A stretch of 64,000 bases of DNA from Kiritimatiellia bacterium (GCA_017481725.1 JAFUOX010000098.1:43168-107167); one strand, 5' to 3'; counted from the first letter of the stretch, positions 1-64,000 are shown. Program-made: numbers and translations. The notes: generated from the letters alone by a model not told the origin.

Positions 1-1845
1 GAATATCAAAGGCCCTATAGTTGGGATAATGAAAAATGTGAAATCCTTTGGGATGACGTTCTCAATTATCATCATGATCAGAATAAAGGAGATAAATATT
101 TCCTTGGAACTATTGTTACATGTAAAGATGATTCAGTTGAAGGAATTAGCGTCATTGATGGTCAACAGAGAATTACTTCTTTCTTTTTACTTCTAAGAGC
201 TTTTTATAAAAAACTTGAAGACATGCTTGTTCAAACCCCAAATGATAAAGAAGTTGAAGGTTTGATGAAACAAATAGCTCCTTGTATATGGGATGTAAAT
301 CCGATGTCTCAAGAGGTTTCTGATAAAACAAAAATTCATATTCAATCTTTAGTTGCCTCAGAGAAAGATAATGAATCTTTTCATAAGATAATGATAACAG
401 GTATTGCTGAAGAAAATGATAAGTCATTATATGCAAAAAATTATTCTTTTTTCTTGAATAAATGTGATAGCTATGCAGCAAGTCAACCACTGGATTGGAA
501 ACAGCTTTGTCTCTGCATCATGAATGAGTGTATTGTTCTACCAATTGAATGTACTGATTTAGACTCTGCTCTTATAATTTTTTCAACATTAAATGATAGA
601 GGAATGCCTCTTTCAGATTCAGATATTTTCAAAGCAGAAATATACAAAACAAAGAAATCAAAAGAAGAAAAAGACACATTCACTCAAAATTGGAAAGAAC
701 TAGGTGAAACTGCTGAAAACGCAAAAATGTCGATAGATGATATTTTTAAGCTTTATACTCATGTTTTAAGAGCAAAAGGAAACTGCTCAGATAGTGAAAT
801 TGGTCTTAGGAAATTTTATTCAGAAAATCAACGTAGTCGGCTTCATGAAAGTAATCTTACTGAGACTTTGCTTGAAGTAGCACATTTCTGGGAAAAACTA
901 ATTAGTTATAATGATGAAATATGTACTGAAAAAACAAAGAAATATATTCATTGTTTAAAAGCATATCCAAATGAATATTGGAAGTATCCAATAACAGTTC
1001 TTTTTGACTATTGTAAAAGGAATAAAAAAGAAATTAAGAATCTATTACCAGAGTATTTAGCAAAACTTATTTCGTATTTGTTTGTTAGATTTATTGAAAA
1101 ACCAAGTGTCAATACAATTAAAAATCCTGTGTATTTATTCTGCATAGATACATATAAAAACGGGTGTCTTGATACAGATGATTTTGTCATTGTTGATGAT
1201 TTTAAGACAAAATTGATTCTTACTGCAGGAAGTTCAAAAATCCAAAAAGCAATGTTGTTGTTAAACTCTTATTTATTTGATAATTCAACACCTCTTTTAC
1301 AAGAAATCATGGAAGTAGAGCATATTTTCCCACAAAAATGGGATGCTACCTATTTTACATGGACTGATGAAGACGCAAAAAAATATATTGATAAAATTGG
1401 TAATAAAATTCCATTTGAAAAGAAACTTAACATAAAAGCAAGTAACGGTTTTTTTAGCAAAAAGAAAGAAGAATATGCAAAGTCTCAAAATAAAGAAGTC
1501 TTAGAACTTACTAAAAATCAAGATTGGACAAAAGAGAATATTGATACTCGTGCTGACGAAATGGCTGATAGACTCGAAGAGTTTTTTGAAGAAAATTTAA
1601 AATCTTCTGTTATTACAAAAAAATTGATTTGCTATACAGGCGGAACAAAAATCGTAACGATTAATTATGTAACATCAAAAACTTATAAAAAATATGTAGT
1701 AATTCAGAATGATAATGGAAAAATAGAACAAAATGAATTTGATGTTTTTGAAAATGCTGTAATTTCAATTGATAAAGGTTTGTTTTTATATGGCCAAGAA
1801 ATTTTTGTAGATGAAGAATGCAAAGACTTTAAGAATTGTTTGTAA
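1..1845 (+). CDS. DUF262/DUF1524 (GmrSD-like type IV restriction-type) protein, 5' end outside window
   Basis: Frame +1 is open from base 1, so the M at 223 in the ORF track is internal. The N-terminal part has the DUF262 hallmark ...ISVIDGQQRITSFFLL.... The C-terminal part has a DUF1524/His-Me-finger-like ...EVEHIFPQKW...GNKIPFEKKLNIKASN. Confidence 0.8.
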   Translation, partial: EYQRPYSWDNEKCEILWDDVLNYHHDQNKGDKYFLGTIVTCKDDSVEGISVIDGQQRITSFFLLLRAFYKKLEDMLVQTPNDKEVEGLMKQIAPCIWDVNPMSQEVSDKTKIHIQSLVASEKDNESFHKIMITGIAEENDKSLYAKNYSFFLNKCDSYAASQPLDWKQLCLCIMNECIVLPIECTDLDSALIIFSTLNDRGMPLSDSDIFKAEIYKTKKSKEEKDTFTQNWKELGETAENAKMSIDDIFKLYTHVLRAKGNCSDSEIGLRKFYSENQRSRLHESNLTETLLEVAHFWEKLISYNDEICTEKTKKYIHCLKAYPNEYWKYPITVLFDYCKRNKKEIKNLLPEYLAKLISYLFVRFIEKPSVNTIKNPVYLFCIDTYKNGCLDTDDFVIVDDFKTKLILTAGSSKIQKAMLLLNSYLFDNSTPLLQEIMEVEHIFPQKWDATYFTWTDEDAKKYIDKIGNKIPFEKKLNIKASNGFFSKKKEEYAKSQNKEVLELTKNQDWTKENIDTRADEMADRLEEFFEENLKSSVITKKLICYTGGTKIVTINYVTSKTYKKYVVIQNDNGKIEQNEFDVFENAVISIDKGLFLYGQEIFVDEECKDFKNCL

Positions 1846-1882
1846 AATTATTGCCCAATTATCTAATCTAAGGTGATTTTTT

Positions 1883-3283
1883 ATGAAAATAGAATGTGAT
1901 GAAAAACAGAATATAGAGTTTAAGGAAAGCTGGCGTGATGAATACCTTAAGTGGATTTGTGGATTTGCAAATGCACAGGGAGGTACTCTGTATATTGGGG
2001 TGAATGACAATGCAGAAGTTGTGGGTATTGAGAACGCAAAAAAGATGCTGGAAGATATTCCAAATAAAGTACGTGACGTCTTGGGTATTATAGTTGATGT
2101 GAATCTTATTCAGGACAATGGTAAAAATTTTCTTCAGATACAAGTTGAGCCTTACAAAAATCCTGTTAGTTACAAAGGTGAATTTCATTATAGAAGTGGC
2201 AGCACCAAGCAAGAACTAAAAGGGAATGCACTTACCAATTTTTTACTAAAAAAAATGGGACTCACTTGGGATGCCATTAGTGAACCTCGTGCAAAAACTA
2301 CAGACCTTGATCATGAAGCCTTTGAATTATTCCGTAAAAAGGCGCGGAAAGCCAAACGCCTAGATGAAGATGACATTAATTTAAGCGACTCAGAACTTCT
2401 TGAAAAACTTCGACTTATAGAAAACGGAGAATTAAAGCGTGGAGCGATTCTTTTGTTTCATAAAGACCCTGAGCGTTATATAACTGGAGCTTATACTAAA
2501 ATTGGATATTTCAATGATGATTCGGATATTTTGTTTCAAGACGAAGTTCATGGAAATCTCTTTGAACAGATTGACAAACTTATGGAACTGATTTTTTTCA
2601 AATATATGAAAGCATTTATTCGCTACGAAGGAATTCAACGCATTGAAGAATACTGCGTTCCAAAAGCGGCTATGCGAGAAGCTCTATTGAATGCAATAAT
2701 ACACAAAAATTATGGTGGCTGTGTTCCGATTCAGATTCGCATTTACAAAGATAAAGTTGTTATCTGGAATGATGCGGTACTTCCAGATGGTTGGACTGTG
2801 GAAAAATTCCTTCAAAACCATAGAAGCCGTCCTTATAATCCAGACATTGCGAATGCTTTTTTTAGGGCAGGAGAGATTGAAAGCTGGGGACGGGGTATTG
2901 AAAAAATATGCAAGGCATTGAGTCAGCAAAATTTAAATCCACCTGAATATACACAATTGGGAGAAGCTGTTTGTACTACATTCCATTTTGTTGAACCAAC
3001 TACAAGTGAATCGGATATTCCTGCCGGAAGTGTGGAACAGAGAGTGAATTCACCAAAAACTGCTCAAGAAATTATAAAACTGCCCAATAACTGCCCAATA
3101 ACTGCCCAAAAAACTATGCTGGCAATTATAGAAAATCCAAGGGCTACAATAGCAGAATTGAGTAAAAGTACAAATCAGTCTGAAAGGACAATAAAGACCC
3201 ATCAAAAGTTGTTGCAAGAGAATAATCTTATTCGACGAACAGGAAGCAAAAAATCAGGGGCATGGGAGATTTTAGTAAAATGA
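1883..3283 (+). CDS. AlbA_2 (Schlafen-like) + HATPase_c_4 + C-terminal winged-HTH protein (often annotated RecG-like ATP-binding regulator)
   Basis: The N-terminus IEFKESWRDEYLKWICGFANAQGGTLYIGVND is typical of AlbA_2. The centre REALLNAIIHKNY...RPYNPDIANAFFRAGEIESWGRGIEKI is typical of HATPase_c_4. The C-terminus MLAIIENPRATIAELSKSTNQSERTIKTH is HTH-like. An RBS-like AAGGTG lies upstream. Confidence 0.75.
   Translation: MKIECDEKQNIEFKESWRDEYLKWICGFANAQGGTLYIGVNDNAEVVGIENAKKMLEDIPNKVRDVLGIIVDVNLIQDNGKNFLQIQVEPYKNPVSYKGEFHYRSGSTKQELKGNALTNFLLKKMGLTWDAISEPRAKTTDLDHEAFELFRKKARKAKRLDEDDINLSDSELLEKLRLIENGELKRGAILLFHKDPERYITGAYTKIGYFNDDSDILFQDEVHGNLFEQIDKLMELIFFKYMKAFIRYEGIQRIEEYCVPKAAMREALLNAIIHKNYGGCVPIQIRIYKDKVVIWNDAVLPDGWTVEKFLQNHRSRPYNPDIANAFFRAGEIESWGRGIEKICKALSQQNLNPPEYTQLGEAVCTTFHFVEPTTSESDIPAGSVEQRVNSPKTAQEIIKLPNNCPITAQKTMLAIIENPRATIAELSKSTNQSERTIKTHQKLLQENNLIRRTGSKKSGAWEILVK
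3078..3110 (+). repeat. 11-bp tandem repeat (aactgcccaat) x3 inside the AlbA_2 gene
   Basis: Read directly: aactgcccaat / aactgcccaat / aactgcccaaa. The unit length is not a multiple of 3. Confidence 0.9.
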
Positions 3284-6200
3284 AACTACGATTCAAGCAT
3301 CAAAAATTCCAAGCAGATGCTGCGAAGGCAGTGGTGGATGTTTTTGCAGGTCAACCTTATTTAACTCCTTCTTATATGATGGATAGAGGAACAGGTATAT
3401 ATCAGCAGACTATTACGGAAGAAGATGACTTTACCGGTTGGTCTAATGCGAAACTTGTTCCGGAGCTGAATGACCGTCTGATTTTAGAACATATCCAGAA
3501 AGTGCAAAGAGCAAACTTGATTGCGCCGTCACCGAAATTGGAAGGTCGTTTTAACCTTACCATTGAAATGGAAACTGGTGTCGGTAAAACATATACATAT
3601 ATCAAAACAATGTATGAGCTGAATAAGCACTATGGTTGGAGCAAATTCATTGTTGTGGTTCCTTCTGTTGCTATCCGTGAAGGCGTTTACAAATCCTTTC
3701 AAATGACGCAGGAACACTTTGCAGAGGAGTACGGTAAAAAGGTTCGCTTCTTTATTTACAACTCTGCTCAACTCACTGAAATTGACCGTTTTGCATCGGA
3801 TAGTTCAATCAATGTAATGATAATCAATTCTCAGGCATTTAATGCCAAAGGCAAGGATGCACGTAGAATAAATATGAAATTGGATGAGTTCCGTTCTCGC
3901 AAACCGATTGATATTATCGCTAAAACAAATCCGATTTTAATTATTGACGAGCCACAGTCTGTTGAAGGAGCTCAGACAAAGGAGCAACTTAAAAAGTTTA
4001 ACCCTTTGATGACTCTCCGTTATTCTGCTACCCATAAGTCTGATAGCATCTATAACATGATTTATCGACTGGACGCTATGGAAGCATACAACAAGCGTTT
4101 AGTGAAGAAGATTGCAGTTAAAGGTATTTCTCAAACAGGTAGTACAGCGACAGAAAGTTATGTGTATTTAGAAAGTATAAATCTTTCTGCAGCAGACCCA
4201 ACTGCTACATTGCAGTTTGATTTTAGAGGGGCTACTGGAATTCGAAAGAAATCTATGAAAGTAGGAATTGGATTCAATCTTTATGATAATTCTGGACAAC
4301 TGGATGAGTATAAGAATGGCTTTGTTGTTAAAAATATTGATGGTAGAGATGATTCTGTTGAGTTTCTAAATGGTATAAAAATTTATGTTGGTGATGTAAT
4401 AGGAGAAGTTAATGAAGAACAATTACGCCGTATTCAAATAAGAGAAACAATTCTGTCTCATATTCAGCGCGAGCGCGAATTGTTTTATAAAGGAATTAAA
4501 GTTTTATCTCTTTTCTTCATTGATGAGGTTGTGAAGTACAAGCAGTACGATAAAGCAGGACAACCTTTTAACGGGGTCTATGCCGATATGTTTGAAGAAG
4601 AGTATGCTGATATTCTTTCTTCAATGCAGTTAGAATTTGGTGATGAAGAATATATAAAGTACCTCGATGTTATTTCTCCATCGTCAACACATGCTGGTTA
4701 TTTTTCCATAGATAAAAAAGGAAAAATGATTGATTCTAATTTAGGTAAAAAAGAAAACTCTTCTGATGATATAGATGCTTATGACTTGATTATGAAAAAC
4801 AAGGAGCTTTTGCTTGAGAGAAATCCAAAGAAATCTCCAGTCCGTTTTATCTTCTCTCATTCGGCTCTCCGTGAAGGTTGGGATAACCCTAATGTTTTTC
4901 AAATTTGTACATTGAAGCATAGTACAGCAGAGGTTCGAAAACGTCAAGAAGTTGGTCGTGGTCTGCGTCTTTGCGTTAATCAAGATGGAGAGCGAATGGA
5001 TGCCAATGTGCTTGGTGCAGAGGTACACAATGTTAATGTTTTAACAGTTATCGCTAGTGAAAGTTATGAAAGCTTTGCAAGAGGATTGCAGACCGAATTG
5101 GCAGATGCTGTTGCAAACCGTCCGAAAACAGTTACACCGGAACTGTTTATGGGCAAGACCATCACAGATGCACAGGGCAACACCGATGTTATCACGGATG
5201 ATGTTGCACGAGAAATATGGTTCGGTATGCGTAATGAGGGCTATATCGATAAGCAAGGGACACTTACCGATAAATACTATGAAGACAAGGCTAACGGTGA
5301 AATCAAACTCACAGATGATGTGGCAGGTTCTACAGAATCCATCCTTAGCATCATTGATACCATCTATGACGGTAAGGCAATGCAGCCTGAAAATGCTCGT
5401 AGCAATAACATTGAACTCAAAGTTGATGATAAGAAATTGGCGATGCCGGAGTTTAAGGCACTTTGGAACCGTATCAATTCTAAGTCTGTCTATGTAGTAG
5501 ATTTTGATACTAATGAACTTGTCAGAAAGTCCATTGCATCATTGAATGCAAAACTCCGTGTTTCCAAAATTTATTTTAAGGTTGATACTGGAACAATAAA
5601 AATTATCGAATCTAAGGAAGAACTTGTTTCTGGTGCATCTTTTGTTAAGGAAGAATCTAACTCTTACGATGTTGGAAATAAAATTGCTGTAAATACAAGT
5701 GTTAAATACGATTTGGTAGGTAAACTTGTAGATGCTACTGGTCTCACAAGAAAGGCAATAATTCAAATTCTAAAGGGTGTTGAGGAATTTGTTTTTGACC
5801 AATTTAAAGATAACCCAGAAGAATTTATCATCAAGGCTGCTTCGCTAATAAATGATGAAAAAGCTACTGCAATCATTGAGCATATTACTTATAATGTGCT
5901 TGATGAAAAATATGATACCGATGTGTTTACAGATCCTACAATTAAAGGTAAATTGGGGGTAAATGCTATTAAGACCAATAAGCATTTGTATGATCATATG
6001 GTGTTTGACTCAACAATCGAGAAAAATTTTGCAGAAGGATTAGATGTTAATAGTGATGTTGCTGTTTATGTAAAATTACCAAAAGGGTTTTATATTTCAA
6101 CTCCATTAGGTAATTATAATCCAGACTGGGCTATTTCTTTTTACGATGGGAAAATTAAACACATTTTCTTTGTTGCAGAAACAAAAGGTTCTATGAATTC

Positions 6201-6333
6201 ATTAGATTTACGTCTAATAGAAAATTCAAAAATTCATTGTGCAAGAGAGCATTTTAGAGCGATAAGTAACGGAAATGTTGTTTATGATGTTGTTGATAGT
6301 TATCAAGCATTGTTAGATAAGGTTATGCGGTAA
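3280..6333 (+). CDS. res: Type III restriction enzyme Res-like subunit (SF2 helicase + C-terminal PD-(D/E)xK nuclease)
   Basis: Motif I is METGVGKTYTYI and motif II is LIIDEPQS. The C-terminal nuclease motif is YNPDWAI...FFVAETKGS. The size of about 1017 aa and the N-terminus MKLRFKHQKFQ fit Res. I prefer the ATG at 3280 over the track start at 3262 because it forms an ATGA overlap with the upstream stop (3281-3283). Confidence 0.8.
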   Translation: MKLRFKHQKFQADAAKAVVDVFAGQPYLTPSYMMDRGTGIYQQTITEEDDFTGWSNAKLVPELNDRLILEHIQKVQRANLIAPSPKLEGRFNLTIEMETGVGKTYTYIKTMYELNKHYGWSKFIVVVPSVAIREGVYKSFQMTQEHFAEEYGKKVRFFIYNSAQLTEIDRFASDSSINVMIINSQAFNAKGKDARRINMKLDEFRSRKPIDIIAKTNPILIIDEPQSVEGAQTKEQLKKFNPLMTLRYSATHKSDSIYNMIYRLDAMEAYNKRLVKKIAVKGISQTGSTATESYVYLESINLSAADPTATLQFDFRGATGIRKKSMKVGIGFNLYDNSGQLDEYKNGFVVKNIDGRDDSVEFLNGIKIYVGDVIGEVNEEQLRRIQIRETILSHIQRERELFYKGIKVLSLFFIDEVVKYKQYDKAGQPFNGVYADMFEEEYADILSSMQLEFGDEEYIKYLDVISPSSTHAGYFSIDKKGKMIDSNLGKKENSSDDIDAYDLIMKNKELLLERNPKKSPVRFIFSHSALREGWDNPNVFQICTLKHSTAEVRKRQEVGRGLRLCVNQDGERMDANVLGAEVHNVNVLTVIASESYESFARGLQTELADAVANRPKTVTPELFMGKTITDAQGNTDVITDDVAREIWFGMRNEGYIDKQGTLTDKYYEDKANGEIKLTDDVAGSTESILSIIDTIYDGKAMQPENARSNNIELKVDDKKLAMPEFKALWNRINSKSVYVVDFDTNELVRKSIASLNAKLRVSKIYFKVDTGTIKIIESKEELVSGASFVKEESNSYDVGNKIAVNTSVKYDLVGKLVDATGLTRKAIIQILKGVEEFVFDQFKDNPEEFIIKAASLINDEKATAIIEHITYNVLDEKYDTDVFTDPTIKGKLGVNAIKTNKHLYDHMVFDSTIEKNFAEGLDVNSDVAVYVKLPKGFYISTPLGNYNPDWAISFYDGKIKHIFFVAETKGSMNSLDLRLIENSKIHCAREHFRAISNGNVVYDVVDSYQALLDKVMR

Positions 6334-6358
6334 AATCAAAGATATATTGAGGTCTAGT

Positions 6359-7504
6359 GTGAGTTTATCAGAAAATAAAATAATTCAAGATTTGAGTTTG
6401 TCAAAAGAAGAAATAATTCAGGTTGTGAATTTTTTTGATAAAAATATCAATTTGACTGTTCTATTTGTTGAGCTTTTTGAGTTACAAGTATCGCTATGCC
6501 CAGATGAAATTATTTTCGATAATAGAGAAACAATTATAGGGTTTGGGTGTAATAACGAACATTTACGAGTTTATTTTAGAAAAGAAAGAAAATCGTTCTT
6601 TGTAAAATTTAAGGCATTAGATAAAACTCTACCATTTGAAGAAGATAAATCAGACGTCTATAAAGGACTTCTTGAAGAAAATGATGAGGAGTTTGAGGAA
6701 AATATAAATGAATTTTTATTGAAGGGTACATCACGAAAGCCAAAAACTCAAAAAACTAAAAAAGCTAAGCTTAAAACCATCGAAGAGAATGATAAGGTTT
6801 TAAGTAAGTTAAGCAATAGAAGTAATGCTCGTAAATTTACATTGCATGATTTTAATGATATAGCTGATTGGTCGTATTGTCATTCTTTTACGGATAATAA
6901 TAAAATAGTACGATTGCCGAATGGCAATGTAATAGAATGTGATTCAAAAAGTGAGAAAGAGCTTTTAAAATATTTAATTTCAAAAAATCTTACAAAAGGT
7001 ATTGGTGCACAAAATCTTACGATTTTTTATGACACAGCATTTCGGTCTTGTGCTGAATATCATCCTGATCTTGTTATACTCACAAAAGATAATCATATAG
7101 CGATAATAGAAGTTAAATCTGTTAGTTCTATGAGCCACCATATCAATATTGAAAAATATGAAGGGTTAAAAAAATATTGTGAAGCCCATGGATATGAATA
7201 TATGATGGTAGATCCAGATAATAACTATATGACATTTGAAGATATGAAAAGTATGAGCATTCCTAAAGATATTACAAGTCGAGTTATGGAATATCTTGAG
7301 AATTTATTGGAAGAAAAATATTCCAATCCTTGTCTTTTAGAAAAAGATGACATAGATGTTTTATATCCAAAGTTTATACATAAATATAAAAAAGAAGAGT
7401 TTTTATTATATCTAAGGGCGTTAGTAATTCAAAAGGGATGGTATAATAAAAGTAAGCACAATTTTGATGTATATAAAAAACCTAAAAAATCAACTAATAT
7501 CTAG
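6359..7504 (+). CDS. Hypothetical protein with TnsA-N/Vsr-like PD-(D/E)xK nuclease core
   Basis: The core is ...CDSKSEKELLKYL...IFYDTAFRSCAEYHPDLVILTKDNHIAIIEVKSVSS... (S-x-x-E ... PD ... E-V-K pattern). The GTG at 6359 is preceded by GAGG (6349-6352). The track start TTG at 6347 is an alternative. Confidence 0.55.
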   Translation: MSLSENKIIQDLSLSKEEIIQVVNFFDKNINLTVLFVELFELQVSLCPDEIIFDNRETIIGFGCNNEHLRVYFRKERKSFFVKFKALDKTLPFEEDKSDVYKGLLEENDEEFEENINEFLLKGTSRKPKTQKTKKAKLKTIEENDKVLSKLSNRSNARKFTLHDFNDIADWSYCHSFTDNNKIVRLPNGNVIECDSKSEKELLKYLISKNLTKGIGAQNLTIFYDTAFRSCAEYHPDLVILTKDNHIAIIEVKSVSSMSHHINIEKYEGLKKYCEAHGYEYMMVDPDNNYMTFEDMKSMSIPKDITSRVMEYLENLLEEKYSNPCLLEKDDIDVLYPKFIHKYKKEEFLLYLRALVIQKGWYNKSKHNFDVYKKPKKSTNI

Positions 7505-7770
7505 TTGTTTAAAGTTAATTTATCTGTGTGCAGAATGCGAGAGCTTCGCGTAGTTATGTGTGTGTTATTCGTGCTTCGTATATAAGTACATATTTTGCTT
7601 TTAAAGAGGGCAATTCACTTGTTCGTGCTAATGCACGCAAAGCGACAGGATGTCGCTTCTCCATACTTCTAGCATCCCCTCCGTATCTCCGTTCTCTTTT
7701 TCCTCCGTGTTTTGCCGAAGGCAGGAGCGTCAGCGACAAATCACTCATCCGTATTGTTGGATTTTATTTC

Positions 7771-8035
7771 CCGCAGAGACGCAGAGGATTGTGGGCGGCT
7801 AGATGCGAGGTTGGACGTGAGACCCACAGACAATTAGACGCGAGAATGGAGGGAAAACCACTCAACTCTACCTGAATTCTTCATTCATCATTCTTCATTC
7901 TTCATTTATTATAATGCGTTGCCTCCGCGTCTCTGCGTCCCTTTGGCGTCACGTGCATAGCAGTGCACGGATGAGTGGTAGCTACGCAATATGAAGCTAT
8001 GCTTTGCTTCATGCACATAAGAATATCCCGGATAT
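7771..8035. repeat. Mosaic intergenic repeat, copy R1 (partly inverted relative to copy R3)
   Basis: 7831-7945 is the reverse complement of R3 segments 39320-39352 plus 39483-39580, about 90 percent identical by eye. 7966-8030 matches 18667-18730 in direct orientation. It contains tgaagaa-type 7-bp runs and the gacgcagag motif. Confidence 0.8.
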
Positions 8036-8109
8036 TCCACTTAAAAAAGCATATTAACCACAAAATTGTTGATTTATGTGGGCGAAAAATAGTAAAATCA
8101 AAGCCGATT

Positions 8110-8880
8110 ATGAAAGCGATTGTTGTTAATGGTTTAAATAAGAAATTTGGCTCAAAGGAAGCTCTAAAAAATGTGTCCTTTTCTGTAGAGCAGGGGGAGC
8201 GTGTTGCTATTGTCGGACAAAATGGTGCCGGCAAGACAACTCTTTTGCGTATTCTCTCTACATATTTACCTGCAAATTCAGGTACTATTGAGGTGCTCGG
8301 CTTTGATGCTATGAAGGATGCCCTTGAATTGCGAAGCAATATTGGGTATCTGCCTGAAGCGGTTCCTTTATATGAGGAAATGCGTGTGTTTGAATACCTT
8401 AAGTTTAAGTGCAAGCTAAGACACATGCCTACTCAAACACGCAGGCGCAGGCTCCATGACGTAATTTCTTATTGTGATTTGGCTGCTCATTCTAATACAA
8501 CGATAGCATCTCTTTCGCAAGGGGTTAAGCAGCGCGTTGGTATAGCTGATGCGATAGTTCATGAACCACATCTCTTGATGATTGATTCTCTTTTTTCAAA
8601 TTGTGATCCTTATCAGGTAGAATCATTTACAAAACTTTTACTTAAAGACGAAGTGCTTGGTAGTTCTACACTTTTGTTTTCATCTCATAATCGTGAGATT
8701 ATTTCATCTATTGCCACTCGTGTAATATTTCTCAATCATGGAGAGATAGCTGCAGATACAACAGACATGCAGCTATTTAAGCAATATACACTTTCTGAGT
8801 TGTTTACCAACTGGATTAGACAAAAAGAAGCTAAATCAGAGGAAGAACAGCAACAGAATAACGAAAGTTTAGGTAAATAA
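8110..8880 (+). CDS. ABC transporter ATP-binding protein (ABC-2 type) with atypical Walker B region
   Basis: Walker A is GQNGAGKTT, the signature is LSQGVKQRV, and the H-loop is FSSHN. Walker B reads LLMIDSLFSNCD. I prefer the ATG at 8110 (MKAIVVNGLNKKFG). The track start at 7975 runs through the intergenic repeat. Confidence 0.85.
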   Translation: MKAIVVNGLNKKFGSKEALKNVSFSVEQGERVAIVGQNGAGKTTLLRILSTYLPANSGTIEVLGFDAMKDALELRSNIGYLPEAVPLYEEMRVFEYLKFKCKLRHMPTQTRRRRLHDVISYCDLAAHSNTTIASLSQGVKQRVGIADAIVHEPHLLMIDSLFSNCDPYQVESFTKLLLKDEVLGSSTLLFSSHNREIISSIATRVIFLNHGEIAADTTDMQLFKQYTLSELFTNWIRQKEAKSEEEQQQNNESLGK

Positions 8881-8882
8881 TT

Positions 8883-9614
8883 ATGAGCTGTGCGAGAATT
8901 ATTTGGAAAAGAGAATGCAAAGCAGCACTCCGGTCTCCTGTGGCATGGTGTGTGTTTGCTGGATTTACAGCACTAGTAAGCTTGCTATTTACTGCGGCAC
9001 TTAGGGCTGGAGATGGCTCTTTTGAGCATCTGCCAGCAATGTTTTGTGTTCAGATTTATCTTTGCTTGTGTATTCCAATCTCTTTGTTTACAATGCGTTT
9101 GTTTGCAGAAGAAAAGACAAATGGTACAATTGAAATGCTTATGACTGCACCAGTGCGTGATGTAGATGTGGTAATGGGTAAGTTTTTTGCTGCGTATACA
9201 CTTGTTGTGCTTTCAATAGGTGCTTGCTTTATTGCTTTCCCTTGTTATACGCACATTGCAAATCCACCTCCAGCTTATAGCCAAAATTCCTTGTATGGCG
9301 GAATAATCGCTGTTTTAATTGTTGCCGCAATGTGGTGTGCTATTGGAACTTTTATTTCTATTTTGAGTCGGCACCAATCTGTTTCAGCTGCAGCAACATT
9401 GGTAATAGTATTATCAACAGCTGCGGCATTTACTGGGAATGTGCCAGGCTTTGACCCTTCAGGAATTTGTGATGCAATTGATTTTGCCGATGTTGCACGT
9501 GGGACCTTGGACTCTCGGATGATTTGTGGTGTGGTGTCTTTATTGATTTTCTTTTTGTTTTGCTCTGTGCGTTTACTTGAGTCAAGGCGATGGTGTAATG
9601 CATTACACAATTAA
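8883..9614 (+). CDS. ABC-2 family transporter permease
   Basis: It is a multi-pass hydrophobic protein lying 2 bp after the ATPase gene. The motif EEKTNGTIEMLMTAP is typical of ABC-2/GldF-like permeases. Confidence 0.65.
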   Translation: MSCARIIWKRECKAALRSPVAWCVFAGFTALVSLLFTAALRAGDGSFEHLPAMFCVQIYLCLCIPISLFTMRLFAEEKTNGTIEMLMTAPVRDVDVVMGKFFAAYTLVVLSIGACFIAFPCYTHIANPPPAYSQNSLYGGIIAVLIVAAMWCAIGTFISILSRHQSVSAAATLVIVLSTAAAFTGNVPGFDPSGICDAIDFADVARGTLDSRMICGVVSLLIFFLFCSVRLLESRRWCNALHN

Positions 9615-9692
9615 ATTTTGATGTTTCGATGCGGCTTGGGTCTTAAATTATGATTCAAGTCGTAAAAATTTATAAATATAAAGTAATTGGAT

Positions 9693-10643
9693 ATGGATAA
9701 GAAAAAACTATTTATAGCAACAGCTATTGCTGTGGTATTGGTTGTTTTAATTGGGGCTATTATTGTGGGTGTGGCATGTAGTGACACTGCAGAGCCGATG
9801 GCTAAAAAATTAACACTTGAGGATATAGACCGAATTCCTCGTCGCCCTTCTGTGCTTTGTCTTTCTCCTAGCTTTGTTGAGATAATGTATCGAATTAATC
9901 GAGAAGATCATATCATTGCAGTTACAGAGGGCTGTGATTTTCCATCTGATGCAAAGACATTGCCAAATTTGGGTTCTTCTATAGATTTAGATTGGGAACT
10001 TGTAGAACAGCTTCCAATAGATGTGGTTATGCTTACGCCTTCACATAAGATTGAGCATGCACGATTTGCCAAACTTGGTAAAAAAGTAATAGTTGGAGAT
10101 GTTGTTTCTCTTGATTCTGTTATTAATACAATTTGGACTATTGGGTTGTTGTTTAATGAAGAGGATTTTGTTGAACAATGGATGATGGAGTTAGATTTGG
10201 CTCTAACAGTTTTAAAGAAGAAATCAGTTGCGCGAGATGCTCGTGGGGAAGAAGCCCCAAAGGTTCTTTTTGTATTAGGGCATGAGGAAGACTTTTCAGG
10301 CAAGATTATTGTGGCTGGAGCAAGGTTGTTTTATGGAGATGTAATTGTTAAGGCTGGTGGTGTAAATGCTTTTCAAGGGGCTGTTGAAACAGCTGCTATA
10401 ACTTTTGAAGAATTAGTGGCACTTAAGCCAGATATTGTAATAGATGTTGTGCCTCCAGTTGATTTGTTTCAGCGTTTGGAGTATGAATCAAAAATTAAGT
10501 CCTCGTGGGAAGAGAGATTAAGTAAGGATGAAAAGAATCAGCAACCTATCAAGGTTGAAGTGTTTTCAGAGTCATGGGCACGCCGCCCAGGTCCTCGTGT
10601 AATAGAGCTTATAAATAATGTTGGAAAGATTGTTTTTCAATGA
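9693..10643 (+). CDS. Periplasmic binding protein (BtuF/FecB-like, Peripla_BP_2 type)
   Basis: It has an N-terminal TM/signal anchor. The pattern VLCLSPSFVEIMYRI...IIAVTEGCDFP...LPNLGS...DLDWELVEQLPIDVVML is typical of the family. Confidence 0.65.
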   Translation: MDKKKLFIATAIAVVLVVLIGAIIVGVACSDTAEPMAKKLTLEDIDRIPRRPSVLCLSPSFVEIMYRINREDHIIAVTEGCDFPSDAKTLPNLGSSIDLDWELVEQLPIDVVMLTPSHKIEHARFAKLGKKVIVGDVVSLDSVINTIWTIGLLFNEEDFVEQWMMELDLALTVLKKKSVARDARGEEAPKVLFVLGHEEDFSGKIIVAGARLFYGDVIVKAGGVNAFQGAVETAAITFEELVALKPDIVIDVVPPVDLFQRLEYESKIKSSWEERLSKDEKNQQPIKVEVFSESWARRPGPRVIELINNVGKIVFQ

Positions 10644-11428
10644 TAATTGATTTTCATACACATTGTTTTCCCGATGCAATTGCGGAGAGAGCACTTCCAA
10701 TTATTGCTGAAAAGGGTGGTGTGGTGCCAGCTTCTAATGGTAAAATTAGTGGCTTGTTAGATTCTATGAAGCAAAATGGGGTGGATTACTCTGTAATTTT
10801 GCAAATAGCCACAAAACCAACTCAAAATCACACAGTGAATTCTTGGGCAATCGCTCGTAATGAGCCTGAAATAATTGCTTTTGGCAGTGTGCATCCAAGA
10901 AGTGAGGATTGGGAGCCTGAGCTGGAGCGTCTAGCAGAAGCAGGAATAAAGGGAATAAAGCTTCATCCAGAATATCAGTCGTTTTATGTGGATGACCCAA
11001 TGATGCTGCCGATTTATAGGAAAATATCAGAGCTTGGGTTAATTGTTGTATTTCACGCGGGAGAGGACCCAGGTTATCCTCCTCCAGTACATTTAACACC
11101 AGAGCGCATTATGCGAGTGGCTGATATTCTTCCACAGAGCCGTACAGTGCTTGCGCACATGGGTTCGCGTGGCTATCTTGATGATGTTGCACGTCTAATG
11201 AAGGATACGGAATTTTATTACGATACCGCCTTTTGTTATGATGATCATGATCCTGCACAAATGGTAGATATTATTCTTGAGCATGGGTATGAGAAGATAC
11301 TTATGGCGAGCGATTCTCCGTGGGAATCACAGGCCGATGGTATATCTACTGTTAACAGGCTTGCATTAACAGATGAACAAAAGAAAGCCATTCTTGGGGA
11401 CAATGCACAGCGTTTATTAGGGCTATAG
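10640..11428 (+). CDS. Amidohydrolase-family (TIM-barrel metal-dependent hydrolase) protein
   Basis: The N-terminus is MIIDFHTHCFPD and there is an internal GIKLHPEYQ...FHAGE. The start forms an ATGA overlap with the upstream stop. Confidence 0.7.
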   Translation: MIIDFHTHCFPDAIAERALPIIAEKGGVVPASNGKISGLLDSMKQNGVDYSVILQIATKPTQNHTVNSWAIARNEPEIIAFGSVHPRSEDWEPELERLAEAGIKGIKLHPEYQSFYVDDPMMLPIYRKISELGLIVVFHAGEDPGYPPPVHLTPERIMRVADILPQSRTVLAHMGSRGYLDDVARLMKDTEFYYDTAFCYDDHDPAQMVDIILEHGYEKILMASDSPWESQADGISTVNRLALTDEQKKAILGDNAQRLLGL

Positions 11429-11629
11429 ATGTGATAGAGATTTAATCCTAATTTGGGATTGATGCCTTATTTCACACGTTTATGGTTAAACGGCTAAATT
11501 TTGAAAAATTTGGTTGTATTTGAATGATGCTAATTTTTTTGAATTTGCTTGACTTTGACATCATAAAATGGCAAAGTTATCCACCTTGCTGACCAAAAGC
11601 CAAATATAAACACTTAAGGATAAATCATT

Positions 11630-12559
11630 ATGGCCAGAATAGTTACTGTTAATGCACCAGGTAAAATCAATTTAACATTAGAAATCTTGTCTAAACGTCA
11701 GGATGGATACCATGATTTACGCAGTGTTTTATTGCCTATATCATTATATGAAACAGTAACAGTAGAAGAGCGCGATGATGGGAAAATCACCTTAGAAACT
11801 GTTGGTGAAGGGGTTGATATTTCAGTGTTGGGGGATTGTCCACCGGAAAAGAATTTAGCAGTAAAAGCAGCATGGTTAATGAAAGATATAAGCGGCACTG
11901 GTAAAGGGTGTCATATTCATATAACAAAGCGCGTGCCAATTGGTGCAGGAATGGCTGGAGGCAGTGCAGATGCGGCTGGAACAATGGAGGCACTTCGTGC
12001 ATTGTGGCTTCCAAATATTGATAGGAAAGAGCTTGTTGAGCCATCAGCAATGCTAGGTTCAGATATACCTGGTTTATTGTATGGAGGGGCAATCCTTATG
12101 GAAGGTCGTGGTGAGATAGTTACTCCGATATTTAAGGATGGGGAAAAGGCAGAGAATTGCTTTTGGCTTGTAGTTGCTTTTCCTGGCGTAGCGATTTCTA
12201 CAAAAAAAGTTTACGAAAATTGCATTCCGTGCTTGACTGACAGGTCTAAAATATGCGATAATGCTATCAATTCCGTACGCAAAGGTGATGTACGGGCGGC
12301 ATGTCGATATATTTTCAACGGTTTACAAGATACCGTGTTCAACCAATATCCAGAAACGAAGTGCTTTTACACGGCGCTTGGCAATGGTGGTGCTTTATCT
12401 CAGATGCTCTCGGGCAGTGGGTCAGCAGTTTTTGGTTTAGCAGAAAGTAGGGAGCATGCGCTCGAGATACAGAGCCAGCTTCCGGAAGGGACTTGGAGCA
12501 AAGTCGTTCAGACATTGCCCGATAGTGTAATGGCAGCACATGGGCCTTTGACGCCCTGA
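11630..12559 (+). CDS. ispE: 4-diphosphocytidyl-2-C-methyl-D-erythritol kinase
   Basis: The N-terminus APGKINLTLEI and the GHMP kinase motif PIGAGMAGGSADAAG are present. The last 44 nt of the ORF overlap the tRNA-Gln gene. Confidence 0.85.
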   Translation: MARIVTVNAPGKINLTLEILSKRQDGYHDLRSVLLPISLYETVTVEERDDGKITLETVGEGVDISVLGDCPPEKNLAVKAAWLMKDISGTGKGCHIHITKRVPIGAGMAGGSADAAGTMEALRALWLPNIDRKELVEPSAMLGSDIPGLLYGGAILMEGRGEIVTPIFKDGEKAENCFWLVVAFPGVAISTKKVYENCIPCLTDRSKICDNAINSVRKGDVRAACRYIFNGLQDTVFNQYPETKCFYTALGNGGALSQMLSGSGSAVFGLAESREHALEIQSQLPEGTWSKVVQTLPDSVMAAHGPLTP

Positions 12560-12589
12560 GTTATGGTTCGAATCCATATCGGGCAACCA
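12516..12589 (+). tRNA. tRNA-Gln (anticodon UUG), CCA encoded
   Basis: A hand-folded cloverleaf fits. Acceptor is TGCCCGA/TCGGGCA (U1-A72), D-stem GTGT/GCAC, anticodon stem TGGGC/GCCCT with loop CTTTGAC. T-arm is TATGG-TTCGAAT-CCATA, discriminator A, then CCA. Confidence 0.9.
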
Positions 12590-12684
12590 TTTTTCCTCTA
12601 ACTGAGGATTTGGTTGCAAAACAAGTCTCACATTAAAACTTTTGTTACTTACAACCAAAAATATTTAAAAAGTGAGAGCTGACC

Positions 12685-13611
12685 GTGAAAATCTTTTCCG
12701 GAAATTCAAATAGAAAGCTAGCAGGTAGCATTGCATCATATCTAGGCGTAGAGCTTGGAGCTGCAGATGTTATTTCCTTCCCAGATGGTGAATCATTTGT
12801 TAAAATTAATGAGTGTGTTCGTGGTGAAGATTGCTATGCTGTTCAATCAGTTTGTGGTAGACCAAATGAAATGCTAATGGAGCTATTGATTATGATTGAT
12901 GCTCTAAGGCGTGCTTCTGCAGCAAGAATTACTGCGGTTCTACCTATATATGGCTATGCACGCCAAGATCGTAAGGATCAACCACGTGTGCCAATAACAG
13001 CAAAGTTAGTAGCTAATCTACTAACAGCTGCAGGTGCAGATCGTGTGCTAACTATGGATCTTCATGCAGCTCAAATTGTAGGATATTTTGATATACCAGT
13101 TGATCACCTACATGCATCTCCTGTTATTGTAAAATATCTTAAGGATAAGAATTTGGAAAAACCAGTAATTGTTGCACCAGATACTGGTAGTGTTAAGAAT
13201 GCGTATGCATACTCAAGAATGTTTGGCTGCGGTTTAGCAATTGTTGCTAAGCAGCGTAAGGGCGCAGATGAGGTTGAGGCTTTCTCACTAGTTGGTGATG
13301 TCGATGGTTGTGATGTAATAATGATTGACGATTTGACCAGCACCTGTGGCACTCTTTGTGCTGCTGCAAACCTTGTAAAGAAGCATGGTGCTAAAAATGT
13401 TTATGCTGCTGTAACTCATGGCCTACTAAATGCTCAAGGCCGCGAGCGTTTAAGCAATTCATCAATTTCAGAGTTAATCGTAACTGATACAGTCCCTCAG
13501 GATCATCCTCCAGAGCTACCAATCACAGTGCTTTCAGTAGCAGATTTGTTTGGTGAGGCTATTAGACGTATCAATGAGGATAGCTCAATTAGCACCTTGT
13601 TTTCAATGTAA
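12685..13611 (+). CDS. prs: Ribose-phosphate pyrophosphokinase
   Basis: Motifs YGYARQDRK, MDLHAAQIVGYFDIPVD and IMIDDLTSTCGT are present. The start codon is GTG. Confidence 0.95.
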   Translation: MKIFSGNSNRKLAGSIASYLGVELGAADVISFPDGESFVKINECVRGEDCYAVQSVCGRPNEMLMELLIMIDALRRASAARITAVLPIYGYARQDRKDQPRVPITAKLVANLLTAAGADRVLTMDLHAAQIVGYFDIPVDHLHASPVIVKYLKDKNLEKPVIVAPDTGSVKNAYAYSRMFGCGLAIVAKQRKGADEVEAFSLVGDVDGCDVIMIDDLTSTCGTLCAAANLVKKHGAKNVYAAVTHGLLNAQGRERLSNSSISELIVTDTVPQDHPPELPITVLSVADLFGEAIRRINEDSSISTLFSM

Positions 13612-13719
13612 TGAATTTTTCGCTTAGTCACAACAGGTAAGACAAGCGACAACATTGTAAAGAAAATAATAACCGTAAAATAACAAAGCCCCGCTGTTGG
13701 GGGTAGGAGAAAATAAAAA

Positions 13720-14013
13720 ATGGCAGATGAAATCTCAGTGAATGCAGAGCTACGCACAGAGAGTGGTTCTACAGCTGCACGCCGATTGCGCCGTTCTGGC
13801 ATAATTCCGGCTGTGCTTGCCAGCACAAATGGAGAAGCAATACTTCTCAAGTTGAACGCTCATGATTTTGGGCGTGCACTAATCAAGCATACCATGCAGG
13901 ATGTTGTAGCAATCAACTTCGATGGTAAGGTAGTTAAGGCAATTATGCGTGAAGTACAACGCGATAGCCTAACTGGTGCAATTACACACGTCGATTTTGG
14001 CGAGCTTGCATAG
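13720..14013 (+). CDS. rplY: 50S ribosomal protein L25 (short form)
   Basis: The sequence contains RTESGSTAARRLRRSGIIPAVL.... It sits in the conserved prs-L25-pth position. Confidence 0.8.
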   Translation: MADEISVNAELRTESGSTAARRLRRSGIIPAVLASTNGEAILLKLNAHDFGRALIKHTMQDVVAINFDGKVVKAIMREVQRDSLTGAITHVDFGELA

Positions 14014-14078
14014 GTTTAAGGAGAATCTTGTAACGGGAATTGTTTCACATAGAATTTGTTTGATGTGAATGAGTAAAA

Positions 14079-14699
14079 ATGAAGGTAATTGCAGGTCTAG
14101 GAAATCCAGGAAATGAATATGTGCAGACGCCACATAATGCTGGCTTTGATGCAATAGATTTTCTATGCAATACCACAGGTTGCTCTCTAAGCAAGGAAAA
14201 ACGCTTTAAGGCAGAGGTTGGCAAAACAACAATAGGCAATGAAGCGGTCTTACTTGTAAAACCACAGACTTACATGAACCTAAGTGGAGAAGCTCTATCA
14301 GCAATTCTAAACTACTATAAGCTAAAGACAACAGACCTAATCGTTCTTTGTGATGATGTAAATCTTCCACCAGCTCGCCTTAGATTGCGTGCAGAAGGAA
14401 GCCACGGCGGCCACAACGGGCTACGCTCAATAATTGAGCAGCTAGGAGCAGCCAACTTTACAAGAGTTCGCATTGGAGTAGGACGAGGAGAACACCAGGA
14501 AGGTGAACTAATCGGGCATGTCTTAGGAAAATACTCCAAGGAGCGAGCAGAGCTAATGGCAGAAGCTTGTCAAAGAGCCGCCAAAGCCGCAGCAAGAATA
14601 GTAGAAACAGATATTGTAACAGCAATGAATGAGTTTAACGCAGCTCCAGTTCAAAAACAAGATTCAGAAGCAAAAGAAATTTCAAAAATTAAGGAATAA
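14079..14699 (+). CDS. pth: Peptidyl-tRNA hydrolase
   Basis: Motifs GLGNPGNEYVQTPHNAGF and GSHGGHNGLRS are present. Confidence 0.9.
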   Translation: MKVIAGLGNPGNEYVQTPHNAGFDAIDFLCNTTGCSLSKEKRFKAEVGKTTIGNEAVLLVKPQTYMNLSGEALSAILNYYKLKTTDLIVLCDDVNLPPARLRLRAEGSHGGHNGLRSIIEQLGAANFTRVRIGVGRGEHQEGELIGHVLGKYSKERAELMAEACQRAAKAAARIVETDIVTAMNEFNAAPVQKQDSEAKEISKIKE

Positions 14700-14704
14700 A
14701 AATT

Positions 14705-15091
14705 ATGCCAAGAAATTATGAAGCACTGCTAATCTTTGCAGGCAATGTAAATGAAGATTCATTAGACAAGGCTATCGAACGCGCTAACGGCGATATCGAG
14801 AAGCTTGGCGGTAAAATTGAATCAGTTGAGAACCTAGGACGTAAGCAGTTCGCTCGCGTTATGGGTAAGTGCGAGAGCGGCGTATATGTAAAGACACGCT
14901 TTGCTATCGAGCCAGAGCAGATTTCTGCAATTCATGCACGTTTTGCTCTAAATGACGAGTGCTTTCGCATTCAGATCATCCTACGTAATGAGCGCATTGA
15001 GGCAGCAAAGAAGATTGACGATGCTCGCCGTGCAGCTTATAAGGCAAAGGTAGCTGAGGCAGCTGCTGCTGAGACAACAGAAGAGGCATAA
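14705..15091 (+). CDS. rpsF: 30S ribosomal protein S6
   Basis: The N-terminus is MPRNYEALLIF. The gene sits in rpsF-ssb-rpsR-rplI synteny. Confidence 0.9.
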   Translation: MPRNYEALLIFAGNVNEDSLDKAIERANGDIEKLGGKIESVENLGRKQFARVMGKCESGVYVKTRFAIEPEQISAIHARFALNDECFRIQIILRNERIEAAKKIDDARRAAYKAKVAEAAAAETTEEA

Positions 15092-15150
15092 GCAAGCCCA
15101 GCCTATGTTTGAAGCCTATATAAGTACAGAATTCAAAGGAGAATGTTAAT

Positions 15151-15615
15151 ATGCCCAGCTTTAATAAAGTAATATTAATGGGAAATCTCACTAGAGACCC
15201 AGAGTTGCGTCGTACACCTACAGGATCGGTCGTATGCGATATTCGCCTTGCTGTAAGCGAAACCTTTCGTGATAAAGCAGGAGAGCGTGTTGAACGCACT
15301 GTATTTATTGATGTTTCAACTTGGGGCCAGCAGGCTGAATCCTGTGGTAAGTATCTCCGTAAAGGTATGCCAGTCTTTATTGATGGCCGCCTACAATACG
15401 ATGAGTGGAAAACACCAACAGGTGAGTCTAGGAGCAAGATTCGTGTTGTCGCATCACGCGTTCAATTTATGTCACCAATCGTAAATGGTGGTACTGCTGT
15501 AACAAATCAGCAGAATCGCTTGTCTTCTGATCAGGTTCTTCCTCCTCCTGAGGTTGATAGCTATCAGTCGCATGAGCCAATGATGCCAGATGATATGGAA
15601 GATGTTCCTTTTTAA
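15151..15615 (+). CDS. ssb: Single-stranded DNA-binding protein
   Basis: The OB-fold N-terminus is FNKVILMGNLTRDPELR. The acidic C-terminal tip is ...DDMEDVPF. Confidence 0.9.
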   Translation: MPSFNKVILMGNLTRDPELRRTPTGSVVCDIRLAVSETFRDKAGERVERTVFIDVSTWGQQAESCGKYLRKGMPVFIDGRLQYDEWKTPTGESRSKIRVVASRVQFMSPIVNGGTAVTNQQNRLSSDQVLPPPEVDSYQSHEPMMPDDMEDVPF

Positions 15616-15654
15616 GTTTAATTTAATAACCAAAGAAAAAAGTTAGGAGAAGCT

Positions 15655-15885
15655 ATGCCAATCCGTAAAGATTCAAAAAACCGTAGACCTGAGACACCAA
15701 TTCGCAAGAAGACTCCAAATGGAGATATTCAGGTAATCGATATCAATGATGTAGAGTTCCTTCGTAGTTTTGTAAGCGAGCAGGGAAAGATACTTCCACA
15801 ACGCCTAACCGGCTTAAGCAGCGCTCAGCAGCGCAAGGTTAAGCAGGGTGTACGTCGTGCACGTAGCATGGGCTTAATGATGTAA
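15655..15885 (+). CDS. rpsR: 30S ribosomal protein S18
   Basis: Motifs FVSEQGKILPQRLTGLSSAQQRKV and RRARSMGL are present. Confidence 0.9.
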   Translation: MPIRKDSKNRRPETPIRKKTPNGDIQVIDINDVEFLRSFVSEQGKILPQRLTGLSSAQQRKVKQGVRRARSMGLMM

Positions 15886-15914
15886 TAATATCAATAAAGA
15901 AAGAGAGAAAAACA

Positions 15915-16370
15915 ATGTCAGTAGAACTCCTTCTTCTTAAGGATGTTGCAGATCTAGGTAACCAGGGTGATACCGTAACAGTTGCTAATGGATATGCTCG
16001 TAATTATCTTATTCCTAATGGCTATGCAGAGCCACTAACAGAAGCAGCTAGCCGCCGCATCGCAAAGCTAAAGGCAGAGCGTGAGGCACGCGTTCAGGCT
16101 GCTCTAGCTGCAGCTAAGGCTGTTGCTGCTAAGCTTAAGGATGTCGCTGTTACAATTACAGCTAAAACAACTGATGGCGAGGCTCTATATGGTTCTGTAA
16201 ATGCTGCTCAGATTGTTGCTGCTCTTAAGGAGCAGAACATTGATGGCGTTGAAGAGTCAATGGTTGCTCTTGAAGATGTTATCAAGGCAGTTGGTGCATA
16301 CGATGTAGTTATCAAGGTATGTGCTGAGGTTTCTGAGACAATCAAGGTTTGGGTTGTTGCAGAGGCTTAA
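15915..16370 (+). CDS. rplI: 50S ribosomal protein L9
   Basis: The sequence contains LLKDVADLGNQGDTVTVANGYARNYLIP. Confidence 0.9.
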   Translation: MSVELLLLKDVADLGNQGDTVTVANGYARNYLIPNGYAEPLTEAASRRIAKLKAEREARVQAALAAAKAVAAKLKDVAVTITAKTTDGEALYGSVNAAQIVAALKEQNIDGVEESMVALEDVIKAVGAYDVVIKVCAEVSETIKVWVVAEA

Positions 16371-16396
16371 TTAGATAAAATCTAATTTAATATAAC

Positions 16397-16425
16397 AAAA
16401 AAGCGTCCTTCGGGGGCGCTTTTTT
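16397..16425 (+). terminator. Rho-independent terminator after rplI
   Basis: The structure is aaaaaa-GCGTCC-ttcg(g)-GGGGCGC-tttttt. The flanking A and T runs make it potentially bidirectional. Confidence 0.8.
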
Positions 16426-16438
16426 GTTATATGCGGTC

Positions 16439-16480
16439 TGCAAAAGTAAATGCATCAAATTTGGTGCATTTACTTTTGCA
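16439..16480. repeat. 42-bp near-perfect palindrome
   Basis: The arms tgcaaaagtaaatgca (16439-16454) and tgcatttacttttgca (16465-16480) are perfect 16-bp complements. They are separated by tcaaatttgg. Confidence 0.85.
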
Positions 16481-16606
16481 AATTACAATTGATGAATTTA
16501 GATTTATTGTTTTATTGTTTTAATTGACTTTGTATCACAAAAAATAGTATTATATATTTTCATTTTTGGTAAGAAAATTCTATTCATATTATAGAAGGAA
16601 AAAATT

Positions 16607-18418
16607 ATGCATCCATTCCGTACACATACATGTAACGATTTACGCCCAGAGCATGCAGGTCAAGAGGTTAGACTTTCTGGCTGGGTATTCCATAAGCGCG
16701 ATCATGGTGGTATTCTATTTATCGACCTACGTGACCATTATGGCCGCACTCAGGTAATTATTCACCCATCTCGCAGCTTCTTCGAGCGTTGCTCCAATGT
16801 TCGTCTAGAGAGTGTTTTAACTATTACAGGTAATGTTGTTGTTCGTGAACCAGAGATGGTTAACCACGATATCCCAACAGGTGCTATTGAGCTAGTAGCT
16901 GAGGATGTTATCTTCGAGTCTGAGGCAGAAATTACTCCAATTTACCTTGCTGGTGAATCAGATGAGGTTGGTCCAGAGGAGCTACGCCTAAAGTATCGCT
17001 ACCTTGACCTACGTCGTGAAAGCCTACACAATAACATACTTCTTCGTTCTAAGGTTATTAGCTTCCTACGTGAGAAGATGACATCTCTTGGCTTTAATGA
17101 GTTTCAAACACCAATTCTAACCTCTAGCTCTCCAGAGGGCGCACGTGACTACCTAGTACCAAGCCGTGTACATCCAGGTCAGTTCTATGCACTACCTCAG
17201 GCTCCACAGATTTTTAAGCAGCTATTGATGGTTGCTGGCTTTGACCGCTACTTCCAAATTGCTCCTTGCTTCCGCGATGAGGATGGCCGTGCAGACCGTT
17301 CACCAGGTGAGTTCTATCAGCTTGATATCGAAATGAGCTTTGTAACTCAAGATGATATCTTCAAGATTGTTGAAGAGGTTTTGCAGGAGACCTTCCGCAA
17401 GTTCAGCACAAAGAAGCTTGATGATGGTCCATTTGTACGCATTCCATATCGTGAGGCAATGCTAAAGTATGGTTCAGACAAGCCAGATTTACGTATTCCT
17501 ATTGAGATGTTTGATGTTTCAGATATCTTTGGTGCTTCTGGTTTTGGTGCATTTGCTAAGGCAGTTGCTGGTGGTGCAGTTGTTCGTGCAATCCCAGTTA
17601 AGGGTATTGCTTCTCAGCCACGTAGCTTCTTTGATAAGCTTGAAGGCTATGCAAAGGAGCAGGGTGCTAAGGGTCTAGGATATATCTCTTGGAAGGATGG
17701 CGAGCTAAAGGGGCCTATCGTTAAGTTCATGACACCAGAAGAGCTAGATGAATTAGCAAAGCGTGGTAACATGACAGAGGGCGATGTAATGTTCTTTATG
17801 TGCGATAAGCCAGCTGTTGCTGCAAAGCTAGCAGGAGATATTCGCCTAAAGCTAGGTCGCGACCTCAACATGATTGACAAGGACGTTTATAAGTTCTGCT
17901 GGATTGTTGACTTCCCAATGTTTGAGCGTGATGAAGAGACTGGTGATGTTATTTTCTCACACAATCCATTCTCAATGCCACAGGGCGGTATGGATTCATT
18001 GTTGAATAAGGATCCACTTGAGGTTCTAGCATATCAGTACGACGTTGTATGTAACGGTGTTGAGCTATCCTCTGGTGCTATTCGTAACCACAGCCTAGAA
18101 ATCATGCTTAAGGCATTTGATATTGCTGGTTATGCTCCTGAGGTAGTATTTGACCGCTTCCCAGCATTGTCTGGTGCATTTAAGTATGGTGCTCCTCCTC
18201 ACGGAGGTATCGCACCAGGTGTTGATCGTATGGTAATGCTACTTGCAGATGCAGAAAACATTCGTGAGGTAATCGCATTCCCAATGAATCAGCGTGCTCA
18301 GGATTTGATGATGAACGCACCTGCTCCTGTAACAGAGAAGCAGCTCCGCGAGCTTCATATTAAGGTTCGAGCACAGAATGTTCAACCAAATGCTGCGGCA
18401 ACACAGCCACAGGCATAA
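16607..18418 (+). CDS. aspS: Aspartate--tRNA ligase
   Basis: Class II motifs [27 protein letters not shown] and [13 protein letters not shown] are present. Length is 603 aa. Confidence 0.95.
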
Positions 18419-18422
18419 CTTC

Positions 18423-18451
18423 AAAAAAGCGTCCTTCGGGGCGCTTTTTTT
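18423..18451 (+). terminator. Rho-independent terminator after aspS
   Basis: The structure is aaaaaa-GCGTCC-ttcg-GGGCGC-ttttttt. Confidence 0.85.
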
Positions 18452-18469
18452 GTTAAATATAGCGGTACC

Positions 18470-19075
18470 GATGCACGAGATGCACGAGATGCACGAGATG
18501 CCGGTGGTGGCTAAAAGTGCGAAGAAGGGACGCAGAGACGCAGAGACCGCAGAGGTCACAGAGCCGTGATGCCGAAAAAACACTAGCGGAATGAGGTTTG
18601 CCTTGTCTATTGCTTTATCATTCGAAGCAATTGGGCAAATCTCATCCACTAGTGTGCTCGCCCAGAAGCTTATTAAGATGCGGAGGCTTGCTACGCAAAA
18701 TGAAGCTGTGCTTCGCTTCATGCACCTAAGAGGTATCCAATACATCTTAGATGCGCTTCATGCTCATTTATGAGCGTTTCATAGCACGCATGTGCTGCTT
18801 CATCCTCAAAACTCAACTATCAAACTCGCAAACTCGCAAACTTGCAAACTAACTCAGTTCTTGTACGGTTTTAAAGTTTTGAAGTTTGATAGTTTGACAG
18901 TTTTATAGTTTGACAGTGGGCGAGTTTGACAGTGGGGGTGAGGGTGGCTCTGCCGCCCGGTGTTGCTGGGGCTCAAGGTGGCAAGGTGCTAGCCATTGCC
19001 TCCTTGAGCATCGCTAGAATAAATGAAAAATGAAGAATGAAGAGTGAAGAGTGAAGAGAGAGGAGAGAGAAGCCC
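18470..19075. repeat. Mosaic intergenic repeat, copy R2
   Basis: It contains (gatgcacga)x3 at 18470-18502, then a gacgcagag run. A conserved hairpin spans 18581-18654 and atgaagc...gcttcat hairpins follow. (caaactcg)x4 lies at 18821-18850, facing inverted agtttgacag repeats. The GCTCAAGG...CCTTGAGC hairpin is at about 18970-19009 and tgaagaa/g runs at 19020-19070. Confidence 0.85.
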
Positions 19076-19171
19076 TTTTTTCTCTATCTAAATCCATTAA
19101 GAGATGTTTTTACTTGCTCATTTTTTTATATTATTCTAAAATATAGAGAAAAACAAAGGTTAATTAAAAAA

Positions 19172-20410
19172 ATGAATTCTTTTCCTCTCTTTTTAGCACT
19201 AAAATATATGCTTCCAAAGCGTAGCTTTGCATCGGTTATTACGATAATAACTGTGCTTGGCGTTTCTCTTGGCGTTGCAATCCTAATGATTGTTCTTGCT
19301 GTGATGACAGGCTTTGGAGATACGTGGAAGGAAAAAATTCTTAGCTTTAAGCCCCATATCACAATTTCTTCACGTTATTCACAAAATATAGCACATCCTG
19401 ATGTTATTTGTGATTTAGTTATGCAAGAGGAAGCTGTTGTTGCTTGCATGCCAACAATTGCAACGCAGGTTATGGTTAAGTATCGCGATGATGTGGATCC
19501 TGTTGTTGCTCAGGTTATAGGTGTAGATCCATCGCGTTGCCAAATGTTTGATAAGGTGGCCGATAAAATTAAGGTGGGTGCTTTTAATGTTGCTGATGAT
19601 TGTGCCGTAATTGGTGTAGATATGGCTCTTTATAGTTTGGGAGTAAATGCACCAGGAGAAAGATTGTTGTGCTATTCACCACTTAATTTAAAATCGTCAG
19701 ATGAATTGTATTTTCCAGAAGAGCTTTATGTTTCTGGCATTTATGATATGGGTATGAGGGATTTTGATGATGGCCTTATAATCACATCCTTAGGAATGGC
19801 TAGAGATATTACTGGGTTGGAAGATGGCTGCCAAACAATTCAGGTGCAATTAAAAGAGCCTGAGCTTGCTTTTGTTGCTCAAGAAAAAATAGCAGCTAAG
19901 CTTGGTCCATTGTTTGTTGTTAACAATTGGCAAGAAAATGATAAGGTTCTTTTTGAGGCTCTTCGTACAGAAAAAACAATGATGTTTATCTTACTGTTTT
20001 TTATTGCAATTGTAGCTGCATTTTGTGTTACAAATACTCTTATTGTTATAACAATCCAAAAGACACCTGAAATAGGTCTTTTAAAGGCTCTGGGCTTTTC
20101 TAATAAACAGCTTAAGCAAGCATTTATCATTAATGGACAGCTTCAATGCCTCGTGGGCATAGTTCTTGGCGTTGCTTTAGGTTGGTTAGTGCTAATAAAT
20201 CTTCAAAATCTCGTTGCAGCTCTTTCTAGCATAGGAATAGAGGTGTTCCCAAAAGAAATTTATGGACTTGGTGCTATCCCATATCGCATTGTTGTGAGTG
20301 ATGTGTTAGCAACGGTTGGTGCTGTGTTTGTTCTTTGTTCATTAGCTAGTTTCTTGCCTGCATGGCGAGCAGCTGCGCTTGACCCAATAAAAGCGATTAA
20401 TCAGGAGTAA
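19172..20410 (+). CDS. lolE: Lipoprotein-releasing system permease (LolC/LolE-type, FtsX-like)
   Basis: The N-terminus FLALKYMLPKR, a large periplasmic loop and a C-terminal FtsX domain ending ...AAALDPIKAINQE are present. It is followed by lolD. Confidence 0.8.
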   Translation: MNSFPLFLALKYMLPKRSFASVITIITVLGVSLGVAILMIVLAVMTGFGDTWKEKILSFKPHITISSRYSQNIAHPDVICDLVMQEEAVVACMPTIATQVMVKYRDDVDPVVAQVIGVDPSRCQMFDKVADKIKVGAFNVADDCAVIGVDMALYSLGVNAPGERLLCYSPLNLKSSDELYFPEELYVSGIYDMGMRDFDDGLIITSLGMARDITGLEDGCQTIQVQLKEPELAFVAQEKIAAKLGPLFVVNNWQENDKVLFEALRTEKTMMFILLFFIAIVAAFCVTNTLIVITIQKTPEIGLLKALGFSNKQLKQAFIINGQLQCLVGIVLGVALGWLVLINLQNLVAALSSIGIEVFPKEIYGLGAIPYRIVVSDVLATVGAVFVLCSLASFLPAWRAAALDPIKAINQE

Positions 20411-20415
20411 GCGCA

Positions 20416-21132
20416 ATGAGTGAATTGGTTTTATCTGCTAAGCATATATTCAAAACCTATAAACTTCCGTCTGGAAGTATTAAGGTGTTGAATGATTTTT
20501 CTCTAGATATAAAGACAGGCGAGCATGTGGCAATCGTGGGTAAGAGTGGCTCAGGAAAAAGCACTGCACTTCATATTTTGGGCACATTAGATAAGCCAGA
20601 CAAATGCTCTGACACAATTATAAATTTTGCCTCCGTAGGAGATTTGACAAAGCTTTCTGAAAATCGTAAAGCTCTTATACGAGCAGAAAAAATAGGCTTT
20701 GTTTTTCAGTCCTATCATTTGATGCCAGAGATGAATATTGTGGACAATGTTGCTTTGCCAAATATGGCATTGAAGAAGCGAAACCCATTTGCAAAGGATC
20801 GTGCGGTTGCATTGTTGGAAGCAGTTGGTCTTGGTAATAGATTAGAGCATAAGCCACTTGAGCTTTCTGGAGGAGAGCAACAGCGCGTCGCTGTGGCTCG
20901 TGCATTAATTAACTCCCCAGAGCTAATACTTGCAGATGAGCCAACAGGAAATTTAGACCCTGCCACAGGTGAGGCAATTCTTGATGTTTTGTTTTCTCTT
21001 TCATGCAAGCTTCCTCAAATTGCAGGAGAAGAAAAAGCACCTCCTGCCTTGCTGATTGTAACACATACCCAACAAATTGCTGAAAAATGCGATAGAATTT
21101 TAAACCTTGAAAAAGGAATTCTTAAACAATAA
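20416..21132 (+). CDS. lolD: Lipoprotein-releasing system ATP-binding protein
   Basis: Motifs [24 protein letters not shown] and [11 protein letters not shown] are present. Confidence 0.85.
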
Positions 21133-21149
21133 CTATTGAAAGGAAAAAT

Positions 21150-21641
21150 ATGAAAAAATACTCATTATTTATGTTTGCAGCTTTAGTTGCTGTGACAACT
21201 CTAACAGCTGGTTGCTTCTCAATGGATGCAGCTGGTAGCACATATTCTCGCGATGAAGTTAAGAAGGCAAATAAAATCTATATGGCAGAGATTGTTGCTA
21301 TCGACAATGTAACAATAGAAGGAACAAGCGGTGGTGTTGGTGGAGTAGGTGGAGCTCTTGTTGGTGGAGCAATTGGTTCAGGTATCGGAGGTGGCTCTGG
21401 CAATACAATTGCTACAGCTGCAGGTGCTGTTGGTGGTGCTATACTAGGTGCTAAGGCTGAGGAAAAGCTAACACGTACAGCTGCTCTTGAAATTACAGTT
21501 ATGTATTTGCAGACACAAGAGTGTGAGGCAATTGTTCAGACAGCTGGTAATGATAACTTCCAAGTGGGTGACCGCGTTCGTGTGCTAGTTGATAATAGAG
21601 GAACAAAGCGCGTACGCCCTCTATCAAATCCAGCAAATTAA
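21150..21641 (+). CDS. Glycine-zipper (SlyB/17-kDa antigen-like) outer-membrane lipoprotein
   Basis: It has a lipobox LTAGC after the signal peptide. A Gly-rich segment GGVGGVGGALVGGAIGSGIGGGSG is present. Confidence 0.65.
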   Translation: MKKYSLFMFAALVAVTTLTAGCFSMDAAGSTYSRDEVKKANKIYMAEIVAIDNVTIEGTSGGVGGVGGALVGGAIGSGIGGGSGNTIATAAGAVGGAILGAKAEEKLTRTAALEITVMYLQTQECEAIVQTAGNDNFQVGDRVRVLVDNRGTKRVRPLSNPAN

Positions 21642-21648
21642 TAATTCA

Positions 21649-23910
21649 GTGATATCGTTAGCCTCGATTTTTACAACGTCTACACCTGGTAAGGCCCACT
21701 TTGTAGGGATAGGTGGTGTGGGAATGGCGGGCTTGGCCTACATCCTACACCGCTTTGGGTGGATTGTTTCTGGCTGCGATTCACAAATAAATGCAAATAT
21801 CCGTTGGCTGGAAGAGCTTGGTGTGGCAGTGTCTATAGGACACTCTGCCACACATATAGAAGGCTTTGACCCTGCCACGGATATTGTTATTTATACACCA
21901 GCGGTTTCTGAGGAAAGTGAGGAGCTGTTGGCTTTTAAACAAATGGGTTTGCCAATCTATCGGCGAGGTAGGGTGCTCGCAGAATTATCAAAGCATCGAA
22001 AGCTTGTGGCAGTGTGTGGTTCTCATGGAAAAACTACAACAGCAACCTATTTGGCTGCATTGTTACAGGCAGCAAACTATCCTTCGCTCGCTTGGTGTAT
22101 TGGAGGAAGCTCCCACACTCTGCCACATCCAGCAGGTGGTACGCCAGAAAAGCTTGATGCTTTGATTATAACAGAAGCGGATGAAAGTGATGGCACGCTT
22201 GCAGAATATTCTCCACATACTATTGTCATTACAAACGTTGATTTAGATCATATTGATCATTTCGCTGATGAGGCCGCATTTGAGAGTGTTTTTGCAAAGG
22301 CATTATGCGCCACAAAGTGCCATATTGTCTATAATGCAGATGATAGTCGTGCAAGTAAAATTGTAGCCGAGTGTAAGTGTTTAATTAATAAAATTAGCTA
22401 TGGAACAAATCCATCAGCAAATTTTGAGTTAGAAATAGTTGATTCTGATACGGTGTCTCCAGTTGGTAGAATAAATCATCAGGCATTGGCTTTTAATTTT
22501 GCTCTTAAAAATATGCCTGGTAAGCATAATCTTTATAATGCGACTGCGGCAATTTCAGCCGCCGTAGCTTTGGGTGTCCCATTAGCAAAAGCTATTGAGC
22601 TTATTTCAAATTCAGCTAGCCTTCCAGCCCGGCGCTTTGAGAATTTCGAGCATCGCTCAAATCTATTTAAAATTATTTCTGATTATGCACATCATCCAGA
22701 AGAAATAAAAGCATTGATTTCTGCTGCAAAACTAGTACAAGCACGCAGAATTGTGGCTGTATTTCAGCCACATAGATATTCACGAACAAAGAATTTTATA
22801 AAAGAATTTCCTGCCGCATTTGTTGGCTGTGATGAGGTTATAATTCCCCCAGTTTATTCAGCCTCTGAGCCACCTATTGCAGGAGGAACAAGTGCAAGTC
22901 TTTATGCCTCATTCCGTCGTGCTAAGCAATTAGACCCTGCCACAGCACCAGAACCAATTTATGCCACAACATTAAACTCAGTTCTTTCGTATTTGCGTTT
23001 TACTGTTCGTAAGGATGATTTGGTATTGCTTGTAGGTGCTGGTGATATTATTAACCTATTGCCAGAGCTTCAAAGGCTAGAACCTATTGAAGGTGAATTG
23101 GTGCAAATTGGTTCTTTTGGTACTAGGGGCTATGTTAAACGGCTTACAGAAGATTTAGACGAATTTATTAATGCACCAGCTCCGAAAAGGGTTGTTGGTC
23201 ATGGTACGAATTTGTTTATTTCTGGAACTGGCTATGAAGGTGTTATCTTAAGATTGCCAAAGGATTATTCCTTCATTAAACAAATTTCTCCTGTGCAGCT
23301 TGAGGTAGGTGCTGCAACGCCTGCTGCGGCGCTTCTTAAATATTGTAAAGACAATGGTTTGTCTGGCATAGAATTTATGGCAGGGATACCTGGTAATGTC
23401 GGCGGTTGGTTGGCTATGAATGCAGGAACTCGTCAAGGTGCAATATGTGATGCTGTAAAGAATGTCAAGGCTATAGACCCTGCCACAGGAGAGCAATGCG
23501 AGCTATCTGTTACGGATTTAAATGCGGGCTATCATTGTTGTCCTGCTCTTGCAAATAAAATTGTGTTGAGCTGCGTAATTGAGTTGAAGCCTTCTACTCC
23601 AAAGGAAATAGAAGCATCTTTCATACAAGCAAAATCGAAGCGCTTTAATTTTAGTGGTCTGCGCACAGAGGGCAGTGTATTCCGTAATCCATCAAATTCT
23701 GTTGCTGGAAAGCTTTCTGATGAAGCGGGCTGCAAAGGAATGCGTATAGGTGGTGCAAGGGTAATAGAACAGCATGGAAATATAATTGCAACAGAAGAGG
23801 GAGCAACTCCATCTGATGTGGCTGCTTTAGTTGAAAGTGTGCGTGAGGCTGTTTTTGAAAAGCATAATGTGTTACTTGATAGAGAAATAGTAATGCTAGA
23901 AACTATATGA
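21649..23910 (+). CDS. murC: Bifunctional UDP-N-acetylmuramate--L-alanine ligase / UDP-N-acetylenolpyruvoylglucosamine reductase (MurC-MurB fusion)
   Basis: The MurC part has HFVGIGGVGMAGLA and GSHGKTTT. The MurB part (from about residue 480 of the track ORF) has VGHGTNLFISGTGYEGVILRL...GGARVIEQHGNIIAT. The GTG at 21649, just after the upstream stop, is preferred over the overlapping track start at 21589. Confidence 0.85.
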   Translation: MISLASIFTTSTPGKAHFVGIGGVGMAGLAYILHRFGWIVSGCDSQINANIRWLEELGVAVSIGHSATHIEGFDPATDIVIYTPAVSEESEELLAFKQMGLPIYRRGRVLAELSKHRKLVAVCGSHGKTTTATYLAALLQAANYPSLAWCIGGSSHTLPHPAGGTPEKLDALIITEADESDGTLAEYSPHTIVITNVDLDHIDHFADEAAFESVFAKALCATKCHIVYNADDSRASKIVAECKCLINKISYGTNPSANFELEIVDSDTVSPVGRINHQALAFNFALKNMPGKHNLYNATAAISAAVALGVPLAKAIELISNSASLPARRFENFEHRSNLFKIISDYAHHPEEIKALISAAKLVQARRIVAVFQPHRYSRTKNFIKEFPAAFVGCDEVIIPPVYSASEPPIAGGTSASLYASFRRAKQLDPATAPEPIYATTLNSVLSYLRFTVRKDDLVLLVGAGDIINLLPELQRLEPIEGELVQIGSFGTRGYVKRLTEDLDEFINAPAPKRVVGHGTNLFISGTGYEGVILRLPKDYSFIKQISPVQLEVGAATPAAALLKYCKDNGLSGIEFMAGIPGNVGGWLAMNAGTRQGAICDAVKNVKAIDPATGEQCELSVTDLNAGYHCCPALANKIVLSCVIELKPSTPKEIEASFIQAKSKRFNFSGLRTEGSVFRNPSNSVAGKLSDEAGCKGMRIGGARVIEQHGNIIATEEGATPSDVAALVESVREAVFEKHNVLLDREIVMLETI

Positions 23911-23997
23911 AATTTGACTTCATCCTAATTCCCACATTACATCTAAAATTAAGTATCTAGTTTGCTTATTTTGGGACAGATATTAGTTTTCCTTCCT

Positions 23998-24045
23998 AAC
24001 CTTGTTATACGCACGCGGTTGCAGAAGTAACGAGGTTGTTTTTTT
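23998..24045 (+). terminator. Rho-independent terminator after murC-murB
   Basis: The stem is aaccttgtta...taacgaggtt (one G-U pair), followed by gttttttt. Confidence 0.6.
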
Positions 24046-24221
24046 ATAACCAATGGTTAGGTGAGAAAAATTTAGAATTCATTTTTGCCCTAATCCACCA
24101 AAAAAAACTCTTGTTATGAATTATTGATTTAAGGTATAATAATTACGTATTTTTAGTGGCGATTATGGAACGTTGCTAATTACATAACAAATTGATTAAA
24201 TAACTATAAAGGAGATGCATT

Positions 24222-24587
24222 ATGGCAACTTTCGAAATGGACTGTGTAGTCGTTAAAATTATGGATACAGAAACCTTCCCAAGTGGTTTCAGCAAGCGTA
24301 ATATTGTTGTAAAAACAGAAGAACGTTATCCTCAAGATATTCTTGTTGAGTTTTTGAAGGATAATGCAAAGCTAGTAGAGCCATTAAAAGAGGGAACAAG
24401 AATTAAGCTTTCTTTTGATTTGAGGGGTCGCGAATACAATGGTAGATATTTTGTATCTGTCGCAGGCTGGAAGGTTGTAAATCTTGATGCGGTTGAATCA
24501 GCAAATCAGGAGCCAGAAATTGCTGGTGAGAGTATTTCCAGTGCATTCCCTCCAGAAATAGATCTTGATGATAATGTTCCTTTTTAA
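24222..24587 (+). CDS. DUF3127-family (OB-fold-like) protein with SSB-like acidic C-terminal tip
   Basis: The core FPSGFSKRNIVVKTEERYPQDILVEF...LSFDLRGREYNGRYFVSVAGWKV matches my recollection of DUF3127. The C-terminus is ...EIDLDDNVPF. Confidence 0.7.
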   Translation: MATFEMDCVVVKIMDTETFPSGFSKRNIVVKTEERYPQDILVEFLKDNAKLVEPLKEGTRIKLSFDLRGREYNGRYFVSVAGWKVVNLDAVESANQEPEIAGESISSAFPPEIDLDDNVPF

Positions 24588-24608
24588 TTTCTAGGATATT
24601 TTTATTAA

Positions 24609-25508
24609 ATGCCAGCTGAAGAAACAAAACTTGAACGAGTAAAATGGTATATAGATTCCTCTGTAAGTTTTCTAACACGCAAAGGAATTGATTCGCCACA
24701 ATTGGTTGTGGAGTATCTTGTATGCCGCATATTGCGTTGCAAGCGCCTAGAACTACCACTTTATTACACAAAGCAAGCAACTCCTCGTTTTTGTGAGGTG
24801 CTTAAGCGTGGTGTAATGCGTGCAGGTACAGGTGAGCCAATACAATATATTTTGGGAGAGTGGGATTTCCGAGAGCTAACATTAAAGGTGGATAAGCGTG
24901 CTTTAATACCTCGTCCAGAAACAGAGGGATTGGTGCAGCTATTGCTTGATGATATGAAGCATTGCACCGATCCGTCTCCTGTTATTCTTGATTATGGCAC
25001 AGGTACTGGTTGTATTGCATTGTCGATAGCAAAAGAACTACCTAATTCACGAGTCATTGCACTAGATGTTTCTGAGGATGCACTAAGCTTGGCACGTGAA
25101 AATGCAACGAAGCTGGGGCTAGATTCAAAAGTTGTTTTTGTAAATTGTAGTACAGTTGATTTGGCTGATATACTTGAGCCAAATACAATTAATGCAATAA
25201 TATCAAACCCTCCATACATTCCAAGTGCTTCTTGTGATGCTTTGGATTCCAAGGTAAAGGATTTTGAGCCACGCCTTGCCCTTGATGGAGGTCCTGATGG
25301 AATGGATATTGCACGTGCAATTATTGAAGAAGCAGCAATGCTTCTTACAGGGGGAGGTTCTTTATATATGGAGTTGAGTGCAGAAGATAATCAGCCTGAG
25401 CTACTTCGATCATATATGGAAAGCCTTTCCTTTGAGGATGTGCGTGTGTTACCTGATGTGTTTAAGGCGAATAGATTTTTAGCTGGTAGATTACCAATCG
25501 GCTTGTAA
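24609..25508 (+). CDS. prmC: Peptide chain release factor N5-glutamine methyltransferase
   Basis: Motifs IQYILGEWDFREL, the SAM motif ILDYGTGTGCI, and the catalytic IISNPPYIP are present. Confidence 0.85.
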   Translation: MPAEETKLERVKWYIDSSVSFLTRKGIDSPQLVVEYLVCRILRCKRLELPLYYTKQATPRFCEVLKRGVMRAGTGEPIQYILGEWDFRELTLKVDKRALIPRPETEGLVQLLLDDMKHCTDPSPVILDYGTGTGCIALSIAKELPNSRVIALDVSEDALSLARENATKLGLDSKVVFVNCSTVDLADILEPNTINAIISNPPYIPSASCDALDSKVKDFEPRLALDGGPDGMDIARAIIEEAAMLLTGGGSLYMELSAEDNQPELLRSYMESLSFEDVRVLPDVFKANRFLAGRLPIGL

Positions 25509-25529
25509 TGATAATGTAAGGAGTTTTAT

Positions 25530-26096
25530 ATGATAGATCAAGCAAACCTATTAAGTGCTATTGATGGAGCTATGGAAGCTGTTCAAAATCTTAAGGATCA
25601 AATGCCTGTATTGGAAAAGGCGACTGAATTGTTTGTTTCTACTTTACGTAATGGCAATAAGATTTTGACAATTGGTAATGGAGGTAGTGCTGCTGAGGCT
25701 CTACATATGGCAGAAGAGCTTTCTGGTCGTTACAAGAAAAACCGTGTAGCTTTGCCAGGGCTTTGTTTATGTGCAGATTGCACCGCATTAACTTGTATTT
25801 GCAATGATTATGGTGCGGATTATATATTTTCTCGTCAGGTAGAGGCTTTTGGTGCAGAGGGAGATTTGTTGGTTGTTTTCTCAACAAGTGGAAATTCTCA
25901 AAATTTAATTACTGCGGTTGAGTCAGCTCGTGCAAAGGGCTGCAAGGTTTTAACATTGCTTGGACGTGATGGAGGAAAATTAAAGGGTCAGGCAGATGTA
26001 GAACTAATTATTCAGGCAAATGCTTCTGCCCATATTCAAGAAGCACATCAGGTTGTGCTACATGCATTGCTTGAGCAGGTAGAACAATTTTTTTAA
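25530..26096 (+). CDS. gmhA: D-sedoheptulose-7-phosphate isomerase (SIS domain)
   Basis: Motifs GNGGSAAEALHMAEEL and FSTSGNSQN are present. Confidence 0.8.
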   Translation: MIDQANLLSAIDGAMEAVQNLKDQMPVLEKATELFVSTLRNGNKILTIGNGGSAAEALHMAEELSGRYKKNRVALPGLCLCADCTALTCICNDYGADYIFSRQVEAFGAEGDLLVVFSTSGNSQNLITAVESARAKGCKVLTLLGRDGGKLKGQADVELIIQANASAHIQEAHQVVLHALLEQVEQFF

Positions 26097-26113
26097 TTTA
26101 GGAAAGCTTTAAA

Positions 26114-26977
26114 ATGAACCACATTCGCCTTTTATTATTAGTATTTTGCTCATTCTTTTTTCTAGGAGTAAATTCACTTTTTGCTGATAGAATTGAAGAA
26201 GCAATTGTTCTTTCTTTAGAAACTAAGCACCATGAGTTTTTAGACGGTGAACAATTGTCTGTTGGTCTACGTATTGCTAATCGTGGCAATACTCCTTTTA
26301 TTGTAGATACTTATGGGAAATTTAAAGAAAATTCTGTAAAAATTTATATAAGAAATTACGTCGGGCAGCTTTTATTCCCAAAGCAAGAGTTCGAAGAGTT
26401 TAAAAAAATAATGATAATGCCAGGTGCTCAGCAAGATTTTATTGTAAATCTTGACGATGTTTTTGGACAAATACCACAAGGAAAATATACAGTTCATGCA
26501 ATATTAATTAATGGAGATGCAAAGACAAGCTCTAATATTGTAAATCTTGAGATTGTAAAGGGCATAGAATTGCTAAGATTAAAAAATCTCCGTGAGGGGC
26601 TTATTTCTAATGAATTTCTATTATATACGTTGATGTATTGGGTTCGCGATGGGGGAGAGCAATTATTTTTACGTATAGATAATTTGCGTACTGGGCAGCT
26701 TTATGATTTTATTAGTTTAGGAAATCTTGTGCGTGTTGCCAAGCCATCTATTCGTTTTCTTCCTCAAAATGTAGTTGAGGTTTTGCACCAAAATTCAAGA
26801 GATAATTTTATGAAAACACGAATCTCTGTAGGCGGAGATAAATCTGTTCTATTGAGTCGTGATAGAGTTGTAAATCCTAGTGCAATCAAGGAGGCAGAGA
26901 CTCTTCGTCGCACAAAGGAAGCATTACAAAGAGAAGAAGAGAAAAATGGCGGTGGTTTCTTAAGACGCCATAAGTAA
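26114..26977 (+). CDS. Hypothetical secreted protein
   Basis: It has an N-terminal signal-like segment LLLLVFCSFFFLGVNSLFA. No recognisable family motif was found. Confidence 0.5.
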   Translation: MNHIRLLLLVFCSFFFLGVNSLFADRIEEAIVLSLETKHHEFLDGEQLSVGLRIANRGNTPFIVDTYGKFKENSVKIYIRNYVGQLLFPKQEFEEFKKIMIMPGAQQDFIVNLDDVFGQIPQGKYTVHAILINGDAKTSSNIVNLEIVKGIELLRLKNLREGLISNEFLLYTLMYWVRDGGEQLFLRIDNLRTGQLYDFISLGNLVRVAKPSIRFLPQNVVEVLHQNSRDNFMKTRISVGGDKSVLLSRDRVVNPSAIKEAETLRRTKEALQREEEKNGGGFLRRHK

Positions 26978-27000
26978 TATTTAATTTTGGAGAGCTAAAA

Positions 27001-28374
27001 ATGAATGCTAAGAAGACAAAGACAGTAGTTGGAAATATAGATCCAGATGTTTTACAGTTTACGGTAGGAAAGGATCCTATTTTAGATTTGAAGCTAGTAA
27101 AATGGGATTGTTTAGGCTCGGCAGCTCATGTTACGATGCTCACAAAAATGAAATATTCTCCACGCCTTTTTTCAAAAGAGGATCGCAATAATGTAGTTGT
27201 TGAGCTTCAAGAAATAATGAAGCGCGTAGCGGATAATAAATTTGAGATTACTGAGGCAGATCAGGATTGTCATCTTGCAATTGAAAGAACACTTACAGAA
27301 AAGCTTGGTGACGTTGGTCGTAGAGTTCATACGGGTAGAAGCCGTAATGACCAGGTTGCAACCGCAATTCGCCTTTATATCCGAGATGAACTTCTTGGTA
27401 CAATGGAGGAAAATATTTCTCTTGCAAAGGCATTGATAGCATTTGGCAAAAAGTATAAGAAGCTGCCAATGGTTGGGCGCACTCATCTTCAGCCAGCAAT
27501 GCCAAGCAGCGTAGGCGTTTGGGCAACCTGTTATGGTGAGGGTCCTTTAGATGATATGCATGGTCTTTGGTCTGCATTTGATTTTACAAATCGTAACCCA
27601 CTTGGTTCTGCTGCTAGCTATGGAGTGCCTCTTCCAACAGATCGTCCGCTGACAGCAAAATTATTAGGCTTTGCAGAGCCTATCCATAATGTAATGTATG
27701 CGGGTAACTCTCGCGGAAAAACTGAGTATGTTGCAGTAACCGCATTATCAAATATTATGCTAACGCTTTCCCGCCTAGCTGAGGATTTAATTATTTTCTC
27801 AATGCCAGAATTTGGTTATTTTAAGCTTCCTAAGGAATTCTGCACCGGAAGCAGCATTATGCCACAAAAATACAATCCTGATGTTTGTGAGTTGATTCGA
27901 GGAAAGGCAGCTCGCGTGATGGGCCTTGTTACATCTATTGCTGCAACGGTCAAGGCAATGGCTGGTGGCTATAATCGTGATTTGCAAGATACAAAAGAGC
28001 TTGTGATGGAGGCTTTTGAAACCACACGTGCGGCTCTTCGCATAATGAGTCGCCTTGTTTCTGGTATCACTCCAGATTCAGATCGCTTACGTGCTGCATT
28101 TGAGCCTGGTGTGTTTGCTACTGATAGAGCATTGGAGCTTGTTGCTAGTGGTATGCCTTTCCGTGATGCATATCATCAAGTGCGTGATAATTTAGAGGCT
28201 CTTAAGAGTATGGACCCGGATGAAGTTATCGCCCAAAAAACACATACAGGTGCAACCAATGGTTTAGATTTTGATATGTATGAGCAATGGGTTAAGGAGC
28301 AAGGTTTTGCTATTACAGAAGAACGTAAGCATATAAATAAGGCTTTTGCAGATTTATTGAAGCCATTAAAATAA
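27001..28374 (+). CDS. argH: Argininosuccinate lyase
   Basis: Motifs TGRSRNDQVATA and the signature GSSIMPQKYNPD are present. Confidence 0.95.
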   Translation: MNAKKTKTVVGNIDPDVLQFTVGKDPILDLKLVKWDCLGSAAHVTMLTKMKYSPRLFSKEDRNNVVVELQEIMKRVADNKFEITEADQDCHLAIERTLTEKLGDVGRRVHTGRSRNDQVATAIRLYIRDELLGTMEENISLAKALIAFGKKYKKLPMVGRTHLQPAMPSSVGVWATCYGEGPLDDMHGLWSAFDFTNRNPLGSAASYGVPLPTDRPLTAKLLGFAEPIHNVMYAGNSRGKTEYVAVTALSNIMLTLSRLAEDLIIFSMPEFGYFKLPKEFCTGSSIMPQKYNPDVCELIRGKAARVMGLVTSIAATVKAMAGGYNRDLQDTKELVMEAFETTRAALRIMSRLVSGITPDSDRLRAAFEPGVFATDRALELVASGMPFRDAYHQVRDNLEALKSMDPDEVIAQKTHTGATNGLDFDMYEQWVKEQGFAITEERKHINKAFADLLKPLK

Positions 28375-28385
28375 GGTTGCCTATT

Positions 28386-29603
28386 ATGTCAGAAAAGTAT
28401 GCATTTAAATTAAATAAAAAACAAGGAGATATGGTTGCTAGAGCTCTATCAGTCGTGTCCTTTTCCGTGCTTGCATGCTTTGGTCTGGCCATTTTTTGGG
28501 GTCTATTGAAATTTATATCCCATTATAGCTCTATTCTTCTTCCGCCAGTTGTTGCAATAGTGTTGTCAATGATATTTAAGCCATATTATATTTGGCTTTA
28601 TAAGCATTTATGGCATAAAAAATCAATTGCATTATGTGCTGTTTTTTTGTCAATTGGCTTGCCATTAATTATCTTTACATACCTTTTTGGTGTATTATTG
28701 ATAGAGGAGCTTGTAAAGCTAATTAATGTGTTGCCAGACAACATAAAACTGGCATATAACTATGCTAAGGAAACGATTCCTGTTGTCGTTGATTTTTTAG
28801 ATAAATATGGCCTCAATAAGCTTGTCTCTGATTTTAGCCTTGCAGAATATATTGATGTAAGTAAATTTGCGTCTAAATTAGGTGGAACAACACTCTCGAT
28901 TAGTGCTTTAATCTTGAAGTTTCTCGGAGGAGTGCTTGTTTGGCTTGTTCTTCCTATCTATTTGGCAATATTTTTAAGTTCACGCCCTTATAATGGTCGA
29001 GATTTATCCAAAGCAATGATATTTCTTTCTCCAAAAACTCGTGAAAATATTGCATATTTAGTAGATCAATTTTTGAATATAACAGTAGTTTATTTTAGAG
29101 CACAGGTTTTGGTTGCATTCATACAAGGTTTGTTGTTTGCGGTGTTATTTCACCTTGTTGGTTTGAAGTATGGTTTGGTTATAGGAATGTTTCTTGGTAT
29201 ATTAAATATTGTTCCATATTTGGGAAATATTTTGGGTGGCATAATCATTATTCCTATGGCTTTATGTAGTGCAGAGGGGTGGGTGCTTTTAGTTAAACTA
29301 ATTGTTGTATTTTGTTCTGTGCAGACATTAGATAGTTATTTTATTACACCACGCGTTATGAAGAATCGCACAGGACTTAATACCTTTGTTATTATATTCT
29401 CATTGTTCTTCTGGAGTAATGTTATAGGTGGAGCTTTAGGTATGCTTTTGGCAATACCTTTGAGTGCTTTTATTGCTGTTTTTTGGCGTTTGTTGAAGAA
29501 GGAATATTTTTCTGATCCCGCTCCTGATTTAGGCAGATCTAATGAAGAATCCATTAATTCGTTAGAGAGTTCAGAAGAGCTTAACGATTCAGAGAATAGT
29601 TAA
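28386..29603 (+). CDS. AI-2E family transporter (PerM/UPF0118)
   Basis: It is a multi-pass membrane protein with a family-like C-terminal ...FITPRVM...GLNTFVIIFSLFFW...GALGMLLAIPL. The ATG at 28386 is preferred; the track uses the TTG at 28377. Confidence 0.75.
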   Translation: MSEKYAFKLNKKQGDMVARALSVVSFSVLACFGLAIFWGLLKFISHYSSILLPPVVAIVLSMIFKPYYIWLYKHLWHKKSIALCAVFLSIGLPLIIFTYLFGVLLIEELVKLINVLPDNIKLAYNYAKETIPVVVDFLDKYGLNKLVSDFSLAEYIDVSKFASKLGGTTLSISALILKFLGGVLVWLVLPIYLAIFLSSRPYNGRDLSKAMIFLSPKTRENIAYLVDQFLNITVVYFRAQVLVAFIQGLLFAVLFHLVGLKYGLVIGMFLGILNIVPYLGNILGGIIIIPMALCSAEGWVLLVKLIVVFCSVQTLDSYFITPRVMKNRTGLNTFVIIFSLFFWSNVIGGALGMLLAIPLSAFIAVFWRLLKKEYFSDPAPDLGRSNEESINSLESSEELNDSENS

Positions 29604-29624
29604 AAGTAGTGTCAGAGTGGCAAT

Positions 29625-30842
29625 ATGATTGAAGAGGCAGAATCCCGCGCAGGAATATTGCACATAGATATGGATGCGTTTTTTGCTTCAGTGGAGCAGC
29701 GTGAGCATCCAGAATGGCGTGGTAAGCCTGTGATTGTTGGCTCTGGTCCACACGAGAGAGGTGTTGTTTCTACAGCTTCATATGAAGCACGTAAATTTGG
29801 TGTGCATTCAGCAATGCCATCTAGGGAGGCATATCGGCTTTGTCCTCACGGAATATTTACGCCAGGCAACCATCAGCTTTATTCAGAAGTGTCTGCTCAA
29901 ATTTTTGAAATTTTTCATCGGTATACGCCATTTGTTGAAGGATTGTCGTGTGATGAAGCATTTTTGGATGTATATGGTTCATATAGACTCTTTGGATCGG
30001 CATTTGAAATAGGTGAAAAGATACGTAAATCGATTCGCGAAGAGCTTCAGCTTACTGCTTCTGTTGGGGTTGCACCAAATAAGTTTCTTGCAAAGCTTGC
30101 AAGTGATATGAATAAGCCAGATGGAATTACAGAGGTGCCGACAGATCCAAGAGAAATTCAGCGTTTTATTGCACCATTGCCAGTTCGGTCGATATTTGGA
30201 GTCGGAGGAACCCTTGCTAAGCATTTAAATCAGGTAGGAATAAGAACAATAGGTGATTTGCAAAATATTCCTTTGAAGGCTTTGGTTGGATTGCTAGGAG
30301 AAAATACAGCAGAGCATTTACATATGCTTGCTTTTGGATATGATGAACGTGAGGTTTCAACTGATAGGGTAGAGAAATCTATTTCTCGCGAATATACATT
30401 TAGCGAGGACGAGGAAAATCTAGCAGAGGTTCGGCGTGTTCTTTTAGAATTAGCATCTGATGTAGGTGCTCAATTGCGTGCATCAAAAAAATATGCAATC
30501 ACCATTAAATTAAAACTAAGATGGTCAGATTTTAAGACAATTACTCGGCAGCGAACATTGCCATTTTCTATTTGTGATGATTTTTCTATTAGAGATGCTG
30601 CTATCGATTTGCTCAGTCAGCAAAAAATTGATGCACCTATTCGGCTTATAGGTATTGGTGTGTCTGGATTTTCGAATGAATCAATAACGAAGGATGCACA
30701 ATTAACGTTGTTTGATGACCCTGCCACAGAGAGGACAGAACAAATACTTAAAAAGGAGCGTTTGAGTAAAACTTTAGATAAGCTCCGTTCTGATGTACTT
30801 GATGGCGGTGATATTCGTCTTGGTATCGGTGATACCCGTTAG
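29625..30842 (+). CDS. dinB: DNA polymerase IV
   Basis: Motifs ILHIDMDAFFASVEQ, SCDEAFLDV and VGVAPNKFLAKLASD are present. Confidence 0.9.
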   Translation: MIEEAESRAGILHIDMDAFFASVEQREHPEWRGKPVIVGSGPHERGVVSTASYEARKFGVHSAMPSREAYRLCPHGIFTPGNHQLYSEVSAQIFEIFHRYTPFVEGLSCDEAFLDVYGSYRLFGSAFEIGEKIRKSIREELQLTASVGVAPNKFLAKLASDMNKPDGITEVPTDPREIQRFIAPLPVRSIFGVGGTLAKHLNQVGIRTIGDLQNIPLKALVGLLGENTAEHLHMLAFGYDEREVSTDRVEKSISREYTFSEDEENLAEVRRVLLELASDVGAQLRASKKYAITIKLKLRWSDFKTITRQRTLPFSICDDFSIRDAAIDLLSQQKIDAPIRLIGIGVSGFSNESITKDAQLTLFDDPATERTEQILKKERLSKTLDKLRSDVLDGGDIRLGIGDTR

Positions 30843-30988
30843 GATTAGTTCTGTATTGATTAAAAATATTTTATTGTGAAAAAAATTTAAATTAGAAAAT
30901 AGTGTGTAAATAGGTTGTAATGATAACACTCAGTTGAAGGCAAGCGTTTGCTAGTAGTTAAATTTAGATTATAGGAATAGATATTATT

Positions 30989-32557
30989 ATGAATAAGTGT
31001 AAAAGTTTTATTATTATTGTTTTTGCTTTAATTGCTTTTAAGCATGCTTATGGTAATGCATCTGGTATCAACGAAGCTGAAAAAATAGGTTTTTATGACG
31101 TTGTTGAATTTTTTGACTCTTATAAGCCAGAAAGTTTTTATTCTATTTATACATTACGCGATGGACGTGAGTTGAAAATAACAATAAAACTTAAAGAAAA
31201 AGAATTTGAAGAATGGAATAATAAAATAGTATCTAAATTTAGTGATTATAGTAGCCAAGATGGAGATGAATATAAATTTGGTCATTACTCGTTTGGTTTT
31301 TCAGAATCTTTATCTGACGAAATTGAAGAATATTTAGAAGAAAATGAATCAAAATTTCTTCATAATATTAGAGTGAATGTATATGATGAAAATTCAGAAT
31401 TAATAAAAAGAATAGATATCCCAGAAAATGATTTAGAGAATAAGCTTTTGGAAGAAATAGATGAAAAATGGTTGAAGGTATCAACTGATGAAGAAATACA
31501 GCAAACAATTACATTGCCTAGAGATGCTTCAAGGGTTGAGTGTGAATTTTTGTCTGATTTTGATATTCAAAAAATAGATGAATATGAGAGAGAATTATTT
31601 CTCAAAGAATATGGTCATTGGAGTCCTAGTTTTTTTGCGCCAGGCTTATCTGGAAAACGAGAGTTTGGTATTTATTTCTTCTCTAATGATGAAAAAATTA
31701 AGTCATTAGCCGGTTTACAAGTTGGCTTTCCATCATCGAGGCATCTATCACTATCTGATGTTTTTATTGATCGATTTTACGGAATTGCATGTACACTAGG
31801 TAATACAGGAATTGGAAATGCCTATGGAATAACCATAGGAGGCGTGTTGAATGTAATTGAACATGCCTATGGAATAACCATAGGAGGCTTGTGGAATGTA
31901 GGTGATGAAACTCCTGATGATGAAGTTTTTGGAGATGCTCATGGGATAACATTAGCTGGTGGAGTTAATGCTTTTTATAATGCCTATGGAATAACTATAG
32001 GAGGCTTGTGGAATGTAATTCAAAATGATTCTTATGGAATAACCATAGGAGGCTTTGTGAATGGTTTTGAACATGCCTATGGAATAACCATAGGAGGCTT
32101 TGTGAATAGTTTTGAAGATGCCTATGGAATAACCATAGGAGGCTTGGGGAATAGTTCTGAACATGCCTATGGAATAACCATAGGAGGCTTTGTGAATGGA
32201 ATTTATAATGATTCTTATGGGATAACCATAGGAGGCTTGGTGAATTTAGGTGTTGACAATCCTCATAAAGAAGTTTTAGGAGATGCTCATGGGATAACAT
32301 TAGCTGGTGGATTTAATTATTTTTATAATGCACATGGGCTGACTATTGCTGGTGTGGCTAATGTTATTGATAAATCTGCAAGTGGCATAATGATTTCTGG
32401 TGTAGCGAATTATGTTGTCGGTGATTTTTATGGTATGCAAGTTGGTTTGGTGAATTATGTTAAAGGTGATTTAGTTGGTATGCAAATCGGTTTGGTTAAT
32501 ATATTAAAATCTTCTGAGACATTTCCAACAATGCCACTCTTCAGGTTGGCTTTTTAA
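30989..32557 (+). CDS. Secreted repeat protein (about 14 tandem 15-16-aa units, xYGITIGG(L/F)xNxxxx)
   Basis: It has a signal peptide MNKCKSFIIIVFALIAFKHAYG and an acidic N-terminal half. The C-terminal half holds 8 AYGITIGG units, 2 AHGITLAGG units and 4 degenerate units (HGLTIAGVAN, SGIMISGVAN, YGMQVGLVN, VGMQIGLVN). The protein ends ...PTMPLFRLAF. Confidence 0.7.
   Translation: MNKCKSFIIIVFALIAFKHAYGNASGINEAEKIGFYDVVEFFDSYKPESFYSIYTLRDGRELKITIKLKEKEFEEWNNKIVSKFSDYSSQDGDEYKFGHYSFGFSESLSDEIEEYLEENESKFLHNIRVNVYDENSELIKRIDIPENDLENKLLEEIDEKWLKVSTDEEIQQTITLPRDASRVECEFLSDFDIQKIDEYERELFLKEYGHWSPSFFAPGLSGKREFGIYFFSNDEKIKSLAGLQVGFPSSRHLSLSDVFIDRFYGIACTLGNTGIGNAYGITIGGVLNVIEHAYGITIGGLWNVGDETPDDEVFGDAHGITLAGGVNAFYNAYGITIGGLWNVIQNDSYGITIGGFVNGFEHAYGITIGGFVNSFEDAYGITIGGLGNSSEHAYGITIGGFVNGIYNDSYGITIGGLVNLGVDNPHKEVLGDAHGITLAGGFNYFYNAHGLTIAGVANVIDKSASGIMISGVANYVVGDFYGMQVGLVNYVKGDLVGMQIGLVNILKSSETFPTMPLFRLAF
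31821..32236 (+). repeat. 45-48-bp in-frame tandem DNA repeats, each with a 19-bp palindrome cctatggaataaccatagg
   Basis: Perfect palindromes start at 31821, 31866, 32076, 32121 and 32166. One-mismatch variants start at 31983, 32031 and 32214. The 37-bp stretch acatgcctatggaataaccataggaggctttgtgaat is identical at 32071 and 32161. Confidence 0.9.
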
Positions 32558-32949
32558 TTTTTGTAGTACTTAATTTTTTTGTGATTGAAGGAGAGTAAGT
32601 TTACTATTAGGCAAGATATACATGGTTTTGCTTTTCATTGTAAATTTATACTCTCGTTTACGAATATCTACGCCATTCATTTGCGTTGTCTGCATCCCTT
32701 TTTAGTCATTTTAGCTGTTATACTGACGTCAACTTCTGTTTTTAGGTTTATTTTAATAGATAAAAAAAGATAGATTAACTTTAAAACAGTATGAATATTA
32801 TTGTAAACCCTTAGTAATTCAACATTATAAGATTAAAAAATAATCAATATTTTTTTATCTATTTATGTGCTTTAATGTTGAAATAACTATAAAATTCTTG
32901 CTATAATTTAAGGCAAAAGAATTGCTATCTAATATTATCAAAAATCCAC

Positions 32950-32979
32950 TTGCGACAATGCTCGCTATTTTGGTATAAT
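32950..32979 (+). promoter_or_regulatory. Sigma70-like promoter candidate upstream of accD
   Basis: The pattern is TTGCGA, an 18-bp spacer, then TATAAT. A second candidate (TTGAAA, 18 bp, TATAAT) lies at 32878-32907. Confidence 0.3.
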
Positions 32980-33087
32980 TTGCAACTCTTTTTAGCACAG
33001 AAGCTATTACATTATATTATTGGAAAATCTAGTTTTAGATTAGACGCAGAGGTCACCTGAAACTATAACAAAGAAAGCCTGTAAATT

Positions 33088-33915
33088 ATGGGTTGGTTTG
33101 AAAAAAAAGTTGATACAGAGGCAATCGTGCCAGATGCAATTTGGCAGGTATGTCCATCCTGTAAAGCCCACATAATGAAAGTTGAGTGGGAAAAAAATAT
33201 TAAGGTTTGCCCTAAGTGTAATTATCATGACCGTATGGGCTGCCGTGAGCGCATCAAGCTTCTAATTGATGACGGAACCTTCCGTGAGTTTAATGATCAC
33301 ATTGTACCATCAGACCCTCTAAAGTTTTCTGATGCAAAAGGTCCATATGCAGAGAAGGCTGCTGCAACAGTTAAAAAGCTTGGTATTAGTGAGTCTGTTA
33401 TTACAGGTAGTGGTAATATTGGTGATACACGCGTTGTTATTGCAGTAATGGATTTCCGTTTCCTCGGTGGTAGCTTGGCTAGCGGTACTGGAGAAAAGAT
33501 TCTACTTGCAGTAGAGCACGCAATTCGCTTTAAGCGTCCATTCATCATGCTTTCAGCATCTGGTGGTGCTCGTATGCATGAGGGTATTATCTCCCTAATG
33601 CAGATGGCAAAAACATGTGCAGCAGTTTCTAAGCTAGAGAAGGCAGGCCTTCCATATATTTCAATTTTGACAGACCCAACAACTGGTGGTGTTTCCGCTT
33701 CATTTGCTCTTATTGGTGATGTTAATATTGCTGAGCCAGGCACTTTGATTGGTTTTGCTGGTCGTCGCGTTATTGAGCAAACAATTAAGCAAAAGCTTCC
33801 TAAAGACTTCCAGACAGCTGAGTATCTAAAGGCACATGGCTTTGTTGACCATATCGTAGAAAGAAAGAATATGAAGAAGTTTCTCGAGAATCTTCTTGCA
33901 TATAGGCTTAAGTAA
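33088..33915 (+). CDS. accD: Acetyl-CoA carboxylase carboxyltransferase beta subunit
   Basis: It has an N-terminal Zn ribbon CPSC...CPKC, and the motifs MDFRFLGGSL and GGARMHEG. Confidence 0.9.
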   Translation: MGWFEKKVDTEAIVPDAIWQVCPSCKAHIMKVEWEKNIKVCPKCNYHDRMGCRERIKLLIDDGTFREFNDHIVPSDPLKFSDAKGPYAEKAAATVKKLGISESVITGSGNIGDTRVVIAVMDFRFLGGSLASGTGEKILLAVEHAIRFKRPFIMLSASGGARMHEGIISLMQMAKTCAAVSKLEKAGLPYISILTDPTTGGVSASFALIGDVNIAEPGTLIGFAGRRVIEQTIKQKLPKDFQTAEYLKAHGFVDHIVERKNMKKFLENLLAYRLK

Positions 33916-33930
33916 TTAGGAGGAGAAAAA

Positions 33931-34875
33931 ATGGATTTTGATTTTGAAGCACCTCTTGAGGAGCTAAAGGAAAAAATTAAACTTTTGGATGAGAAGGCAG
34001 CAGCAGGAGATGTAGTTGCTTCTGGTAAAGCAGCCCAGCTTCGTAAGAAATTAGAGGCACAAACAGCTCGCATTTATGCAACACTTGAGCCTTGGGACAA
34101 GGTGCAGTTAGCTCGTCATCCAGGCCGCCCAACAATCACTCGCTATTCAAAAGAAATGTGCGATGATTTTGTTGAAATTCATGGTGACCGAGTTTTTGGT
34201 GATGACCCTGCAATGTTATGTGGCTTTGCTCGTATTGGAGAGCAGCGCTTTATGCTAATTGGTCACAGAAAAGGCGATACTGTTGAGCAGAATATTGAAT
34301 ATAATTTTGGTATGGCAAATCCAGAGGGCTATCGCAAGGCTATGCGTGCAATGCATCTTGCAGAAAAGTGGCATCTACCAGTTGTAACTATGGTAGATAC
34401 ATCTGGTGCATTCCCAGGCCTTGAGGCAGAAGCTCGTGGTCAAGCAGAAGCAATTGGTCGTAACCTAATGGAGATGGCTGCTCTTGAAACACCAATCCTA
34501 ACTATTGTTACTGGAGAGGGTGGCTCAGGCGGTGCTCTTGGTATTGCTGTCGGTGACCGCATTTTAATGCTAGAGAATGCTGTTTACTCTGTTATTTCCC
34601 CAGAGGGTTGTGCTTCTATTCTATGGCGCGATGGCACTAAGGCTCCAGAAGCAGCGAAAGCACTTCATATAACATCAAATGATTTGGCAGAGCTTAATGT
34701 TATTGATGGTATTATCCCAGAGCCAGTTGGTGGTGCTCATAGCAATCCAGAGGCAACAATGGAAAATGTTAAAGTGGCTATTCTTAATGGACTAAAGGAG
34801 CTAAGTAAGATCTCTTCTTCTCACCTGACAGAGAATCGCTATAAGAAGTTCGCCGCAATTGGTCGTTTTAACTAA
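33931..34875 (+). CDS. accA: Acetyl-CoA carboxylase carboxyltransferase alpha subunit
   Basis: Motifs LARHPGRPT, DTSGAFPGLEAEARGQAEAI and GEGGSGGALG are present. Confidence 0.9.
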   Translation: MDFDFEAPLEELKEKIKLLDEKAAAGDVVASGKAAQLRKKLEAQTARIYATLEPWDKVQLARHPGRPTITRYSKEMCDDFVEIHGDRVFGDDPAMLCGFARIGEQRFMLIGHRKGDTVEQNIEYNFGMANPEGYRKAMRAMHLAEKWHLPVVTMVDTSGAFPGLEAEARGQAEAIGRNLMEMAALETPILTIVTGEGGSGGALGIAVGDRILMLENAVYSVISPEGCASILWRDGTKAPEAAKALHITSNDLAELNVIDGIIPEPVGGAHSNPEATMENVKVAILNGLKELSKISSSHLTENRYKKFAAIGRFN

Positions 34876-34920
34876 TAGAGCAATTAATTCTTTTCAAAAT
34901 AATTTTACGAGGTAAATTTT

Positions 34921-36918
34921 ATGATGGCAAAAGCTAAAAAAACAACAACAAAAGCAAGTACAGCAGCTGCTAAGCCAGCTGCACCAGCAATTCAGAAGCG
35001 CGAGACTCTACGTATTACAGATACAACACTTCGTGATGCACATCAATCTCTATGGGCAACACGGCTACGCACTAATGACATCATGGATATTATTGATGTT
35101 ATGGATAATGCTGGCTTCTATTCTTTAGAGTGCTGGGGTGGTGCAACATTTGATGTTTGCATGCGTTTCCTACGTGAGAATCCATGGGAGCGTTTGCGCC
35201 AGATAAAGGCTCATGCAAAGAATACTCCATTGCAAATGCTAATTCGCGGTCAGAATATTCTTGGTTATCGTAATTATGCAGATGATTTGTTGGAGCGCTT
35301 TATTGCTCTAGCAGCACAGAATGGTATTGATATTTTCCGTACCTTTGATGCTCTAAATGATAATCGTAATATTGAGAAGTCAATCAAATTTATTAAGCGC
35401 TATGGTGCTCACGCACAAGGTACAATCTGCTACACAATTAGCCCAGTTCACACAATTGAGAAGTATGTAGAGATTGCTCGTGAGCAAGAGCAGATGGGTG
35501 TTGATTCTATTTGTATCAAGGATATGGCAGGTATTCTATCTCCTCTTGTTGCAAAGAATCTTGTTTCTGCACTTACAAAGGCTGTTAAGGTGCCAATTCA
35601 AATTCACTCACATGCAACAAGTGGTATGGCAGTTCCTGCATACCTAGAGGGTGTTCTTGCTGGTGCTGGTGCAATTGACTGTGCAGTTTCTTCAATGGCA
35701 GGTTTCTCTTCTCAGCCTCCAGTTGAAACAATGCTTTCAATCTTTGAAGAAACTCAGTTTAATGCTAATATTGATCGCGATGCAATTCGTAAAATTAATG
35801 CTCACTTCCTAAAGCTTCGCCCAACACGCGAGCCAAATCATAGCATGCCTTCTATCATTGATCCAGAAATTCTTGTTCATAATATTCCTGGTGGTATGAT
35901 TTCTAACCTACGCTCACAGCTAGCTCAGCAGGATGCTCTAGGTCGCCTAGATGATGTTCTAACAGAGCTTCCAAAGGTTCGTGCTGATATGGGTTATCCT
36001 CCTCTAGTAACTCCTACAAGTCAAATTGTTGGAGTTCAGGCTGTACTTAACGTGCTTTCTGGCGAACGCTATAGCATGATCACTCAGGAAACTCGTGATT
36101 ATGTTAAGGGCCTATATGGTGCAGCTCCTGCTCCAATCGATGCAAAGCTAAAGAAGAAGATTCTTGGTAAGGAAAAGGCAATTACATGCCGTCCTGCTGA
36201 TTTGTTAAAGCCAAATCTACCAGGATGCGTAGATGAGGTAGAACCACATCTAATCAAGAGCGAAGAGGATATTATTTCCTTCTGCTTGTTCCCAGAGCCA
36301 GCTTTATCATACTTTACATGGCGTGATCTTCCTCCAGAGCAGCGCCCAGCAATCCCAGCTGATGAGGAGCTAGAGGCTCGCCGTAAGGCAAAGCTTGGTG
36401 CTCAGGCAACGGAGGCTGCTCGCCCAATTATGGCTCAGTCAGATTATGCTGCTCTTGAGGGCTTGATGACAACAGTTAAGCAGCTAGGTATCTCAGAGCT
36501 TACAATTCGTCGCAATGATGTAGCTGTTAGCTTGAAGGATTCTGCTGCTCATGCAATGCCAGTTGCTCCATTAGCACCTGCTGCAGCTCCATTGGCACCA
36601 GCTCCAATTGATCCTGCAATTGCTGCAACTTCACCTGCAACAATCTCAGAGGATAAGCCAACAAGTAATGCAACAAATCTTCCAACAATTGAGGCTCCTC
36701 TAACAGGTACCTTCTATCGTAGTGCAGGTGTTAATAAGCCTGCTCTAGTAGAGGAGGGTGGCTCTGTTAAGGCTGGAGAAGCTTTCTGTATTATCGAAGC
36801 AATGAAGCTCTTTAATCAAATTAAAGCTGAGAAGCCATGCAAGATTGTTAAGTTCATTGCACAACATGGTAAGGTTGTTCAAAAAGGTGCACCAATTGCT
36901 ATAGTTGAATATCTATAA
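34921..36918 (+). CDS. Oxaloacetate decarboxylase alpha / pyruvate carboxylase subunit B-type carboxyltransferase with C-terminal biotinyl domain
   Basis: It has ITDTTLRDAHQSLWATR, an Ala/Pro-rich linker, and the biotinylation motif CIIEAMKLFNQI. No oadB/oadG is adjacent. Confidence 0.85.
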   Translation: MMAKAKKTTTKASTAAAKPAAPAIQKRETLRITDTTLRDAHQSLWATRLRTNDIMDIIDVMDNAGFYSLECWGGATFDVCMRFLRENPWERLRQIKAHAKNTPLQMLIRGQNILGYRNYADDLLERFIALAAQNGIDIFRTFDALNDNRNIEKSIKFIKRYGAHAQGTICYTISPVHTIEKYVEIAREQEQMGVDSICIKDMAGILSPLVAKNLVSALTKAVKVPIQIHSHATSGMAVPAYLEGVLAGAGAIDCAVSSMAGFSSQPPVETMLSIFEETQFNANIDRDAIRKINAHFLKLRPTREPNHSMPSIIDPEILVHNIPGGMISNLRSQLAQQDALGRLDDVLTELPKVRADMGYPPLVTPTSQIVGVQAVLNVLSGERYSMITQETRDYVKGLYGAAPAPIDAKLKKKILGKEKAITCRPADLLKPNLPGCVDEVEPHLIKSEEDIISFCLFPEPALSYFTWRDLPPEQRPAIPADEELEARRKAKLGAQATEAARPIMAQSDYAALEGLMTTVKQLGISELTIRRNDVAVSLKDSAAHAMPVAPLAPAAAPLAPAPIDPAIAATSPATISEDKPTSNATNLPTIEAPLTGTFYRSAGVNKPALVEEGGSVKAGEAFCIIEAMKLFNQIKAEKPCKIVKFIAQHGKVVQKGAPIAIVEYL

Positions 36919-36941
36919 TAAAATCAAAATATAGAATAAAT

Positions 36942-36969
36942 AAAAAGGCGTCCTTCGGGGCGCCTTTTT
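36942..36969 (+). terminator. Rho-independent terminator
   Basis: The structure is aaaaa-GGCGTCC-ttcg-GGGCGCC-ttttt. Confidence 0.85.
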
Positions 36970-37219
36970 GCTTTTATAAAGCATAGGAATATCATGCTGA
37001 CTTTTAATTGAATGTTAGAGTTTGTATCACATGACGTTATTTTTTAAAGAATTGTAAAAAAAGTTAATTATTTAATATTTTTTTTGTTTACTTTAATTAA
37101 AATATTCGCTATAATAATAGCCGTAATTAAATATAAACCAGTATTAGGTTTTAATTACTAAATGAAATAATCATATAGAGTTAGCCGACAACGGCTTTGC
37201 TAGTACACAAGGAGAAATT

Positions 37220-37789
37220 ATGGAATACACATACAATGTATATCAAATTTTGCGTAATCATGAGATTGAGGAAGCGAAGAGATTAAGTGAGCTTAATGCT
37301 CAAACCACTAGAAAACGTGGTAGGCCAAGAAGGCCTACTCTCGTTAAGTCTGAGCCAGATTATGTAAAACAGCTTTCGCACCTTAGTGGTAGCCAAATAA
37401 CAAATCTTGTATGTCAAGGGAAGATTTCTCCTAAGTATATTCAAGACTGGAGTGTATTCAGCGATTTGGATAAAGCACGGATTATAGTTAAGCATCCAGA
37501 AATGTTTTTTGATTTTAGGGAGCCATATTTTTCTAAGCTTTCAACAATAGCTGTTGCATATTTAATTTCGAAGAATGTCTCTTTTGTACGTTATTTGCAC
37601 ACACTTGATAAGCTCAGCGTGGCAGAGTGGGAGTATGTATTGAAAAGAAGACCCTTCTTGATAGAAGATTGCTCATGTAGAGAAAAGCTATCTCAAGAAA
37701 CTAAAGCATATATACTGTCTAAATATGATATGGCTTACAAAGTCTTTGAAGTGCAAAATTCTGAAAGACAAAAGGAATTGGTTGCATAG
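37220..37789 (+). CDS. Hypothetical protein with AT-hook-like basic motif
   Basis: It has an RBS AAGGAGA and the motif TTRKRGRPRRPT near the N-terminus. No other recognisable motif was found. It is flanked by AT-rich DNA. Confidence 0.5.
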   Translation: MEYTYNVYQILRNHEIEEAKRLSELNAQTTRKRGRPRRPTLVKSEPDYVKQLSHLSGSQITNLVCQGKISPKYIQDWSVFSDLDKARIIVKHPEMFFDFREPYFSKLSTIAVAYLISKNVSFVRYLHTLDKLSVAEWEYVLKRRPFLIEDCSCREKLSQETKAYILSKYDMAYKVFEVQNSERQKELVA

Positions 37790-37848
37790 CAATCAATGTG
37801 CAAACCACACAACAATCTATGTAAAAAAACAAAACTCAACAAGCGAGA

Positions 37849-37877
37849 TTGATTTGTATTGCGCTAAATGGTAAAAT
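37849..37877 (+). promoter_or_regulatory. Sigma70-like promoter candidate upstream of the GH29 gene
   Basis: The pattern is TTGATT, a 17-bp spacer, then TAAAAT. Confidence 0.35.
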
Positions 37878-37946
37878 AGTTGTATATAAAGTGAGTTTGC
37901 TTGCTAGTTTTTGCAGGCGAGAATATCGTAAGAAGAAGTTAATACT

Positions 37947-39269
37947 ATGAAATTATCTGATGCACATAAAGCAAGATTGGAGAGAACCATGAAATGGTTT
38001 GCTCCTGCGCGTTTTGGTATGTTCTATCACTATGGTTTATACACAGGTGGTGGTTGCTCCGTAGCTATTGAGGATGATATTTACGAGAGCCGAATGAAGT
38101 ATGAAACCGCAGAGGAGTTTGAAGCAGCAACACCAGGTCCAGAGGCTGTTGCAGCTAATATGGCTCAAGCAGCAAAGGATATTGGTGCAAAGTATGCCAT
38201 TCTAACTGCTGTTCACACCGGTGATGCTATAACTGTTCTTTTCCCAACGAAAAACCCAACCTTCTACCATAAAACAAAGGGCGATTATGTTGGCGAATTT
38301 ATTAAGGCATGCAATGCGAGAGAAATTAAACCATTCTTGTACCTGCCAATGGGCTTTGGCGGTTGGGAACAGGCTCCATATGGTCCATGTATTGACCCAA
38401 AGGTTGGCGAGCAAGGCTTTCCTGCATATTATACGCTTTTGTGTGAGCTTATAAAGGAGATTTATGACCGCTATGGTAAGGCTCTAGCAGGACTTTGGCT
38501 TGATGGCCGCCCTGAATTTGGTATGGAGCGTATTCCTGCATATATTCGCTCCTTGTGGGGTGATGATATTATTATCACAAATAATGCTGCAGCTGAGCTA
38601 GATGTCCCAGAAACAGATTTCGGCACATCAGAGGAGCATGAAGATCCTTGTTCTCCTGCATACAATCGTTGGAGCGGTTATCGTCGCAATGGTCGTTGGG
38701 GTGCAACACCACCACGCCGCGATTTTAATGAGGATATTCCTACACCCAACTATTGGTGGTATAATGGTCCTGGAAGATTTAAACCAGAATATTTAAATGA
38801 CAGATTCTTCCTTTTGCGCGAATTTTGTTGTGCAATGGGGCAGCGTGGTATTTGGAATTTTGCTCCTGGTATTGGCCCAATGATTGATGGGACAATGCCA
38901 CCAGAGATATTGCCATCCCTAAAGGCTATCCAAGATTTTCTTGAGTGGGGTAGTGAGGCTATTTACAACACAAAGGGTGCAGAGGCAACAATTATGACTC
39001 CGGGCTACTTTGATCACCATAATAGTATTGGTTTCTGCTCAATCACGACTCCTTATGCAAACCCAAATACCTTTTATGTGCTTGTAACCCAAACTCCTTT
39101 AAAGGGTTTTGCTCTGTTTGAAACAGCTGGCTATGTGCCAAAACGCATAACAGATTTGCGTACAGGTGAGGAGCTTTCTTTTGAAATGTGGAGTGGACCA
39201 TACCTAGAGGGCGTTGATTGGAGCGATGTTGATACATACGGTGTTAAGGTTCTTAAATTTGAATTTTGA
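37947..39269 (+). CDS. Alpha-L-fucosidase (GH29)
   Basis: MKWFAPARFGMFYHYGLYT resembles the GH29 N-terminal W..ARFGMF.HWG block. Length is 440 aa. Confidence 0.8.
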   Translation: MKLSDAHKARLERTMKWFAPARFGMFYHYGLYTGGGCSVAIEDDIYESRMKYETAEEFEAATPGPEAVAANMAQAAKDIGAKYAILTAVHTGDAITVLFPTKNPTFYHKTKGDYVGEFIKACNAREIKPFLYLPMGFGGWEQAPYGPCIDPKVGEQGFPAYYTLLCELIKEIYDRYGKALAGLWLDGRPEFGMERIPAYIRSLWGDDIIITNNAAAELDVPETDFGTSEEHEDPCSPAYNRWSGYRRNGRWGATPPRRDFNEDIPTPNYWWYNGPGRFKPEYLNDRFFLLREFCCAMGQRGIWNFAPGIGPMIDGTMPPEILPSLKAIQDFLEWGSEAIYNTKGAEATIMTPGYFDHHNSIGFCSITTPYANPNTFYVLVTQTPLKGFALFETAGYVPKRITDLRTGEELSFEMWSGPYLEGVDWSDVDTYGVKVLKFEF

Positions 39270-39283
39270 TGTACACATGTGCT

Positions 39284-39640
39284 AGATGCACGTGATGCAC
39301 GTGATGCGGAGCGTGATGCACGTGATGCCAAAGGGACGCAGAGACGCGGAGGCCGCAGAGGTCGCAGAGCCGTGACGCCGAAAAATACACTAGCGGAATG
39401 AGGTTTGCCTTGACTATTGCTATTCTTTTGAAGCAATTGGGCAAACCTCATCCACTAGTGTGCTCGCTCAAAAGCTTACTAAGACGCGGAGGCGATGCAT
39501 TATAATAAATGAAGAATGAAGAATAAGAATGAAGAATTCAGGTAGAGTTGAGTGGTTTTTTCTACATTCTCGCGTCTAATCTCGTCTGCTGCGTCCTCTG
39601 CGTCGCAGCGTCCCTTCTTGCACTTTTAGCTGCGTCCCAC
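39284..39640. repeat. Mosaic intergenic repeat, copy R3
   Basis: It contains gatgcacgt 9-mers at 39285-39329 and a gacgcagag run. A 130-bp hairpin module (39353-39482) is bounded by gacgcggagg at 39343-39352 and 39483-39492. ataataaatgaagaatgaag runs follow, then inverted gacgcag motifs. Confidence 0.85.
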
Positions 39641-39778
39641 ATTTTTGGGAATATGACCTAATTACTCTTACTCGTTTAATTATGCAGCTTTCCGTTTGCT
39701 TTGCTTCTTGACTTTACCCATTAAGATAAAGTAAAATTCTATATATAAAAATAACCTTTAATTTGAGTGGAGAAAAAT

Positions 39779-42004
39779 ATGGAAAATATCCCTTTATATA
39801 AGGATGCTTCTCAACCAGTAGAAGCACGTGTAGAAGATTTGTTAAGTCGTATGACAATGGAAGAAAAGATTGGTCAGATGACCCAATCTTATGGTGGTGA
39901 GTATGCTTCAGAAGAGGAGTATGTTGCTGCAATTCGTGCTGGAAAGATAGGCTCACGCATTGGCTGCGATACACCATGGGCAGGTTCTGCTCCTGTAAAA
40001 GGTATTAATGTGGTGCAGTCAAATGCACACCAAAAGGTTGCTGTAGAAGAATCCCGCCTTGGTATCCCACTAATCAATGGTCGCGATATTATTCACGGGC
40101 ACCGCACAGTCGCACCAATCCCTCTAGCTCAGGCAGCAAGCTTTGACCCAGAAGAGGTAAAGGCATCGGCACGTACTGCTGCAATTGAGTGCTCAGCACA
40201 AAGCATCCACTGGACATTTGCCCCTATGATGGATATTTGCCGCAACCCAAGATGGGGTCGTGTAATTGAGACACTTGGTGAGGACCCATATTTGGCAGAA
40301 GAGATGGCTGTTGCAATGACACAGGGCTTCCAAGGTGATGATCAAACTAAAGAGGATTGCATTGCTGCATGTGCTAAGCATTTTGCTGGTTATGGCTATT
40401 GTGAGGGTGGCCGCGATTATGATGCTAGTGAGATTTCTCGCGGAACCTTGCACAATGTTGTTTTGCGTCCATTCAAGGCAGCGGTTACGCGTGGTAAGAT
40501 TTCCACAATTATGACAAGCTTCCAGGATAATGGTGGCACACCATCATCTTCTTCAAACTTCCTATTGCGTGAGATGCTACGTGAGGGTTGGGGCTTTGAT
40601 GGCTTTGTAGTAAGTGACTGGGGTTCAATCCAACAGGTTGAGCTATGGGGAGCAGCCCAAGACAAGAAGGATGTTGTACGCAAATGCTTGTTATCTGGCG
40701 TAAATATGGAAATGATTAATAATCTTTATCCAAAGTATGTCGCAGAGCTAGTCGCAGAGGGTGAAGTACCTCAGCAGATTGTTGACGATTTAGTTCGTGG
40801 TATTTTGCGCATTAAGTTCCGTCTTGGCTTATTTGAAAAGCCATACGTTGATATAGAGGAGCGTGCAAAGGATATTCGTAAGCCAGAGGCAATTGCAGCA
40901 GTCCGTAAGCAAGCTGCAAATTGTATGGTTTTAGCAGAGAATAATGGAATACTTCCTCTTGAGGGGGATGCATTAAAGGGCTTGCGCATTGCTCTTGTTG
41001 GTCCAATGGTAAACGAGCGTCGTTCAATGGGTGGTGCTTGGAATACAGGAGGCTTTACAGAGGAATTTACAACAATTCATGAGGCATTCAAAGAGGCAGA
41101 GAAGAAGTATGGCTTTAAGCTAATCGTTCATGATTCTGAGCTATGGGATGCACAGGTTCGTACAGCAGCATTTTTGGCAGATATGATTATCTGCTGCGTT
41201 GGTGAGCACTGCGATATGACTGGTGAGATGCCATCTATTTCAAAATATCGTTTGCCTCTTGGCCAGGATGATTTAATAGAGGCAGTTCGCTCAACAGGTA
41301 AGCCATTTGTTGTTGTATGCACATCTGGTCGCCCACTTCCAGTTCCTGGTGCACGCGATTTTGCTGATGCATTACTATATTCATGGCATGGTGGTGGCGA
41401 GACCGCTCGTGCGATTGTTGATGTAATTTTTGGTGAGGCAGAGCCAACAGGTCGCTTCCCAATTACAGTTCCAGAGCATGAGGGACAGATTCCTATTTAT
41501 TACGGACGAAAGATTCCTGGTAAAGTGGTTGAGTGCAATAAGGATCGCTTCAACAAGGAGCTTAAAGGTCAGTTAGATAAGCCATGGATTTATGGTAGCT
41601 ATGAATACTTCCTTCCAATGTATCCATTTGGTTATGGCTTGAGCTATACAGAGTTTGCTCTGTCTGATATTAAGCTAGCAGCGGAAGAAATTCCTTATGG
41701 AGGCACAAATAAGGTAACAGCAATTGTTGAAAACATTGGTAACCGTGCAGGCACCACGGTTGTTCAGTGCTACTTGGCAGATCCACGCTGCATGATTTCT
41801 CGCCCTTGTAAGGAGCTAATTGGATTCAAGAAACTTCGTTTAGAGGCAGGCGAGAAGCGTGAAATTGAGTTTGAGATTGGTGAGCCAGCAATGGGCTTCT
41901 ATGATGAAAATGGCGTACGCCACGTAGAGGCAGGCGAGTTCAAGATTGGTGTCGGCTTCGATAGCGACGTTGACCTTGATATGAGCTTCACTATGGCTAA
42001 ATAA
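39779..42004 (+). CDS. Beta-glucosidase (GH3, BglX-like)
   Basis: It has GIPLINGRDIIHG and KHFAGYG, the nucleophile region FVVSDWGS, and a C-terminal FnIII-like domain. The ATG at 39779 with GGAG upstream is preferred over the GTG at 39767. Confidence 0.9.
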   Translation: MENIPLYKDASQPVEARVEDLLSRMTMEEKIGQMTQSYGGEYASEEEYVAAIRAGKIGSRIGCDTPWAGSAPVKGINVVQSNAHQKVAVEESRLGIPLINGRDIIHGHRTVAPIPLAQAASFDPEEVKASARTAAIECSAQSIHWTFAPMMDICRNPRWGRVIETLGEDPYLAEEMAVAMTQGFQGDDQTKEDCIAACAKHFAGYGYCEGGRDYDASEISRGTLHNVVLRPFKAAVTRGKISTIMTSFQDNGGTPSSSSNFLLREMLREGWGFDGFVVSDWGSIQQVELWGAAQDKKDVVRKCLLSGVNMEMINNLYPKYVAELVAEGEVPQQIVDDLVRGILRIKFRLGLFEKPYVDIEERAKDIRKPEAIAAVRKQAANCMVLAENNGILPLEGDALKGLRIALVGPMVNERRSMGGAWNTGGFTEEFTTIHEAFKEAEKKYGFKLIVHDSELWDAQVRTAAFLADMIICCVGEHCDMTGEMPSISKYRLPLGQDDLIEAVRSTGKPFVVVCTSGRPLPVPGARDFADALLYSWHGGGETARAIVDVIFGEAEPTGRFPITVPEHEGQIPIYYGRKIPGKVVECNKDRFNKELKGQLDKPWIYGSYEYFLPMYPFGYGLSYTEFALSDIKLAAEEIPYGGTNKVTAIVENIGNRAGTTVVQCYLADPRCMISRPCKELIGFKKLRLEAGEKREIEFEIGEPAMGFYDENGVRHVEAGEFKIGVGFDSDVDLDMSFTMAK

Positions 42005-42034
42005 TCAAGCGTTTATTAAAACATTTACCAAAAA

Positions 42035-42098
42035 GTGCATGAAACTAATTAAAGTTTTCTTTAAATGACTTTGAATGAGTTTCATGCGCTTTCTTTTT
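42035..42098 (+). terminator. Hairpin plus T-rich tract after the GH3 gene
   Basis: The stem is gtgcatgaaact...agtttcatgc, followed by gctttcttttt. The loop is long, so it may be weak. Confidence 0.4.
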
Positions 42099-42129
42099 AA
42101 TGAACACAATTTGGGAAGGTTGTTTTTGT

Positions 42130-43560
42130 ATGAAAACGAAAATTGCGATAGCTCGCCCATTTGATGGTGTGCCTAAAATTATGCTTCCATCAATAATTGG
42201 TGCTTCCGCGAAAAAGCCAATACTTTATCGTATCCCAGTAATCGGTCAAAGACCCATGAAATATTCCGTAAAAGGATTGCCTAATGGATTGGAATTGAAT
42301 GACAATATTCTTTCTGGAAAGATAGAGTATGATGGTAGCTATGAAATAATTGTTTCTGCAAAAAATGCTTTAGGTGAGTCTGTAAAAAGGATCACACTAG
42401 AAATTGCAAATCAGAATGTGCTTGTAACACCTCTGATGGGATATACCACATGGAATGCTTTTGCAAGTGATGTAACACAAAAAGATGTAGAGGGAATTAC
42501 AAAACGCCTTGTAGAGTTAGGAATAACTGAATTTGGCTATAGCTACATAAATACAGACTCTGGTTGGCAGAAGGAATATGGCGGAAAGTTTGATGCAGTA
42601 ATGCCTAATAGTAAATTCCCAGACATGAAAGCAATGACAGAATATATTCACTCTTTCGGTTTAAAGTGTGGTATTTATTCTACCCCTATGCTTACTGCAT
42701 GGGGGTGCCCAAAGGAATTTGAATCAATTCCTGGGTGCACACAGGGAGAGCCAGATATTCGTTTTTCTTCTACGAATGGAGGTATTGGTGTAATCCGTAA
42801 GGAAAGAAATAACGCACTTCAATTTGAGGATTGGGGTTTTGATTATTTGAAGTACGATTGGTCTCCGACAGACCCAGTGAATGCGGAATATATGCGTTCA
42901 GAGCTAGTAAAGCTTTCTAGAGATTTTGGATTCTGCGTCACAGTTACAGCAATAAAGGGCTATCCATATTGGTCACACTATTGTCATTCATATCGTTCTA
43001 ATAGAGACTCTTATTGTTATTGGGATAACTTAGTAGAAAACTACACCACATATTTCAATTTCATGGATGAGGTCTGTAAGGGGCATTATTTCGATTTAGA
43101 TATGCTTGATATAGGTACCTGCAGAGCTCATCATATTGCAAACTTATTGACGGATGATGAGAAGGTTGTTGCATTTACGATGCGTGCTTTTTTCAATTCG
43201 CCAATTCAAATTAGTAGTACTCTTGAAAATATCTCAGATTTGGAGCTTTCTATATATTGCAATGAAGAAATTTTGGCGATTAATCAGGATTGTGCCTTTA
43301 ATACTTCATTACCAATCGTGAGAGTAAACGAGGGCTCTCATAAATATGACATATTTGAAAAGCGGCTTGAGGATGGCTCATATGCTTATGCAATATTTAA
43401 TCTTGGTGAGGTAGAGGAGTGTATAGAATTGACCACAGATGCTTCTATAATAAGAGATGTATGGGCAAAAGAAGATGTTTCTTCCAATGGGAATTTCTCA
43501 TTTTCTGTATTTCCACATACCGTGAAGGTCTTACGGATAGATTCAAAAGCAATTTTTTAA
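42130..43560 (+). CDS. Alpha-galactosidase (GH27) with N-terminal Ig-like domain
   Basis: It has MGYTTWNAF (compare GH27 MGWNSWN) and FDYLKYDWS (compare DYLKYDNC). The ATG at 42130 is preferred over the track start at 42100. Confidence 0.8.
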   Translation: MKTKIAIARPFDGVPKIMLPSIIGASAKKPILYRIPVIGQRPMKYSVKGLPNGLELNDNILSGKIEYDGSYEIIVSAKNALGESVKRITLEIANQNVLVTPLMGYTTWNAFASDVTQKDVEGITKRLVELGITEFGYSYINTDSGWQKEYGGKFDAVMPNSKFPDMKAMTEYIHSFGLKCGIYSTPMLTAWGCPKEFESIPGCTQGEPDIRFSSTNGGIGVIRKERNNALQFEDWGFDYLKYDWSPTDPVNAEYMRSELVKLSRDFGFCVTVTAIKGYPYWSHYCHSYRSNRDSYCYWDNLVENYTTYFNFMDEVCKGHYFDLDMLDIGTCRAHHIANLLTDDEKVVAFTMRAFFNSPIQISSTLENISDLELSIYCNEEILAINQDCAFNTSLPIVRVNEGSHKYDIFEKRLEDGSYAYAIFNLGEVEECIELTTDASIIRDVWAKEDVSSNGNFSFSVFPHTVKVLRIDSKAIF

Positions 43561-43612
43561 ATTCAATAGTAGTCTTTTTGTAAGAAATTTATTTTAATTT
43601 GAGAAAGGACTT

Positions 43613-43702
43613 ATTTTTTTACGTTTACAACGGTCTTAATTCTATAAAAACCCTTTATTTTTTTTCAACCCTTAAATCGTGCATTTAATTTTACAGAAAA
43701 CA
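43613..43702 (+). repeat. 90-bp direct repeat, copy 1
   Basis: It is identical base for base, by eye, to 44976-45065: atttttttacgtttacaacggtcttaattctataaaaaccctttattttttttcaacccttaaatcgtgcatttaattttacagaaaaca. Confidence 0.9.
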
Positions 43703-43738
43703 GCATTTTATAATTAAGCTATAAGAAAATAGTTTTTA

Positions 43739-43766
43739 TTGAAAAATTTACCCATTATGATACAAT
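43739..43766 (+). promoter_or_regulatory. Sigma70-like promoter candidate for the Zn-ribbon nuclease gene
   Basis: The pattern is TTGAAA, a 16-bp spacer, then TACAAT, about 30 bp upstream of the start codon. Confidence 0.4.
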
Positions 43767-43798
43767 AAATTTAGATTTAAATTTAGAAAGGTTTATAT

Positions 43799-44749
43799 AT
43801 GGCTTGTAATTTATGTGGCAACCCTAGCGGTAAATATTTTCTTTGTGCAAAATGTAATGAATTAAAAAACGAAGGAAAAGTTTTAAAGTGTTCAACGTGC
43901 GGTAAATGGCATTATGCTGATAAGCCATGCGAATGCAACAAAACAAATTCTCACGAAAATAATACTGCTGAAATAAAATCCACACCAAAGACTGAAACTA
44001 ACAATAATACAGTGAAAACGTGTATTATTTGTGGTGAAAAAGCCCCTAATGGATATTTTTGCAGAACCTGTTATTATGAAATGAAGGATTTTAAAGAAAG
44101 CTTTGATAAAAACTCAAAAGTCTTTGATATGAAAGATTATTATTTCAATCTTCGTTCAAACATTTATCGAATGAAAACTTTTGATTTTATCAAAAATAAT
44201 TGCAACAAACTTTCTGCAATAGCAAATTTTGTGTCAGAATTATACAATGATTCTTCTCTAACTGACAGATATATTAATGACATAAAAGAAATTATCCAAA
44301 CAAAAAAGCCAAAAGAAGAAACAAATGTTTCAGAAGAAATTAAACAAAAAGATAGTCACAAGGAAGAGCTTCGTCGTACATGTGATGGGCACTATGTAAA
44401 AAGTGATCCTGAAATTATCATTGACGATATTTTATATGAAAATAGAATTGTTCATTGTTATGAGAAAAAGGTCCCCATAGATTCTGATGAACAATCAATA
44501 AAATGCGATTGGTTCATACCTGTAACAGACAGTCGTCATGGAATTTACATTGAATATTGGGGTATGAATACGAAGGACTATATACAAAACAAAGAACGCA
44601 AACGCAAGGCATATAAAGATTACGATATTCCTTTAATAGAAATAGAAAAAGACGATCCAAAGGATCGCCAAAGCCTTACTGACAGAATAATTTTAGAAAT
44701 AAACAAGTTAGCTCGAACCTATTTTAATGTGTCAAATTATCTTAAATAA
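43799..44749 (+). CDS. Zn-ribbon protein with C-terminal PD-(D/E)xK-like nuclease domain
   Basis: There are three CxxC pairs (CNLC...CAKC, CSTC, CIIC...CRTC). The C-terminus reads KSDPEIIIDDILYENRI...KCDWFIPV...GIYIEYWG...KRKAYKDYDIPLIEI. It resembles the nuclease module at the N-terminus of helicase IV-like proteins. Confidence 0.6.
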   Translation: MACNLCGNPSGKYFLCAKCNELKNEGKVLKCSTCGKWHYADKPCECNKTNSHENNTAEIKSTPKTETNNNTVKTCIICGEKAPNGYFCRTCYYEMKDFKESFDKNSKVFDMKDYYFNLRSNIYRMKTFDFIKNNCNKLSAIANFVSELYNDSSLTDRYINDIKEIIQTKKPKEETNVSEEIKQKDSHKEELRRTCDGHYVKSDPEIIIDDILYENRIVHCYEKKVPIDSDEQSIKCDWFIPVTDSRHGIYIEYWGMNTKDYIQNKERKRKAYKDYDIPLIEIEKDDPKDRQSLTDRIILEINKLARTYFNVSNYLK

Positions 44750-44877
44750 AGCATTACTCCCTTTGAATTAAATATTCAAATACTTGAGAGAGGTGGCAAT
44801 ACATCAAGCATATTGATAATTTATAAGCATTACCATACAACTAATTATCCGAAAATACGACAGCATTAGGGGGAGAC

Positions 44878-44973
44878 TTAAGGTTTACATGTTGGGTATG
44901 TAGTTTTGTCGGTTTCAGTTATTGGGCGAATTACCTTGCAGGGGACACCGACAGCAACGACATTTGCTGGAAT
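44878..44973 (-). pseudogene. 3'-terminal remnant of a hexapeptide-repeat sugar O-acetyltransferase (LacA/Maa-like)
   Basis: The minus strand translates to IPANVVAVGVPCKVIRPITETDKTTYPTCKP*. This closely resembles the LacA C-terminus as I recall it (...IPPNVVAAGVPCRVIREINDRDK...). The homology stops exactly at the 90-bp repeat. Confidence 0.7.
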
Positions 44974-44975
44974 AG

Positions 44976-45065
44976 ATTTTTTTACGTTTACAACGGTCTT
45001 AATTCTATAAAAACCCTTTATTTTTTTTCAACCCTTAAATCGTGCATTTAATTTTACAGAAAACA
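44976..45065 (+). repeat. 90-bp direct repeat, copy 2
   Basis: Identical to 43613-43702. Confidence 0.9.
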
Positions 45066-45304
45066 CTAGATATGAGCTTCACAATGGCAAAATAAATAAA
45101 CGCAAATTTATAACGTTTACGAATAGTGCATGAAATTATCTTTTAGGTCTTTTTTTGAAAGGCCTACGAATAAGTTTCATGCATTTCTTTTTTTCTGTGA
45201 AAATGATTTGGAAGGATTAATTCTAGAAAAATGCTCTATGTAGCTTTGTAAAAAGAGTTACACAAGAAAGAGCAAATCAGAATGTGTATAACACCGGTTT
45301 GTGG
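45066..45304 (+). pseudogene. Decayed copy of the GH3 3' end / intergenic hairpin / GH27 5' region (paralog of 41977-42440)
   Basis: 45066-45095 encodes LDMSFTMAK*, the same peptide as the GH3 C-terminus, with 3 synonymous differences. A homologous gtgcatgaaa...tttcatgc hairpin follows. The GH27-like start region carries stops. 45227-45304 encodes KNALCSFVKRVTQERANQNVYNTGLW, against KNALGESVKRITLEIANQNVLVTPLMG at 42361. About 228 bp are missing relative to the intact copy. Confidence 0.8.
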
Positions 45305-46786
45305 TTATAAGGCGGCTGCCTTTAGTTCTTCAATATCATCGAAGTGCTCTGTATGGTCAGCAAAGATTTGATAGTCTTCATGACCTTTACCAGCAATGAG
45401 AACAACATCACCAGGTTGATTTGCTGTTTTTACTGCATATGCAATAGCTTCACGGCGGTCCTCAATAATGGACACCTCTGGAGCATCAGATGGAGGCTGC
45501 TCGCCAACTCCTGTGCCAGGAATGCCCTCTAAAATATCTTCAATGATGGCACTAGGCTGCTCGCTACGCGGATTATCGGAGGTTATGATCAAATAATCTG
45601 CATTATTAAAAGCAGCTTTACCCATTAAAGGACGCTTTCGTCTATCACGATCACCGCCAGCACCAAAAACAATAAATAAGCGACCATCGGTAATCTCGCG
45701 CAAGGTACGCAGCACATTTTCTATTGCATCTGGAGTATGCGCATAATCAACGTAGAAATTTGCTTTAGAGCTATCAAGCTTTACATGCTCCAATCTCCCT
45801 CTTACAGGTTTTTCTTGCTGAATTGCTTTGATTGCTATTGATAAATCAATACCAGCATTTAAGGCAAGTCCAATTGCTGCGAGAGCATTGTAAATGTTGT
45901 GGCGTCCTAGAAGCATTAAAGCCACATTGTGAGATTGGTTTTTGTATGTGATAGTGAAATTTGTTGTTTCTGCAGTAAGCTTGGCATCTGAGAAGCAAAG
46001 ATCAGCGGTTTCTGCTGCACCATATGTTAATACTGTGCCACCAAATTGCTTAATTTGATTTGCAAGGCGTTGTCCAAACTTACAATCGATATTTACAACG
46101 GCAGGAGCTTGAGGAGGAAGGAATAATAATGACTTTGCTTTAAAGTATTCCTCCATTGTTTTGTGATAATCAAGATGATCTTGTGTTAAATTAGTGAATG
46201 CAACACCTTCAAATTTTGTGCCGTAGCAACGCTTTTGAATAAGAGCATGAGAGGAAACCTCCATAACACATGCAGAGCATCCATTTCCATGCATAATGGA
46301 AAGACTATCCTGGAGCTCTATTGGACCAGGTGTTGTGTTGCTTGCTGGAAGTAGGGTAGATGTGCTGTTTAGAGCCTCTGTCATCGCTTCTCGCTTAAGT
46401 GGATAGAGTGAGTTTCCTATTGTGCTCAATAATCCACATGGATAATTTGCAAATGTTAAGATAGCCCGAAGCAAATTTGCAGTTGTGGTTTTACCATTTG
46501 TACCTGTAATTGCAAATACCTTTAGCTTGTGCGATGGATTATCTGCTTGTGCACAGGCACGACGTGCTAATTCAAATCTAGCATCACGAACCTTTGTCCA
46601 TTTGATGTTTTCAGGAATATCAGATGGGCGATTTAGTTCACTAATTATTTCTCTAGCACCAGCAGCAATTGCAGCTGGTATATAGGCATTGCCATTTTGC
46701 ATTTCTCCAGAGATGGCTGCAAATGTGTCGCCTAATCTAATCTTACGAGAATCGCATTCTGTTCGTGGAAAATTAATATTATTCAT
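45305..46786 (-). CDS. murE: UDP-N-acetylmuramoyl-L-alanyl-D-glutamate--2,6-diaminopimelate ligase
   Basis: Motifs GTNGKTTT and TSDNPRSE are present. It sits in the dcw position after ftsI. Confidence 0.9.
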   Translation of the reverse strand: MNNINFPRTECDSRKIRLGDTFAAISGEMQNGNAYIPAAIAAGAREIISELNRPSDIPENIKWTKVRDARFELARRACAQADNPSHKLKVFAITGTNGKTTTANLLRAILTFANYPCGLLSTIGNSLYPLKREAMTEALNSTSTLLPASNTTPGPIELQDSLSIMHGNGCSACVMEVSSHALIQKRCYGTKFEGVAFTNLTQDHLDYHKTMEEYFKAKSLLFLPPQAPAVVNIDCKFGQRLANQIKQFGGTVLTYGAAETADLCFSDAKLTAETTNFTITYKNQSHNVALMLLGRHNIYNALAAIGLALNAGIDLSIAIKAIQQEKPVRGRLEHVKLDSSKANFYVDYAHTPDAIENVLRTLREITDGRLFIVFGAGGDRDRRKRPLMGKAAFNNADYLIITSDNPRSEQPSAIIEDILEGIPGTGVGEQPPSDAPEVSIIEDRREAIAYAVKTANQPGDVVLIAGKGHEDYQIFADHTEHFDDIEELKAAAL

Positions 46787-46799
46787 TTTTATAACTAAA

Positions 46800-48542
46800 T
46801 TATTTGTTTATATCGATATAATCGCGTAAATTCTTTATGCCGTCATCGTTTGTTGGGATATTTAGGTAGTCGGCAATTTTTCTGCCGATTTCAGCAAAAA
46901 TAGGTGCAGCAACAGTTCCTCCATGATACAAAGGCTTAGGAGAATCTATACCAACAAGAATTGTTACCTCTGGGTTTTCTGCTGGGAAGAATCCCACAAA
47001 TGAGCCTGTATAGTCTGTTTGAGAGTATCCACCCTTAATTGCTTTTTGTGCAGTACCTGTTTTTCCAGCAACATTGTAGCCAGCAATTCGTGCTCTACGA
47101 CCAGTTCCTTGAGTTGTTACCCCAACTAAAAGCTGAGCCATTGTATCTGCTGCCTCCTCGCTAATAACTCTTCCAACAACCTTTGGTTCATTCTTTAAAA
47201 TCACGTCACCATTTGGTGCATGTATTTCACGGATGAGATATGGTTTCATGCGCACACCACCATTGGCAATAGTGCTATACATACCAATCATTTGTATAGG
47301 AGTTACAGAAATGCCTTGTCCAATAGCAATACGAATATGCTGAAGGTCAGACCATTTATTGTGTGGAGTAAGAATTCCTTTCTCCTCGCCAATTTTTACT
47401 ATGCCAGTTTTTTCACCAAAACCAAATGCTTTGATGTATTGCTCTGTGCGTTGCTTGGTGGTTGCCAATGCAATCATTGAAGAAACACGATTACTTGATT
47501 TTGCAAGTGCAGAAGCAAAGGTCTCCTCTGAATTTACGTGGTCAGACAATGTTCTGCCACAAAATAGGCGTGGTCTACAATCAAATACCTTATTGGTTGC
47601 ATATCCTAAATCTTGCAAGCCCAAAGAGAAAATCATTGCCTTCATAATTGAACCAGGCTCATGATTTACACTTATGGCATTGTTTCTCCACAGCTCCTCA
47701 TCCTCATTGCCGTAGTTTTCACGAGTAAAGGTTGGATATGATGCCATTGCAAGAATTTCTCCAGTATATGGGCGCTGTACAATGACCCAGCCACGTAGAG
47801 CGTTGTTGGTTGCCATAGCAGTAGCAAGAGCATCTTCTGCACATTTTTGTATGTATGTGCTTATAGTTAAATAGATGTCATTTCCATTAACAGGGGCTTG
47901 CTCTTTAGCGCGATATGAGCGCAGCTCGCGGTGTCTAGCATCTGCAATGCCAAGCACATATCCATTCGTTCCCTCTAAATATTTGTTATATTCATATTCT
48001 AGACCAAAAATTGCTTCTCCGTGGGAATTAACAACACCCAATACTGGATTTAAAAAATTATTCATTGGGTATGTGCGTACATTAGAATTTTCAAATCCAA
48101 TGCATTTGCGTGTAACGCTGTTTGTTCTTAGATGCTCAACAAAATCGCGATTTGTTGTTTTCCCCAGAACATAATACTTTGTTTTGCGACTTTTTTTTAA
48201 TCCAATTTTAATGCGCTCCTCAGGCAACTCGTTCCACTCAGATAATACATTGAAAAGAGTCGCATCATTTGTTGAAATCATAGATGGATCTAGAAAAACA
48301 TTCCATTGAGGTGCAGAGGTTGCAAGAACAGTAGGGAAATTTAGATTTCTATCTAAAATATTTCCTCTAACAGCATAAAGAGTGTTTGAATACACCTGAG
48401 GCTCATAAGCATATTTGCTTGATTTTAAATTAATGCCTAATTGTGTTCTAACTAAATCACAGACAATTACTCCGTAAAATAGAAGGCCGGCAATAAAAAC
48501 GAAAATTATCCAGCGCTTTTGATTTGTAGATTTTTTGCTCAT
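46800..48542 (-). CDS. ftsI: Penicillin-binding protein (FtsI/PBP3-type transpeptidase)
   Basis: It has an N-terminal TM segment, SxxK (GSIMKAM) and KTGT (GKTGTAQ). Confidence 0.9.
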   Translation of the reverse strand: MSKKSTNQKRWIIFVFIAGLLFYGVIVCDLVRTQLGINLKSSKYAYEPQVYSNTLYAVRGNILDRNLNFPTVLATSAPQWNVFLDPSMISTNDATLFNVLSEWNELPEERIKIGLKKSRKTKYYVLGKTTNRDFVEHLRTNSVTRKCIGFENSNVRTYPMNNFLNPVLGVVNSHGEAIFGLEYEYNKYLEGTNGYVLGIADARHRELRSYRAKEQAPVNGNDIYLTISTYIQKCAEDALATAMATNNALRGWVIVQRPYTGEILAMASYPTFTRENYGNEDEELWRNNAISVNHEPGSIMKAMIFSLGLQDLGYATNKVFDCRPRLFCGRTLSDHVNSEETFASALAKSSNRVSSMIALATTKQRTEQYIKAFGFGEKTGIVKIGEEKGILTPHNKWSDLQHIRIAIGQGISVTPIQMIGMYSTIANGGVRMKPYLIREIHAPNGDVILKNEPKVVGRVISEEAADTMAQLLVGVTTQGTGRRARIAGYNVAGKTGTAQKAIKGGYSQTDYTGSFVGFFPAENPEVTILVGIDSPKPLYHGGTVAAPIFAEIGRKIADYLNIPTNDDGIKNLRDYIDINK

Positions 48543-48569
48543 AGTTGTATATTGTAAGAGGGTGTCTTG

Positions 48570-48596
48570 AAAAAAAAAGGTGCGGAGACCGCACCT
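48570..48596 (-). terminator. Intrinsic terminator-like hairpin between ftsL and ftsI
   Basis: The minus strand reads AGGTGCGG-tct-CCGCACCT followed by nine T. It ends 28 nt upstream of the ftsI start. Confidence 0.6.
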
Positions 48597-48659
48597 ATAA
48601 CAAATGAAAATAGAGGAAACATTAAATGTTTGGACGATGCGTTAGAAAGGAATAATTTT

Positions 48660-49037
48660 TTAGTTATAATAGGCAACCACTTGATTGTCTTTTTGTTCTG
48701 GTGCCTTATTTTTATCTAGAAATTCTAAATGACATTGGCTTTGACGCGCATTAATCATATTTACACCATGGGTTTTAAGTGCAACCTTAATGGCATCGAT
48801 AGTTTGTTTAGAATCTAGCTTTACGCGCTCAGTCTGTAAGATGCTTTTTAATTGAGCATATTCAGTTTCTGCTTCCTTAATCTTGTTTGTTAGAGAATTA
48901 TTTCCATGACGGACGATAAGACCTCCACCAAAGCAAAATACTAGGCAGATAAAAATAAGAGCAACTTTTGTTGAAACAATACAAACATCAAGCTTTTTAG
49001 TGCTGTGTCTATTTTTGTTTTTTTTCGTTTTAGCCAT
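48660..49037 (-). CDS. ftsL: Cell division protein FtsL-like (single TM plus coiled coil)
   Basis: It sits between rsmH and ftsI. It has a basic N-terminus, one TM segment (VALIFICLVFCFGGGLIV) and a short coiled-coil-like tail. Confidence 0.55.
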   Translation of the reverse strand: MAKTKKNKNRHSTKKLDVCIVSTKVALIFICLVFCFGGGLIVRHGNNSLTNKIKEAETEYAQLKSILQTERVKLDSKQTIDAIKVALKTHGVNMINARQSQCHLEFLDKNKAPEQKDNQVVAYYN

Positions 49038-49062
49038 CTGGTTTCCCCTATAAAATCGTATA

Positions 49063-50001
49063 TTATAAATTGTCTATTCTTTCCACAATTCGTAGCTTTG
49101 CAGAACGGGCACGTGGATTATTTACCAGTTCTTCTTCGCTCGCAATAATTGGATGCTTGTTTACTCGCTTAATAGCAGGCAGGGTGCCAATCCATTTTGA
49201 TCCTCCCTGTTGCAGGGATTCCCAGCGACCCTCGTGCTCTGCAAGTGTTTTTTTTACAACTCTATCCTCTATGCTATGAAAGCTAATTACTGCAAGTCTT
49301 CCGCCTGGCTTCAAAAGCGAGATGGCGGCCTCTATTCCTTTTTTGACTTCTTGCAATTCGGAATTAATTGCAATGCGGATTGCCTGAAAGGTTTTTGTGG
49401 CAGGGTGGCGTGGTGCACCTTTACGACCACCCACAGCCTTTTCAACAATATCAGCTAGCTGGAGAGTTGTTTTGATTGGAGATGTGTGCTGTGCATTTAT
49501 AATTGCTCGAGCAATTTTTGATGCTTGCTTTTCTTCACCATAATCAAATAACACAGATGCTAGAGCCTTCCAGTCATCATTAAAGGAAGCGAGATATTCA
49601 GCAGCAGTAATTCCCGAAGAATTATCCATCCTCATATCAAGCGGTGCATCACCCATAAAGCTGAAGCCACGTTCGCGTTCATCAAGCTGGAAAGAAGAAA
49701 CTCCTAAATCCAACATGATTCCGTCAACCTGATCAAAGCCTGCTTTTGGAGCAACTTTTCCCATTTCAGAAAATGGTGTATGAATAATGCTTACTCGATC
49801 GCCAAATTCTTTAAGTGCAGCAGTACAGCGCTCTATTGCAGCAGGGTCTCTATCAAGCCCAAGCAGCTTTGATGCTCCTCCTGCTCGCTTGAGAAGCTCT
49901 GTGGAATGCCCCGCGCCGCCTAGTGTGCCGTCAATATATTTGGCATCGGCAGCTGGGAGTAGCCCATCTACTGTCTCGTTTAGCAATACAGGAATATGCA
50001 T
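49063..50001 (-). CDS. rsmH: 16S rRNA (cytosine1402-N4)-methyltransferase
   Basis: Motifs HIPVLLNE, DGTLGGAGHS and DLGVSSFQLD are present. Confidence 0.95.
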   Translation of the reverse strand: MHIPVLLNETVDGLLPAADAKYIDGTLGGAGHSTELLKRAGGASKLLGLDRDPAAIERCTAALKEFGDRVSIIHTPFSEMGKVAPKAGFDQVDGIMLDLGVSSFQLDERERGFSFMGDAPLDMRMDNSSGITAAEYLASFNDDWKALASVLFDYGEEKQASKIARAIINAQHTSPIKTTLQLADIVEKAVGGRKGAPRHPATKTFQAIRIAINSELQEVKKGIEAAISLLKPGGRLAVISFHSIEDRVVKKTLAEHEGRWESLQQGGSKWIGTLPAIKRVNKHPIIASEEELVNNPRARSAKLRIVERIDNL

Positions 50002-50033
50002 TTTTTGCAGCTCCTTTTTTGTTTTTGGCTAAA

Positions 50034-50534
50034 TTAGAAGCCCAATTCTTGTGCTTCGGATGCCAATAACTCAAGTATGTCTGCTTCAGAACCATCAAGC
50101 TTAGGACGATTAGCCAATGACCAAACCTCAAAGTGATAGCCTGTACCGATTAGAACAACCTCATCCTTGATACCAATGTATGCTAGGAGAGAGTCCTTCA
50201 CACGAATGCGATTTTGTGTATCCACAGTAACACAGCTAATTAATTCACCAATTCTGCTGGTAAATTTGGAATTATTTGTGTCTGAAAGTGCTTTATTACG
50301 AAATGCTTCCATGCGCTTATCGAATTCAGCAGGACAAAATACATCAAGACAACGTTCACGTGAAAGAGAAGGCATAACATAGACCTGTGCTGGCCTACAC
50401 ATCCTTTCATACCAATCACTTGGAATAGTGAAACGTCGCTTAGGATCTAAGCGATGATCGGCTCTTCCAAGAATAGGCTGAACCTCTATGTTTTTTTTGT
50501 TATTTTCTTCTAAATTTGTGTCTGTTGCTGACAT
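50034..50534 (-). CDS. mraZ: Transcriptional regulator MraZ
   Basis: Two DxxxR repeats are present (LDPKRRFTIP and VDTQNRIRV). The ATG at 50534 with AGGGAA upstream is preferred over the track start at 50564. Confidence 0.85.
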   Translation of the reverse strand: MSATDTNLEENNKKNIEVQPILGRADHRLDPKRRFTIPSDWYERMCRPAQVYVMPSLSRERCLDVFCPAEFDKRMEAFRNKALSDTNNSKFTSRIGELISCVTVDTQNRIRVKDSLLAYIGIKDEVVLIGTGYHFEVWSLANRPKLDGSEADILELLASEAQELGF

Positions 50535-50654
50535 TTCGTTCCCTTTGTTGACACTATTAAACACTTTGTGACACCAAAAGTAAAGAGAAAAAACACAAAA
50601 AAAGGCTTTTTTTTATATTTTTTTATGGTTTTAGAAGTAAAACGAGTAGAATAA

Positions 50655-50686
50655 ACAAAAAAAGAGGGCAAATGCCTCTTTTTTTC
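50655..50686. terminator. Bidirectional terminator-like hairpin between the GT operon and the mraZ promoter region
   Basis: The structure is aaaaaa-AGAGG-gcaaatg-CCTCT-tttttt. Confidence 0.55.
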
Positions 50687-50752
50687 TAAATCTGGCAGAT
50701 TAAATCAAAAAATATTTAAACTGCAGAATATAAATGAGTTAATGGTTTTGGA

Positions 50753-51898
50753 TTATGCGAGTAAATAATCCTTTGTTTCTTGAGCAGCTTTTTCCCAATT
50801 AAACTTCATCGCTTGCTCTATTCCGCGCTTGCTCATTTCTGTGCAAGCCTCTGGATAAGAAAGAGTTTCTACAATTGCCTCTGTTAGTGCTTCTAGGTTG
50901 CTTGTAGGTACTACACGGCAAGCTTCTCCGGCAACCTCTGGTAGCGACCCGCCATCAGTGCATATTACTGGTAATCCAATGCGCATTGCCTCCACTACAG
51001 GAAGCCCAAACCCCTCGTAAATAGAAGGATGCACTAATACGTCACTATCTGCATATAATTTGCAAAGAGCTTCGTCAGATATAAACCCTGTAAATTCTGT
51101 GTGAATGTAGAAACTCTGTGCTGCCACATCCCTTGCTTCTGGATAACGCTCGTCCTCTGGTCCAGCAATTACAACCTTAATAGGGAAAGGGAGCTGTTTT
51201 TTTGCTTCGTTTGCAGCTTCAATAAGTAGTGGCACATTCTTGTATGGGTCTAATCTTCCCACATAAAGTAATTGGCGAACTCTTTTTGTGTCCGTTAAAT
51301 CATTAATAACAGCCTCGTGCATAATCGGTTTGGCGGTGCGTTCTGGCACACCGATGTAAACAGTATTAATTTTCTTTGCATCAGTGTCAGAAGGTTTTAC
51401 CTGCTCAATTATATCGCATTTAGTTGAATTGCTATCAACAAGGATGTGCTTGGAAAGCTTTACAGTCAATCCAATACAATATTTGTAGAGCTTGAGCATG
51501 CGGCTTGTTTTTGAATCTGGTGCATAATCAGTAACAATCAATGGAATAATATCGTGAATTGTTGTAACACATTTCGTTTTGCTCTTAAATGGACCAGTAA
51601 ATGCAAAATAAGGAATAAGATAATTTGGAGAGAAATATATGTCTGCCTTGAGCTTTTTTATTATGCGTGGCATAAATAATTGGCTTTTAATAGATGTAGG
51701 CTTGTGCTTCACTATGCAGCATTCAATGTTTTGTGGCAAAGTGGGAAGTGTGCGTTCTGCAATTTCTTTGGATGAAGAAAGAACAATAAAATGAACCTCT
51801 GGCAAAATGCTGGATAATCTACGGATTAGCTCGGTTGAATATACACCTATTCCAGATGGCTTCTCAAAAATCCATCTTGCATCAAAAATTATTCTCAT
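50753..51898 (-). CDS. Glycosyltransferase family 4 (GT-B fold)
   Basis: The C-terminal EX7E-type region reads VHPSIYEGFGLPVVEAMRIGLPVICTDGGSLPEV. The start forms an ATGA overlap with the upstream GT gene. Confidence 0.8.
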   Translation of the reverse strand: MRIIFDARWIFEKPSGIGVYSTELIRRLSSILPEVHFIVLSSSKEIAERTLPTLPQNIECCIVKHKPTSIKSQLFMPRIIKKLKADIYFSPNYLIPYFAFTGPFKSKTKCVTTIHDIIPLIVTDYAPDSKTSRMLKLYKYCIGLTVKLSKHILVDSNSTKCDIIEQVKPSDTDAKKINTVYIGVPERTAKPIMHEAVINDLTDTKRVRQLLYVGRLDPYKNVPLLIEAANEAKKQLPFPIKVVIAGPEDERYPEARDVAAQSFYIHTEFTGFISDEALCKLYADSDVLVHPSIYEGFGLPVVEAMRIGLPVICTDGGSLPEVAGEACRVVPTSNLEALTEAIVETLSYPEACTEMSKRGIEQAMKFNWEKAAQETKDYLLA

Positions 51899-53022
51899 AT
51901 CGATAGCACCTTTTTGTATAACTCAAGTGTGTCGGCAACAGTTTTATCCCAAGTGAAATTCTTAACATGTGAGATGCCTTTGTTTATTAGGCTTTCTCGT
52001 AAATGAGTGTCGGATATTACTCTTGTTAAAGCATCTGACCATGCATCTGGATTGTAGTCGGAAACAATGATTCCTGCATCTGCAATAACCTCTTGCAAGG
52101 AGCCACCTGGAGCAGATACAACTGGCGTACCACAAGCCATTGCCTCAAGAGGAGGAAAACCAAAACCTTCGTAATAAGAGGGGAGGGCGAAGGCAGAGGC
52201 TCCTGTGTATAATGCAGGTAAATCTCCATCACCTAGGTGATTTAACACATGAATTTGGGACGCATATTTGCTAGTTGTGAGGCGATTAATAATTTTTTCA
52301 CTCTTCCAACCAATACCACCCACAATAACTAAATCAATTCCTTGTGCAGCAATTTGCTCAAATGCATCTACTAATAAAAGATGGTTTTTTCTTGGCTCAA
52401 TTGTTCCCACTGTGATTATATATGGGCGATCTAGCTTGTATTTTGCTTTAGTTGCTGTAACTAATGCATCTTTAGCAGGTGAAAAGTTTTGTGCAATTCC
52501 TAAATGCGAATAAAAAATCTTGCCTTTAGCTGCTGGGAAGAAATGCTCAATCTCTTCTGCACTAAATTTTGATATAGTTATAATTGCATCGGCAGACTCA
52601 ATTGTCCTTTTTATGCCACGTGTAAGATAAGCCAAATTTTTTTCTTCGGTAAACTCAGGATAACGCATAAAGCTCATATCATGAACTGATGCAATAACCT
52701 TTCCCTTCATCACTGGCCGAGAAAGAAAGTTTGTAAAATGAAAAATGTCTGCCTTGCCAGCGAGCATATCAAAGCTTGGGAATGAGCAGTAATTCCATAG
52801 CTTTTGCATTATTGCTCCAGGACATAGCCTAAAGCGTTTTGTGGTAACATTTGCAGGAAGAGAGGATGGCTGCTCGCCTTTCCCTTTAAAGTCAAAGTAA
52901 AATAATCTTAAAGAATCCTCTGGATTCATAAGAAGTGGAAGCTGTTCTGCAAGCACGCGTGTGTAACGACCAATCCCAGCACGCTGCGTTACTGCAGGCT
53001 GATAATCAAGGCAAATTTTCAT
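51895..53022 (-). CDS. Glycosyltransferase family 4 (GT-B fold)
   Basis: The sequence contains LPSYYEGFGFPPLEAMACGTPVVSAPGGSLQEV. Confidence 0.8.
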   Translation of the reverse strand: MKICLDYQPAVTQRAGIGRYTRVLAEQLPLLMNPEDSLRLFYFDFKGKGEQPSSLPANVTTKRFRLCPGAIMQKLWNYCSFPSFDMLAGKADIFHFTNFLSRPVMKGKVIASVHDMSFMRYPEFTEEKNLAYLTRGIKRTIESADAIITISKFSAEEIEHFFPAAKGKIFYSHLGIAQNFSPAKDALVTATKAKYKLDRPYIITVGTIEPRKNHLLLVDAFEQIAAQGIDLVIVGGIGWKSEKIINRLTTSKYASQIHVLNHLGDGDLPALYTGASAFALPSYYEGFGFPPLEAMACGTPVVSAPGGSLQEVIADAGIIVSDYNPDAWSDALTRVISDTHLRESLINKGISHVKNFTWDKTVADTLELYKKVLSI

Positions 53023-53034
53023 CTGTTAGCTTTT

Positions 53035-53532
53035 TTATTTTGCTTCATCTGCATATGAGACAAGTATCTTTTTTATGATATTTGTTGTTGAAAGACCTTC
53101 AACCATATCAGCAAGAACTACTTTGCCACCATTTGCTTCTACTACATCTCGCCCGCTAACATAGTGAGCCCAATCTTTGCCCTTCACTAGAACATCTGGG
53201 AGTATTTCAGCAATTACGCCTTTAGGCTCTTCATCATCAAAGAAAACCACATAGTCAACGCAACGCAAAGCACAAAGAAGCTTTGCTCTGTTTTCTTGAT
53301 TTACAATAGGACGTAGAGGGCCCTTATTCTTTTGCACAGAAGCATCTGTGTTTAAGGCTAGGCAAAGAGCATCGCCTTGCTCGCGTGCAAAAGTTAAATA
53401 TGTAATGTGCCCAGCATGAAGCAAATCAAAGCAACCATTAGTAAATACAAGCTTTTTACCCTCGGCATGCATTCTATCTCGTTCTGCACGCATTTCAGCG
53501 ATTGATAATACTTTTCCAGAAAAATTGCTCAT
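53035..53532 (-). CDS. D-glycero-beta-D-manno-heptose 1-phosphate adenylyltransferase (HldE C-domain / RfaE2-like)
   Basis: The cytidylyltransferase motif FTNGCFDLLHAGH is present. Length is 165 aa. Confidence 0.85.
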   Translation of the reverse strand: MSNFSGKVLSIAEMRAERDRMHAEGKKLVFTNGCFDLLHAGHITYLTFAREQGDALCLALNTDASVQKNKGPLRPIVNQENRAKLLCALRCVDYVVFFDDEEPKGVIAEILPDVLVKGKDWAHYVSGRDVVEANGGKVVLADMVEGLSTTNIIKKILVSYADEAK

Positions 53533-53563
53533 TTTATATACCTTATAAAGACTTAAGAAAATA

Positions 53564-54247
53564 TTATTTTTCAGGCTCTTCTATAGCCACATTATAATTC
53601 CATTTATAGACACTGTCGGATTCTTCCATTGCGGTTTTGGTTATTGCATCAACATGTCCATCTGCAAAGCAAGCAATGGTTGAGCTTCTATGGCGATATG
53701 ATAGATTCTCATTGTTGCTTGTAAGTGTGTTTAAATCCACCATTGCATTTGCTGGTGTAGGTGTTTCGCATAAGAAAATGAAATAAGAAGGGTCTTTGAT
53801 GTTCTGAATGCGTGCTTTTTTCCCCATATTTACAAGATCCTTGTTTATCGCATAAGAGCAATAGTATGCTTGATGTGCTTTGCGCTCATATACCATTGAA
53901 GGACAGATAAAATCATCATCATTTGGTATGCGAACGGAGAAATCCGTTGCATCTTGCTGTGGTGGGACTAGGTCAGCCATGCGTGGACGCTTTAGGCGTT
54001 CTGCAAGAATGTTAAACCATGCACGTAGGTCATTTTTATCTGTGCTAGTAGGGAAGCGTCCTTTATTATCGTCTAAGTAGCTAACAAGCTCAGTGCCATA
54101 TGCACGGAGATTGTTCATGCATTGAGTGCGCTTTCCATTTGCACGTAGACGAGAAACACCTGTACCAATTAATCCAGAAAGTATGATTAGGATACCAATA
54201 ACCACCATTAGCTCTACAAGAGAAAAGCCTAAGTTTGATTTTTTCAT
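53564..54247 (-). CDS. Prepilin-type N-terminal cleavage/methylation domain protein with H-X9-DG motif
   Basis: The N-terminus is MKKSNLGFSLVELMVVIGILIIL. The C-terminal HRSSTIACFADGH fits H-X9-DG exactly. The ATG at 54247 with GGAG upstream is preferred over the track start at 54367. Confidence 0.8.
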   Translation of the reverse strand: MKKSNLGFSLVELMVVIGILIILSGLIGTGVSRLRANGKRTQCMNNLRAYGTELVSYLDDNKGRFPTSTDKNDLRAWFNILAERLKRPRMADLVPPQQDATDFSVRIPNDDDFICPSMVYERKAHQAYYCSYAINKDLVNMGKKARIQNIKDPSYFIFLCETPTPANAMVDLNTLTSNNENLSYRHRSSTIACFADGHVDAITKTAMEESDSVYKWNYNVAIEEPEK

Positions 54248-54591
54248 ATTTGACTCCAAAACTATAATTAAAATATTTAGATTGAAATAAGAATAAATTG
54301 TTTTATCTATGTTTGTGATTGTACCACACAACCTATTGTTGTGTCTATTAAATAAAAAATGCATCATTTTTTGCGGATATGTTTTAGCTTTTTATCTAGG
54401 TGCTCCATGTGCTAAAAAAGTTCGCTTTTTAAGCAGTTGTGTGCTTCAAAAGCGTTCGTTGTGGCGTCATTCAGATGTGTGAGAACACAAAAACCATCTT
54501 GTCATTTTCTTTGACATTTTTGTGAGTTTATGCAAAAATATATTCTATATTTTAATTGGGTATAAAGTATCCAAAATTAGGAGATGATCGT

Positions 54592-55197
54592 ATGGTATCA
54601 GAATTACAGTCTTTGCTTGATAAAATTCAAGCAGAAGGAGTAAATAAAGCAGAGGAAAAATCTGCTAAAATTATTGCAGATGCAGAGGCAAAGGCAGCAG
54701 AGATAGTTGCTGCAGCAGAGAAGCAGGCTGCTACCATTATTGATAAGGCAAATGAAGAGGCTCGTGCAACAGAATTTAGATCTCAGCAATCTGTAAAGCA
54801 GGCTTCTCGTGATATTATTTTAGGACTAGAGCAAGCTATTCAGCAGACCTTTGAGCGTGCACTTAAGGCAGAGGTTGAGGGCGTTCTATCAGCAGAGTAT
54901 ATGACTGGGCTAGTAGATAAGCTTGTTGCAAATTATTTGACAGATGATGCAGGCATTGAGCTTGTTGTTTCACCTGCAGATGCAGAAAAGCTTGCAGCAT
55001 ATGTTCAAGGCAAGTTTGTTGCTGCAGCAGCACAAAAGGGTGGTGTTCAGGTTCGTGCTGACAAGGATATTTCAGCAGGCATTTGTGTTATGCTAGATGA
55101 AGGTCGTGTTGAACATGATTTTACTAGTGCAGCAGTGCTTGAGAAGTTATCTCAGCTACTTCGTCCAGCTCTAATTAAGTTAATTTCGGAAAAATAA
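54592..55197 (+). CDS. V-type ATP synthase subunit E
   Basis: It has the coiled-coil N-terminus typical of subunit E (KIQAEGVNKAEEKSAKIIADAEAKAAEIV). It lies ahead of DUF2764 and subunit A. The ATG at 54592 has AGGAG upstream. Confidence 0.7.
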   Translation: MVSELQSLLDKIQAEGVNKAEEKSAKIIADAEAKAAEIVAAAEKQAATIIDKANEEARATEFRSQQSVKQASRDIILGLEQAIQQTFERALKAEVEGVLSAEYMTGLVDKLVANYLTDDAGIELVVSPADAEKLAAYVQGKFVAAAAQKGGVQVRADKDISAGICVMLDEGRVEHDFTSAAVLEKLSQLLRPALIKLISEK

Positions 55198-55721
55198 TGA
55201 GTTACCCATATCTAGTTTCTTCATTGCCAATGCTTGGTATCGACAAGCAGCCACCAATGTCATTGGAGGCATTTGTTGAGCTTTGCCAAGAACAGTTGAC
55301 AGATGTAGATTTTCAAGAGCTAGAGGCATTGCTTTCTGTGGATGAGCAGCCAACCAACAACTCCTTTATCAAGGAGTGGAGAGCTGCAGAAACTCAGCTA
55401 CGCAATGCTGTGGCAAGAGCTCGTGCAGCAAAGCTTGATGGTGTTGATGCAAATAAATGGTTGAGAACACACACAGGCTTTGATGTTGTCCTAGAAAATG
55501 GTGTAGCAAGTGCATTTCAGGAGAAAGATCCTGCATTGCGTCAAAAGGCACTTGATCAGCTATTATGGGATAAGGCTGCCGAATTGGCTGGCTATGATGA
55601 ATTTTCTTTAAAGGCTATTTTTGCTTATGCTATTCAGTTAAAAATCTGTAATATTCGTAATAGTCAGACAGATAGTGAAAAGGGAGCTGCAAGATTGGCA
55701 GCGGTAGCAAGCGGAAAATAG
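55197..55721 (+). CDS. DUF2764-like protein (occupies the subunit C position in Bacteroidota/Chlamydiota-type V-ATPase operons)
   Basis: The call rests on position (TAATG overlap with E, immediately before A), size and the N-terminus YLVSSLPML. No strong motif was recognised. Confidence 0.55.
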   Translation: MSYPYLVSSLPMLGIDKQPPMSLEAFVELCQEQLTDVDFQELEALLSVDEQPTNNSFIKEWRAAETQLRNAVARARAAKLDGVDANKWLRTHTGFDVVLENGVASAFQEKDPALRQKALDQLLWDKAAELAGYDEFSLKAIFAYAIQLKICNIRNSQTDSEKGAARLAAVASGK

Positions 55722-55749
55722 TGGGGTTTTAACAAGTTATAGGTGTAAT

Positions 55750-57474
55750 ATGAGTACTGTAGGAAAAGTAACAGGCGTTAATGGTAACCTAATTACAGTT
55801 GAATTTGAAGAGGCGGTCGCTCTAAATGAGGTTGGTTATGCAATTGTTGATGGACTAACCCTTATGAGTGAGATTGTCCGCATTAAAGGGCGTCGCTGTG
55901 ATATGCAGGTGTATGAGGATACATCTGGAATCAAATGTGGTGATAAGGTTGAATTTACTGGAGAGCTGCTTTCTGTAGAGCTAGGACCTGGTCTTTTGAC
56001 ACAGGTTTTTGATGGTCTTCAAAATCCATTGCCAAAGCTTGCTGAAGAGTGTGGCTTCTTTCTTCAGCGCGGTAAGTATATCGATGCTCTACCTCGCGAT
56101 ATAGAATGGGATTTTACTCCAGCTGTAAAAGAGGGGGATTTGGTATTTGCTGGTGACCCAGTGGGCTCTGTTCCAGAGGGTATTTTTAAGCACGATATCA
56201 TGGTGCCATTTGGTTTAAAGGGGCGTTATACCGTTAAGAGCATTGCTGCTGCAGGTAAGTATAAGGTTGAGGATGTTGTAGCAAAGCTAACCGATGATTC
56301 TGGTAATGAGGTTGAAGTAACACTAATGCAGCGTTGGCCAGTTAAGGTGCCTATTAGCTGCTTTGCTGAGCGTATGCGCCCAGAGGAGACAATGGTTACA
56401 CAAACTCGTACAATTGATACATTCTTCCCTGTGGCACTTGGTGGAACATATTGTATTCCTGGACCATTTGGTGCTGGTAAAACAGTGCTTCAACAGACAA
56501 CTAGCCGCTTTGCTCAGGTTGATATTGTTATCTATGCAGCATGTGGTGAGCGTGCTGGTGAGGTAGTGGAGATGCTTCGCGAATTTCCAGAGCTAAATGA
56601 CCCTCGTACTGGTCGCAGCTTGATGGATCGTACAATTATCATTTGTAACACATCTTCAATGCCAGTTGCTGCTCGTGAGGCATCTGTTTATACTGCTGCA
56701 ACATTGGCTGCATACTATCGCCAGATGGGATTGCACGTGCTATTGCTTGCAGACTCAACATCTCGTTGGGCACAGGCTTTGCGTGAAATGTCTGGCCGTC
56801 TTGAGGAAATTCCTGGTGAGGAGGCATTCCCAGCATATTTGGAGTCTGTAGTTGCTTCCTTCTATGAGCGTGCAGGCCGCGTTAAGCTACGTGATGGTCG
56901 TATTGGTTCTGTAACAATTGGTGGTGCAGTTTCTCCTGCAGGTGGTAATTTTGACGAACCTGTAACTCAGGCAACAATTAAGGTGGTTGGTGCTTTCCAC
57001 GGCTTGTCTCGTGCTCGTTCTGATGCTCGCCGCTATCCAGCAATTGACCCACTAGATTCATGGAGCAAATACAATAGTGTTTGTGATTCTGAGAAGGTGG
57101 CAAATATTCGTGCAGCACTTCGCCACGGAAATGATGTCTCTCAAATGATGAAGGTCGTTGGTGAAGAGGGTACAGCAATAGAAGATTTTGTCGATTATTT
57201 AAAGAGCGAGCTGATTGATGCTGTTTACTTGCAGCAGGATTCATTCCATGCGGTTGATGCATCTTGCCCAGCAGAGCGTCAGCGCTATGTATTTGATAAG
57301 CTACTAAAGATTGTAAATGCTAAGATGAATTTCACAGATCGTGATGTTGCTCGCCGTTTCTTCCATGAGTTAACACAAACAATGCGCGATTGGAACTATT
57401 CTGAATGGAAATCAGAAAAGTTTGTAGAACAAGAGAAACGTATTGAAACAGCACTTGCCTCTGTGTTAAAATAG
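55750..57474 (+). CDS. V-type ATP synthase catalytic subunit A
   Basis: Walker A is GPFGAGKTV. The motifs LLLADSTSRWAQALREMSGRLEE and PAYL are present. Length is 574 aa. Confidence 0.9.
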   Translation: MSTVGKVTGVNGNLITVEFEEAVALNEVGYAIVDGLTLMSEIVRIKGRRCDMQVYEDTSGIKCGDKVEFTGELLSVELGPGLLTQVFDGLQNPLPKLAEECGFFLQRGKYIDALPRDIEWDFTPAVKEGDLVFAGDPVGSVPEGIFKHDIMVPFGLKGRYTVKSIAAAGKYKVEDVVAKLTDDSGNEVEVTLMQRWPVKVPISCFAERMRPEETMVTQTRTIDTFFPVALGGTYCIPGPFGAGKTVLQQTTSRFAQVDIVIYAACGERAGEVVEMLREFPELNDPRTGRSLMDRTIIICNTSSMPVAAREASVYTAATLAAYYRQMGLHVLLLADSTSRWAQALREMSGRLEEIPGEEAFPAYLESVVASFYERAGRVKLRDGRIGSVTIGGAVSPAGGNFDEPVTQATIKVVGAFHGLSRARSDARRYPAIDPLDSWSKYNSVCDSEKVANIRAALRHGNDVSQMMKVVGEEGTAIEDFVDYLKSELIDAVYLQQDSFHAVDASCPAERQRYVFDKLLKIVNAKMNFTDRDVARRFFHELTQTMRDWNYSEWKSEKFVEQEKRIETALASVLK

Positions 57475-57609
57475 TGCCTCTTTGCTTGTCCTGATTGGGA
57501 ATCAAGCACCTATCGATCCGGCGTTTTCCGGAGCTTAACAAAATGTGGATGCAAAAAAAAAGAGTGCATTCATAAAATGGGTTAAATAACCCAAAAGGGT
57601 AGTTACAAC

Positions 57610-58650
57610 ATGGTGAAAAATATTGTACTTACACTCTGTGCTATGTTAGGTCTCGTGATGTCTGGCTGTGGCGAAACAAAGCCTGTACTAAACATCTATA
57701 CTTGGAATGAATACATCGATATGGACATTGTTCGGGAGTTCGAAGCTGCAAATAACTGTCAGGTAGTTATTGGTATCTTTGATTCAAATGAAGCAATGTG
57801 GGCTAAGCTCCAGCATGGTGCTTCTGGTTTCGATGTTGTATTTCCTTCAAGTTATATGGTAAAGATAATGTCAGACGCTGGTGCTTTGGAGAAGATTGAT
57901 AAATCAAAGCTACCTAATCTTAAAAATATTGATCCTGCATATCTTTCTTGCTCACTAGATGCAAATATGACTTATGGTGTGCCATATATGGTGACCTATA
58001 CAGGATTTGCTTATGACAAATCAAAGGTTCAGGGAGAGGTTGAGCCATCTTGGAATGTGTTTGCATCTCGTCCAGAGCTAAAGGGGCGTATGACACTTCT
58101 TGCAGATATGCGTGAGACAATTGGTGCAGCTCTTAAATATAAGGGCTATAGCGTAAACACAAAGGACCCTGCTCAGCTTGCTGAAGCACGTGATGTTGTT
58201 GTTGAGTGGAAGCGCAATATTGCAAAGTTCGAAAATGAGCAATATAAGGTAGGTCTTGCAAGTGGAGAGTTCTATCTTGTACACGGCTATAGCGGTGATA
58301 TTGGTCAACTTCAGCTAGAGGATGAGAATATTGTTTTTGTTCTTCCTAAAGAAGGCTTCTCTCTATCATGTGATGAAATGGTTATCCTAAAGGATTCTCA
58401 GCAGAAGGAGCTTGCATACAAGTTCATTAATTTCCTACATGATGGACAGATTGCAGCACGCAATATGGAATATACCACATATTGGTGTCCAAATAAAACA
58501 GCTGCAGAATTTCTTCCAGATGAGGTTAAGAATAATCCAACAATTTTCCCTCGCGAGGAGGATATTGTCAAGGGAGAGGTGATTGGAGATTTAGGCGATG
58601 CTCTTGAGTTATATACAAAAACTTGGGATGAAATCAAAAACATCAAGTAA
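57610..58650 (+). CDS. potD: Spermidine/putrescine ABC transporter substrate-binding lipoprotein (PotD-like)
   Basis: It has a lipobox VMSGC. The N-terminus LNIYTWNEYI and the overall PotD-like pattern fit. No potABC is adjacent. Confidence 0.8.
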   Translation: MVKNIVLTLCAMLGLVMSGCGETKPVLNIYTWNEYIDMDIVREFEAANNCQVVIGIFDSNEAMWAKLQHGASGFDVVFPSSYMVKIMSDAGALEKIDKSKLPNLKNIDPAYLSCSLDANMTYGVPYMVTYTGFAYDKSKVQGEVEPSWNVFASRPELKGRMTLLADMRETIGAALKYKGYSVNTKDPAQLAEARDVVVEWKRNIAKFENEQYKVGLASGEFYLVHGYSGDIGQLQLEDENIVFVLPKEGFSLSCDEMVILKDSQQKELAYKFINFLHDGQIAARNMEYTTYWCPNKTAAEFLPDEVKNNPTIFPREEDIVKGEVIGDLGDALELYTKTWDEIKNIK

Positions 58651-58679
58651 CCTTTGTTAATTAAAATACTAAGTAAAAT

Positions 58680-58720
58680 GGCTGTTGTGAAACCAAATGG
58701 TAAAGCAACAGCCTTTTTTT
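58680..58720 (+). terminator. Rho-independent terminator after potD
   Basis: The stem is ggctgttg...caacagcc, followed by ttttttt. Confidence 0.7.
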
Positions 58721-58918
58721 GTTGGCGGCGCTCAAGGTAAGGTGGCAATACCATGCGACGGTATCACCCTCTATGGAGGAATGTAGAAACCCGGTAGAGG
58801 CGAGCTTGGAAGCAAATGCTTCTAGCTCCGCTCTAATAACACATATCATACACATCACATTGTGTTTTAGCCATTCAACTATGCAATTTTCCTATTTTTG
58901 AATATGGTTGATTGCTGA

Positions 58919-58947
58919 TTGTTTTTCAATGGGGTATGTGATATAAT
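58919..58947 (+). promoter_or_regulatory. Sigma70-like promoter candidate (extended -10) upstream of the HydG-like gene
   Basis: The pattern is TTGTTT, a 17-bp spacer, then TATAAT, with TGA immediately upstream of the -10 element. Confidence 0.3.
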
Positions 58948-58998
58948 ATATCTAAAAATATCTGAGGTAAGGAAAAATCTGAGCCCAAGGAGTAAAAT

Positions 58999-60489
58999 AT
59001 GGATACATCTAAACAAAATTTAATCGATAAATTGATTAAGCGCGATGAAATTACGCGCTACTACACAAATGGTCGCGATTTTATTGATGACGACCTAATT
59101 ATGCGCCAGCTAGAGGCTGGAAAAAAGAATACAGATCCTGCCCGCATCCGTGATATTCTTGCAAAATCTCTTGCAATTGAAACTCTAGAGCCAGAGGAAA
59201 CAGCAGCACTTCTTTATGTAACTGACCCTGAGCTTCGTAAGGAGATGGAGGAGACAGCTAATGCAATTAAGCATAAGGTCTATGATAATCGTATCGTAAC
59301 ATTTGCTCCTATGTATATCTCAAGCTATTGCGTAAATCGTTGCCGCTATTGCGGCTTTAGTGCAGATAATCCACATCAAAAGCGTCGCTGCCTAACAATG
59401 GATGAAATCAAGGCAGAGGCAGAGGCAATGACTGGTATTCATGGTCACAAACGTGTGATGGCTGTATATGGTGAGCATCCAATGACCGGTGCTGAATTTA
59501 TAGCAGAAAGCCTAGATGCAATCTACTCAGTTAGCGTAAAGACACGCCATGGCACAAGTAATGTCCGCCGTATTAATGTTAATGCAGCACCACTTTCTAT
59601 TGATGACCTAAAGATTGTTCAACAAGCTGGAATTGGCACCTTCCAAGTGTTCCAAGAAACTTATAGCCATAAGACCTATGCTGAAATGCACCCAGCAGAC
59701 ACAGTTAAGGGTGACTATGGTTGGCGTCTAACATGTATGCACCGTGCATTTGACGCAGGTATTGATGATGTTGGACTTGGTGTGCTATTTGGCTTGCAGC
59801 CAGATTGGCGTTTTGAGGTTATGGGCCTAATTACTCATGCCCGCGAGCTTGAGCGCTTTGTTGGCATCGGTCCTCATACATTCTCAGTACCACGTATGCA
59901 TCCAGCAAGTGGCTCAGATGTGGCAAATTCTCCAAGCACATTTACGGATGATAATTTTATCCACGCAATCACTGTGCTTCGCTTATCTGTGCCTTATACC
60001 GGTCTTATCGTTACTGCCCGTGAGACAGCAGAGCTTCGCGATCGCTGCCTAGACTTGGGTATCACACAAATGGATGCTTCTACACGCATTGATATTGGTG
60101 GCTACTCACAGCAAACCACAACACAGAAGATGGATGAACAGCAGTTTATGCTTGGTGACCCTCGTAGCCTTGAGCAAATGATTGTTGATTTGGCTCGTAA
60201 GGGAATTATCACTTCCTTCTGCACCGCGGGCTATCGTTGCGGCCGTACAGGTGGTTGCATTATGGATGCTCTAAAGACAGGTAAAGAAGGAACCTTCTGT
60301 AAGATTAACGCTGTACTAACATATCGTGAGTGGCTAGATGATTTTGCTTCTCCAGAGAGCATTAAGATTTGTGAGCCTGTAATTCAAAAGGAATTAAAGG
60401 CTATCGAGGAAACATATCCTTTGTTCTATCCTAATGTGCTTGAACGCTATAACCGCATTTGTGCTGGTGAGCGTGACCTATACTTCTAA
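58999..60489 (+). CDS. HydG/ThiH-family radical SAM tyrosine lyase, HydG-like length and N-terminus
   Basis: The radical SAM motif is CVNRCRYCGF, preceded by IVTFAPMYISSYC. At 496 aa it is HydG-sized, not ThiH-sized. The C-terminal Cys region is CTAGYRCGRTGGCIMDALKTGKEGTFC. Confidence 0.75.
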   Translation: MDTSKQNLIDKLIKRDEITRYYTNGRDFIDDDLIMRQLEAGKKNTDPARIRDILAKSLAIETLEPEETAALLYVTDPELRKEMEETANAIKHKVYDNRIVTFAPMYISSYCVNRCRYCGFSADNPHQKRRCLTMDEIKAEAEAMTGIHGHKRVMAVYGEHPMTGAEFIAESLDAIYSVSVKTRHGTSNVRRINVNAAPLSIDDLKIVQQAGIGTFQVFQETYSHKTYAEMHPADTVKGDYGWRLTCMHRAFDAGIDDVGLGVLFGLQPDWRFEVMGLITHARELERFVGIGPHTFSVPRMHPASGSDVANSPSTFTDDNFIHAITVLRLSVPYTGLIVTARETAELRDRCLDLGITQMDASTRIDIGGYSQQTTTQKMDEQQFMLGDPRSLEQMIVDLARKGIITSFCTAGYRCGRTGGCIMDALKTGKEGTFCKINAVLTYREWLDDFASPESIKICEPVIQKELKAIEETYPLFYPNVLERYNRICAGERDLYF

Positions 60490-61703
60490 TGGCTATGGGA
60501 ACAACGCTGATTGTTGGAGCTGGTGCCGCAGGCTTGTCTGCAGCAATATTCTCTAAGGCTGGCAGAACGCTAGTCTTAGAACAGCTTTCACAGCCAGCAC
60601 GTAAACTCCTTGCAACTGGTGGCGGGCGGTGTAATGTAACACACTCTGCCACAATTGATGAGCTTATGGCTGAGTTCGGCAAGCGTGATCGTTTTGTCGA
60701 GCCAGCACTCTCACAGTTTTTGCCAGAGGATATTTGTGAACTTCTTTTCTCTAATGGTGTGCCAACCATTATTGAAGAGGATGGTTGTGTTTTCCCAGAA
60801 TCTGGTAAAGCTTTAGATGTAATTCAGGCTTTATATTCCGCAGCAGAGAAAAATGCTAGCTTCATTTATGATTGTGAGGTAACTGAGCTTCTTGTTGAAG
60901 CAGAACATGTGGTAGGTGTAAAAACAGCCTCAGGTAAGGTCTTTCATGGGGATAAAGTCATCTTCTGCACAGGAGGAAAGTGCCGCCGCTCTCTAGGTTC
61001 AACTGGAGCTGCCTATGAAATGTTTTCTAAGCATGGTATAAAAATCACTCCACTGATGCCAGCTCTTGCTCCAATCTTCCTTAAAGAGAAATGGCTTGCA
61101 GAGCTCTCAGGTGTCTCTTGCCCTAATGCACTTCTTTCAGCAAAGGGAGTTGAACCAATTTCTGGAGCAATCCTTTTTACACATACTGGTATTAGTGGGC
61201 CTGCAGCACTTGCATACTCAGGACAAATTGCTGCTCGCTTCGCAAAGGCAAAGGAGCCATATACTCTTAAGCTTTCTTATATTGCCGATATGCTTTTGCA
61301 GGATTGGATTGATTTGTTTGACTCATGGCGTAGACCTTATGGAACAAGTCAGGTGCATACGTTGCTCTCTAAATACTTGCCAAAATCTCTTGCCAAAGCA
61401 TTGTGTAAGCAGGCTGGTCTTGAGGCTGATACAATTGTCGCATATTTTAATCGAGGAATGACAGAACGCCTTGCTGAGCTTTGCTCTGGCACAAAGCTTA
61501 CCATTTCGGGGCTTGGTGATTGGGAAAGTGCAATGGTTACCCATGGAGGTGTTTCTATTAAGGAAATTGATCCGTTTAGCATGGAGTCAAAATCAATTAA
61601 GGGTTTGTATATAACTGGTGAATTAGTAGATGTTGATGCACCTTGTGGTGGCTATAATATTACTTGGGCTCTTGCATCTGGTAAACTCGCTGCTGAACAA
61701 TAA
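60489..61703 (+). CDS. HI0933/BaiN-like FAD-dependent oxidoreductase
   Basis: It has the dinucleotide motif VGAGAAGL, GGGRCNVTH, and a C-terminal GELVDVDAPCGGYN. The start forms a TAATG overlap with the HydG-like gene. Confidence 0.8.
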   Translation: MAMGTTLIVGAGAAGLSAAIFSKAGRTLVLEQLSQPARKLLATGGGRCNVTHSATIDELMAEFGKRDRFVEPALSQFLPEDICELLFSNGVPTIIEEDGCVFPESGKALDVIQALYSAAEKNASFIYDCEVTELLVEAEHVVGVKTASGKVFHGDKVIFCTGGKCRRSLGSTGAAYEMFSKHGIKITPLMPALAPIFLKEKWLAELSGVSCPNALLSAKGVEPISGAILFTHTGISGPAALAYSGQIAARFAKAKEPYTLKLSYIADMLLQDWIDLFDSWRRPYGTSQVHTLLSKYLPKSLAKALCKQAGLEADTIVAYFNRGMTERLAELCSGTKLTISGLGDWESAMVTHGGVSIKEIDPFSMESKSIKGLYITGELVDVDAPCGGYNITWALASGKLAAEQ

Positions 61704-61717
61704 AAAAGAGGGGAAAT

Positions 61718-62272
61718 ATGAAAAAGAATCTCGGCGCAAAAGCAATTTTATATCCAATGCCAGTATTAGTTGTTGGCACATATGATGAAAATGGTGTTGC
61801 AAATGCAATGACAGCTGCTTGGGGTGGTATTAGCGAGGAAACGGAAATTACAATTTGCATTAGTGATGAGCATAAAACAGCAAAGAACCTGACTCTTCAT
61901 AATGGCTTCACTGTTGGTATTGCTGATGTTGCAAATATGAAGGCAGCTGATTTCGTTGGCGTGGTTTCTGGGAATATGGCTGCTGATAAGGTAGAAAAGA
62001 CGGGCTGGACAGTGGAGAAGAGTAGCTTTGTTGATGCACCGGTGTTTGCAGAGCTTCCTATTGTTCTTGAGTGTGAGGTGATTTCTTATGATGCTTCTAG
62101 CTGCCGTCTGATAGGACGTATCGTAAATGTTGCAGCAGATGAGAAAGTGTTTAATGCGGAAGGTAAGCTAGATATTGCCAAGCTTAATCCAATCACATAT
62201 GACCCAATAAATCACACCTATCATGCAATAGGAGAGTGTGTCGGTAAGGCATTTGTTAATGCAGAGCTATAA
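61718..62272 (+). CDS. Flavin reductase-like (FMN-binding split-barrel) protein
   Basis: The sequence contains PMPVLVVGTYDENGVANAMTAAWGG. Confidence 0.75.
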   Translation: MKKNLGAKAILYPMPVLVVGTYDENGVANAMTAAWGGISEETEITICISDEHKTAKNLTLHNGFTVGIADVANMKAADFVGVVSGNMAADKVEKTGWTVEKSSFVDAPVFAELPIVLECEVISYDASSCRLIGRIVNVAADEKVFNAEGKLDIAKLNPITYDPINHTYHAIGECVGKAFVNAEL

Positions 62273-62308
62273 ACTAAGTTGCTTTTGTTAATTCAATAAG
62301 GAGAGGTT

Positions 62309-62926
62309 ATGTATATAGAAATTAAACACCCACTTGTTTCTCATAAGCTATCACGCCTACGCAATAAAGCAACACCATCAGAGGAATTTCGTAGATTGGC
62401 AAGCGAATTAGCAGAATTTGTGATTTTTGAGGCATTGCGTGAGATGCCAACACGCCCTGTGTCGGTTGAGACTCCTCTCGAGGTGGCAGAGTGTCAGGAG
62501 CTAGGTGCACCAATTGTGTTTATTCCGATATTGCGTGCAGGTGTTGGTATGCTAGATGCCGCAACAAAGCTTGTCCCATTTGCAAGAGTTGGCTTTTTGG
62601 GAATGTGTCGTGATCATGAGACAGCAAAGCCAGTTGAGTATTATAGTAATATTCCAGAACCTGAGGCTGATTCTATTGCGATTGTTATTGATCCAATGCT
62701 TGCAACCGGTGGCTCATCTGCTGCTGCAGTTGCCAATATTAAGGCAAAGGGCTATAAGCGTATTATTCTCGCTTGCCTTATCTCTTGCCCAGAGGGAATA
62801 GAGTATATGCAGACAACACATCCAGATGTTAATATCTATACTGCTGTAATTGATAGATGCTTAAATGAGAAAAAATATATCTTGCCAGGATTAGGTGATG
62901 CTGGCGATAGAATCTTTAACTCGTAG
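62309..62926 (+). CDS. upp: Uracil phosphoribosyltransferase
   Basis: Motifs HPLVSHKLSRLR, ILRAGVGM, DPMLATGGS and YILPGLGDAGDR are present. Confidence 0.95.
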   Translation: MYIEIKHPLVSHKLSRLRNKATPSEEFRRLASELAEFVIFEALREMPTRPVSVETPLEVAECQELGAPIVFIPILRAGVGMLDAATKLVPFARVGFLGMCRDHETAKPVEYYSNIPEPEADSIAIVIDPMLATGGSSAAAVANIKAKGYKRIILACLISCPEGIEYMQTTHPDVNIYTAVIDRCLNEKKYILPGLGDAGDRIFNS

Positions 62927-62940
62927 TTATAATCCAGTGC

Positions 62941-64000
62941 CTATCGAATTACTATTATTGTTCCAACTTCGTTAAGCACAGAAAGCCAGCTTGTTACAGG
63001 AATATCATATTTAAGAGATGTAGTAGAAATTAAACCAATTACTCTGCTTTTATCTGATTTAGGGAAGTAGTAGGTATCAGTCTTTTCTGAGTCCGGTACA
63101 TCCTTAAGTGGTGTAAAGACAATGTCATTAACAGCATTTGTCCATGAATTTATATGTTTTTCTGTTATCACAAAAGATAATCTATTTTTAAAGTTATTAG
63201 ATGATGGCCAAAAGATTTCATCTGTATCGTAGGATGGTTTTGCTCCTAAAAAGACAATTTCGCATTTGCCTAACTTCGAAATAGAATTTCTAGTTAGAGA
63301 GGAAAGTGTTTCTGGTAAAATTAATCTTTCAAGAGCTGACATTTGACAGAAAACTTCACCAGGTATGCTTGTAAATGTTGATTTGCTAAAATCTAATACC
63401 CCTTTGAGGGATTTTGCTTGGTTAAATAATCCACTTGGGATTGTTGGTATTGAATATTTTGTGGTTCCTAGATTTTCAACTTTTGCCACACCAAAGGCAT
63501 AATTACCAATATTAGTAACAACAGGTCCTAAGGTTATATTAGTTGCACTAGAATTATAAAATGCAGATCCACCAATGCTTGAACACATAGGTAAATATAA
63601 TTCTTTAATTTGTAATGAATGAAAGCATTCGCCTGGAATTGATTCAACCTTTGGGAAGGAAAAGCGAGTAACCTGAAGCTTTTTGCAATTTTTAAAAGGA
63701 GCACCATCTATTTGTGTAACCTCGGGGAATTCAGTAGGTGAAAACGATTGGAGCTGTACGCAATCAGAAAAAGAGGTGCCGCTAATGCTTGTAATATCCT
63801 TACTTAATACAACTGATGTTAAATTTGAGCATCCATAAAATGACCAAACAGGTATTTTTCCGTATATGTTTGGAAAAGAAACAGAGGTAATTAGTGTTAT
63901 AGCAAAAGCGTCATTTGAAAGTAATTCTATAGGAGAATCAGAGGCGAGATCGCCACTTAAAGACGATTCTCTAAAGGCTCGCCGTGATACTTGAATTGGC
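62941..64000 (-). CDS. BspA-type leucine-rich repeat protein, N-terminus outside window
   Basis: The minus-strand frame stays open from the track M (63588) up to base 64000. It contains repeated ...IPxxxFxxCxxLxxVxLxxxITSIxxxxF... units, such as FYGCSNLTSVVLSKDITSISGTSFSDC. Confidence 0.7.
   Translation of the reverse strand, partial: PIQVSRRAFRESSLSGDLASDSPIELLSNDAFAITLITSVSFPNIYGKIPVWSFYGCSNLTSVVLSKDITSISGTSFSDCVQLQSFSPTEFPEVTQIDGAPFKNCKKLQVTRFSFPKVESIPGECFHSLQIKELYLPMCSSIGGSAFYNSSATNITLGPVVTNIGNYAFGVAKVENLGTTKYSIPTIPSGLFNQAKSLKGVLDFSKSTFTSIPGEVFCQMSALERLILPETLSSLTRNSISKLGKCEIVFLGAKPSYDTDEIFWPSSNNFKNRLSFVITEKHINSWTNAVNDIVFTPLKDVPDSEKTDTYYFPKSDKSRVIGLISTTSLKYDIPVTSWLSVLNEVGTIIVIR

What the first reader, a model, noticed from the sequence alone, without database searches (positions are those of the whole stretch)
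1..7504. Four-gene defence operon built around a Type III Res-like helicase-nuclease with no methyltransferase in view
Four same-strand, tightly packed genes are present:
- a GmrSD-like DUF262/DUF1524 protein
- an AlbA_2 (Schlafen-type) + HATPase_c_4 + wHTH protein
- a roughly 1017-aa Type III Res-like SF2 helicase with a C-terminal PD-(D/E)xK motif
- a TnsA-N-like PD-(D/E)xK protein

Canonical Type III systems are mod-res pairs in which Res depends on Mod. Here the gene translationally coupled to res (ATGA overlap at 3280-3283) is the AlbA_2/HATPase sensor-like protein, not a Mod. The block looks more AT-rich than the flanking housekeeping genes, although this was judged by eye and not computed. 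It ends exactly at a mosaic repeat region.

It may be a composite island of independent modules. Alternatively, it may be a modification-independent system in which an AlbA_2 protein partners a Res-type motor nuclease.
Basis: partly seen in the sequence, partly recalled or inferred. Interest (0 to 1): 0.7.

Follow-up and report, generated by a model that had tools for sequence, protein, structure and literature searches.

The report
Type III restriction operon with embedded defence genes
The four genes are the tail of an eight-gene restriction-modification operon whose methyltransferase lies just beyond the window edge, with unrelated defence genes nested between its two core genes, a known kind of arrangement rather than a new methylation-independent system.

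Summary
Four intact, same-strand, tightly packed genes lie at 1-7504: a GmrSD-like gene cut by the window edge, a Schlafen/AlbA_2-GHKL-HTH gene, an EcoP15I-like Type III Res and a TnsA-like nuclease. GC is 0.33 against 0.40 elsewhere.

The "no methyltransferase" reading comes from where the window starts. Two metagenome contigs 100% identical to window 1-13283 continue upstream with SNF2 helicase, DUF4391, a full-length Type III Mod and DUF8370/8371. Mod ends 1.57 kb before window base 1.

In 68 other species with a related Res and an upstream Mod:
- 42 have no ORF between mod and res.
- 26 carry 1-3 varied genes there (YhcG, RhuM, Abi, Fic, HNH, AlbA_2 and others).
- Several of these also overlap res by ATGA.

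The closest AlbA_2 relative outside its 90% cluster with an informative contig (76% identity) sits inside a Type I R-M operon. Relatives at 51-54% stand alone.

So this is a Type III R-M operon with embedded defence cargo, as described for Type I, BREX, DISARM and Hma systems. An AlbA_2-Res partnership is not supported.

The least understood part is the rare TnsA-like nuclease. It recurs directly downstream of helicase-type restriction subunits, and its N-terminal domain is fused to UvrD helicases elsewhere.

The parts
1..1845 (+). 3' 1845 bases of a GmrSD-like (DUF262 + DUF1524, HEC-06-like) Type IV restriction endonuclease gene. It is embedded cargo. The true start lies 117-150 bases before window base 1 (L002 8002 or 7969).
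   Evidence: Pfam GmrSD_N and GmrSD_C. PADLOC HEC-06 scores 179 bits for the full-length protein. The frame is open from base 1. DGQQR and EHIFP motifs are present. GC is 0.288.
1883..3283 (+). Prokaryotic Schlafen protein of 466 aa: SLFN/AlbA_2 nuclease domain, GHKL-type ATPase (HATPase_c_4) and C-terminal winged HTH (the 'Schlatpase-HTH' or pSlfn-HisKinase-HTH architecture). It is embedded cargo and its stop overlaps the res start.
   Evidence: Pfam hits. E7-x4-E12-x-K14 and CGFAN (Schlafen box) are present. More than 8000 homologues exist. Its contexts are a Type I R-M operon or stand-alone.
3280..6333 (+). Type III restriction subunit Res, 1017 aa, EcoP15I-like: SF2 helicase motor plus C-terminal PD-(D/E)xK nuclease. 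It is a core gene of the host system.
   Evidence: PADLOC REase_III 954 bits. NCBIfam PRK15483 aligns over its full length at 344 bits. PDB 4ZCF_C at E 5e-61. Catalytic motifs are present. Relatives at 81-89% identity occur in many phyla and are named type III R-M endonuclease.
6347..7504 (+). TnsA-like PD-(D/E)xK nuclease, 385 aa (381 aa from the start at 6359). It has an N-terminal alpha/beta domain of unknown fold (residues ~15-125) followed by a TnsA-like catalytic domain and a C-terminal winged-helix-like domain. It is the last gene of the operon, belongs to a rare family and is not part of a transposon.
   Evidence: Pfam 27.1 bits. No PADLOC hit. Only 35 word-sharing homologues. The profile search finds 945 representatives among 1.84 billion. 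Fold match to TnsA. Invariant residues E197, D199, D241 and E255; K257 in at least 90% of sequences.
7505..7975 (.). Intergenic boundary of the AT-rich block. It carries a dispersed repeat also found at window 39316-39580 on the opposite strand. The ABC-transporter operon follows.
   Evidence: blastn at 93-97% identity. No Rfam family matched. Pfam ABC_tran on the next gene.

Best explanation
The window catches the last four genes of one eight-gene, AT-rich, horizontally acquired operon in a Kiritimatiellia bacterium. The order is SNF2 helicase, DUF4391, Type III Mod, [DUF8370/8371, GmrSD-like, Schlafen-GHKL-HTH], Type III Res, TnsA-like nuclease.

The core is a canonical EcoP15I-type Type III restriction-modification system. 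Mod methylates host sites and supplies DNA recognition. Res, an SF2 ATPase with a PD-(D/E)xK nuclease, acts only in complex with Mod and cuts unmodified invading DNA.

In about 70% of informative relatives this Type III family travels with an SNF2 helicase and a DUF4391 protein of unknown role.

The three bracketed genes are autonomous defence cargo that has landed in the variable slot between mod and res. They are probably co-transcribed with it.
- The GmrSD/HEC-06-like enzyme would cut hypermodified phage DNA that escapes R-M.
- The Schlafen protein would act as an ATP-switched RNase (abortive-infection type).
- The DUF8370/8371 protein resembles an untested PADLOC candidate.

The result is layered immunity under one promoter.

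What is shown: gene content, order, intact motifs, homology, and turnover of the cargo across species. What is inferred: co-transcription, each biochemical activity, and the independence of the cargo in vivo.
For: Upstream context.
- Contigs L001 and L002 come from two different samples. They are 100% identical to window 1-13283 and identical to each other upstream.
- They carry SNF2, DUF4391 (Pfam 172 bits), Mod (PADLOC MTase_III 686 bits full length; 4ZCF_A at E 3e-57; DPPY) and DUF8370/71 (PDC-M36A 72 bits).
- All eight genes are on one strand, with gaps from -26 to +38 bp.

Comparative genomics over 80 species-level genomes.
- 68 comparator loci have Mod upstream of Res.
- In 42 of them no ORF lies between mod and res.
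- 26 carry 1-3 ORFs in the slot. These include YhcG/DUF1016 (8 loci), RhuM (4), AlbA_2-HATPase_c_4 (2, plus this one), Abi_2, Abi_C, Fic+Bro-N, HNH, DUF2971, CpXC, a MotA/OmpA-like pair and 23S_rRNA_IVP.
- Cargo ORFs of YhcG, RhuM, Fic and AlbA_2 type run 4 bases past the res start. The sequences checked show the ATGA start.
- The closest species-level relative (L007, Res 89% identical) has a different 195-aa gene in the slot. Its Mod is only 58% identical and its SNF2 64%.

AlbA_2 relatives in other places.
- The 76%-identical relative lies between hsdR and hsdS of a Type I system and also overlaps hsdS by 4 bp.
- Relatives at 51-54% identity stand alone among housekeeping genes.

GC content is mosaic: Mod 0.39, Res 0.36 and AlbA_2 0.37, against GmrSD 0.29, DUF8370 0.29 and TnsA-like 0.28.

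Literature.
- Nesting of defence genes inside Hma, BREX, DISARM and Type I R-M operons is described, and HEC-06 is experimentally protective (10.1101/2024.01.29.577857).
- SLFN-GHKL 'Schlatpase' and pSlfn-HisKinase-HTH are common prokaryotic Schlafen architectures, with tRNA-cleaving effectors.
Against: - The upstream genes are read from identical metagenome contigs, not from the window's own record.
- No transcription or activity data exist. The promoter and terminator scans were no better than shuffled sequence.
- AlbA_2-type proteins recur in this Type III family: 3 of 69 loci in the mod|res slot, and one AlbA_2-only protein in the DUF4391|mod slot of L015. Some functional affinity between Schlafen proteins and R-M operons cannot be excluded.
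- Protection by the HisKinase-HTH class of pSlfn was not established in what I read.
- The roles of SNF2 and DUF4391 are unknown.
Confidence: 0.85

Rival explanations
1. The AlbA_2/HATPase protein replaces Mod as the partner and sensor of the Res motor nuclease, giving a modification-independent restriction system.
For: The 4-bp ATGA overlap between the AlbA_2 stop and the res start. No methyltransferase inside the window. AlbA_2-type genes lie between mod and res in two other species, L079 and L086.
Against: - A full-length, motif-intact Type III Mod lies in the same operon.
- 42 of 68 related loci have no ORF between mod and res.
- The same 4-bp overlap occurs with cargo ORFs of YhcG, RhuM and Fic type.
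- In L086 an Abi_2 gene separates AlbA_2 from res.
- The nearest AlbA_2 relatives are in a Type I operon or stand alone, without any Res.
- From established knowledge of EcoP15I (PDB 4ZCF): Res has no DNA-recognition function without Mod.
Confidence: 0.03
2. All eight genes form one obligate multi-component machine, DISARM- or BREX-like, in which the SNF2 helicase, DUF4391, Mod, GmrSD, Schlafen, Res and TnsA-like proteins need one another.
For: All genes are on the same strand with gaps of at most 38 bp. SNF2 and DUF4391 are linked to this Res family in 38 of 53 informative loci. SNF2 shows weak similarity to DrmD, DpdE and BrxH.
Against: - The three middle genes and the TnsA-like gene are absent from nearly all relatives and are replaced by unrelated genes.
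- 15 of 53 informative loci lack SNF2 and DUF4391.
- SNF2 scores 145 bits against a cut-off of 610 for DrmD.
- No PADLOC or NCBIfam hit for any operon protein reached the DISARM DrmA/DrmD or BREX cut-offs, and no DrmB, DrmC or PglZ match was listed.
- GC content is mosaic across the operon.
Confidence: 0.05
3. The TnsA-like nuclease is not independent cargo. It is an accessory that docks on the helicase-type restriction subunit encoded just upstream (here Res) and adds or modifies DNA cleavage.
For: - Homologues lie directly after a restriction or helicase gene in most informative contexts.
- These are Type III Res (window; L091/L092; L093), a ResIII-TnsA_N fusion (L087), a ResIII+Eco57I enzyme (L088-L090), UvrD (L097), and one gene after HsdR (L112).
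- L091 repeats the arrangement SNF2, DUF4391, Mod, x, Res, TnsA-like in another organism.
- The protein's N-terminal domain occurs fused to the C-terminus of UvrD-like helicases (P0408, P0411). Its nuclease domain occurs fused to RuvB-like ATPases.
Against: - None of the 80 genome loci with a related Res has it, so Res does not need it.
- The upstream partners belong to different helicase families.
- The sample is small (about nine informative contexts) and all lie in defence-rich regions, where adjacency is expected by chance.
- There are no interaction data.
Confidence: 0.25
4. The Type III system is a degenerate or phase-variable 'phasevarion', with Mod acting as an epigenetic regulator and Res inactive. 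The block would then no longer be a restriction system.
For: Type III mod genes in host-adapted bacteria are often phase-variable (PMC1976455, listed).
Against: There is no simple-sequence repeat tract in mod or res. All helicase and nuclease motifs of Res, and DPPY of Mod, are intact. The apparent split res in L003 is a scaffolding artefact with a run of N.
Confidence: 0.04

Closest known systems
EcoP15I / StyLTI-type Type III restriction-modification systems (mod-res)
   Same: Res and Mod are homologous to EcoP15I Res and Mod (4ZCF_C at E 5e-61; 4ZCF_A at E 3e-57). Res aligns over its full length to NCBIfam PRK15483. Helicase, nuclease and DPPY motifs are intact. Mod is upstream of res on the same strand.
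   Different: Mod and res are separated by 4.85 kb holding three unrelated genes. An SNF2 helicase and a DUF4391 gene precede mod, and a TnsA-like nuclease follows res. The Res score (344 bits) is below the equivalog cut-off of 564, so this is a distinct subfamily.
'Embedded' defence genes in Hma, BREX, DISARM and Type I R-M operons (Payne et al. 2024, bioRxiv 10.1101/2024.01.29.577857), including HEC-06 and BrxU GmrSD-like enzymes
   Same: Cargo is in the same orientation and nested between genes of a multi-gene system. GmrSD-like proteins are typical cargo. The window's GmrSD hits HEC-06 best, and the DUF8370/71 protein hits candidate PDC-M36A. The cargo families also occur outside the host system.
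   Different: In the text I read, that study did not treat Type III R-M as a host system. Here there are two slots, DUF4391|mod and mod|res. Three cargo genes are stacked in one slot.
Prokaryotic Schlafen proteins: 'Schlatpase' SLFN-GHKL supradomain (bioRxiv 10.64898/2026.05.29.728809) and pSlfn-HisKinase-HTH (Nat Microbiol 2026, PMC13056530)
   Same: The domain order is the same: SLFN/AlbA_2, PF13749 GHKL ATPase, C-terminal HTH. The E-x4-(D/E)-x-K motif and Schlafen box are present. The PADLOC hit covers the SLFN-GHKL part of a pAgo model.
   Different: There is no Argonaute, NACHT or Ig-like sensor. The sensor and trigger of the HTH class are not known, and its defence activity was not shown in the passages read.
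Tn7 TnsA endonuclease
   Same: The fold of roughly the C-terminal 235 residues matches TnsA (catalytic PD-(D/E)xK domain plus C-terminal domain; 1t0f/1f1z, E 2e-4). Catalytic-type residues are conserved.
   Different: No gene annotated as TnsB, TnsC, TnsD or any transposase appears in the Pfam-annotated contexts. There is an extra N-terminal domain with no PDB fold match. The genomic company is restriction and helicase genes.

Membership tests
Type III restriction-modification system | Res subunit with SF2 helicase motifs and a C-terminal PD-(D/E)xK nuclease | tested here: met
   GVGKT, DEPQ, QEVGR and PD(948)...ETK(969) are present. Pfam ResIII and RE_endonuc. PADLOC REase_III 954 bits. 4ZCF_C at E 5e-61.
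Type III restriction-modification system | Cognate Mod methyltransferase (N6_N4_Mtase with DPPY) in the same operon, upstream of res | tested here: met
   L001 and L002, identical to the window over 13.3 kb, carry a 615-aa Mod. PADLOC MTase_III 686 bits over full length; 4ZCF_A at E 3e-57; DPPY at residue 121. It lies three genes upstream of res. Caveat: this is read from identical contigs, not from the window itself.
Type III restriction-modification system | Res activity depends on Mod; ATP-dependent cleavage needs inversely oriented unmethylated sites | not testable with these tools
   This needs biochemistry or genetics.
GmrSD / HEC-06-like Type IV restriction endonuclease | N-terminal DUF262 with a DGQQR NTPase motif, plus C-terminal DUF1524 with a His-Me (D/E)HxxP nuclease motif | tested here: met
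   DGQQR at residue 92 and EHIFP at 479 of the full-length protein. Pfam GmrSD_N 126 bits and GmrSD_C 70 bits. HEC-06 179 bits.
GmrSD / HEC-06-like Type IV restriction endonuclease | Cleavage of modified (for example glucosyl-hmC) DNA, or phage protection | not testable with these tools
   Experimental.
Prokaryotic Schlafen (pSlfn-HisKinase-HTH / Schlatpase) | SLFN/AlbA_2 domain with the E-x4-(D/E)-x-K motif and Schlafen box, followed by a PF13749 GHKL ATPase and an HTH | tested here: met
   E7-x4-E12-x-K14 and CGFAN at residue 26. Pfam SLFN_AlbA_2 68.8 bits, HATPase_c_4 67.6 bits, HTH_24 25.9 bits.
Prokaryotic Schlafen (pSlfn-HisKinase-HTH / Schlatpase) | tRNA/RNA cleavage and ATP-driven oligomerisation | not testable with these tools
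   Experimental.
Tn7-like transposon (TnsA as the transposase subunit) | TnsA-like PD-(D/E)xK catalytic fold | tested here: met
   Foldseek 1t0f/1f1z at E 2e-4, probability 1.0. Pfam 27.1 bits against a cut-off of 26.5. D241 and E255 are invariant; K257 is in at least 90% of sequences.
Tn7-like transposon (TnsA as the transposase subunit) | Adjacent tnsB/tnsC (and a target selector) and transposon ends | tested here: not met
   No TnsB, TnsC or transposase families appear in the Pfam-annotated contexts (L001/L002 and L087-L092). The neighbours checked in L096, L097 and L112 are restriction, helicase and other unrelated genes. No flanking inverted or direct repeats were found.
Embedded defence cargo (guilt-by-embedding sense) | Genes nested between the genes of a multi-gene defence system, in the same orientation, variable between relatives, and also found outside that system | tested here: met
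   Searches show slot variability: 42 loci with no ORF in the slot against 26 occupied. Searches show the cargo families elsewhere.
DISARM | DrmA, DrmB (DUF1998) and DrmC together with a DrmD-type SNF2 helicase and a methylase | tested here: not met
   SNF2 scores 145 bits against a cut-off of 610 for DrmD. No DUF1998 or PLD protein is in the operon.

The most novel reading that the evidence does not exclude
Two linked things are not excluded.

(a) The rare TnsA-like protein family may be a new accessory or stand-alone defence nuclease that works with translocating helicase-type restriction subunits.
- The family gives 945 profile hits among 1.84 billion representatives and is absent from PADLOC.
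- It repeatedly sits directly downstream of Type III Res, ResIII-Eco57I, UvrD and HsdR-class genes.
- Its N-terminal domain is fused to UvrD helicases in other proteins.

(b) This widespread Type III family, usually accompanied by an SNF2 helicase and the wholly uncharacterised DUF4391, may be a four-gene variant of Type III R-M. It has two insertion slots that could be mined for new defence genes, as was done for Hma, BREX and Type I.
Probability: 0.3. Interest if true: 0.55.

Novelty: new member of a known kind. Interest (0 to 1): 0.3.

Why it matters
The result removes an apparent anomaly. The 'Res without Mod' is an ordinary Type III enzyme whose partner gene lies 1.6 kb outside the window.

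It also gives a clear example that Type III R-M operons accept nested defence cargo, as Type I, BREX, DISARM and Hma operons do. In 26 of 68 related loci the mod|res junction is occupied by varied, mostly defence-type genes, and the cargo often overlaps res. The 'guilt-by-embedding' search could therefore be extended to Type III systems.

Three poorly known components deserve experiments:
- DUF4391, with its SNF2 partner.
- The DUF8370/8371 protein (PADLOC candidate PDC-M36A-like).
- The TnsA-like nuclease that trails helicase-type restriction genes.

Tried and rejected
- Island boundaries. No direct or inverted repeats flank the operon. The 761 bases upstream of SNF2 do not match the window. 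No integrase is in view, and the only tRNA (Gln, 12516-12589) is 5 kb downstream.
- Promoter and terminator scans of the operon gave counts equal to shuffled sequence and were uninformative.
- Rfam scan of the intergenic region 7300-8300 found nothing.
- The 'split res' in contig L003 looked like a frameshift variant. It is a scaffold join with a run of N and unrelated sequence, so it was rejected as biology.
- Phase variation. There are no repeat tracts in mod or res. An 11-nt x 2.9 perfect repeat lies in the AlbA_2 gene (window 3078-3109), but the peptide it encodes is unchanged in all 10 cluster members where that stretch was found.
- N-terminal domain of the TnsA-like protein. It was modelled separately (pLDDT 87) but has no significant PDB fold match; the best is E 0.14, frataxin-like.
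- PDB sequence searches for DUF4391 and DUF8370/71 found nothing meaningful.
- Literature searches for DUF4391, PF14335 and DUF8370/8371 found no functional description.
- I looked for a DUF8370-GmrSD two-gene module. The one viral-contig relative of DUF8370/71 sits next to an integrase without GmrSD, so the pairing is not established.
- Metagenome and viral scans for the TnsA-like family returned only 9 and 1 loci, so the context statistics are thin.


Full report
**1. What is in the window**

Four + strand ORFs fill positions 1-7504.

The first ORF is open from base 1, reading EYQRPYSWDN...IDGQQRITS. It is therefore a gene cut by the window edge, not a 540-aa protein starting at 223. Pfam gives GmrSD_N and GmrSD_C, and the best PADLOC hit is HEC-06.

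The second ORF (1883-3283) has SLFN_AlbA_2, HATPase_c_4 and a winged HTH.

The third ORF is Res.
- It starts at the ATG at 3280, which overlaps the preceding TGA.
- It scores 954 bits over the full length of the PADLOC Type III REase model.
- It aligns end to end with NCBIfam PRK15483.
- It matches EcoP15I Res (4ZCF_C, E 5e-61), with GVGKT, DEPQ, QEVGR and PD...ETK in place.

The fourth ORF (6347-7504) barely passes Pfam Tn7_TnsA-like_N (27.1 bits against a cut-off of 26.5). Two further results support the assignment.
- A confident AlphaFold2 model (pLDDT 87.8) has TnsA as its best PDB match.
- E197, D199, D241 and E255 are invariant among 30 homologues, and K257 is in at least 90% of them.

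GC is 0.332 in the block against 0.399 in the rest of the window. No other 7.5-kb stretch falls below 0.359.

**2. The missing methyltransferase**

An exact-sequence look-up of the AlbA_2 protein returned contigs from independent metagenome samples. Two of them, L001 and L002, are 100% identical to window 1-13283. Window base 1 corresponds to L002 position 8119. The two contigs are also identical to each other over the 8.1 kb upstream.

Upstream, on the same strand and with gaps from -26 to +38 bp, they carry four more genes:
- an SNF2 helicase of 1078 aa;
- a DUF4391 protein (Pfam 172 bits);
- a 615-aa methyltransferase;
- a DUF8370/8371 protein that hits the untested PADLOC candidate PDC-M36A.

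The methyltransferase covers the whole PADLOC Type III MTase model (686 bits) and matches EcoP15I Mod (4ZCF_A, E 3e-57). It carries DPPY.

Mod ends 1573 bases before window base 1. The block is therefore the 3' half of an eight-gene operon: SNF2, DUF4391, Mod, DUF8370/71, GmrSD, Schlafen, Res, TnsA-like.

Housekeeping proteins of the window cluster at 90% identity or more with proteins named 'Kiritimatiellae bacterium'.

**3. Is the AlbA_2-Res pairing conserved?**

Res has relatives at 81-89% identity in very different bacteria (Akkermansia, Ruminococcus, Saccharofermentanales), named type III R-M endonuclease.

I fetched 80 species-level genome loci with a Res relative at 47-89% identity. I then labelled their ORFs with the eight operon proteins.
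- 68 comparator loci have Mod upstream of Res.
- In 42 of them no ORF lies between mod and res; the gap is mostly under 25 bp.
- 26 hold one to three ORFs in between.

Pfam on the occupants of the slot shows a typical defence-island mix:
- YhcG/DUF1016 PD-(D/E)xK nucleases (8 loci) and RhuM (4 loci);
- Abi_2, Abi_C, Fic+Bro-N, HNH, DUF2971 and CpXC;
- a MotA/OmpA-like pair and a 23S-rRNA-IVP protein;
- distant AlbA_2-HATPase_c_4 proteins in two loci, L079 and L086.

In L086 an Abi_2 gene separates the AlbA_2 gene from res. Cargo ORFs of YhcG, RhuM, Fic and AlbA_2 type all run 4 bases past the res start. Res begins ATG-A(AA) in nearly every locus checked, so the ATGA coupling belongs to the slot and not to AlbA_2.

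The closest species-level relative, L007, has Res at 89% identity. It has a different 195-aa gene in the slot, and its Mod (58%) and SNF2 (64%) are far more diverged. Together with the uneven GC across the operon, this points to mosaic assembly.

**4. Where the cargo families live otherwise**

The AlbA_2 protein belongs to a very large family, with more than 8000 hits at about 50% identity or above. Sources name them ATP-binding, RNA-binding or 'RecG' proteins.

The closest relative outside its own 90% cluster with an informative contig (P0123, 76% identity) lies between an EcoEI-type hsdR and hsdS. It overlaps hsdS by 4 bp. Relatives at 51-54% identity are single genes among housekeeping genes.

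The architecture is the 'Schlatpase-HTH' or pSlfn-HisKinase-HTH class of prokaryotic Schlafens. The window protein keeps the E-x4-E-x-K motif and the Schlafen box.

The GmrSD protein keeps DGQQR and EHIFP. These are the motifs whose mutation abolishes defence by HEC-06.

A DUF8370/71 relative sits next to an integrase, without GmrSD, on a viral contig.

These results fit autonomous modules nested in a host operon. That arrangement is the one described as 'embedding' for Hma, BREX, DISARM and Type I R-M. Type III systems were not treated in the text of that study that I read.

**5. The conserved frame**

SNF2 and/or DUF4391 are linked to this Res family in 38 of 53 informative loci. In 35 they lie upstream of mod and in 3 downstream of res.

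A second variable slot lies between DUF4391 and mod. In L015 it holds an AlbA_2-only protein.

DUF4391 has no PDB relative and no functional literature. SNF2 falls far below the DISARM DrmD cut-off, so this is not DISARM.

**6. The TnsA-like gene**

This is the least ordinary part. It has no PADLOC match.

The family is small:
- 35 homologues in the word-indexed search of 5.8 billion proteins;
- 945 profile hits, 52 of them below 1e-30, among 1.84 billion representatives.

None of the 80 Res loci has it. Where relatives have context, however, they sit with helicase-type restriction genes:
- directly after Type III Res in another SNF2, DUF4391, Mod, x, Res operon (L091/L092) and in L093;
- after a ResIII-TnsA_N fusion (L087);
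- after a ResIII+Eco57I enzyme (L088-L090);
- after UvrD and before an SNF2 helicase and an Eco57I-type methylase (L097);
- one gene after HsdR (L112).

No transposition genes were seen in the annotated contexts, so it is not a Tn7 component.

Its nuclease domain also occurs fused to RuvB-like ATPases. Its N-terminal domain, whose fold has no PDB match, occurs at the C-terminus of UvrD-like helicases. This suggests that it works with a helicase. The sample is small and the inference is weak.

**7. Mechanism**

The most likely mechanism (confidence 0.85) has the following parts.
- Mod2-Res-type Type III restriction of unmethylated DNA is the host system. Knowledge of EcoP15I indicates that Res depends on Mod.
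- Three defence genes share its transcript: a Type IV-like GmrSD against hypermodified DNA, an ATP-switched Schlafen RNase, and an unknown DUF8370/71 protein.
- A trailing TnsA-like nuclease is either further cargo or a helicase accessory.

Shown: gene order, homology, motifs and cargo turnover. Inferred: co-transcription, activities and independence.

**8. Verdict**

The 'modification-independent AlbA_2-Res system' is not supported, and the 'composite of independent modules' is supported in the refined form of embedding inside a Type III operon.

The novelty is modest. This is a new member of known kinds, with Type III as a further host for embedded cargo. The TnsA-like family and SNF2-DUF4391 are the leads worth following.

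Noticed in passing
window 7505-7975 and 39316-39580: A dispersed intergenic repeat. Window 7833-7932 and 7921-7958 match 39482-39580 and 39316-39353 on the opposite strand at 93-97% identity. It has a (TTCATTC)-like run and GC-rich 'CCTCCGCGTCTCTGCGTCCC' segments. Both copies are intergenic and neither has an Rfam match.
   Followed up: partly
L002 762-4660 (upstream of the window) and loci L007-L086: An SNF2 helicase and a DUF4391 protein accompany this Type III R-M family in 38 of 53 informative loci: 35 upstream of mod and 3 downstream of res. DUF4391 has no PDB relative and no functional literature.
   Followed up: partly
L072 6816-9972: Between mod and res of a Marinoscillum Type III operon lie a MotA_ExbB-like protein (534 aa), an OmpA-like protein (243 aa) and a 269-aa unknown. 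This may be a Zorya-like ZorAB-type module embedded in the slot.
   Followed up: no
L015 6099-7169: An AlbA_2-only Schlafen protein of 356 aa occupies the other variable slot, between DUF4391 and mod, in a Bifidobacteriaceae genome.
   Followed up: no
L003 3285-3424: The apparent split of res into two ORFs in this contig is a scaffolding artefact: about 130 unrelated bases followed by a run of N.
   Followed up: yes
window 3078-3109: A perfect 11-nt x 2.9 tandem repeat (AACTGCCCAAT) lies inside the Schlafen gene, in the linker before the HTH. The peptide it encodes is unchanged in all 10 cluster members (90% identity or more) where that stretch was found, so there is no sign of phase variation.
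   Followed up: yes
L088 5761-8086; proteins P0400-P0415, P0408, P0411, P0380: Two TnsA-like paralogues, a short wHTH form and a long form, occur in tandem after a ResIII+Eco57I enzyme. The same nuclease domain is fused to RuvB-like AAA+ ATPases (730-980 aa) and to an ADP-ribosylglycohydrolase. The N-terminal domain of the long form is fused to UvrD-like helicases.
   Followed up: partly
L088-L092, two genes downstream of the TnsA-like gene: A Macro-domain protein (343-361 aa) recurs two genes after the TnsA-like gene in two otherwise different contexts. It is absent from the window.
   Followed up: no
window 12516-12589: tRNA-Gln (anticodon TTG) overlaps the end of the ORF called at 11630-12559 (IspE-like). 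It is the only tRNA in the window.
   Followed up: no
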